Source of the DNA: a virus
Taxonomy: Duplodnaviria > Caudoviricetes
Strand: one strand, 5' to 3'
DNA: 29,953 nucleotides
IMG/VR virus record: IMGVR_UViG_3300042399_000080
Location: 1 to 29,953 of that record
The translations under genes were made by a program, and so were the position numbers. Of the stretch, positions 1-29,953 are shown one piece after another; positions within the stretch are counted from its first letter, which is position 1; every line of letters begins with the position of its first letter. The notes beneath the pieces were generated by a model. It worked only from the letters and a program-made list of their open reading frames with translations. It made no database searches and was not told the DNA's origin.

Positions 1-167
1 CACCAACAGGTAAAAAGGAATTTGCCGTAAACCAACAGGAAAGCGAAGATGATTTACCTTTCTAAAACAACCCCTCGTTGGGCGATAACGTAAAGCGCAA
101 ATTTAAAACTTACAACTATGAGCCAAAACCAACAAATCGCAAACTACCTAAATAAAGGTAGAAAATT
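1..167. repeat. Left copy of imperfect 167-bp terminal direct repeat (circular/permuted assembly overlap)
   Basis: 1-167 matches 29787-29953 except at positions 59, 92, 109, 110, 165. Confidence 0.95.
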
Positions 168-312
168 AACCCCTATTGATGCTTTAAACAAGTTCGGATG
201 CTTTAGATTAGCAGCACGAATAGCAGACCTAAGAAATGATGGAATGAACATAAAAACAACCATTATTAAGCTAAAAAATAAAAAGCAAGTAGCACAATAT
301 TCGGTTAATTGA
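118..312 (+). CDS. Small winged helix-turn-helix DNA-binding protein
   Basis: 64 aa; LTPIDALNKFGCFRLAARIADLR resembles common phage HTH proteins; ACTATG start context. Confidence 0.75.
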   Translation: MSQNQQIANYLNKGRKLTPIDALNKFGCFRLAARIADLRNDGMNIKTTIIKLKNKKQVAQYSVN

Positions 313-313
313 T

Positions 314-321
314 TATATTTG
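314..321 (+). promoter_or_regulatory. Bacteroidota-type -7 promoter box (TATATTTG)
   Basis: Matches TAnnTTTG; intergenic, directly before a structured leader. Confidence 0.7.
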
Positions 322-324
322 CAA

Positions 325-414
325 TAGAATGTACGAGATTCTAATCTAAAACTTTTTGCCCAAGGAGGCGTTGGTACTCGTACTACCAGCAAATCTGCGG
401 GCTATTTTATTTTT
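325..414 (+). ncRNA. Putative structured leader RNA with kissing-loop hairpins and terminator-like U tract
   Basis: Hairpin TAGAAT-[GTACGAG]-ATTCTA (325-343); hairpin GTTGGTA-[CTCGTAC]-TACCAGC (370-390) inside GCCC/GGGC stem (358-361/399-402); T-rich tail. Confidence 0.65.
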
Positions 415-744
415 ATGACTTACTCAGAAAAGCTAAAAGACCCAAGATGGCAAAAAAAGCGTTTAGAGGTTATGCAACGAGATGATTTTAAATGTAAATT
501 ATGCAATGATAAATCAAATACATTGCACGTTCATCACAAATCTTATCAATTTGGTAAAGAACCTTGGGATTACGAATTAGATAATTTTGACACATTATGT
601 GTTCCTTGCCACGAATTAGAAGAATTTGCTAAAAGTAGACTAAATGAGTTTATTTATAAACTTGAAGTTTTAGGATATTATAAGCATCAAATAGTAAAAG
701 AATTTCACGCTAACGTTTACTTAAAACTTAAATCAAATGTCTAA
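415..744 (+). CDS. HNH endonuclease-like protein
   Basis: KLKDPRWQKKRLEVMQRDDFKCKLC...LHVHH...TLCVPCH: CxxC pairs with HNH-type His motifs. Confidence 0.8.
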   Translation: MTYSEKLKDPRWQKKRLEVMQRDDFKCKLCNDKSNTLHVHHKSYQFGKEPWDYELDNFDTLCVPCHELEEFAKSRLNEFIYKLEVLGYYKHQIVKEFHANVYLKLKSNV

Positions 745-1399
745 AGACCCAGCATTTTTATTTTATAGTAGTGATTTCCTAAATGGAGTATCTGATTTAA
801 CAATGGAAGAAAGAGGTCAATATATAACATTATTATGCCTACAACATCAAAAAGGTAGCTTAAGTGAAAAAACCATTAGGTTATCAGTAGGTTCAGTTTC
901 GGTTGATGTAATGAAGAAATTTGTTAAAGATGATGATGGGAATTATTATCAAGAAAGATTAAAAGAAGAAATACAAAAAAGAGCAAATTTTACTGAAAGC
1001 CGTAGAAACAATGGTTTTAAGGGTGGTAGACCTAAAGCTAATGAAAAACCTAATGGTTATCCTAAACATAACCTTATGGAAGATGTAAATGAAAATGAAG
1101 ATGTAAATGAAAATATAAATATAGATTTTGAATGGTTTTGGAATGATTATGATAAAAAGGTAGGGGATAAGCAAAAGTTAAAAAAGAAGTGGAATAAATT
1201 AACCGATATAGAAAGGCAAAATGCAATGAATTATATTGACCTTTACAAACAATCAGTACCAGACAAGCAATTCCGTAAAAACCCAGAAACCTTTTTAAAC
1301 AACAAATCTTGGAACGATGAAATCATTAACCGAAGTATTACCCCAATCCATAAACTCTCTTACACAGAGCGAGAAGCTATTGCATTTAGAAATCTATAA
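737..1399 (+). CDS. Replication initiator-like protein (DUF1376/YdaU-type N-terminus)
   Basis: PAFLFYSSDFL...LTMEERGQYITLL N-terminus; low-complexity linker; C-terminal FEWFWNDY...KNPETFLN..SWNDE typical of phage replisome organisers. Confidence 0.75.
   Translation: MSKDPAFLFYSSDFLNGVSDLTMEERGQYITLLCLQHQKGSLSEKTIRLSVGSVSVDVMKKFVKDDDGNYYQERLKEEIQKRANFTESRRNNGFKGGRPKANEKPNGYPKHNLMEDVNENEDVNENINIDFEWFWNDYDKKVGDKQKLKKKWNKLTDIERQNAMNYIDLYKQSVPDKQFRKNPETFLNNKSWNDEIINRSITPIHKLSYTEREAIAFRNL
1079..1114. repeat. Tandem 18-bp repeat x2 (GAAGATGTAAATGAAAAT)
   Basis: Exact copies at 1079-1096 and 1097-1114 in the initiator linker. Confidence 0.9.
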
Positions 1400-2051
1400 T
1401 AAATTAGAACCACAAGAACTAAAAGTTTATTTAGCATTAGAAACAATGAGTATTAGCAGATGCTCACCTATTGAAGTTAGAGAGCATTTAAAAACTTGTG
1501 TTGCTTTAAGCGGATGTCAAGTACCTACTATGGAAATATTTGAATTTTTGCTTCAATTTGTAATAAAGAACTATGGAAACTTTAAACTAAAGGAACTTGG
1601 AGTAGCTTTTGAACTTTACGCAATGGGGAAATTATCAGTTGACAAAGCGATTATGTTTACCCCTAAATTCTTTGGTGATGTGATGGCAGCTTATAAGCCG
1701 ATAGCTTTGCAAGTAAGACAAAAAACCTATGTAGAACCGCAACCAGTAGATATACCTAAAATCAATGATGATGAAATTATAGAAGCATTGTACGAAAATT
1801 GGAATAAGTCGGCTAAAAGAGGCTGGGAGTTGCTAAATACAATGGCTTTTGATGTACTATGGAAACGAAAGGAATTAAATAAGGAAAATCTAAGTCCAGA
1901 AAAAGCAGATCAAATAAAGAAAAAAATAATAGCTCATTACAAGGTAACTGCTAAAACACCTAAAGACTTAGAAAAATTAAATAATGAAATATTTATCAAA
2001 AACGAGTGCAAACGTTATACTTTGTACCTATTTTTACAAAACCAATTATGA
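1317..2051 (+). CDS. Hypothetical protein, position typical of a helicase loader/replication partner
   Basis: 244-aa ORF overlapping the initiator 3' end by 83 bp; function inferred from synteny only. Confidence 0.6.
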   Translation: MKSLTEVLPQSINSLTQSEKLLHLEIYNKLEPQELKVYLALETMSISRCSPIEVREHLKTCVALSGCQVPTMEIFEFLLQFVIKNYGNFKLKELGVAFELYAMGKLSVDKAIMFTPKFFGDVMAAYKPIALQVRQKTYVEPQPVDIPKINDDEIIEALYENWNKSAKRGWELLNTMAFDVLWKRKELNKENLSPEKADQIKKKIIAHYKVTAKTPKDLEKLNNEIFIKNECKRYTLYLFLQNQL

Positions 2052-2176
2052 AACAATTAACATTTATTTATGAATTAGCAAAGTTTATGCTGATATCAGT
2101 TCCTTTGGCATCTTTAATTTATATAACCGCACATCTATATTTTGAAATAAAAAGATTATGCTTAAAATATTTATAA
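2048..2176 (+). CDS. Small membrane protein (42 aa, not in ORF track)
   Basis: ATGA overlap with upstream stop; MKQLTFIYELAKFMLISVPLASLIYITAHLYFEIKRLCLKYL has one hydrophobic stretch. Confidence 0.55.
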   Translation: MKQLTFIYELAKFMLISVPLASLIYITAHLYFEIKRLCLKYL

Positions 2177-2232
2177 CCATAGCTATTTGGGAACTATTAA
2201 AACAACTTTATTACAAACTGATAAACCGATGA
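2158..2232 (+). CDS. Very small hydrophobic peptide (24 aa)
   Basis: MLKIFITIAIWELLKQLYYKLINR; stop overlaps next ATG (ATGA). Confidence 0.4.
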   Translation: MLKIFITIAIWELLKQLYYKLINR

Positions 2233-2426
2233 CAGGAATTGATAACAACATTGAAGTAAGATTGATTTACTTAGATACAAAAGAGGAGATAGAATTTAGA
2301 TCAATAGCAAAAGCAGTTAGGTTTTTACATACTGACTATAAAACGATTATGAACTATATGAACCCAATAAACAAAAAACGCTACAAGCACAATGACCGAC
2401 TTTGTGTTGTTAGATTGAAAAAGTAA
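2229..2426 (+). CDS. NUMOD1-like small DNA-binding protein
   Basis: EFRSIAKAVRFL motif; ATG at 2229 preferred over TTG at 2187 because it couples to the upstream stop. Confidence 0.55.
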   Translation: MTGIDNNIEVRLIYLDTKEEIEFRSIAKAVRFLHTDYKTIMNYMNPINKKRYKHNDRLCVVRLKK

Positions 2427-2429
2427 CCC

Positions 2430-2437
2430 TAATTTTG
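2430..2437 (+). promoter_or_regulatory. -7 promoter box (TAATTTTG), 4 nt before ATG
   Basis: TAnnTTTG match; TTG 20 nt upstream (2407-2409). Confidence 0.6.
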
Positions 2438-2441
2438 CTTT

Positions 2442-2801
2442 ATGCCATTGATACCTTTACCCAAGTTGTTAGAAAAGACCCAAAAGGTAGTTAATGCGTA
2501 TATAAGAAAACGAGATGAAGGATTGCCTTGTATTAGTTGCGGAAGCTACAATGGTAATCAAGCTGGACACTACTTTACTGTTAAAGGTTATTCGGCTTTA
2601 AGGTTTAACGAATGGAATATCCATTTACAATGTGCTGGATGCAATATGTTTAAACACGGCAACCAAGCAATGTACCGAATCGGACTTGTAGAAAGGATTG
2701 GTGAAAAAGCCGTTAAGGAGTTAGAGTTTGAGGCGGTTAACAATAGGCTTAAGAAATGGACAAGAACTGAATTAAACGATTTAATTGACAGATATAAGTA
2801 A
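2442..2801 (+). CDS. ninG: NinG/Rap-family recombination endonuclease
   Basis: YIRKRD..PCISCG...AGHY.......LRFNEWNIHLQCAGCN signature. Confidence 0.85.
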   Translation: MPLIPLPKLLEKTQKVVNAYIRKRDEGLPCISCGSYNGNQAGHYFTVKGYSALRFNEWNIHLQCAGCNMFKHGNQAMYRIGLVERIGEKAVKELEFEAVNNRLKKWTRTELNDLIDRYK

Positions 2802-2961
2802 CATATTTGAAACGTGCAAAGAGCAAGAAATAGCAGGTTATCCTTGCTATGTTTTTGACATTGATGGAACTACGCACTATGTATTTGGCGAAACACAAGA
2901 ACAAAGATTTGATTTTATGGCAGATTTAATAAATAAATATGGCGAAAGTAAGCAGCAATAA
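2785..2961 (+). CDS. Hypothetical protein (58 aa, TTG start)
   Basis: Open frame filling the gap after ninG: TDISNIFETCKEQEIAGYPCYVFDIDGTTHYVFGETQEQRFDF... Confidence 0.5.
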   Translation: MTDISNIFETCKEQEIAGYPCYVFDIDGTTHYVFGETQEQRFDFMADLINKYGESKQQ

Positions 2962-3058
2962 CAAAGTCAGCTTTGGCAAAAGAAAGTGTGGCAAGTACAA
3001 AAAGACATCTGGTCCAAAGGACAAACCAGTTAAACCTTACAATAAACAAGGTAGATAA
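2939..3058 (+). CDS. Small basic protein (39 aa) ending YNKQGR
   Basis: MAKVSSNNKVSFGKRKCGKYKKTSGPKDKPVKPYNKQGR; stop overlaps next ATG (TAATG). Confidence 0.6.
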   Translation: MAKVSSNNKVSFGKRKCGKYKKTSGPKDKPVKPYNKQGR

Positions 3059-3249
3059 TGAAAGACACATACGGAAAGAAACTATATACTTGTAAATGCG
3101 GTGCAATAACCGAAGGATATGTGTGGTTTGGTAAGATAAAAGAAACCCAATTTGAATGTACTAAATGTGGCAAATGGGTAGGTTATGACAATTTAGAGAA
3201 AAAAGTAGATAGTATTATTTCAATACGAACTCCAACAAAAAACCGATAA
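3058..3249 (+). CDS. Zinc-ribbon protein
   Basis: CKCG...CTKCG cysteine pairs. Confidence 0.65.
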   Translation: MKDTYGKKLYTCKCGAITEGYVWFGKIKETQFECTKCGKWVGYDNLEKKVDSIISIRTPTKNR

Positions 3250-3250
3250 T

Positions 3251-3349
3251 ATGATACAGTCTTTTTTATGGGCAGCAGGAATGATGGGTATAATTATTTT
3301 ATGCTTTGCTTTATTGTATGAAATTTATGACCAATTAAAAAACCGATAA
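3251..3349 (+). CDS. Small membrane peptide (32 aa)
   Basis: MIQSFLWAAGMMGIIILCFALLYEIYDQLKNR; flanked by 14-bp direct repeats; TAATG overlap with next gene. Confidence 0.5.
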   Translation: MIQSFLWAAGMMGIIILCFALLYEIYDQLKNR

Positions 3350-3873
3350 TGAACATCAACGAAATCAAACCGAACCCAAGCAATCCAAGAATTATTAAGG
3401 ATGAGAAGTTTAAGAAGCTGGTTAAGTCAATCCAAGACTTTCCACAAATGCTTGAACTTAGACCAATAGTGATAGATGAAAACAATATAGTATTAGGTGG
3501 CAATATGAGGCTAAAGGCTTGTATTGAAGCTGGACTTAAAGATGTACCTGTAAAACAAGCTAAAGACCTAACCGAAGAACAAAAGAAAGAGTTTATAGTT
3601 AAGGATAACGTAGGATACGGCGAATGGGATTGGGATGATCTTGCAAACAATTGGGATGAACAATTACTTACTGAATGGGGATTAGATATACCAAACTTTG
3701 ATTCTGGTGGATTTGCAGATCAAAATAAAGAATTAAGCCTTGATGATGTAAGTGATTCAATGACTATAACTTTAAAGTATACAGAAGATGAATATCATTT
3801 AGTAAAAGAACAATTACTTAAAATAGCAGCTACACCAGAACAAGCTATTTGGAAACTTTTAGGCAATGATTAA
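3349..3873 (+). CDS. ParB/Srx N-terminal-domain protein
   Basis: IKPNPSNPR...LVKSI...RPIVID....LGGNMRLKA motif; adjacent to methyltransferase. Confidence 0.85.
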   Translation: MNINEIKPNPSNPRIIKDEKFKKLVKSIQDFPQMLELRPIVIDENNIVLGGNMRLKACIEAGLKDVPVKQAKDLTEEQKKEFIVKDNVGYGEWDWDDLANNWDEQLLTEWGLDIPNFDSGGFADQNKELSLDDVSDSMTITLKYTEDEYHLVKEQLLKIAATPEQAIWKLLGND

Positions 3874-4927
3874 GTACGAATATAATGACCATAAATTCCC
3901 TTACAATTGGAATTTAAAAGATGGTTACCCTGCAAAAGGAATAGAAAAACATAATTTAAAGGTATTTGGCACATTTATTTGTGGTGGTGGCTCAACAATG
4001 GGGTATAAATTGGCTGGATATGACCATATTGGCGGAGTTGAAATTGACCCACAAGTAGCTGATATTTATAAAACAAACCACAATCCAAAGCATTTTTATA
4101 ATGAAGATATTAGGTTATTTAATCAAAGAACTGATCTACCGGAAGAACTTTATAACCTTGATTTATTAGATGGCAGTCCACCTTGTTCAAGTTTTTCAAT
4201 GTCAGGGAGTAGGGAAAAGGCTTGGGGTAAAGAAAAGCAATTTAAGGAAGGTCAAGCATTGCAAACATTGGATGATCTTGTATTTGAGTATTGTAATACC
4301 ATCATAAAATTACAACCAAAAGTATTTTTATTGGAAAATGTAAAAGGTATTATTTTGGGTAATGCTAAAGCATATGCCAAAAGGATTATTCAAACAATGG
4401 AAAATGCTGGGTATAATGTTCAAATATTCCTTTTAAATGGCGCTTCAATGGGTGTTCCTCAAAGGAGGGAAAGAGTATTTTTTATTGGTCATAAAAAAGA
4501 ATTAAACCTTAAACCATTGGTATTGGCTTTTAATGAAAAACCAATTACATATAAAAATTTTAAATCCAATATATATGGTACTGAATTGACCTTTGAAACA
4601 AGAAAAATATGGGAACATAGGCATATTGATGATACAAGTTTATCAGATATTCATATAAGGTTAAGTGGTAAAGCTAAAAGGTTTAATGCTGTATTTATTA
4701 AGGATGACAAAGTACCAAATACAATTGCAGCTGGTTCAGATTCAATTCCAATTAGATTTGATGTTCCACATAGGGTTACAATGGATGAATGCAAATTAAT
4801 TGGTTCATACCCAATGGATTATAATTTTAAGAAAATAGCACCCAATTACCTTATTGGAATGTCAGTACCACCATTGATGACAGCTCAAATTGCACATCAA
4901 ATTTGGTTGCAATGGTTTAAAGTATAA
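3866..4927 (+). CDS. DNA (cytosine-5)-methyltransferase
   Basis: Motif I FICGGG, motif IV GSPPCSSFS, motif VI ENVKG, motif VIII PQRRERVF, C-terminal IGMSVPP. Confidence 0.92.
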   Translation: MIKYEYNDHKFPYNWNLKDGYPAKGIEKHNLKVFGTFICGGGSTMGYKLAGYDHIGGVEIDPQVADIYKTNHNPKHFYNEDIRLFNQRTDLPEELYNLDLLDGSPPCSSFSMSGSREKAWGKEKQFKEGQALQTLDDLVFEYCNTIIKLQPKVFLLENVKGIILGNAKAYAKRIIQTMENAGYNVQIFLLNGASMGVPQRRERVFFIGHKKELNLKPLVLAFNEKPITYKNFKSNIYGTELTFETRKIWEHRHIDDTSLSDIHIRLSGKAKRFNAVFIKDDKVPNTIAAGSDSIPIRFDVPHRVTMDECKLIGSYPMDYNFKKIAPNYLIGMSVPPLMTAQIAHQIWLQWFKV

Positions 4928-4932
4928 CTTTG
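4902..4932 (+). promoter_or_regulatory. Bacteroidota-type promoter upstream of terminase genes
   Basis: TTTG (4902-4905), 19 nt, TAACTTTG (4925-4932): full -33/-7 consensus. Confidence 0.75.
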
Positions 4933-4956
4933 TAAATCAGTGAAAATTCAGTGAAT

Positions 4957-5304
4957 ATGGCAAATGAACAAAATTTAACTCCATTTCCAAAAGGTGTAAG
5001 CGGTAATCCTGCTGGTAAACCTAAAGGGGTACAACATAGTAAAACAAGGCTTTTACGCTTATTGGAGTTGGTTACTAAAGTACGCAACCCAGTAACAGGC
5101 GAAGATGAGGAGTTTACAATAGCCGAGCAATTAGATATGCAGATCATAGCAAAGGCTAGGAAGGGCGATTTAAAGGCTTACGAAATACTATTAGACCGAT
5201 TAGAAGGCAGACCTAAACAAACAACCGACATAACCGCTGACATAAAGGGTAATGTGCAAATCACAATAGAACCAGATGCAGATTGTCAACCAATTAAAGA
5301 TTAA
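4957..5304 (+). CDS. Terminase small subunit (putative)
   Basis: NLTPFPKGVSGNPAGKPKG N-terminus and KARKGDLKAYEILLDRLEGRP; directly upstream of TerL; ATG 4957 preferred to GTG 4951. Confidence 0.7.
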   Translation: MANEQNLTPFPKGVSGNPAGKPKGVQHSKTRLLRLLELVTKVRNPVTGEDEEFTIAEQLDMQIIAKARKGDLKAYEILLDRLEGRPKQTTDITADIKGNVQITIEPDADCQPIKD

Positions 5305-6442
5305 GGCTACTCCTGTCTTTTATGCTAATAAAAAGGCTTACGAGGAAGGTTATCCAATAATATGCAATGAGGGTGGGTCAAGATCAAGTAAAAGCTATTC
5401 AGTTGTTCAGTTGCTAATTCACATTGCTTTAACCAAGCCTAATACAAGAATTTCGTGCGTTTCTCATTCCCTACCACACATCAAGCGTGGTGTTTATAGG
5501 GATTTCAAAAACATACTTGAACAATGGGGTATATGGGATGAAAAAGATTTCCGCTACACCGATTTCATTTATACCTTTAAGAACGGCTCATACATTGAGT
5601 TATTTGGATTAGAAGACCCAGACAAAGCAAAAGGACCAGCAAGGGATATACTATTCGTAAACGAGGCAAACCTAATTAGTAAGGCTTTATTTGACCAGCT
5701 TTTAATTCGTACAACTGGACAATCATTTTTAGACTGGAATCCAGCCGACTTTATCTCTTGGGTGTATGAAGTAGCTGATAACCCAAAGAACAAACGCATC
5801 CATTCTACCTACCTAAACAACATCTCAAACCTTAGCGAAAGCCAAATAAGAAACATTGAGCAATATAAGGACTTGCCAGATGATTTTATGTGGAAAGTTT
5901 ACGGCTTAGGGGAACGAGGCTCTGCAAAAGAAATTATATACACTCAATGGAAACAATATGACCAAGCACCAGATGGGGATGTGTTTTATGGATTAGACTT
6001 TGGTTATGTCCATCCAGCTGCACTTATAAAGGTTACGCACTACGAAGGACAAAACTACTTTGAGGAAATAGTTTACCAAAGCGGATTAACTCTTAGCGAC
6101 CTATCAAGATTGATTAAAGAGAAGCTACCAGAGAGAGCAACAATCTATGCGGATGCAGCCGAGCCTAAGTCTATTGAGGAATTATACCGACAAGGATTTA
6201 ATATCAAACCAGCACAAAAGGATGTATGGGCAGGAATAGTAAAGATGAAGTCTTATCCAATAAACTTGCACTACAATAGCAAAAACCTAAGAAGGGAGTT
6301 TATGTCTTACAAATGGAAAAAGGATAAAAACGATAACGTAATAGAAGAACCTGTAAAGGCAAATGATGACTTGATGGATGCTTGTAGGTATGCCGTGTTT
6401 ACGCATTTAACCAAGCTAAAATTTGAGGTGTCGGTATTTTAG
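5276..6442 (+). CDS. terL: Terminase large subunit (PBSX-like)
   Basis: Walker A-like GGSRSSKS, Walker B-like ILFVNEA, nuclease GLDFG and DDLMDACRY. Confidence 0.93.
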   Translation: MQIVNQLKIKATPVFYANKKAYEEGYPIICNEGGSRSSKSYSVVQLLIHIALTKPNTRISCVSHSLPHIKRGVYRDFKNILEQWGIWDEKDFRYTDFIYTFKNGSYIELFGLEDPDKAKGPARDILFVNEANLISKALFDQLLIRTTGQSFLDWNPADFISWVYEVADNPKNKRIHSTYLNNISNLSESQIRNIEQYKDLPDDFMWKVYGLGERGSAKEIIYTQWKQYDQAPDGDVFYGLDFGYVHPAALIKVTHYEGQNYFEEIVYQSGLTLSDLSRLIKEKLPERATIYADAAEPKSIEELYRQGFNIKPAQKDVWAGIVKMKSYPINLHYNSKNLRREFMSYKWKKDKNDNVIEEPVKANDDLMDACRYAVFTHLTKLKFEVSVF

Positions 6443-6453
6443 GATAAATTGTC

Positions 6454-6461
6454 TAACTTTG
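6454..6461 (+). promoter_or_regulatory. -7 promoter box (TAACTTTG) before portal
   Basis: TAnnTTTG match in a short intergenic gap. Confidence 0.6.
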
Positions 6462-6477
6462 TTAAAATTCATATATA

Positions 6478-7857
6478 ATGGGATTACTTGACTTTTTTGG
6501 TAAAAGACAAAAACTATCTACTGTACTACCACAAATTCCTTTTAACGGACAAGTTGCAATACAACAAGGGATTATCACTTGGCAGGGTGGCGATAACATT
6601 AGTTTCGTTAATGATGGTTATTCGGCAAACGATATAGTTTATTCAATCGTTAAATTAATTGCGGACAAAGCAAAACTTGCTCCATTCCACGTTTACAAAG
6701 TAGTGGATGAAACATCTGCAAAGAAATATAAGGCGTTAATGAGCCAACCAGATAAGATTGAGAACTGGAAAGATGTAGAAAAGCTACATAAGAAAGCGTT
6801 TGAAATATATACAGGTGATGCACGATTAAACGAGTTATTAAAATATCCTAATGAGGAAGATACATTTGGCGATTTTGTTGAGGCTTGGTGTACTTTTAAA
6901 TTAGTTACAGGTAATTCTTTTGTTTACGCAAAGATGATTGAAGGTGGAAACAATGATGGTAAGCCGTATGAGTTGTACGTGCTTCCTTCACAGTATATGT
7001 ACGTGTTAGCTGACATTCAAAACTTCCCTCCAACGATTAGCGGTTACCAATTAAACTATGGTCCACTTTGGAACTTTACTAAACAAGAAGTATTACAAGA
7101 TAAATACATAAACTTACAATGGAATACAACTGGGAATCAACTATATGGTCAATCTCCTTTGATGGCTGCTGCGAGAAACTTGACTCGTTCAAACGAAGCC
7201 AAGACTGCGGCGGTTGCATCTTTCCAGAATGGTGGTCCAGCTGGAGTTCTTTTTATGAATGATGATAGGTTTGACCCTATTAGTGGAACACAACAAGCAC
7301 AAGCACTTAAGAGAGCAGTAAGCGAGAAAGGTGGCTCTGCTAACTTTAATTCTATTGCAGTAAGTGGTTATAAAGTAGATTGGAAACAAATTGGTTTAAG
7401 TCCTGTTGAATTAGATATCATAGAGAGTGAGAAGTGGGATATGAAAGCACTTTGTAACATTTACGGAGTACCATCTCAATTATTAAACGATGCTGATAAC
7501 AAGACTTACAACAACCAAAGAGAGGGCGAAAAAGCATTAACTGTTCGTTGTGCAATTCCTTTGTTAGTTGGTATTAGAGATAACTTAAATCGTAAACTAC
7601 ATTCTGATTGGGGATATCGTGGAACTGATATTTATGTTGACTTTGACCCAACTGTTTATGGTGAATTAGAAGCAAACAAAGCAGAACAAGTTGAATGGTT
7701 AGATAAGGCTTGGTGGATTGCACCAAAGCAAAAAATGGATATTATGGGATTAGAGATTCCACCTTACGTAGATCAAGCTGAAATGGAAAAATTATACATT
7801 CCATCAAGTTTACAAAGTCCAGATGAGTTTCAACCATTAACACTACCAAATGAATAG
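6478..7857 (+). CDS. Portal protein (HK97 family)
   Basis: GNSFVY, YGQSPL, FQNGGPAGVL, LCNIYGVPSQLL, TYNN motifs; follows TerL. Confidence 0.93.
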   Translation: MGLLDFFGKRQKLSTVLPQIPFNGQVAIQQGIITWQGGDNISFVNDGYSANDIVYSIVKLIADKAKLAPFHVYKVVDETSAKKYKALMSQPDKIENWKDVEKLHKKAFEIYTGDARLNELLKYPNEEDTFGDFVEAWCTFKLVTGNSFVYAKMIEGGNNDGKPYELYVLPSQYMYVLADIQNFPPTISGYQLNYGPLWNFTKQEVLQDKYINLQWNTTGNQLYGQSPLMAAARNLTRSNEAKTAAVASFQNGGPAGVLFMNDDRFDPISGTQQAQALKRAVSEKGGSANFNSIAVSGYKVDWKQIGLSPVELDIIESEKWDMKALCNIYGVPSQLLNDADNKTYNNQREGEKALTVRCAIPLLVGIRDNLNRKLHSDWGYRGTDIYVDFDPTVYGELEANKAEQVEWLDKAWWIAPKQKMDIMGLEIPPYVDQAEMEKLYIPSSLQSPDEFQPLTLPNE

Positions 7858-8224
7858 TCAAGAGATTATTGATAAGTTATTTGATTTAAAGGTTGACCTT
7901 AAAGCCGACCTTCAAGAAGTTATTGATGAAGTTTACGCAAAGTATCACGAAACTGTGAATATGTCTTACTCGGAGTTAAAGGCTTGGAGTGAAACTAAAT
8001 GCTCACGTTTAGCATCATTAGATAGAAGTCCAGTAAATAGGAACTTAAATCTATTGAGCAAGAAAAAAGCGGATTGGGGTGCAAATGAAGTTAAGTCGGC
8101 AAACAGAACGATTAGCTTTGTTAGTAGAATGAAAAATATGGAGCAAGGCAAACCTGTAAACAAAGAGTGTCCATCTAAAAGGGATATTTCCTTAAAGAAT
8201 TGGGCATACAATCCTAACAAATGA
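7850..8224 (+). CDS. DUF3140-like protein
   Basis: VNMSYSELKAW...LSKKKADW...SLKNWAYNP resembles the DUF3140 pattern VNMT..EL..W...SLMNWGHDP (by eye). Confidence 0.55.
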   Translation: MNSQEIIDKLFDLKVDLKADLQEVIDEVYAKYHETVNMSYSELKAWSETKCSRLASLDRSPVNRNLNLLSKKKADWGANEVKSANRTISFVSRMKNMEQGKPVNKECPSKRDISLKNWAYNPNK

Positions 8225-9102
8225 TTTGGCAAGATTATAGAAAACTATATTTAAACGCAATAAAAACCTATTCGCCTAAGTTCAAGAAAGAACTACAAAG
8301 GCAAGTGGACACATATTGCGATACCCAAGATTTAAACGCTATAAGCGATAAAGGAATAAAAAAGACCATCCAAAACCTTCATATTGCAATGGGGGTTAAG
8401 ATGGCACAAATTTCGGAAAAGAATGTATCAAAGTCGGTTAAAGGTTATTCTGGTCCAGAGGAGTTTAAGAATAAGCAGACTGATTTGTTTACTTATGTTG
8501 TGTTGACATACCTTGAACTAAAAGGCTTAGATGAGATTGCTGGTGAAATTACGGATACTACAAAAAAACAAATTCAACAATATTTAGCAAAATCTATTGA
8601 AGAAGGTTTAACTATGCCAGAAACAATCAAACTATTAAGAACGGCTGATCTTACGAGTTATAGAGCATCAATGATAGCAAGAACGGAAACTGGAAGGGCA
8701 GCAAACATAGGTTCAATGATTGGTGTAACTGCAACTGGACTTGTAACTATAAAAGAGTGGATTGCAGCAAGGGATGCAAGAACAAGGCGAGTGCCACCAG
8801 ATGCTTTTGACCATTATCATATGGATGGAACTAAAATACCTTACGATGAAAAATTTAATGTTAAAACTAAAAATGGAGGTTTTGAGCAAATGTTACATCC
8901 TTGCGACCCAAGTGGAAGTGCTGGGGATGTTATCAATTGCCGTTGTACGTTAGGTTATGAAGCGGTAAGAGAACCAAACGGAAAGCCTAAAAGGTTAGCA
9001 GATAATCCACCAATGGGGGATATGGGTAGAATATATAGACTTTTAAATGATGCTAATTTACAGGAGATAAGAGAATTAATAAGACAAGCACTTGCAGATT
9101 AA
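8221..9102 (+). CDS. Minor head morphogenesis protein (Mu gpF / SPP1 gp7-like)
   Basis: RASMIARTET, KEW...D.RTR...H, HP.DP......VINCRC motifs. Confidence 0.88.
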   Translation: MIWQDYRKLYLNAIKTYSPKFKKELQRQVDTYCDTQDLNAISDKGIKKTIQNLHIAMGVKMAQISEKNVSKSVKGYSGPEEFKNKQTDLFTYVVLTYLELKGLDEIAGEITDTTKKQIQQYLAKSIEEGLTMPETIKLLRTADLTSYRASMIARTETGRAANIGSMIGVTATGLVTIKEWIAARDARTRRVPPDAFDHYHMDGTKIPYDEKFNVKTKNGGFEQMLHPCDPSGSAGDVINCRCTLGYEAVREPNGKPKRLADNPPMGDMGRIYRLLNDANLQEIRELIRQALAD

Positions 9103-9112
9103 AAAAAATTAA

Positions 9113-9120
9113 TAACTTTG
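9113..9120 (+). promoter_or_regulatory. -7 promoter box (TAACTTTG), 4 nt before ATG of prohead protease
   Basis: TAnnTTTG match; TTG 18 nt upstream (9092-9094). Confidence 0.7.
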
Positions 9121-9124
9121 TTAT

Positions 9125-9868
9125 ATGAGTAAGATTGAAAACAAAAGCTACAATGATATGATTTTGGATATAGAGCCAGAATCAAGAACAGTAAAAGCGT
9201 GTTGGTCAAGAATTGGAAACGTTGATTTAGACAATGATATTATCGTTGCTGAAGCGTTTACCAAGACTATCAAAGAACGTGGACCAAAAGGCAAGAATAT
9301 GATTTGGTCTTTAGTAGATCACAAAGCTGATATGGCACACACTTTGGGTAAGCCTAAAGAGTTATACATAGAAGGCGATATGCTTGTTGCGGTTACTGAC
9401 TTAATAGAAACTGAATGTGGCGAAGATGCTATCAAGTTATATGAAGCTGGTTTAATCAATCAACACTCAATCGGTTTTAGTACGTTAAAGTCGGATGTAA
9501 ACCAAAAGACTGGTGTTCGTACAATTACCGAATTAAAATTATATGAAGGTTCTGCGGTTCTTTGGGGTGCTAATCCAGAAACACCAACATTGGGTTTCAA
9601 GGGTGAGTTCAAAGAAACTAAAGAAAATTTATCAATAAGATTAGAAAACTTAATTAAGGCATTTAGAGGTGGTACATTCACAGATGACACCTTTGCTTTA
9701 ATGGAGATTCAAATAAAACAAATACAAGCTGAATTATTGGCTTTGGAGATTACTGAAACAATCACTCAACCCGAGCCATCAGTTGAGCCGACACCAGTGG
9801 TAGAAGAAAAGAATAATGAGGAAGTATTAAAGGCAATTAAGCAATTTAACAATCTATTTAAAAAGTAA
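9125..9868 (+). CDS. Prohead protease (HK97 family)
   Basis: GNVDLDNDII...AFTKTI, DH, HSIGF, LYEGSAVLWGANPET. Confidence 0.92.
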   Translation: MSKIENKSYNDMILDIEPESRTVKACWSRIGNVDLDNDIIVAEAFTKTIKERGPKGKNMIWSLVDHKADMAHTLGKPKELYIEGDMLVAVTDLIETECGEDAIKLYEAGLINQHSIGFSTLKSDVNQKTGVRTITELKLYEGSAVLWGANPETPTLGFKGEFKETKENLSIRLENLIKAFRGGTFTDDTFALMEIQIKQIQAELLALEITETITQPEPSVEPTPVVEEKNNEEVLKAIKQFNNLFKK

Positions 9869-9870
9869 AA

Positions 9871-10962
9871 ATGGAAAATTTAATCAACGAAATGGCTGAG
9901 AACCTTAAAGGTTTTCAAGCTAATGCAGAAGCTCAAATTAAAGAGGTATCTGCACAAGTAACTGTTGTAAAAGACGAGTTACAAAAACAAATTGACTCTC
10001 AATTAGCTACACAAAAGAAAGCAGCTAAGAAAGAAGTTAAGTTTATGGATGAAGTTATTATGGAGAAATTAGATGGTAACTTTGAAGCAATGGAAAAGTC
10101 TTTAAAGAATAGCGGTAAATTCCGTTTAGACTTATCTGATGTTAAGACAATGACTTTAAGTGGTAACTTAACTGGTGATTCACAAGCAACTTATGCTCCA
10201 AACCCAGCTATCCAACCATCTCAATCTTTAAACTTTAGAGATTTAATCCCTACTGTTAGAAGTGAGACTGGATTGTATGTTTACTATCGTGAGAACGCTG
10301 GTTTAACTAACAACATCGCTGCTCAAACTGAAGGTTCTGATAAAGGTGAGAACAACTACTCTTTGACTGAAGTTAAAGTTGTAAATGACTACCTTGCTGG
10401 TTTCTCTACTTTCTCTAAGCAAATGTTGAAGTCTTTACCTTTCTTGACTCAAACATTACCAAGAATGTTACAAAGAGATTTCTTCAAGGCTGAGAATGCT
10501 GCGTTTTTCTCTACTGTATCTGCTGCTGCAACAGGTTCAACTACAACTGCTGAAACTAACGATTTGTTACAATTAGTTGACTACATCGGTAACCAAAAGG
10601 CTGCAAACTTTGTACCTTCTTATGCTTTAGTATCTCAACAACAAATGGGTCGCTTATTGAAAGCAACTATTGCTGCTGGTTACTATGCTGGTGCTGGTAG
10701 TGTTATCGTAAACCCTAATGGCGGTATCACAATCTGGGGTGTTCCAGTTGTATCTGCTTCTTGGGTAACTGATGACAAAGTATTGATCTTTGACAATAGC
10801 TACTTAGAGAGAGTTGAAGTTGAAGGATTAGCTATTGAGTTCTCTTATGAGAATGGAGATAACTTCCAAAAGAACTTGGTAACTGCTCGTATTGAGTGTT
10901 ACGAAGACATCAACTTAATGTTGACTACATCTGCAATCTTTGCTGATATGGGTAACGTATAG
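9871..10962 (+). CDS. Major capsid protein (HK97 fold)
   Basis: N-terminal coiled-coil delta domain; RDLIP, EG..K, IWGVPVV, FQKNLVTARIE; followed by a strong terminator. Confidence 0.92.
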   Translation: MENLINEMAENLKGFQANAEAQIKEVSAQVTVVKDELQKQIDSQLATQKKAAKKEVKFMDEVIMEKLDGNFEAMEKSLKNSGKFRLDLSDVKTMTLSGNLTGDSQATYAPNPAIQPSQSLNFRDLIPTVRSETGLYVYYRENAGLTNNIAAQTEGSDKGENNYSLTEVKVVNDYLAGFSTFSKQMLKSLPFLTQTLPRMLQRDFFKAENAAFFSTVSAAATGSTTTAETNDLLQLVDYIGNQKAANFVPSYALVSQQQMGRLLKATIAAGYYAGAGSVIVNPNGGITIWGVPVVSASWVTDDKVLIFDNSYLERVEVEGLAIEFSYENGDNFQKNLVTARIECYEDINLMLTTSAIFADMGNV

Positions 10963-10984
10963 TTCTAAAGGATTAGTAAATAAT

Positions 10985-11013
10985 GACCCCTACCAATTCG
11001 GTGGGGGTTTTTT
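10985..11013 (+). terminator. Intrinsic terminator after capsid gene
   Basis: GACCCCTACC-AATTC-GGTGGGGGTT stem-loop plus T tract. Confidence 0.9.
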
Positions 11014-11029
11014 ATTGGAATAAATTAAG

Positions 11030-11037
11030 TAATTTTG
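11030..11037 (+). promoter_or_regulatory. -7 promoter box (TAATTTTG) for neck/tail operon
   Basis: TAnnTTTG match between terminator and next ATG. Confidence 0.6.
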
Positions 11038-11049
11038 TAAAAAAAGGGT

Positions 11050-11592
11050 ATGTCTTATAATAATTATATTAATGATTTTAGTGCCGTTCCTATCGCACCA
11101 ATAACAGAACCAGTTACTTTAGCAGAAGCAAAATTGTATTGCCGTGTTACTACAAATGCTGAAGATACTTTGATTACGTTAATGATTACACAAGCAAGGG
11201 AAGCTATTGAAGTGGCAACAGGATTGAGTTTAATCCCAAAAGACATAACTACTTATTTTAACAATATAAGTGGCAATTTTGAGATTCCTTTCGGACCAAT
11301 TGACATTGATACGTTTGAGTTGTTTGATATGGAGCAAAACGGAATAGAGGTTACAACTCCTAATTTACAATTAATAGGCAATGAGTTCCCTAAATTAGTT
11401 TCACCAAGATATGCCAACTTAAAGGCTACTTATGAGGCTGGTTACACAACTATCCCTAAAGACCTTAAATTAGCCATATTAGACCAAATCTCTTATGACT
11501 ATGAAAATAGAGGATTAGATGGTGATTCTGGTATTTGTGAGAAGTCTTGGAAAGCGTGTCAAAGATGGACAAGAATAAGCCCAATATTATAA
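11050..11592 (+). CDS. Head-tail connector (gp6-like)
   Basis: EPVTLAEAKLYCRV...EDTLIT; YEAGY...IPKDLKLAIL...YENRG. Confidence 0.88.
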   Translation: MSYNNYINDFSAVPIAPITEPVTLAEAKLYCRVTTNAEDTLITLMITQAREAIEVATGLSLIPKDITTYFNNISGNFEIPFGPIDIDTFELFDMEQNGIEVTTPNLQLIGNEFPKLVSPRYANLKATYEAGYTTIPKDLKLAILDQISYDYENRGLDGDSGICEKSWKACQRWTRISPIL

Positions 11593-11593
11593 T

Positions 11594-11935
11594 ATGAAGT
11601 TAGGTAAAGCCAAAGCAAATTACGTTGATGCCAACACAATGACTCGCCAAGTTGGAATCTATGCTCCAACAAGGACAAGTGATGGTCAAGGTGGGTACAC
11701 AACCACATTTGCCTTACAAAGCACTGTTTGGGGTGATTTAAGACCAGATAATCAAGTTCGTGAGATAGGAGAGTCGGAATTACAATTTGACCAAAAAAAC
11801 CGCCTTTATATTCGTTTTGGAGTTACTATATTAGATTCGTACGAGGTAGATGTTGAAGGCGACAGATACACAATACATTCCATTAAGAACGTAGAGAACC
11901 AAAATAGGTTCTTGGAGTTAATAATTTACAAGTAA
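11594..11935 (+). CDS. Head closure / head-tail adaptor
   Basis: TSDGQGG...TVWG...YTIHSIKNV pattern and synteny. Confidence 0.82.
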   Translation: MKLGKAKANYVDANTMTRQVGIYAPTRTSDGQGGYTTTFALQSTVWGDLRPDNQVREIGESELQFDQKNRLYIRFGVTILDSYEVDVEGDRYTIHSIKNVENQNRFLELIIYK

Positions 11936-12372
11936 TGGATAGAGTTACTTTAGATATGGTAAATTTAGCTGATGTATTTAAAGACTTAGATAAATTGGAT
12001 GTTAAGATACAAGCTGAAGTAAGGGATGAAATGAACGCATCTGCTTTGACTATTCAATCTAATGCTAAAAGAGCAGCACCTGTTGACTTAGGTTTTTTAA
12101 GGAATAGTATTTATTTAAAGGAAGATAGCAAAAAAAAAGAGATTGTTTTTACAGTTGGCGCAAAGGCAAAATATGCTCCATACATTGAATTTGGTACAGG
12201 AACTGAAGTAACTATTCCAGCTGGGTATGAAGAATTAGCTATTGTATTTAAGGGTAAAAAGGCTGCTAAAGTAAATATTAGACCACAACCTTTCTTAATA
12301 CCTGCTTTTGAAAATGAGAAACCTAAATTAATTGAAAGAATAACTAAATTGCTAAAGAATGTTAAATCCTAA
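11935..12372 (+). CDS. HK97 gp10-like neck protein
   Basis: APVDLGFLRNSI, YAPYIEFGT, QPFLIPAF. Confidence 0.88.
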   Translation: MDRVTLDMVNLADVFKDLDKLDVKIQAEVRDEMNASALTIQSNAKRAAPVDLGFLRNSIYLKEDSKKKEIVFTVGAKAKYAPYIEFGTGTEVTIPAGYEELAIVFKGKKAAKVNIRPQPFLIPAFENEKPKLIERITKLLKNVKS

Positions 12373-12766
12373 TATAGAGATAAAAAAGTGGTTTTATACC
12401 AATTTGACAAGTGCAACTTCATTGGTTGTTTATGATGGTTTTGCTCCAGAGGGTGCAGGTAACGAGTATATTGTTTTAACTGGCAGAACATCAAGCCAAG
12501 AACAAGGCAAAGAAGGTTATACAAATACAATTACTATCATAGTTGATATTATTACAAAAAATGCTAACTTTGGATATAAACGTGCTGAAACTATAAGCGA
12601 TTTAGTCTTGACTGCAATCAATTCGGACACCAATATTACATTGGCAAACGGATTCACGGCATCAAGTTTGAGTGTTGAAAGTGTAAGAAACTTAGATGGC
12701 TTAAACCCTTTAGATAACGTTTTTAGAGTATTAATAACTTATAACATAATCATAACTCAAAATTAA
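12359..12766 (+). CDS. Tail terminator/completion protein
   Basis: VYD..P.....YIVL pattern; located between gp10-like and tail tube genes. Confidence 0.7.
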   Translation: MLNPNIEIKKWFYTNLTSATSLVVYDGFAPEGAGNEYIVLTGRTSSQEQGKEGYTNTITIIVDIITKNANFGYKRAETISDLVLTAINSDTNITLANGFTASSLSVESVRNLDGLNPLDNVFRVLITYNIIITQN

Positions 12767-12777
12767 AATTAAATAAA

Positions 12778-13227
12778 ATGGCAGAAACAAAAGTAAGCGG
12801 TAGAGATTATATCCTCTTAGCTGACATTAACAATGATGGAACATTCAAGCCAGTTGCTTGTTTGACTTCTAACTCTTTGACATCAACTTTAGGAACAATT
12901 GATGCAACTTCTAAGTGTGGCGACCAATACACTCCAAATCAATCTTTTAACCAATCTTTTGAATGTGAAGGTTTTGCGATTGATGAAACAGGTACTCCTT
13001 CTAAAGATAGCTACCAACAATTGTATGCTGCTCACGCTGCTCAAACTTTATTCGCAATTAAGATGGGTAAAGCTACTCCAGCAGCAGGTGATATCACTTA
13101 TGGTGGTGTTGGTCAATTAGTATTTATTAGCAATTTTAATGTTAATGCTGCTGATAAGGATGATGTTAAATTTACTGCAACTTTCGTAGTAAGTGTACCT
13201 CCTATTACACAAACTGAAACTGTATAA
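12778..13227 (+). CDS. Major tail tube protein
   Basis: VACLTSNSLT....TIDATSKC motif; size and synteny. Confidence 0.82.
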   Translation: MAETKVSGRDYILLADINNDGTFKPVACLTSNSLTSTLGTIDATSKCGDQYTPNQSFNQSFECEGFAIDETGTPSKDSYQQLYAAHAAQTLFAIKMGKATPAAGDITYGGVGQLVFISNFNVNAADKDDVKFTATFVVSVPPITQTETV

Positions 13228-13242
13228 TAAATAAAAAAAACT

Positions 13243-13617
13243 ATGTTCCAATTAAAAACTAACAACAACACAATCCACCTAAAGTGGGGTACTTGGGCAA
13301 TGCGTGAGTTTACTAAACAAAACAATATCGGTATTGATGAGTACTTCAAAGTTCTTGCAACGGCTCAAACAAGTTTAGACATTATAGTCCAGCTTGTTTA
13401 CATTGGTTACAAATCTGCTTGTGTAAGCAAGAAAGATGAAGTAATATATACCATTGATGATGCTTGCGAATGGATTGATGAAGTGGGTTCTATTTTTAGC
13501 GAAGAAGGTCAAATTATTGATTATATAAAATATATCGTTGAAAGTACAGTCCACACCATTACAGGTGTAAAAAAGGAAGAAGAAAAAAAAAAGCCTAACA
13601 AAGCTAAGCTGGGATGA
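13243..13617 (+). CDS. Tail assembly chaperone (gpG-like)
   Basis: Between tube and tape measure; A10 run near its 3' end (13583-13592). Confidence 0.75.
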   Translation: MFQLKTNNNTIHLKWGTWAMREFTKQNNIGIDEYFKVLATAQTSLDIIVQLVYIGYKSACVSKKDEVIYTIDDACEWIDEVGSIFSEEGQIIDYIKYIVESTVHTITGVKKEEEKKKPNKAKLG

Positions 13618-13912
13618 TGTCTTAGTAAAAGCTGCGGAGTGCGGAATAAGACCAAATGAATTTTGGGATATGACTTGGAAGGACTTTTCCATTATCGTTT
13701 TAGGTAAGGAAAGAAACGAGTTAAACGAATGGGCAAGGACAAGAAACCTTGCCTATATTGTATATTTAAGTTCTACTACCGAGAAAACACCAAAATCAAT
13801 GAAGGCTTTTTGGAGCATACCAGAGTTAGATCAAGCTGATTTTGAAGAAGATAGAGTGATGATAACACAAGAACAATTGGCAAGGACACTTAAATTGTAC
13901 GGAGCAAACTAA
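13571..13912 (+). CDS. Tail assembly chaperone extension (gpT-like), probably expressed by frameshift
   Basis: Frame open from 13571, upstream of ATG 13670, reading LSWDDVLVKAAECGIRPNEFWDMTWKDF (P.EFW.MT is typical of gpT-like segments). Confidence 0.7.
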   Translation, partial: KRKKKKKSLTKLSWDDVLVKAAECGIRPNEFWDMTWKDFSIIVLGKERNELNEWARTRNLAYIVYLSSTTEKTPKSMKAFWSIPELDQADFEEDRVMITQEQLARTLKLYGAN

Positions 13913-13917
13913 TAAAG

Positions 13918-15705
13918 ATGGCAGAAAATATAGATTTAAATATTAAAATAGGTGCAAACGTAACTGACTTACAATCGCAACTACAAAAAGCTGAAAATCT
14001 ATTAAAACAATTTGAGGCTGCTTTAAAGAAAGCTACTAATGTTGGTGAGATTAATTATTTGAATAATTCAATTAAGAATCTTAATACAACTATTAGCACT
14101 TTAGGTCAACAAATGAATAAGGTTGGCAGACCTGCTGCTGATGCTACAAATGCTTTAGGTAACCTATCAAGAGTTGCACAAGATGCTCCTTATGGATTTA
14201 TAGGTATTGCGAATAACTTGAATCCTTTATTAGAATCATTCCAAAGATTATCAAAAGAAAGTGGTGGTGCTGGTGGTGCTTTAAAATCAATGGTTGCTGG
14301 TCTTACTGGTCCAGCTGGTATTGGTATTGCATTAGGTGTTGTTTCATCACTTGTTGTTGCATTTGGAGATGACATAAGTAATTTTATTGCTAAAACTCTT
14401 AATGGAAATAATGCACTTAAAGAACACGCTAACGCAATAAAAGCAGGTGAAAAAGCATATATGGAGGCTTATACAGAAATGTATAAACTTGGTAATGCTT
14501 TTGATGATTTTAATAATGGGTTGATAAGTAAAAAAGAGTTACTAAAACAATATAATAATACTTTAGGAGATACATACGGAAAAACAAATGATGTAACTGA
14601 AGCTGAAAAGATATGGGAATCTAATAGTGAAAATTTTATAAAATCAGCAGTATTAAGAGCAGCAGCATTAAATCAAATTGATAAGGCAGCTAAAAAGGCA
14701 GCAGAAGCATTTGAAGCACAAGCAAAACCAAAAGAAGCATTTACATCTCCATTTGCATTTGTTGGAGCAGGAACTGGAGGTGCAGCTCCAATAAATTTAC
14801 AAGCACAAACTGATAAAAATAGATTAGCAAATCAAAAGAAAGTTGTAGATGGATTAAAAGATGAAGAAAAATTTCATTTGCAAGTAGCTAAAAGCATTGA
14901 AGAAGAATTAAAGTTATTAGAGAAAAAATCAATATATACTAAATTTATTGGTAAAGAAATTGAAAAAGAAGCAAAAGCACAAAAAGATAATACTTTATCA
15001 TTAAAGGAGTCGCAAGATTTAATTCGTCAAATAAATAAAACAAATACTTTATTAACACCATTAGAAAAAGCACCAGAAGATACTTATTTTGCAGATCAAA
15101 AAAAGCAACACGATGATTATCTTAAATGGCTAACAGGTTGGACTAAGTATAAAGAAAAGTTAGCTTTAGATAACATTGATATTGAAAATAACAAATTAGA
15201 AGAATTAAAAAAATCCTATGAACAATTTGCAAGTACAATAGCAAATACTGTAACTGGTGCATTATTTGGTATGTATGATGCTATGCAGCAAGGTGTAAGT
15301 GCTGGAGATGCATTAGGACAAATGTTTAGTAGATTATTAAGACAAATGGCAGAAATGGTTGTTCAAGCTGCTTTATTTGCTGGTATTTTATCTTTAATAA
15401 GTGGTGGTGCTTCAAATGCTGCAAATGGTGGTGTTTCATTTTTTGGTGCATTTAAAAGTATTTTAGGATTAGCAAATGGCGGAGTTGCAACTGGTCCAAC
15501 ATTAGCAATGATTGGTGAGGGAAGCGAAAGCGAAGCGGTTTTACCTTTAAGTAAACTTGGCAACATAATGCAATCTTCATTTAACGCTGGTTCAATGAAT
15601 AGCACAAGTGTAGGACAAAATGGTCAATTTGTATTAAGAGGAAATGATTTGATATTAGCAATTAATCGTTCTAACTCGGCTTTAAACTTAAGGAGAGGTG
15701 TTTAA
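13918..15705 (+). CDS. Tape measure protein
   Basis: 595 aa, Ala/Gly-rich helical; RVAQDAPYG; C-terminal LANGGVATGPTLAMIGE...EAVLPL. Confidence 0.9.
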   Translation: MAENIDLNIKIGANVTDLQSQLQKAENLLKQFEAALKKATNVGEINYLNNSIKNLNTTISTLGQQMNKVGRPAADATNALGNLSRVAQDAPYGFIGIANNLNPLLESFQRLSKESGGAGGALKSMVAGLTGPAGIGIALGVVSSLVVAFGDDISNFIAKTLNGNNALKEHANAIKAGEKAYMEAYTEMYKLGNAFDDFNNGLISKKELLKQYNNTLGDTYGKTNDVTEAEKIWESNSENFIKSAVLRAAALNQIDKAAKKAAEAFEAQAKPKEAFTSPFAFVGAGTGGAAPINLQAQTDKNRLANQKKVVDGLKDEEKFHLQVAKSIEEELKLLEKKSIYTKFIGKEIEKEAKAQKDNTLSLKESQDLIRQINKTNTLLTPLEKAPEDTYFADQKKQHDDYLKWLTGWTKYKEKLALDNIDIENNKLEELKKSYEQFASTIANTVTGALFGMYDAMQQGVSAGDALGQMFSRLLRQMAEMVVQAALFAGILSLISGGASNAANGGVSFFGAFKSILGLANGGVATGPTLAMIGEGSESEAVLPLSKLGNIMQSSFNAGSMNSTSVGQNGQFVLRGNDLILAINRSNSALNLRRGV

Positions 15706-15707
15706 TT

Positions 15708-17675
15708 ATGGCATATAATTTAAAATACAGAGTAACAAGCGCAACGCAAAATAATACTATTTCAGTAGTTGAAATGTATATTGATGAAGCAGTTGCAAGT
15801 GTAATTGATTATGATGGGGTTAGTATTCAGTTACAATATATTCCAAGGTCGGATGATATTTACGAGCCAATTTATGCAAGTCAATTATCTATTGCTATTG
15901 ATGTAACGGATGACCAAAACAATTTACCAAACTTTGTTACTTTAAACGATAGAAAGTATTTAGTAAAGTTAAAGATTGACGGACTTGTAAAATGGACAGG
16001 ATGGGCTTTAAGTGATAATGTTCAATACTCGTTTACAACAGGTAGAAAGGAATTAAGTTTTGATGCAATTGATGGTTTAGGTATATTAGATTATTTCCCT
16101 TATCCTTTCGTAGAAACTGGTATTGTAGCAAAATTTACTCCAGTTAAAATATTAGATTTTTTCACTACTTGTTTAAATCAAATAGGTTATCCAAGTGGGT
16201 TAAATATATATACAGTTTGTTCTTATTATTCTCAATATATGAATAATAGGAACGTAAATACTTATGACGAACCTTTTAATCAAGGATATTTAAGACCTAA
16301 CTATTTTCTAAATAGTGATGGCAGTTATGAAAGTTGTTTACAAGTATTATCTAAAATATGTAAGTCTTTTGGTTGTAGAATATATCAAGCAAACAACAAA
16401 TGGAATATAGTAGCAATAAATGAAATTGCTTCTAATGATTATTTTTATACAGAATATTTAGCAAATGGTACTTATTCAAGTACAGGTATTGCTTCGGTAA
16501 TTAATATAGTTGAATCATACAATGGTAATACAAGTGGATTATACTTTGTAGATAATTCACAAGTAAAGATATTTAAGAAAGGGTACAACAATTTTGTGCA
16601 AAACTACAATTTAGAATATTCGCCTAATTATATTGGTAACAATAATCTAAAAACACAAGTCGCTGGAGTACCTGTTTTATGGACTACTTATACACAAGGA
16701 ACAGGTGGTAGTGTTACATTAATAACTAAAACATACGAATCAAGTGATAGATATCAATTGATTACAGGTGTAAATGCTGGTCCAGTAAAAGGTTACACAT
16801 ACATATCTGCAACTGTTTCTTCTGGTTTACAAGGGGATACTTTAACTTATTCCAATGCATTTTATGACCAAGAATTAGCTAAAAAAAGAGGTCGTTTAAT
16901 TATACAAGTAACAGGAACAGGTGGTGGTGCGCCATCTTATTATTTTAACGTAGATAAATTGTGGCAAGATGCAACTACTGCACCTTTTGACAATTATTAT
17001 TTAATAGATGAGGTTGATGAGAATGTAATCAATAACTTTTCTATAACTACAACACCTTTGCCGATAAGTGGAACGATTACTTTGAGATTAGAAATATTTG
17101 ATAATGCAAGTTGTTCTACTTCAATAACTGTTGGTGATTTTGTTTTATCTTTTCAATCTCCTATATCATTAATTAAAACTACTTCAATATTAGATTCAAA
17201 TAATCAATATACTTTAGAATTAGATTTGCCATTTGGCTATCCTATTTATAGTGGTGATGGAATTAATAGACAATTATTTAATCCAGCTTTGGGCAATATT
17301 TTAGTATTAAATAATACTGTTTTTGTGTCTGCAACAGGTTGGTATAAATTTGGGGTAAGTGGAACTTTTCAAGGATTATCACAATTGATAATGAAAGAAT
17401 ATATAAATGCTTATAGAAGGAATCTTATAAATATTGATTCTACCATATTTGGTTTAGAAAATGCTGAAGGTACATTTAACGCTGGTTCGGTAATTCAATT
17501 TACGGATACTGACCCAAGTCAAATAAACGTATCTCAAAAGTATTATATGACAGGGAATATGTCTATAAACATAGTTTCTGGTGAAATACAATCAACAGTT
17601 TTGGATATTTCTAATGTTGAAATAGAGAGCAATATTTTAACTATTTATACATTAGATGGGATAAATTATAATTAA
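15708..17675 (+). CDS. Tail tip / baseplate hub protein
   Basis: 655-aa beta-rich protein right after TMP; assignment mainly by synteny. Confidence 0.65.
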   Translation: MAYNLKYRVTSATQNNTISVVEMYIDEAVASVIDYDGVSIQLQYIPRSDDIYEPIYASQLSIAIDVTDDQNNLPNFVTLNDRKYLVKLKIDGLVKWTGWALSDNVQYSFTTGRKELSFDAIDGLGILDYFPYPFVETGIVAKFTPVKILDFFTTCLNQIGYPSGLNIYTVCSYYSQYMNNRNVNTYDEPFNQGYLRPNYFLNSDGSYESCLQVLSKICKSFGCRIYQANNKWNIVAINEIASNDYFYTEYLANGTYSSTGIASVINIVESYNGNTSGLYFVDNSQVKIFKKGYNNFVQNYNLEYSPNYIGNNNLKTQVAGVPVLWTTYTQGTGGSVTLITKTYESSDRYQLITGVNAGPVKGYTYISATVSSGLQGDTLTYSNAFYDQELAKKRGRLIIQVTGTGGGAPSYYFNVDKLWQDATTAPFDNYYLIDEVDENVINNFSITTTPLPISGTITLRLEIFDNASCSTSITVGDFVLSFQSPISLIKTTSILDSNNQYTLELDLPFGYPIYSGDGINRQLFNPALGNILVLNNTVFVSATGWYKFGVSGTFQGLSQLIMKEYINAYRRNLINIDSTIFGLENAEGTFNAGSVIQFTDTDPSQINVSQKYYMTGNMSINIVSGEIQSTVLDISNVEIESNILTIYTLDGINYN

Positions 17676-17679
17676 AGGT

Positions 17680-17687
17680 TAAATTTG
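17680..17687 (+). promoter_or_regulatory. -7 promoter box (TAAATTTG), 4 nt before ATG
   Basis: TAnnTTTG match in a 16-bp intergenic gap. Confidence 0.6.
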
Positions 17688-17691
17688 TAAT

Positions 17692-18384
17692 ATGGCAGCA
17701 GTAATAGGAAATAACGTAATGCTTTATTGGCATAGAACAGATGTTGACCCAGAGGTTGATGTCGCTTTTGCGTGTAGTACAAATTGTACTTTTAATGTAA
17801 ACGTTGACCAAAAAGAGGTAACAAGTCAATCAAGTGCTTGGTTTCGTGAATATAAAAACGATGTGGCTACTTGGAATGTAACTTGTGATGGGTTGATTAC
17901 TTTGACTGGTTTTTCTTATTTGTTTATGTTAGACAAGCAATTAGCCAGAGAACCAATAGAGATTAAGTTTGTTGTTGATAATGGAGTAGATGGATTGGTT
18001 ATTATTAACGGAATTTGTAATATTACAAGTTTATCAATAAACGCACCTCAAAAAGATGTGGCTACATATAATGTGAGCCTACAAGGTAGCGGAGCGTATA
18101 ACACAACAGGAACAAGTGTAGACCCAGAAGGAATTATTATAGTAGGTGCAAACCCTGTTAAGACTAAAGGTTACACGGCATCTGGTGGCGAAACATCAAT
18201 TACATTTGCTGACACGATTGGTTACAATTGTCTTTACGTTTCAAGAGGTGGTGTGGATGCACAAAACATTTTAACAAGTGGAGTTCCAACTGGCGATGAT
18301 GTAAAGTTTGTGAGTGCGACAGGAGTTCTTACTTTTGGTAGAGCATTAGCAGCTGGGGAGTATATTAGAGGATTATTTCAATAA
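17692..18384 (+). CDS. Second tail-tube-like protein with C-terminal beta extension
   Basis: FACSTNCTFNVNVDQKEVTS...WNVTCDGL...ITSLSINAP..DVATYNVSLQGSG is tube-like; extra ~85 aa. Confidence 0.7.
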   Translation: MAAVIGNNVMLYWHRTDVDPEVDVAFACSTNCTFNVNVDQKEVTSQSSAWFREYKNDVATWNVTCDGLITLTGFSYLFMLDKQLAREPIEIKFVVDNGVDGLVIINGICNITSLSINAPQKDVATYNVSLQGSGAYNTTGTSVDPEGIIIVGANPVKTKGYTASGGETSITFADTIGYNCLYVSRGGVDAQNILTSGVPTGDDVKFVSATGVLTFGRALAAGEYIRGLFQ

Positions 18385-18390
18385 AATATT

Positions 18391-21300
18391 ATGAGTCAAT
18401 TACAAGTAACAGGCGAAGCAAAGATTAGGGATATACAAGGTCCAGTAGTGGCTAATAGTGGTGTTATAACCGCTTTAGATGGTGCTGCTTCTCAATATGT
18501 ACGAGGGGATGGTACGTTAGCTGATTTCCCTACATCAACAGGTGGTGGAAGTTCCGTTTCTTATTATCTTAATTCAAGTGTAAGTCAAGGTACAATAGGA
18601 GGGGTTGCTTATAGAGAATTAAGCAAAGAACCAATCATAGGTGCTGGAACTGACATTGCCATATCTTCAAACGGATATGTAGCAAGTTACTTAACTGATG
18701 CTAACGACCCTGATGTATTATCAATTCCTGGCGGTAACTTTAATTGTGAGTTTTATTTTAGTGTAAACAATAACACAGGAAACCCTTTTTTCTATGCAGA
18801 ACTTTATAAGTACGATGGCACTACTTTTACCTTAATAGGTAGTAGTGTTGGAGTTCCTGAGTATATTAATCAAGGAACTGTAATTAATCCTTATTATTTT
18901 GCAATACCTGTTCCTACAACTCCCTTAGCTTTAACAGATAGATTTGCAATTAGAATCTATGTAAACGTAGATGGTAGAACAGTTACTTTACATACTGAGA
19001 ATGGTCATTTGTGTCAAGTAGTAACAACCTTATCTAAGGGGATGGTTTCTTTGAATAACCTAACAGATCAATCACAAAACTTAACCACAGGAACAAGTGG
19101 TACAAACTTCGCTATCGTTTCAAGTGGCGATACCCATACTTTTAACCTACCTATTGCTTCGGCTACAAATACAGGTAAGTTGAGTTCAACTGATTGGAGT
19201 ACGTTTAATAATAAACAAGCTGCATTATCATTTACTGCTCCTTTAAATAACACAAGCAATACAATATCAATACCTGCTGCTACAAGTTTAGTAGATGGTT
19301 ATTTGGATAACTTAGATTGGGTTAAATTCGATACTGCTTACAATAGAAGTTTAACAAGTGCAGCGGTTACAGGAACAACAACTAAGACATTAACTTTAAA
19401 TAAACAAGATGGCGGTACAATAACTGCTTCTTGGACAGATGACAATACGGATGCGGTTACAAGTGTATTTGGTAGAACAGGTGCGGTTGTAGCAACGAGT
19501 GGTGATTACAATACATCACAAGTAACAGAGTTAACAAACCTTTACTTTACGGATGCAAGGTCAAGAGCTGCTTTAAGTTTTACGGCTGGTAGTGGTGCTT
19601 ACAATAGCACAACAGGAGTAATCACAATACCTACAAACACTAACCAACTTACTAATGGTGCATCTTTTATAACATTAGCTTCTTTAAGTGCAGGTACAGG
19701 AATAACATACAACAATACAACAGGGGTAATTACTAACTCTGCTCCAGACCAAACTGTTAGTTTAACTCAAGGTGCTGGGATATCAATTAGTGGTACTTAT
19801 CCTTCTTTTACGATAGCTTCTACGATTACTCAATACACAGATGCACTTGCAAGAGCAGCGATTAGTTTGACCACAACAGGTACAAGCGGTGCAGCTACTT
19901 ATAATTCAACAACAGGGGTGTTTAATATCCCTAACTATACACCTGATTTAAGTGGGTATGTAACAATAGGGACTACTCAAACTATTACAGGAACTAAAAC
20001 TTTTAGCGAGGCTAATAGACAAGAATCAGGTTTGCTTCTTAAAAATAATGTTATTGCAGGTTTAGCAGGATATACAAGTCTTGGTGGTGCAACTAACGGA
20101 CTTGCTATTCAATTAAGTGGAAGTAGTAGTATACAGACTTTGATATTCCAATCTGCTGCTGCGTATTCATATACCCTACCTGCTACAAGTGGAACTATTG
20201 CTTTAACGAGTAATATTTCTTACCCTGTAACTTCGGTATTCGGTAGAACAGGTGCAATTGTAGCCGTTAGCGGAGATTACAATACAGATTTAGTTACTGA
20301 GGGAATAACTAATCTATACTTTACAAATGCGAGGTCAAGAAGTGCAATCAGTTTAACTGTAACAGGAACGAGTGGTCCTGCATCATACAATAGCACAACA
20401 GGTGTTTTAAATGTTCCTCAATATAGTACAGATTTAAGTGGCTATGTTACTATTGCTACAACACAAACAATAACAGGTAATAAGACATTTAGTGAAGCAA
20501 CAAGGCAAGAGTCAGGGTTGTTATTAAAGAATGGTGTATTAGCAGGTGCAACAGGTTATGCAAGTTTAGGTGGCGCTTCTAATGGTTTAGTTGTTCAGTT
20601 AAGTGGAAGTGCAAATCAGCAAACATTAATATTCCAATCAGGAGCAGCTTATTCTTACACATTACCTGCAACAAGCGGTACATTAGCCTTAACAAGCCAA
20701 TTAACAAGCGGTACAGTTACAAGCGTAGGGTTATCTTCTGCAACAAGTGGAGTAACTATTGGTTCAACTCCTATCACTACAAGTGGTACGATTACTTTAG
20801 CTATTGCAACTGCAAGTGGTTCACAAAATGGATTACTATCAAGTACAGATTGGACTACGTTTAACAACAAGCAAAACGCTTTAACTAACCCTGTAACAGG
20901 AACAGGTACAACAAACTACCTACCTAAGTTTACAGGTGCAAGTACAATAGGCAATAGTGTAATACAAGAGTCAAGTGGTAATATTGGAATAGGTGTTACC
21001 CCAACTTATAAATTAGATGTTCGTGGGTCTTCTGGTGCATATTGGAATGGTTCAACTTATACAGGAGGTACACCATTAGCTATTTCAATTACGAACACAG
21101 AAGTTGGCGGTTATGACCCTGTATTAATTTTTCAACAAACAGATAGCGGTGGGACTTCAAAAAATTCAGGTGGTATAGGTATAGTTGGAAGGTCATCTTG
21201 GACTTCAGGTAATAATAGTACTCAAATTTCAGATATGTATTTTCTTGTTAGAAATGACAATGGAGGAATATCAGAAAGAATGCGTCTAACCTCTTCAGGC

Positions 21301-22674
21301 AATTTAGGATTAGGAGTTACACCGAGTGATACATTAAGCTATGGTAGAGCATTAGATATTCAAGGAACAGCAGGGAGTGCATTATACGTAAGGAGCGGAA
21401 CAAATTCATCAACTGTTTATGGTCTTTTTTCTTACGATAATAATACAGTTAGAACTAATATCGGTGGCATAGGAACAGGTAATTATTTAAGATTTATTTC
21501 TGGTGGCTCAGAGGCTATGCGTCTTAACGCTTCAGGTAATTTAGCAGTAGGCACAACCACAGATGCAGGATATAAGTTAGATGTTAATGGTACAGGAAGG
21601 TTTACAGGTTTATTAGTTAGTAATTCTACCGATACTTACCCCGAATTTAGAACAAGTCCTTCCGATGCAGATGTATTTTTAGGATTTTCAAATACAGGAG
21701 ATGGAAATAATGCTTGGGGAATCGGTAGAAGAAATACTGGTGAATTTTGGATAACAAATTTTACTGGCAACTTTAATAGTGGCACAAGAACAACAGTTCT
21801 TTCTTTAGCTTCTACAGGTGCAGCTACATTCTCAGCAGCAACTTCAGCAATAACATTAACAACAAATGGCGCAGCAAATCAATGGACAAGTAAAGTATTA
21901 GCTAATTCAACAAGTGGTCAATCTTATGGTTTAACTGTTCAAGCAGGTACTAACTCAAGTGATATAGGATTTCAAGTTATCCCAGTATCTGGTACAGGTG
22001 CATTATTATATGTTAGAGGAGATGGTAACGTAGGAATCGGAACGACAAGTCCAAGTTACAGGTTAGATGTTAATGGTACTAATGGTTCAATAGGTGTTTA
22101 TGGTTCAGGATATACTGTAAACCCTACTCCTATGTTAATTGGCTTGTATACTTCTTCAATCGGATATATTCAAGTACCATCTTCAGGAAGGATAGATATT
22201 TGGAATGGTGCAACAGGAGCAATTGCTACATTTTATAATAATAGTAATGTTCAATTTAATGGTAACGTATTAGTAGGAACAGGAACAGATAGTGGTCAAA
22301 AGCTACAAGTAAATGGTACTGCTTCATTTAGTTCTTCAGTAACAATAAACGGATTATTAACTAACTACAATACATTTAATACTCGAACTGCAAGTTATAC
22401 ATTAGTATTATCAGATGCAAGTAAGATTATTGAAACAAACGTAAGTACTGCTAATACAGTTACAGTACCAACTAATGCGAGTGTTGCTTTCCCAATAGGA
22501 ACTGAGATTACAATTATGCAATACGGAGCAGGTAATACTACAATAGTAGCTGCAAGTGGTGTAACATTTAGAAGCAAAGATTTTAGTACACGAATTGGCG
22601 ACCAATACACAGGTGCTACTTTAATCAAAAGAGATACAAATGAATGGTATTTAATCGGTAATATTCAACCATAA
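18391..22674 (+). CDS. Long tail fibre / receptor-binding protein
   Basis: 1427 aa, T/S/G-rich; repeated VTSVFGRTG, SSTDWxTFNNKQ, GNxGIG...YKLDV modules; C-terminal SYTLVLSD...W.LIG domain. Confidence 0.88.
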   Translation: MSQLQVTGEAKIRDIQGPVVANSGVITALDGAASQYVRGDGTLADFPTSTGGGSSVSYYLNSSVSQGTIGGVAYRELSKEPIIGAGTDIAISSNGYVASYLTDANDPDVLSIPGGNFNCEFYFSVNNNTGNPFFYAELYKYDGTTFTLIGSSVGVPEYINQGTVINPYYFAIPVPTTPLALTDRFAIRIYVNVDGRTVTLHTENGHLCQVVTTLSKGMVSLNNLTDQSQNLTTGTSGTNFAIVSSGDTHTFNLPIASATNTGKLSSTDWSTFNNKQAALSFTAPLNNTSNTISIPAATSLVDGYLDNLDWVKFDTAYNRSLTSAAVTGTTTKTLTLNKQDGGTITASWTDDNTDAVTSVFGRTGAVVATSGDYNTSQVTELTNLYFTDARSRAALSFTAGSGAYNSTTGVITIPTNTNQLTNGASFITLASLSAGTGITYNNTTGVITNSAPDQTVSLTQGAGISISGTYPSFTIASTITQYTDALARAAISLTTTGTSGAATYNSTTGVFNIPNYTPDLSGYVTIGTTQTITGTKTFSEANRQESGLLLKNNVIAGLAGYTSLGGATNGLAIQLSGSSSIQTLIFQSAAAYSYTLPATSGTIALTSNISYPVTSVFGRTGAIVAVSGDYNTDLVTEGITNLYFTNARSRSAISLTVTGTSGPASYNSTTGVLNVPQYSTDLSGYVTIATTQTITGNKTFSEATRQESGLLLKNGVLAGATGYASLGGASNGLVVQLSGSANQQTLIFQSGAAYSYTLPATSGTLALTSQLTSGTVTSVGLSSATSGVTIGSTPITTSGTITLAIATASGSQNGLLSSTDWTTFNNKQNALTNPVTGTGTTNYLPKFTGASTIGNSVIQESSGNIGIGVTPTYKLDVRGSSGAYWNGSTYTGGTPLAISITNTEVGGYDPVLIFQQTDSGGTSKNSGGIGIVGRSSWTSGNNSTQISDMYFLVRNDNGGISERMRLTSSGNLGLGVTPSDTLSYGRALDIQGTAGSALYVRSGTNSSTVYGLFSYDNNTVRTNIGGIGTGNYLRFISGGSEAMRLNASGNLAVGTTTDAGYKLDVNGTGRFTGLLVSNSTDTYPEFRTSPSDADVFLGFSNTGDGNNAWGIGRRNTGEFWITNFTGNFNSGTRTTVLSLASTGAATFSAATSAITLTTNGAANQWTSKVLANSTSGQSYGLTVQAGTNSSDIGFQVIPVSGTGALLYVRGDGNVGIGTTSPSYRLDVNGTNGSIGVYGSGYTVNPTPMLIGLYTSSIGYIQVPSSGRIDIWNGATGAIATFYNNSNVQFNGNVLVGTGTDSGQKLQVNGTASFSSSVTINGLLTNYNTFNTRTASYTLVLSDASKIIETNVSTANTVTVPTNASVAFPIGTEITIMQYGAGNTTIVAASGVTFRSKDFSTRIGDQYTGATLIKRDTNEWYLIGNIQP
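19850..20697 (+). repeat. Diverged internal duplication in tail fibre (about 360 bp x2, 486-bp offset)
   Basis: About 19850-20211 vs 20336-20697; both encode AISLT..GTSG...DLSGYVTI.TTQTITG.KTFSEA.RQESGLLLKN...YTLPATSGT.ALTS. Confidence 0.9.
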
Positions 22675-23063
22675 TGAAGTTAGTAAAACAAGGAATAATA
22701 ATGTCAGCTAATGGAGGTACACCAACTTACATTGAAATTGTCAACTCCTCTTTGGATATTGAAATAGCAAACGTATATATTGGTGCGACTTTAATGCAGG
22801 TTTGGAGTGGTATATTACCTAATACAACAGGTAATGGAACTACTTTAAAAGTACCTTTAGGTGTAACTATTCCTAATTATTACGATATTACTATTTACTA
22901 TGGTGCATCGTCAACAGGTCAAAAAATAACATTTACAGATAGTACATCAACAGTATATTGTCAAGATACAAATGTTGGGAATAATACAATGGTCTTTTAT
23001 GGTGTTTATGTAGATAATACGACTTATTGTATAATATCGGCTGAAGATGGAAGTTGCCTTTAA
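22674..23063 (+). CDS. Hypothetical fibre-associated protein
   Basis: 129-aa beta-rich ORF coupled (TAATG) to the fibre gene. Confidence 0.6.
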   Translation: MKLVKQGIIMSANGGTPTYIEIVNSSLDIEIANVYIGATLMQVWSGILPNTTGNGTTLKVPLGVTIPNYYDITIYYGASSTGQKITFTDSTSTVYCQDTNVGNNTMVFYGVYVDNTTYCIISAEDGSCL

Positions 23064-23082
23064 AAAATAAAAATAAAATAAA

Positions 23083-23403
23083 ATGAAAACAATTCAACCA
23101 GTGGTATTCCCACTAAACTTAGGAACGGCAACAATCCTTAACGCTTATTGTATTAATGACAATCTAAGCGATGCTGCTACTTTTTACTACGCACTTTTAA
23201 GCGACACTCAAAGTCAATTACAACAAGGTAACTTAACAATGACAGGCGAAGATTACGTTGGTTGGGCAACAAATGAGTATGCTTACAATTGGGTAGCTAC
23301 TCAAATTGATGTTACAATCACAGGTGATTATGTACCTCCAGTACCAGAACCAGAGCCTACTCCAGAGCCAATTATTGAAGAAGCTAGTGAAGAATCAATT
23401 TAA
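23083..23403 (+). CDS. Hypothetical protein, possible fibre assembly/accessory factor
   Basis: 106 aa with acidic PEPEPTPEP tail; A-rich start context. Confidence 0.6.
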   Translation: MKTIQPVVFPLNLGTATILNAYCINDNLSDAATFYYALLSDTQSQLQQGNLTMTGEDYVGWATNEYAYNWVATQIDVTITGDYVPPVPEPEPTPEPIIEEASEESI

Positions 23404-23416
23404 TTGAATATTTAAC

Positions 23417-23424
23417 TATATTTG
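23417..23424 (+). promoter_or_regulatory. -7 promoter box (TATATTTG) for lysis region
   Basis: TAnnTTTG match, intergenic. Confidence 0.6.
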
Positions 23425-23441
23425 TATATAAAATAAAAACT

Positions 23442-23585
23442 ATGATAACAATTAATCAAGAACAAATCAAGGAATTAGAAGCGTTTATTAACACTATCCC
23501 AACTGCTTATGGTTTACCATTATTGCAGTTCTTAGGTAAGTTAAATGCAGAACAAAATCCACCACAAGAATCAACTGAAGCGTAA
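23442..23585 (+). CDS. Hypothetical protein (47 aa)
   Basis: MITINQEQIKELEAFINTIPTAYGLPLLQFLGKLNAEQNPPQESTEA; AAAAACTATG start; TAATG coupling. Confidence 0.65.
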   Translation: MITINQEQIKELEAFINTIPTAYGLPLLQFLGKLNAEQNPPQESTEA

Positions 23586-23758
23586 TGGTACATAATAGCA
23601 ATCAATCGGACTTATTAACTATTGTTAGCGGAACATCCGCATTTATTAGTGTTGCGAATGTGCAACCCATAGTTTCTTTAATAGCTTCGTTGATTGCTAT
23701 TGTTTCTGGACTTTTAGCTGCACGATATTACATCAAAGCGACCAAAAGATTCAAGTAA
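23585..23758 (+). CDS. Holin-like membrane protein (57 aa)
   Basis: Hydrophobic IVSLIASLIAIVSGLLAA with basic C-terminus; coupled on both sides. Confidence 0.6.
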   Translation: MVHNSNQSDLLTIVSGTSAFISVANVQPIVSLIASLIAIVSGLLAARYYIKATKRFK

Positions 23759-24291
23759 TGAAAGATGTAGTAATCGTTCTATTAGTGGCGGTTCTAATCT
23801 TTTTTATCGCAAGTGAGGCACGATACACCAAAAGTGAACCTGTAATTGTAAGCGACACAGTTTACCAACAAAAAACTTTTACTAAGTTTATAAAGGGAAA
23901 TTCAATCCCTTTTGTCGTTTTAGACACAATTTACATAGTTAAAACCGACACAATTACAATCGTTAAGGATTATAACCAAGTAAAGGTTTATTCCGATACT
24001 ATGCGCATAGATTCTATTGGATACGCATACATACAAGACACAATCAGTCAAAACAAGATACAAGGAAGGGGTTTTAGTGCCAATTTTAACCTTCCGACCA
24101 TAACAATTACCAAATTAATAGAGCCAAAGTCAAAGAACCAGCTTTATTTGGGGTTTATAGGCGATTTAAAGCACTCAAACGGACAAATTGGTATTGGTGG
24201 CTCAATTGCCCTTAAAACGGCTAAAAACACCTTATATACGGCAACGGCAACAATGAACGGATATTCTTTTGGATACTATAAAAAGTTTTAA
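23758..24291 (+). CDS. Membrane-anchored/secreted lysis-cassette protein (spanin candidate)
   Basis: N-terminal hydrophobic helix, extended DT-rich middle, C-terminal beta strands ending in Phe. Confidence 0.55.
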   Translation: MKDVVIVLLVAVLIFFIASEARYTKSEPVIVSDTVYQQKTFTKFIKGNSIPFVVLDTIYIVKTDTITIVKDYNQVKVYSDTMRIDSIGYAYIQDTISQNKIQGRGFSANFNLPTITITKLIEPKSKNQLYLGFIGDLKHSNGQIGIGGSIALKTAKNTLYTATATMNGYSFGYYKKF

Positions 24292-24292
24292 T

Positions 24293-24487
24293 ATGAAAAA
24301 GTTTATTATTTCAATGTTTAGTGATGAGGTGGGTGCAATGAGCCATAAAAGGATTTTAGCTTTTATTGGTTCAATTTGTCTTTATGTAACTTTTGTAATT
24401 ACTAAAAATGACCATTTAGGCGATTTAGTTTTTTATATGAGTATGGCATTTGCAGGTTTAACAACTATTGATAAATTCAGTAAATAA
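24293..24487 (+). CDS. Holin-like two-TM protein
   Basis: SHKRILAFIGSICLYVTFVI and LVFYMSMAFAGLTTIDKF; ATG 24293 preferred over TTG 24269. Confidence 0.6.
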   Translation: MKKFIISMFSDEVGAMSHKRILAFIGSICLYVTFVITKNDHLGDLVFYMSMAFAGLTTIDKFSK

Positions 24488-24573
24488 TGAAAAACAACGA
24501 AAAAAGAGCATTTGCAATTGGTTTTGTATTGTGGGTAATTGGATTAGTTTACTTCATAAATCAAGTAATATGA
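24487..24573 (+). CDS. Small single-TM peptide (28 aa)
   Basis: MKNNEKRAFAIGFVLWVIGLVYFINQVI; coupled to both neighbours (TAATG, ATGA). Confidence 0.5.
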   Translation: MKNNEKRAFAIGFVLWVIGLVYFINQVI

Positions 24574-25172
24574 TATCCAAGAAGGCAATTGAAATGATAA
24601 TTAAGCACGAGGTTGGAGGCAGAGCCGTTTACGAGAAGCGTTATCAAAAGCCTATTTGGGCTGGAGGCGATTCTGGATGTACGATTGGCTTGGGCTATGA
24701 TTTGGGCTATGTAACCGAAAAGCAGTTCTTTAGCGACTGGGATGGCTTAAATTTAAACTTTCTTAATGCGTTAAGGAAAGTGGTAGGGATAAAAGGTGAA
24801 TCGGTTAAATCAATGATGCGTGGCGAAATACTACAAGTTAGGATTCCGTACAATTTTGCTTATGATGTATTCGTTAATAAGTCGCTACCTAAATACTATG
24901 CTTTGACAAAGGCTATTTATCCAGAACTTGATACTTTAAACGAGGACACGAGGGGTGCGTTGGTTTCAATGATCTATAACAGAGGCAATAAGTTGGATGG
25001 CGATAGGCGCAAGGAAATGAGGGCAATAGTTAATCTTGTGGCAAAAGCTGATTACGAGGGCATAGCTGACCAAATAGAAAGGTCTAAAAGACTCTGGGAA
25101 AATGTCGGACTTGATGGACTTGTAAAAAGAAGGGAAGAAGAAGCAGACCTAATTCTAAATAGTATCGCATAA
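24570..25172 (+). CDS. Endolysin, lysozyme fold (pesticin C-terminal/GH24-like)
   Basis: IIKHE...SGCTIGLGYDLG...ALVSMIYNRG...GLVKRREEEA; likely start ATG 24570, not 24468. Confidence 0.85.
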   Translation: MISKKAIEMIIKHEVGGRAVYEKRYQKPIWAGGDSGCTIGLGYDLGYVTEKQFFSDWDGLNLNFLNALRKVVGIKGESVKSMMRGEILQVRIPYNFAYDVFVNKSLPKYYALTKAIYPELDTLNEDTRGALVSMIYNRGNKLDGDRRKEMRAIVNLVAKADYEGIADQIERSKRLWENVGLDGLVKRREEEADLILNSIA

Positions 25173-25183
25173 AACCAAAACCT

Positions 25184-25924
25184 ATGGCAACAACAAAAAC
25201 AAAACGCAGAAGGCTTTTTTTTGACATTGAAACAAGTCCAAACATCGGTTTATTTTGGGAAGCTGGGTATAAGAAAAACATTGACTATTCAAACATAATA
25301 CAAGAAAGGGCAATTATTTGTATATGTTATAAATGGGAAGATGATAAGGAGGTATATGCTTTACAATGGGATGCAAAGCAGAATGATAAAAAAATGCTTG
25401 AACAGTTTATTGAGGTTGCAAATGTAGCTAATGAATTAGTAGGGCATAATGGAGATAAGTTTGATTTAGCTTGGATTAGAACAAGATGCTTATTTCATAA
25501 AATAGAAATGTTCCCAAAATACACAACAATTGATACATTAAAGGTTGCAAGGCAAAAGTTTAGGTTTAACTCTAACAGGCTTAACTATATAGCTGACTTC
25601 TTAGGCATAGGACAAAAGATCAAAACAGAATATAGTCTTTGGAAAAATATTTTATTGCATAAAGACAAAGCTGCAATGGAAGCTATGATTAAGTATTGTA
25701 AAAAAGATGTGGTTTTATTAGAAAAGGTATTTAAAATGCTTTCAAATCATATAGAGCCTAAAACTCATTATGGGGTAATATTTGGGGAGGATAGAGGCAG
25801 TTGTCCAGAGTGCGGTTCGGATGATTTAATTAGAAATAATAAGGTTGTAACGGCTACTGGTTTGACAAGGATACAATTCAAGTGCAAAACTTGTAATAAA
25901 TTTCATTCAAAGACTGATAAATAA
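25184..25924 (+). CDS. DnaQ/RNase H-like 3'-5' exonuclease with C-terminal zinc ribbon
   Basis: FFDIET, GHNGDKFD, YCKKDV exonuclease motifs; CPECG...CKTC. Confidence 0.88.
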   Translation: MATTKTKRRRLFFDIETSPNIGLFWEAGYKKNIDYSNIIQERAIICICYKWEDDKEVYALQWDAKQNDKKMLEQFIEVANVANELVGHNGDKFDLAWIRTRCLFHKIEMFPKYTTIDTLKVARQKFRFNSNRLNYIADFLGIGQKIKTEYSLWKNILLHKDKAAMEAMIKYCKKDVVLLEKVFKMLSNHIEPKTHYGVIFGEDRGSCPECGSDDLIRNNKVVTATGLTRIQFKCKTCNKFHSKTDK

Positions 25925-25925
25925 T

Positions 25926-26117
25926 ATGAGATACCCTAAAAACTTTGCAAAATTGACACCAATACAACAAGAGCAATGGTTAGTTACTAAACTAATTGAA
26001 TTGCACAACTTAGAGCAAGAGATCAAGTTAACCTTAGGCAAAATAAGAGGTGGTGAGAAACTTATATTTAAAGAAATAGACAGACCAGATTTGGCTTTAT
26101 TAAAAGATGAAGATTAA
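25926..26117 (+). CDS. Hypothetical protein
   Basis: 63-aa ORF, tightly packed, AATATG start. Confidence 0.6.
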   Translation: MRYPKNFAKLTPIQQEQWLVTKLIELHNLEQEIKLTLGKIRGGEKLIFKEIDRPDLALLKDED

Positions 26118-26376
26118 AGTTATATATCGTAAACTCGGAAGGGAACAGGCTCACGGCATTGCTGAAAGTGATGGTGTAGTTTATATTGACTCACGGCTAA
26201 AAGGCAAGAAGCAGCTTGAAATCCTATTGCACGAGTGCTTGCATATACTCAATCCAATGGATGATGAAGATGCAATTATTGAGAAAAGTGTAACTTTATG
26301 TAAGGTTCTTTGGCAGCAAGGATACCGAATGGTTGACAATTCTAACGATACACCATTACAAGATGGTTCTAAATAG
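26107..26376 (+). CDS. Small HEXXH metallopeptidase-like protein
   Basis: VYIDSRL....QLEILLHECLH. Confidence 0.7.
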   Translation: MKIKVIYRKLGREQAHGIAESDGVVYIDSRLKGKKQLEILLHECLHILNPMDDEDAIIEKSVTLCKVLWQQGYRMVDNSNDTPLQDGSK

Positions 26377-26392
26377 TTGTTCGTTCATAGTT

Positions 26393-26420
26393 CCTCACCC
26401 CTAAAAAGGTGGGGTTTTTT
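26393..26420 (+). terminator. Intrinsic terminator 1
   Basis: CCTCACC / GGTGGGG stem plus T6. Confidence 0.85.
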
Positions 26421-26423
26421 ATA

Positions 26424-26431
26424 TATCTTTG
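26424..26431 (+). promoter_or_regulatory. -7 promoter box (TATCTTTG) with no downstream ORF
   Basis: TAnnTTTG match between two terminators. Confidence 0.6.
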
Positions 26432-26433
26432 GC

Positions 26434-26489
26434 TTTCATATTGGAGAACTTAGGTTTAACCCTCGCTATTTCCATAGTGGGGGTTTTTT
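26434..26489 (+). ncRNA. Putative ~55-nt small RNA antisense to translation start regions
   Basis: Promoter box, about 24 nt single-stranded segment (TTTCATATTGG...GGTTT), 12-bp hairpin plus T tract. Confidence 0.55.
26458..26489 (+). terminator. Intrinsic terminator 2
   Basis: AACCCTCGCTAT-TTCC-ATAGTGGGGGTT (12 bp with 2 G-U) plus T tract. Confidence 0.85.
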
Positions 26490-26520
26490 ATCGCTCATAT
26501 AAAGTTCAGTTATCGCTCAT
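26488..26520. repeat. 11-bp direct repeat TTATCGCTCAT x2, 22-bp period
   Basis: Copies at 26488-26498 and 26510-26520. Confidence 0.85.
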
Positions 26521-26591
26521 TATAGGCACTAATACTACCATTTATCCCTATTATTTGCCGTTCATCACATTTATTTAAAATAATTGGCTTG

Positions 26592-26625
26592 TTTGATAAA
26601 GTTATAAGGTTTTACCCTATCTTTG
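26592..26625 (+). promoter_or_regulatory. Putative early promoter
   Basis: TTTG (26592-26595) and TATCTTTG (26618-26625) ahead of the small-gene cluster. Confidence 0.65.
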
Positions 26626-26645
26626 AATCCTAAACCAAAAGCAAT

Positions 26646-26837
26646 ATGATATTCAATTTTAAAAATGCAACACCATTGCAAGAATTAAATGCTTATAAAA
26701 ATGGTAAGCATATAAATTTAAAACTATACAATAAAGCATTATCATATTTGAATAATGGGTATAGTTACCAATTGGTAGTAGATAGTTCTAAAGAGCCAAT
26801 AAAAGTATTAAAAGTTATTAAAGGAAATAAATTTTAA
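26646..26837 (+). CDS. Hypothetical early protein
   Basis: 63-aa ORF after promoter; TAAACCAAAAGCAATATG leader. Confidence 0.55.
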   Translation: MIFNFKNATPLQELNAYKNGKHINLKLYNKALSYLNNGYSYQLVVDSSKEPIKVLKVIKGNKF

Positions 26838-26853
26838 ACCAAAACAAACCAAT

Positions 26854-26982
26854 ATGAACAGACTAAAAACTCCACAAGAGAAAGCAAACGAACGCTACAA
26901 AGCTGAAAGCATCAAACCGCTTTACGCATTTATTATTGTATGCGTGGCATTTTTAATTACCGCAATCCTTCAAAACATTTAA
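26854..26982 (+). CDS. Small early membrane protein (42 aa)
   Basis: MNRLKTPQEKANERYKAESIKPLYAFIIVCVAFLITAILQNI; A/C-rich leader. Confidence 0.6.
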   Translation: MNRLKTPQEKANERYKAESIKPLYAFIIVCVAFLITAILQNI

Positions 26983-26985
26983 CCT

Positions 26986-27216
26986 ATGAAAACACCAATG
27001 CAATTACTATTAGAGTACATTAAAACTGCTCACACCTTTACATTCCTTCCAGAACAATTAGCTAAAACTATTGAAGAAAAGTATTTGCCAATGGAAAAAG
27101 CTGATTTAAGAAATGCTTTTGATAATGGGGAAATAAACGTATGGAACGGCAAAAGAGATGAATCTTTTGAATTTGAAGGTGGTATGGACTATTTTAACAA
27201 AACCTATAAAAACTAA
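26986..27216 (+). CDS. Hypothetical protein
   Basis: 76 aa; MKTPMQ.L...MEK.....AF..G...YFNKTYK is a pattern I associate with Bacteroidota phage small proteins. Confidence 0.65.
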   Translation: MKTPMQLLLEYIKTAHTFTFLPEQLAKTIEEKYLPMEKADLRNAFDNGEINVWNGKRDESFEFEGGMDYFNKTYKN

Positions 27217-27219
27217 TTT

Positions 27220-27387
27220 ATGAACGCAATTGAAACCTTTATTTACACATTAGAAACTAAACTAAAGACAATGCCAAGTGGCTATGTAAAAGAAACAGTA
27301 ACCGCCTGTAAGGAATTAGCCGAAGGCATAAAAGAAATCTATGAAAACCCTAATAACAACATTAGTAACGAATCAAATCAAGACTAA
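27220..27387 (+). CDS. Hypothetical protein (55 aa)
   Basis: MNAIETFIYTLETKLKTMPSGYVKETVTACKELAEGIKEIYE...; fills gap, ATG 3 nt after upstream stop. Confidence 0.55.
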   Translation: MNAIETFIYTLETKLKTMPSGYVKETVTACKELAEGIKEIYENPNNNISNESNQD

Positions 27388-27559
27388 CCTACAAACCGAA
27401 GCTGACTCTAAAGGCATAACATTAAGCAAGTTGGTTTATAAAATCCTAAAACAATATGAGCAAACTAATCTATCAAGAGAAACAACTAAAGTTGCACAAA
27501 AGAGCAACAATCCTACTGGAACTGCTAAAACAAGCACAGGGAAGGCAAAATCTATTTGA
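27341..27559 (+). CDS. Ribbon-helix-helix-like regulator
   Basis: LITTLV strand then KTNLQTEADSKGITLSKLVYKIL helices (CopG/Arc-like); C-terminus overlaps the next gene. Confidence 0.5.
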   Translation: MKTLITTLVTNQIKTNLQTEADSKGITLSKLVYKILKQYEQTNLSRETTKVAQKSNNPTGTAKTSTGKAKSI

Positions 27560-27752
27560 GGCTGATCTTGCTGAATGGAGGCGAGGTTTGGATGATACAA
27601 GAACAATGATTAGCGAGGAAGATTTACTAATTAAGATTGCAAGGATGAATGACATCCAGCGCAGAATCCTTAAAAGCTACCATTACTTGATTCTGGACCT
27701 TTATACCTTAACAGAGGACTTTATGTTACCAATAAACCTTTTACATTTTTAA
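27456..27752 (+). CDS. Hypothetical protein
   Basis: 98-aa helical ORF, AAAACAATATG start. Confidence 0.6.
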   Translation: MSKLIYQEKQLKLHKRATILLELLKQAQGRQNLFEADLAEWRRGLDDTRTMISEEDLLIKIARMNDIQRRILKSYHYLILDLYTLTEDFMLPINLLHF

Positions 27753-27753
27753 T

Positions 27754-27954
27754 ATGAAAGCAAAACAAAAAGCAGAATATTTATATAATCAAATGTATAA
27801 TCAAAGACAAATTGGTCCAGAAGCAGCTAAACAATGTGCATTGATATTAGTAAGTGAATTAATAAAGGAAAATTTACGATATGATTATATTCCTTTTGAA
27901 GATAGTAGGTCAGCATTTTATTTAGAGGTAGAAAAAGAACTTAATAAGCTATGA
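27754..27954 (+). CDS. Hypothetical protein
   Basis: 66 aa; KQKA..L...AKQCALI.V.E...EVEKEL.KL; coupled to the next gene. Confidence 0.65.
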   Translation: MKAKQKAEYLYNQMYNQRQIGPEAAKQCALILVSELIKENLRYDYIPFEDSRSAFYLEVEKELNKL

Positions 27955-28388
27955 AAGAAGTACACAAAACGTATATGGCAGAACTTGAAATAGAGGTTTT
28001 GCGAGATAAGAACAAAGAACTAAAAAAAGAAATAAACAGGTTAAAAGACCTATTAGATCAACATTTAAACATAAAAACAACAAGAATGGACAAAGAACAA
28101 CAAAAGGAGTATGCGGTGGAAATAGCCGAAAAAGTGTGTAATTACTATCAGATTAAATATGGACAAATGATGTCCAAATATAGAGGCGAGGAGGTTACTT
28201 TAGCAAGGCAAATGACAATGTACTTGACTAAGGAAAAAACCGAATTAAATGGCGAGGAAATAGCACAAATCTTCAATAGGGATAGAACAACAGTTTTGCA
28301 CTCAATCCAAAAGATTAGGGGTCAATTGTCAAATAAGTTTGATGATACCATAAAAAAGGATGTTTTCAACTTAAATGTGCTTATTTAA
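27951..28388 (+). CDS. Protein with DnaA C-terminal (domain IV) HTH and N-terminal coiled coil
   Basis: VTLARQMTMYL...EIAQIFNRDRTTVLHSIQKI matches the DnaA domain IV signature; no AAA+ domain. Confidence 0.85.
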   Translation: MKEVHKTYMAELEIEVLRDKNKELKKEINRLKDLLDQHLNIKTTRMDKEQQKEYAVEIAEKVCNYYQIKYGQMMSKYRGEEVTLARQMTMYLTKEKTELNGEEIAQIFNRDRTTVLHSIQKIRGQLSNKFDDTIKKDVFNLNVLI

Positions 28389-28420
28389 TTTGGTTATTAA
28401 CACCAAAGTAGTTAATTTTA
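28389..28420 (+). promoter_or_regulatory. Possible promoter with overlapping inverted repeat upstream of bet
   Basis: TTTG (28389-28392), 20 nt, TAATTTTA (variant -7); TTTGGT-N7-ACCAAA palindrome at 28389-28407. Confidence 0.45.
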
Positions 28421-28439
28421 AACTCTAAAACCAACCAAT

Positions 28440-29156
28440 ATGAACGAACAACAACTGGCTAAAAAGCCACAACTTTCGTACACGAAAGATCAAGTAGAGT
28501 TAGTAAAATCGCAGATTGCTCCAGAGGCAACAGTTGATGAACTAAAACTCTTTCTTTATCAAGCACAAAGAACAGGACTTGATGCATTATCAAGGCAGAT
28601 TTATTGCATCCATCGTAATGTAAAAACGCAAAACGGATGGTCTAAAAAAATGACCATTCAAACGAGCATTGATGGATTCCGAGTAATCGCTGAAAGAAGC
28701 GGAAACTATGGTGGACAAAGTGAACCTGTATTTGTAGAACAAGATGGTAAGTTAATTTCTTGCAAGGTATCTGTATTTAGATTTCACGGCGATTTAAGGT
28801 ATGAAGCAGCCGTTGGAGTAGCTTATTGGGATGAATATTGCCAACGAACAAACGAAGGCAAACCAATGGGTTTATGGGCGAAGATGCCACATACAATGTT
28901 AAGTAAAGTTGCAGAAGCATTAGCTTTAAGAAAGGCTTACCCACAAGATTTAAGTGGACTTTATACAGGTGATGAAATGGCGCAAAGTGATGAAAAACCA
29001 GCATACATTAAAACGCACGATAATCTTGATGACTTGGAGTTAGCTATTGACTTATGCATTAGCACAAACGAATTGGCTGAACTTTACACATTGAATCAAG
29101 AATTAGCCGACAAAGAAGTAACTAAATTATTTACCAAGAAAAAACAAACTTTATGA
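28440..29156 (+). CDS. bet: Bet/RecT-family single-strand annealing protein
   Basis: ELKLFL.QA.RTGLD..RQIY, SIDGFRVIAERSG.Y.G, W.KMP.TML.KVAEALALRKAYP..LSGLY..DEM. Confidence 0.9.
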   Translation: MNEQQLAKKPQLSYTKDQVELVKSQIAPEATVDELKLFLYQAQRTGLDALSRQIYCIHRNVKTQNGWSKKMTIQTSIDGFRVIAERSGNYGGQSEPVFVEQDGKLISCKVSVFRFHGDLRYEAAVGVAYWDEYCQRTNEGKPMGLWAKMPHTMLSKVAEALALRKAYPQDLSGLYTGDEMAQSDEKPAYIKTHDNLDDLELAIDLCISTNELAELYTLNQELADKEVTKLFTKKKQTL

Positions 29157-29398
29157 CACCATTAACAAGATTATGGGATTTAAGAGAGGAAGTTAAGTTC
29201 TGGAATTACAAAGTAGATACAAGCTATCCTCAAAACGCAAGTGAAATGATTCATCAATTAAATTTAGCTAAGTATAAACTTAAACTACATAAACTAAAAT
29301 ATTTCCCAGAGTTATTAGATCAACCTAAAAGGGATTATGTTCCTTATCAAATGTTAGCTGATAAATTTGAAGTATTTGAAAACTATTTAAACGATTAA
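29153..29398 (+). CDS. Hypothetical protein
   Basis: 81 aa, ATGA-coupled to bet. Confidence 0.6.
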   Translation: MTPLTRLWDLREEVKFWNYKVDTSYPQNASEMIHQLNLAKYKLKLHKLKYFPELLDQPKRDYVPYQMLADKFEVFENYLND

Positions 29399-29400
29399 CT

Positions 29401-29568
29401 ATGCCTTATTCAACTTGCTGCGGCGCATATACCGATATGGATGAAATCGGAATTTGTCCAGATTGTTTAGAACATTGCGATTGGGAGGATGAAGAAGATG
29501 AGGAAGAATTAGAACAAGATAGACAAAACGAAATAGCATTAGAACAAGAACAATTAAATAAACATTAA
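29401..29568 (+). CDS. Small Cys-rich, highly acidic protein (55 aa)
   Basis: MPYSTCCGAYTDMDEIGICPDCLEHCDWEDEEDEEELEQ...; AACTATG start. Confidence 0.65.
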   Translation: MPYSTCCGAYTDMDEIGICPDCLEHCDWEDEEDEEELEQDRQNEIALEQEQLNKH

Positions 29569-29578
29569 ACTTAAAACA

Positions 29579-29851
29579 ATGATTGTATTAAACATTTGCA
29601 AAGAGGAAATTAACTGGAAAGAAGCTAAAAACGGCAAACACTACGCAAACGTAGCTACTGACTTCTTAAAGCAACCAGATGACAAAGGAAACACGCACAC
29701 AGTATGGAACAACCAAACAATGGAGGAACGAGCAGAAAAGGCTAAGAAAAACTACTGCGGTAGAGGTAAGCAAGTTTCTTATAACGCACCAACAGGTAAA
29801 AAGGAATTTGCCGTAAACCAACAGGAAAGCGAAGATGATTTACCATTCTAA
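29579..29851 (+). CDS. SSB-like protein
   Basis: Acidic C-terminal EDDLPF tail; close to bet; beta-rich N-terminus. Confidence 0.65.
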   Translation: MIVLNICKEEINWKEAKNGKHYANVATDFLKQPDDKGNTHTVWNNQTMEERAEKAKKNYCGRGKQVSYNAPTGKKEFAVNQQESEDDLPF

Positions 29852-29953
29852 AACAACCCCTCGTTGGGCGATAACGTTAAGCGCAAATTTAAAAACTACA
29901 ACTATGAGCCAAAACCAACAAATCGCAAACTACCTAAATAAAGGTAGAAAGTT
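29787..29953. repeat. Right copy of imperfect 167-bp terminal repeat
   Basis: Matches 1-167 with 5 mismatches. Confidence 0.95.

Follow-up and report, generated by a model that had tools for sequence, protein, structure and literature searches.

The window analysed here, a stretch of 29,953 nucleotides of viral DNA, carries a 167-nt terminal repeat and represents a complete phage genome of ~29.8 kb (29,786 nt). Every recognised gene of this freshwater-type phage lies on the + strand; they comprise HK97-type head, siphovirus tail and lysis genes together with RecT, NinG, a replication initiator and a methylase. Boxes of the form TAnnTTTG stand ahead of the window's operons, and unit 1 of the cassette described below was found on three contigs of 3-5 kb that lie in metagenome bins assigned to Chitinophagaceae or Bacteroidota. 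A host within the Bacteroidota, a group described as doing without Shine-Dalgarno pairing, is therefore probable. The start regions and promoters are of Bacteroidota type, in support of the initial annotation. Among annotated phage records, all relatives of the bet gene fell below 60% identity and the HExxH protein had no relatives, so no cultured model was found. Elsewhere in the genome, a stand-alone DnaA domain IV protein with a coiled coil is encoded at 27951-28388 (Pfam Bac_DnaA_C), and a ~90-nt leader with a small hairpin (322-414) lies between a promoter box at 314 and the HNH/replication genes. The promoter-box variants TAACTTTG, TAATTTTG and TAAATTTG occur just 5' of structural genes (window 4925, 6454, 9113, 11030 and 17680) and possibly form a late promoter class, the TATATTTG and TATCTTTG boxes marking early units.

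Two tandem units, each capped by an intrinsic terminator, follow the last gene of the lysis/accessory operon (Table 1). Their order in the window is HExxH stop codon, unit 1, terminator 1, TAnnTTTG box, unit 2, terminator 2, variable spacer and early promoter. The stop codon abuts unit 1 so closely that the G of its TAG is the first base of the 26376-26389 stretch, which pairs over 14 bp with the bet start and is followed by the terminator 1 hairpin. A second, overlapping part of unit 1 (26383-26392) pairs over 10 bp, including one G-U, with the start of ORF 118, and base 26382 is a C/G polymorphism. Unit 2 begins with a 5' seed (26436-26444) complementary to the starts of bet and ORF 26854; a GGTTT anchor 5' of its terminator complements AAACC-type motifs upstream in the leaders.

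Table 1 Features of the two-unit cassette and its predicted targets (window coordinates).
Feature	Position	Strand	Basis or detail
Start of ORF 118, conserved predicted target site of unit 1	114..123 (repeated at 29900-29909 in the terminal repeat)	+	complementarity
Winged-helix protein, 64 aa (Pfam HTH_39)	118..312	+	profile match
Conserved promoter box (TATATTTG) 5' of the lysis/accessory operon ending in unit 1	23417..23424	+	5' of the 23442 gene family in 77/82 loci
HExxH metalloprotease-like protein, 89 aa, last gene before the cassette	26107..26376	+	phrog_87, E 7e-5
Unit 1 pairing region, predicted 3'-UTR RNA	26376..26392	+	complementarity
Intrinsic terminator 1 (hairpin 26393-26414 plus T tract)	26393..26420	+	23 distinct hairpin sequences in relatives
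Bacteroidota -7 box TAnnTTTG of unit 2	26424..26431	+	predicted start ~26436
Unit 2, predicted ~55-nt sRNA	26436..26490	+	promoter box, seed, terminator
Intrinsic terminator 2, sequence variable, stem kept	26458..26490	+	43 distinct hairpins in relatives
TAnnTTTG box of the early operon	26618..26625	+	box scan
Start of early ORF 26854, second predicted target of unit 2	26849..26858	+	complementarity
Start of bet, predicted target site of the unit 2 seed (28435-28443) and of unit 1 (28439-28452)	28435..28452	+	predicted mostly single-stranded
RecT/Bet single-strand annealing protein	28440..29156	+	family match

Unit 2 is preceded by a strict TAnnTTTG box in 71/78 distinct units (near-match in 5, none in 2). 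As this box is described as lying at -12 to -5 from the transcription start (PMC9723704), unit 2 would start near 26436, at the edge of the conserved seed, and the bases 5' of this predicted start vary among relatives. No TAnnTTTG box stands 5' of unit 1 in the window, so that unit 1 would here be a 3'-UTR RNA. Relatives of one sister lineage (B, see below) equip unit 1 with its own promoter box; its predicted start is the G of a conserved GTTGT in 13/13 rows, and in all eight new contigs having a unit 1 promoter (8/8); the 14-nt match of the window begins with this G. With the box positioned as in the cited account (PMC9723704), predicted starts thus coincide with conserved 5' edges. The initial annotation had named late transcription as the source of unit 1, a timing made uncertain by the TATATTTG promoter 5' of its operon (Table 1) and by the separate promoter in lineage B. 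A sigma-70 promoter scan gave only shuffle-level signal and was set aside. The terminator stems are preserved, with two-sided changes at 8/15 pairs (the window and 25 of 31 lineage-A references, 26 sequences). In predicted folds, the unit 2 seed is unpaired. Coding sequence further 5' hides the unit 1 seed in a 121-nt fold; this seed is unpaired once freed, so it would need translation or processing to become available. Four of twelve sequence runs were examined; these consisted of assembled contigs of flat depth, carrying no strand or end information and possibly derived from DNA.

Several neighbouring elements vary among relatives. Terminator 2 and the early promoter are separated by a hypervariable, AT-rich spacer (window 26490-26535; also L003, L011, L031, L048 and L210), which ranges from 0 to >1 kb and is built from short motifs repeated at ~21-nt spacing, an 11-mer being present twice in the window; it could hold decoy or protein-binding sites. 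One locus (L025) has an extra promoter-plus-terminator unit between units 1 and 2, right after terminator 1; this unit lacks a CAT seed, and even its best pairing with a phage start (-14.7 kcal/mol) is not convincing. A conserved element 5' of the early promoter (window 26536-26625; L450-L487), which is sometimes tandemly doubled and occurs also in the cassette-less sister group described below, might be an operator or an origin element. The lysis/accessory operon opens with a 47-aa gene that belongs to no known family and follows the 23417 box (23417-23585).

The initial annotation started from an exact 14-nt antisense match to the bet start region, and this match is real: 26376-26389 and 28439-28452 are perfect reverse complements, and the latter contains the bet ATG (28440). 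Its length does not set the match above background, as the 29,786-nt genome holds five exact inverted matches of 14 nt and one of 15 nt in an empirical, unshuffled count from this single genome. It rises above chance because of its position and the comparative evidence. When unit 1 was compared with 53 start regions in the window, bet gave the best duplex (-20.8 kcal/mol) and the ORF 118 start the second best (-13.9 kcal/mol). An 8-nt core of unit 1 also complements the start of ORF 27220 (-12.5 kcal/mol), as had been annotated, but the pairing is not conserved in relatives, and it looks incidental because the ORF 27220 family reaches only a median rank of seventh among starts for unit 1 in the window's lineage. 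Among Chitinophaga start regions, 0/176 match the pairing strength of the window's targets.

To place the cassette in a comparative frame, we fetched relatives via bet, the HExxH protein and the winged-helix protein. Unit 1 with terminator 1 was present in 200 loci, 81 of them distinct (many contigs were fetched twice), and unit 1 sequence defined five lineages, A (the window's) to E. The cassette is kept in all five of these divergent lineages of integrase-less, Bacteroidota-type siphophages, with its layout retained while the hairpin sequences turn over (Table 1), and this two-unit arrangement lends support to the annotated idea of a cassette of anti-start-codon units. Pairing ranks were obtained by comparing duplex energy against all ORF starts of the same locus (~22-28 starts); haplotypes and contigs are related, and P-values for covariation and ranking overstate the support. 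A sister group with HExxH and winged-helix genes has the two-unit layout in 0/28 distinct loci (32 examined), 23 of which have no terminator-like hairpin within 300 nt, so the cassette is dispensable. The triplet ACT precedes the winged-helix ATG in 45/57 loci with the cassette versus 0/28 without, a hint drawn against a single pattern-found clade as control. A pattern search combining the promoter and the seed of unit 2 proved too loose and was rejected; it returned 120 loci, 12 with a full box and only 4 with cassettes.

The deeply conserved partner of unit 1 is, judged by predicted pairing, the start of the winged-helix gene, not bet. This start ranks first in 10/11 pairs of lineage B, 4/7 of C, 4/8 of D and 1/1 of E, and in lineage A it is first in 13/38 and among the top three in 30/38. 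The recombinase start, which had been annotated as the target, ranks first in 7/14 pairs of A, 2/11 of B, 0/10 of C, 0/11 of D and 0/1 of E and thus fails as a conserved one. The 3' part of unit 1, which is conserved, matches the winged-helix leader and not that of bet. Lineage B forms Watson-Crick helices of 10-17 bp over the winged-helix AUG, and both a one-base indel and one substitution of unit 1 are mirrored in the target. In start-corrected family tables (94 and 104 loci), the winged-helix and recombinase families stand at the head for units 1 and 2, respectively. Same-lineage pairing of unit 1 with the winged-helix start exceeds cross-lineage pairing only in B and E, not in A, C and D. 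We also ranked ten previously unused contigs, comprising all new non-A loci in which the three genes were found (five B-like, two near-identical); the winged-helix start ranked 2, 2, 1, 5, 3, 4, 3, 2, 1 and 2 for unit 1, within the top three in 8/10, and the recombinase start reached the top three in 6/10. The exonuclease start is also high for unit 1 (median rank 2-8), and part of the ranking may therefore reflect AAC-rich N-termini.

ORF 118 lies directly 5' of a promoter box and the replication genes. The predicted fold of its product is confident (pLDDT 92.9); a sequence search gave no solved relative, and a fold search returned generic winged helices (best Stf76, E 0.012) and unnamed phage proteins. 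The 3'-5' exonuclease gene (start at window 25184) belongs to the same operon as unit 1, and its start is a recurrent third partner, weak in the window, with homologs in this role at L307-L325 and L373-L390.

Within lineage A, the data support a real interaction between unit 1 and the bet start. Across 62 haplotypes unit 1 has one common variant, C in 41 and G in 21, and bet ATGAACGA accompanies C in 37/41 but G in only 1/21. Of the 82 variable sites in the HExxH gene and unit 1, none is as strongly associated with the bet start as this variant (r2 0.69), the next reaching 0.41. Conversely, the bet start is the top partner of the variant among 2,528 overlapping 9-nt windows from 21 gene families (r2 0.63, median 0.08), followed by a ninG window at 0.60 that is linkage alone. 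The covariation with the first bet codons that the initial annotation had asked for is thus present in the window's lineage. Other alleles fit less uniformly: with bet ATGAATGAC/ATGAACGAC, G pairs better and is found in 9/13, and with ATGAGCGAA, G is found in 11/11 haplotypes although C is predicted to be stronger (-20.8 vs -17.4 kcal/mol). The winged-helix duplex is always stronger with G, the window's C allele weakening it to -13.9 from -20.2 kcal/mol. Since the C/G variant tracks the bet start best, unit 1 probably hits both the winged-helix and the bet starts in this lineage. G may represent an older, winged-helix-directed state, with C trading some of that pairing for a perfect bet site.

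By the same kind of comparison, unit 2 and not unit 1 is the conserved RNA against the recombinase. Its predicted pairing with the recombinase start ranks first in 8/11 pairs of lineage B, 11/15 of C, 8/11 of D and 0/1 of E; in lineage A it is first in 4/34 and in the top three in 30/34. Shuffled controls gave z-scores of -3.7 to -5.1 in all five lineages, and no cross-lineage mean is better than the corresponding same-lineage mean (same-lineage means -13.4 to -15.2 kcal/mol). The lineage D seed has no CAT and retains pairing via G-U. On the ten held-out contigs the recombinase start ranked 3, 2, 6, 1, 1, 3, 1, 3, 10 and 2 for unit 2, within the top three in 8/10, the winged-helix start reaching that level in 1/10. 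Window starts pairing with unit 2 below -11 kcal/mol are those of 26646, 26854, 27456, 27754 and bet, all early genes; a separate 11-nt match to ORF 27754 was discounted, as it lies mostly 5' of the predicted unit 2 start. The recombinase slot itself is occupied by RecT in the window and L208, by ERF in three tested loci from B, D and E, and by a third, unnamed family (phrog_19042) in L212 and L236. As the pairing is kept through these switches, unit 2 follows the start region and not the protein. The swapped proteins (28440-29156, L316:7020-7583 and L212:7878-8489) keep a shared C-terminal helical tail of ~45 aa.

We consider it likely, with a probability of about 0.72, that the two units are trans-acting antisense RNAs that mask the AUGs of the phage's own early DNA-transaction genes. 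From the sequences, layout, conservation and covariation observed, we infer transcription, unit 1 processing, repression and timing along the following lines. Both units would pair across the AUG and thereby block ribosome loading. The main effect of unit 1, predicted to be a 3'-UTR RNA in the window and an independent sRNA in one sister lineage, would be to damp the winged-helix gene; in the window's lineage, the C variant of unit 1 would add the perfect bet site. Unit 2 would be made from its own host-type promoter from infection onward and limit the recombinase slot and a few of the first early genes. The most likely role of the cassette would be that of an RNA brake on early recombination and replication proteins in lytic growth. 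As a general class, the units are probably trans-encoded base-pairing sRNAs, two in tandem: at the motif level they have a promoter or 3'-UTR origin and an intrinsic terminator, and they carry an accessible seed, in unit 1 only once freed, with conserved and covarying complementarity to start regions.

Phage RNAs related to this arrangement fall into several types. P4 CI is a phage small RNA of the c4 kind, encoded on the same strand as its own mRNA target and acting on it, and OOP and sar overlap their targets. In its published account, P1/P7 c4 is likewise a phage small RNA on the same strand as, but apart from, its target, with short complementarity to its own mRNA (PMC8198154). It is described as acting on icd-ant in a temperate phage, where it serves lysogeny together with the C1 protein repressor (PMC8198154), whereas our units come with no repressor or antirepressor seen, as a tandem pair with a simple seed-plus-terminator layout aimed at recombinase and winged-helix start codons. 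The Rfam C4 covariance model had no match at E<=5 in 25500-29953, nor at gathering score in 5 relatives, and the setting of c4, a temperate phage that has a protein repressor and in which c4 shares its operon with icd and an antirepressor, is not the one seen here. GibS of Bacteroides thetaiotaomicron resembles the units in its unstructured seed, intrinsic terminator and pairing across the start codon, in a phylum reported to lack Shine-Dalgarno use and Hfq/ProQ, and is reported to bind across start codons in vitro without a protein co-factor (PMC7366714). However, GibS is host-encoded, 145 nt long and directed at metabolic targets (PMC7366714), while the units are phage-encoded, self-targeting and ~45-55 nt; Rfam searches gave no GibS-type match. 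Lambda OOP, aQ, P22 sar and BTP1 STnc6030 also repress phage developmental genes post-transcriptionally, but are described as antisense RNAs that pair perfectly over long stretches, aQ and STnc6030 overlapping their targets (PMC12197685); our units pair imperfectly from afar, lying on the same strand as their targets at distances of 0.4-3.5 kb. Rfam matches to sar (E 4.7, covering only terminator 2) and anti-hemB (E 0.42) were rejected as terminator look-alikes. By analogy, the cassette would work like P1 c4 and GibS while belonging to neither family.

The alternative that survives best, although improbable, is that the same RNAs serve immunity or latency as a module consisting of RNA only. 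Host promoters would express both units while the phage persists in a carrier state without integration, and the units would silence the early genes of resident and superinfecting phages; seed and target would then diversify like immunity types. Seeds and targets do differ by lineage, the imperfect matching of alleles would fit an escape-and-chase cycle, and the cassette sits directly before the early promoter of a phage whose scanned proteins include no integrase, repressor or antirepressor families; P1 c4, for its part, is reported to be needed for full antirepressor repression (PMC8198154). A carrier state sits less well with the genomes themselves. Tyrosine integrase (PF00589) was found in 0/5 near-complete relatives, no prophage-like copy of the cassette occurred on a long host contig among 15 genome hits (three had unit 1, all on the short binned contigs mentioned above), and the window's ParB-like gene adjoins the methylase with no further partition gene recognised. 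The seeds are also short for tight silencing.

Very unlikely is the proposal of the initial annotation that unit 1 is directed at bet alone and, being transcribed late only, switches off the recombinase. The perfect 14-bp duplex, the best among the window's starts, and the allele covariation in lineage A are what this proposal would explain, yet it leaves unaccounted for the low bet ranks in lineages B to E, the fit of the conserved 3' part to the winged-helix leader and the host-type promoter 5' of the operon. Chance or composition is slightly less probable again: the U/G-rich leaders of terminators look like complements of the A/C-rich starts of Bacteroidota genes, G/U-rich RNAs pair readily with such starts, and the linkage could be population structure. 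The six inverted matches of at least 14 nt, the linkage background of up to 0.60 and the non-specific pairing of long unit 1 variants (lineage C row) all point that way; they are countered by target-specific ranks, the shuffle z-scores, the matched indel, the held-out contigs and the dedicated promoter, and for unit 2 this explanation is largely refuted. Least probable of all is that the motifs are start codons of tiny minus-strand genes or that the RNAs really act on host mRNAs. The units do resemble phage start regions with short ORFs when the minus strand is read, but we reject such micro-genes on ORF lengths of 2 to 54 codons with no shared frame, loss of the ATG in 12/14 lineage-D unit 2 variants, T tracts and a promoter that indicate the + strand, and the lack of a minus-strand TAnnTTTG box within 25426-27797, while covariation with phage genes needs no host target.

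In the literature searched, which included few subscription journals, and in Rfam, we found no description of this cassette, and small-RNA control in Bacteroidota phages is nearly undescribed within that literature. Read as antisense RNAs against early start codons, the units offer natural seed-target covariation across an abundant phage family, a regulatory RNA that tracks a gene slot through swaps between unrelated recombinases, and compact templates of ~55 nt with which to test start-codon silencing without Shine-Dalgarno pairing or Hfq. They also point at the uncharacterised winged-helix protein as a likely control node. A bolder idea, which we regard as unlikely, is that RNA alone runs the decision between lysis and quiescence, and superinfection, in these integrase-less, repressor-less phages. 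If true, seed-target co-evolution would set immunity types like those of lambdoid repressor-operator pairs, and anti-AUG RNAs would address gene slots by their start regions, whatever recombinase family fills them.

Follow-up and report, generated by a model that had tools for sequence, protein, structure and literature searches.

A short intergenic element in the phage genome analysed here (the window, 29,953 nucleotides) is probably a gene for a trans-acting antisense RNA of about 54 nt, by which the phage would control its own early genes and, above all, its recombinase. This reading is directly backed by the anatomy of the element (hereafter unit 2), its conservation in related phages, its complementarity to early-gene starts and the covariation of its seed with the leaders of its own phage. 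An earlier note on this DNA had proposed a separately promoted antisense RNA that occludes the AUG of several early genes, and the conservation and covariation seen over five seed clades support that proposal. Judged by its sequence, the locus is a cassette of two tandem antisense tracts, the first of which (unit 1) was overlooked in the earlier note.

The phage genome in the window is circularly permuted and nearly complete: its first ~160 bases repeat its end with few differences, and all recognised genes lie on the + strand. Gene order runs from replication genes through NinG, a methylase, terminase, portal, capsid, tail, endolysin and exonuclease to a small metallopeptidase-like gene, downstream of which an early block encodes a DnaA domain IV protein, Bet and a winged-helix protein; the labels early and late were assigned from this order. 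The metallopeptidase-like gene (26107..26376, + strand; 89 aa with an HExxH motif; phrog_87, E 7e-5) is the last gene before the cassette and was used as the anchor. The bet gene (RecT family; PF03837, E 4e-30) occupies 28440-29156 on the + strand, and the winged-helix gene (PF14090, E 4.5e-15) occupies 118-312 on the same strand, with its start repeated at the window end (29904). A GC-rich inverted repeat (29853-29880) lies upstream of the winged-helix gene and a TATATTTG box downstream of it (314-321), and its product is a candidate regulator of the replication operon. The stand-alone DnaA domain IV protein (PF08299; 27951-28388) has an N-terminal extension and is encoded directly upstream of bet. 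An apparent promoter-like box of bet's own, TAATTTTA, lies at 28402-28414 with one mismatch and would yield a short leader beginning CUAAAACC, which resembles the first early leader. The earlier note had recognised no CI-type repressor, and profile searches of the window genes likewise found no match to one or to an integrase, although the PF14090 and PF08299 proteins are encoded. The PF00589 integrase was also not found in five related records, three of which are at least 90% complete.

Contigs carrying the cassette were binned in four genomes of a genus that holds a Sediminibacterium MAG; the cassette is whole in three of them, while the fourth bin has a truncated contig with unit 1 only. 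Based on this binning and on the TAnnTTTG boxes, the host is likely a Sediminibacterium-type bacterium, though binning is weak evidence. Searches found no close cultured phage and no cultured carrier of the cassette, the best exonuclease match (51%) being in Flavobacterium phages, and model R1 matched tooticki6-1 at only E 0.7.

Anatomy and conservation of unit 2

The predicted promoter of unit 2 is a Bacteroidota sigma-A -7 box, TATCTTTG (26424..26431, + strand), that is kept in relatives. As the consulted portion of a study of such promoters places this box at -12 to -5 (PMC9723704), we infer that transcription would begin at 26436 and yield an RNA of 54 nt (26436..26489, + strand) predicted to fold into a single-stranded 5' part followed by a terminator. 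The 5' part holds two blocks of complementarity. Seed 1, UCAUAUUGG (26436..26444), is the complement of CCAAUAUGA across the start codon and covaries with the phage's own leaders, while seed 2, GGUUUA (26453..26458), is the complement of the UAAACC at the 5' end of early leaders and would allow two-block duplexes with genes 26646, 26854 and 27754. The 12-bp terminator described in the earlier note was confirmed on the + strand as a predicted 12-pair stem (26458-26485) with a U tail, the whole spanning 26458..26489, and the unit folds better on this strand (-17.6 kcal/mol, z = -3.6) than on the - strand (-10.9 kcal/mol).

Other elements of the earlier description held only in part. The promoter box is present and conserved at this position, but the motif by itself is not beyond chance (47 TAnnTTTG boxes in the window versus 51.7 expected), so that its weight derives from conservation in relatives and not from its frequency. 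The unit 2 promoter has no upstream TTTG element, and a sigma-70 scan of the window was uninformative (44 sites versus 39 expected). The statement that no + strand open reading frame follows the box was loose, in that unit 2 is overlapped by two frames, 41 and 49 codons long, that begin with TTG, but a conserved + strand frame is unlikely because the length of the unit varies from 46 to 58 nt among relatives. No RNA-library run among 23 contained half of the words taken from the region. Several contigs from RNA libraries (8 runs, all assembled contigs) extend across or past the unit 2 terminator, and in runs X10 and X11 the sole contig placed lies on the cassette and passes the terminator; these runs were picked by words from the region and are not support.

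Four scans for relatives yielded 213 loci that contain the anchor gene followed by sufficient DNA, nine loci with <170 nt downstream having been dropped. Box, seed and terminator were found at the same place in 191 of the 213, including contigs present more than once and amounting to 117 distinct 300-nt contexts, with the remaining 22 loci in other gene contexts; these relatives are kin, so that the counts are not independent, and the presence of box, GGT and hairpin in the matches is by construction, as the cassette-finding script demanded them. The hairpin sequence is freely exchanged between relatives while the seed is retained within a clade. Among 68 variants, positions -4 to -1 after the box take 22 different sequences, whereas +1 to +5 read TCATA in 43, and the aligned variants share a GGT(T) block ahead of the hairpin, of which GGT was demanded by the script. 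The first 10 nt of the RNA have a mean predicted unpaired probability of 0.78 across these variants, and the + strand is the better folder in 61 of them. Changes on both sides were observed in five of the six consensus pairs (24 to 36 of 68 sequences), though the hairpins are perhaps not all homologous, and the consensus contains a single terminator hairpin only. A pyrimidine-rich motif, TTTCTA or TTTCCA, occupies the terminator loop in the window (26470-26475) and in clades B-E (for example, L141:6756-6816); it is retained though the stems are replaced and is a possible protein-binding site.

The same variants bear on a different reading, in which the minus-strand micro-ORF encoding MKAKDI that the earlier note had mentioned is the functional product and its leader merely resembles the other leaders of the phage. 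The window does contain a minus-strand ATG with a typical leader, but this ATG is missing in 15 of the 68 variants, the other 53 show 22 peptide patterns with MKAKDI in only 9, and promoter box and terminator both point along the + strand. The micro-peptide was rejected because it is not conserved, and such a product is scarcely credible.

Complementarity of the two units to gene starts

The sequence matches listed in the earlier note were all re-located in the window at the positions it gave. The reverse complement of the unit 2 segment reads TAAACC-TAAGTTCT-CCAATATGAAAGC, and its parts recur in the early block: CCAATATGAA at 26849-26858 and 28435-28444, AATATGAAAGC at 27751-27761, TAAACC at 26631, 26835 and 27733, and CAATATGA at 26642. 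The match at 27754 is present, but its AAGC end probably falls outside the RNA, as the predicted start at 26436 lies downstream of the corresponding bases.

Out of 46 starts, the six best partners of the whole RNA are 26854, bet, 27754, 26646, 27220 and 26986, all of them in the early block (26646-28440). The strongest predicted target in the window is the leader and start of the 42-aa gene 26854 (26835..26858, + strand; -14.7 kcal/mol). The leader and start of bet (28425..28452, + strand) are a predicted target of both units, the 66-aa gene 27754 (27733..27758, + strand) is predicted to pair at -12.6 kcal/mol with the TAAACC at 27733 in its leader, and the first early gene, 26646, whose promoter box (26618-26625) and leader together span 26618..26649 on the + strand, is a weaker predicted target (-10.0 kcal/mol, whole RNA). 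These duplexes are modest, at -10 to -15 kcal/mol. The 42-aa protein itself (26854-26982) has a hydrophobic C-terminal stretch and no family match, and its sequence would be compatible with a small membrane protein of an exclusion or toxin-like kind.

The seed pairs with 15 early starts at -9.5 kcal/mol versus -6.5 with 27 late starts (p = 0.007). None of 500 shuffled seeds, which gave -9.7 +/- 1.5, reached the mean of -15.0 kcal/mol obtained by the real seed with its top three early targets; the best single target was equalled by 25 of 500 shuffles. When the anti-AUG bases (UCAUA) were held fixed, 24 of 1000 shuffles were as good for the top three. For the mean over all 15 early genes the corresponding figure was 123 of 1000, which is not better than shuffles and leaves silencing of all early genes unsupported. 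About three targets in the window are well supported and the others are marginal. The suggestion of one RNA for several early genes is thereby narrowed to a subset led by the recombinase and does not extend to the whole early block.

The earlier note had asked whether the complementarity exceeds that of random A/C-rich leaders, and it does, as the pairing beats host-like leaders: among 291 start regions (first ATG of frames of at least 120 codons in 400 kb of the 1.8-Mb candidate-host MAG), one was as good a partner for unit 2 as the top three phage targets. For the next four targets, 11 to 33 of the 291 were as good (11 for the 26646 duplex). Host mRNAs, which the earlier note had put forward alongside those of competing phages as possible targets, therefore gain little support for unit 2.

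Unit 1 (26374..26392, + strand) is an antisense tract complementary to the starts of bet and of the winged-helix gene and lies within the 3' UTR of the last late gene. It is followed by a terminator that it shares with the late operon (26393..26420, + strand); this terminator has a z of only -1.65 in the window and occurs in relatives with differing stems. Its bases 26376-26389 are an exact 14-nt complement of the bet start at 28439-28452, the longest antisense match in the region, with a predicted pairing energy of -20.8 kcal/mol that none of 500 shuffles equalled. The best partner of unit 1 in the window variant is bet, and the leader and start of the winged-helix gene (108..135, + strand), also a predicted target, rank 2 of 55 starts in the window. 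In 30 of 41 distinct pairs, against an expectation of 4.1, the winged-helix start is among the three best partners, and in clade A a variable base of unit 1 tracks bet codons 2-3 in 39 of 42 cases versus 1 of 21, in lineages that are not independent. A possible internal promoter box, TAACTTTA, lies inside the metallopeptidase gene (26291..26298, + strand; one mismatch in the window copy), and TAACTTT(G/A) occurs at the box codons of the anchor gene in 191 of 191 cassette loci and in 0 of 22 cassette-less loci, the phages sharing ancestry. Given this box-like sequence within the anchor gene, unit 1 may be a 3'-derived RNA of its own, although the evidence for separate promotion is suggestive only. 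In one relative (L063, ~4820-4895) a third promoter-box-to-hairpin unit, with unrelated 5' sequence and no clear target, lies between units 1 and 2.

Unit 1 also has a conspicuous partner in the candidate host. Its bases 26374-26393 are predicted to form a 17-bp pairing at the start of mfd, the transcription-repair coupling factor gene (L408:15051-15067, in G006), at -23.5 versus a mean of -6.6 and best of the 291 starts, and a search for the unit 1 pattern in 151 genomes of the genus returned seven matches, all of them mfd starts. A cassette directed mainly at the host, with unit 1 silencing mfd, would account for this pairing. However, the matches come from seven small-genome Sediminibacterium MAGs of one clade (also L414-L420) and are exact in only two, a reversed control hit a similar number of genomes, and no comparable fit was found for other unit 1 variants among 30 mfd starts. 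Since bet and mfd both begin M-N-E-Q, the match is possibly a by-product of pairing with bet, and unit 2 has no standout host partner within the 400 kb covered. Host silencing as the main purpose of the cassette is thus very unlikely, and control of the phage's own early genes remains the preferred reading.

Covariation of seed and leader across phage clades

The cassettes fall into five seed clades (A-E), each of which mirrors the leaders of its own phage, the seed changing with the leader (CCAATATG, CCA(A)TAGTATG, CCATTAGTTATG, AAGTCTATG and CGTTATG). The gene in the recombinase slot changes as well: clades A and D have RecT/Bet, B and E have ERF, and a 205-aa family without a name occupies the slot in C and part of D. 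This last family (L195:7042-7656 and L172:10878-11489) corresponds to phrog_19042, of unknown function, its Atlas leads to Sak/Rad52 all lie under 0.9, and the protein gave no Pfam or NCBIfam match; it is a candidate new annealing protein family and is referred to by its slot rather than as a recombinase.

Among 37 distinct seed/leader pairs, the recombinase-slot gene was the best-ranked start in 24 and one of the three best in every pair (uniform expectation 1.3 and 4.0, respectively, from a median pool of 27 starts per locus). With foreign-clade seeds it was among the three best in 37% of 628 trials, compared with 19% of 444 for shuffled seeds whose first 5 nt were held fixed. When 120 clade permutations were compared, the own-clade assignment came out best by energy (2 of 120 by exact-match length), while in a broader swap own loci outdid every other-clade locus for only 15 of 30 seeds. 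The swap tests covered loci with at least 2.3 kb downstream or a detected recombinase-slot gene and drew on five seed clades only. Clades C and E are represented by one or two loci, and modules are shared among B, C, D and E, which would explain why foreign seeds within B-E often give the recombinase a high rank. Opposite the G of the start codon, clade B has a U, a combination that pairs in RNA and is a mismatch in DNA, and several seeds resemble stacked anti-start modules.

The same observations weigh on the possibility that the segment acts as DNA or is a relic, either an inverted leader copy left by recombination or a site to which the winged-helix or DnaA-domain protein binds as its operator, set amid an ordinary promoter-like box and a back-up terminator. 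These phages, being mosaic, do reuse leader sequences, the window encodes two DNA-binding proteins, and TAnnTTTG is common by chance. Nevertheless, the match begins at the predicted +1 with variation higher just upstream, is kept while the hairpin is replaced, follows the leader through replacement of the recombinase family and makes use of G-U pairs, and a DNA-level motif or relic is therefore decidedly improbable compared with an RNA that pairs with its own phage's leaders.

Beyond this phage group, the element was found in a different phage (L304, L336; model match E 7e-4), where it is divergent from the early operon and its best predicted partner is again the phage's own early gene (-16.0 and -18.2). 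A further model match (E 0.002) at L288:1311-1377 lies in a reverse-oriented structural/glycosyltransferase-like region of another virus contig, with no good partner within its 4.4 kb. The pattern search of viral contigs and model building recommended in the earlier note thus recovered the element in known clades and in L304/L336, but most matches were due to chance: from at least 120 stretches, 11 passed the hairpin/U-tail filter, comprising five from known clades, L303/L304/L336, L288, L359 (434 nt, too short) and a weak match in L387. A metagenome scan gave 72 matches; the filter retained 35 of them, of which 32 belong to this phage group and 3 are unrelated. Model R1 had no match in 121 genomes of the candidate-host family under strict filters and with no positive control within the search. 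The Rfam search, also recommended in the earlier note, returned no family, the window yielding only anti-hemB far below threshold (19.1 bits versus a gathering score of 49.5; E 0.47) and six loci yielding none. A literature search, which lacked most subscription journals and supplements, found no account of an RNA of this type in phages of Bacteroidota.

Related phages without the cassette offer a further perspective on its targets. None of their 47 loci matches the element, and yet 11 of 38 ERF starts in such phages pair with the window seed at -14 kcal/mol or better; in one of them (L392:1501-2065, G006:C22) the ERF leader matches both window seed blocks (-13.8). The leader style is therefore independent of the RNA, which leaves room for a role against competitors. 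Under that explanation, the unit 2 RNA would be aimed mainly at co-infecting or superinfecting relatives and would provide a resident phage in a carrier state with an RNA-only immunity, for which a housekeeping-type promoter suited to constant expression and seeds that stack several anti-start modules would both be fitting. However, it is the leaders of their own clade that the seeds fit best, although sequence cannot tell these from close kin, and the searches of the window and the five related records revealed no integrase, making a primarily kin-directed RNA unlikely.

Known antisense RNAs and predicted mode of action

Self-directed control by antisense RNA has precedents in temperate elements. 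As immunity RNAs that are structured and processed, the C4 RNA of phages P1 and P7 and the CI RNA of satellite phage P4 repress genes of their own phage in trans via short complementary blocks. Unit 2 is similarly phage-encoded and predicted to repress its own phage's genes in trans by short blocks but, unlike these RNAs, it is a predicted primary transcript with one terminator hairpin, no Rfam match and no integrase found, and its predicted targets are the start codons of a recombinase and accessory genes. The sar RNA of phage P22 is cis-encoded opposite its target. The same arrangement, opposite a single target, is described for lambda OOP in the consulted part of PMC5415839, and while OOP and sar resemble unit 2 as small phage antisense RNAs governing phage development, unit 2 is encoded apart from several targets, which lie 0.2-2 kb away on the same strand and pair imperfectly through matches of 9-14 nt. 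Lambda PreS, described in the available portion of a preprint as Hfq-associated and mainly host-directed, shares with the VpdS RNA of a Vibrio cholerae phage and with unit 2 a phage-encoded, trans-acting seed that pairs with several mRNAs (bioRxiv 10.1101/2024.10.31.621285), but the best-supported unit 2 targets are the phage's own genes. In its sequence features unit 2 has what is expected of a trans-encoded sRNA, namely its own promoter and terminator, no conserved frame and an exposed, covarying seed. When compared with type I toxin-antitoxin systems, its top target in the window is the 42-aa gene 26854, but the small targets differ in other clades, and it is the recombinase that stays constant as a target.

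Within the same phylum, GibS and FopS of Bacteroides thetaiotaomicron are, in the excerpts consulted (PMC7366714, PMC11697453), reported to repress several mRNAs that lack a Shine-Dalgarno sequence by pairing at or beside their start codons. According to the same excerpts, FopS is ~65-70 nt long and made from a canonical sigma-A promoter, and a block of translation was demonstrated for FopS-10 (PMC7366714, PMC11697453); Bacteroides is described there as having no obvious Hfq (PMC7366714). As far as these excerpts go, unit 2 resembles the two in its design, that of a short RNA whose 5' seed is unstructured and which ends in a terminator. GibS and FopS are, by the same accounts, host RNAs with a conserved seed that act on host metabolic genes, whereas unit 2 is phage-encoded, is predicted to act on the phage's own early genes and has a seed that is rewritten with the leaders; nor does it resemble a bacterial chromosomal gene, since the 32 true matches in metagenomes were all in this phage context. 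By analogy, unit 2 would work like GibS and FopS and, in its logic, like C4 and CI, yet its true matches are confined to phages and it has no Rfam match.

If unit 2 is such an RNA, host polymerase would transcribe it from the sigma-A box, its exposed 5' end would pair across the AUG and the second block would grip the 5' UAAACC of the short leaders. From the complementarity and from GibS and FopS we infer that this pairing would take place in vivo and would occlude the start codon, blocking initiation or translation. The RNA would accumulate with genome copy number and impose a threshold or shut-off on early recombination and accessory genes, which is the least supported step of this scheme; given the housekeeping-type promoter and the failure to find an integrase or CI gene, a copy-number-linked shut-off appears the most likely outcome. 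Unit 1 would further repress the winged-helix gene and, in the window variant, bet. A more far-reaching version is tentative and rather less likely to be correct: that early control is exerted by RNA only, with a two-RNA cassette at the late/early junction replacing a protein repressor, one RNA acting on the recombinase start and the other on the winged-helix regulator, that its seeds are rewired one module at a time whenever an unrelated family takes over as recombinase, that it belongs to an undescribed, phylum-wide class of master regulators in Bacteroidota phages that act against start codons, and that unit 1 may also reach host mfd.

Bacteroidota mRNAs mostly lack Shine-Dalgarno sequences, and early-gene shut-off in the phages of this phylum has been little described. 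A seed that tracks its leader from Bet to ERF to a third family constitutes natural compensatory evidence for start-codon occlusion. If correct, the cassette would offer a compact model of a regulator and its targets co-evolving in mosaic genomes, a candidate control on the rate of phage recombination and a minimal natural gene-silencing scaffold for this phylum.
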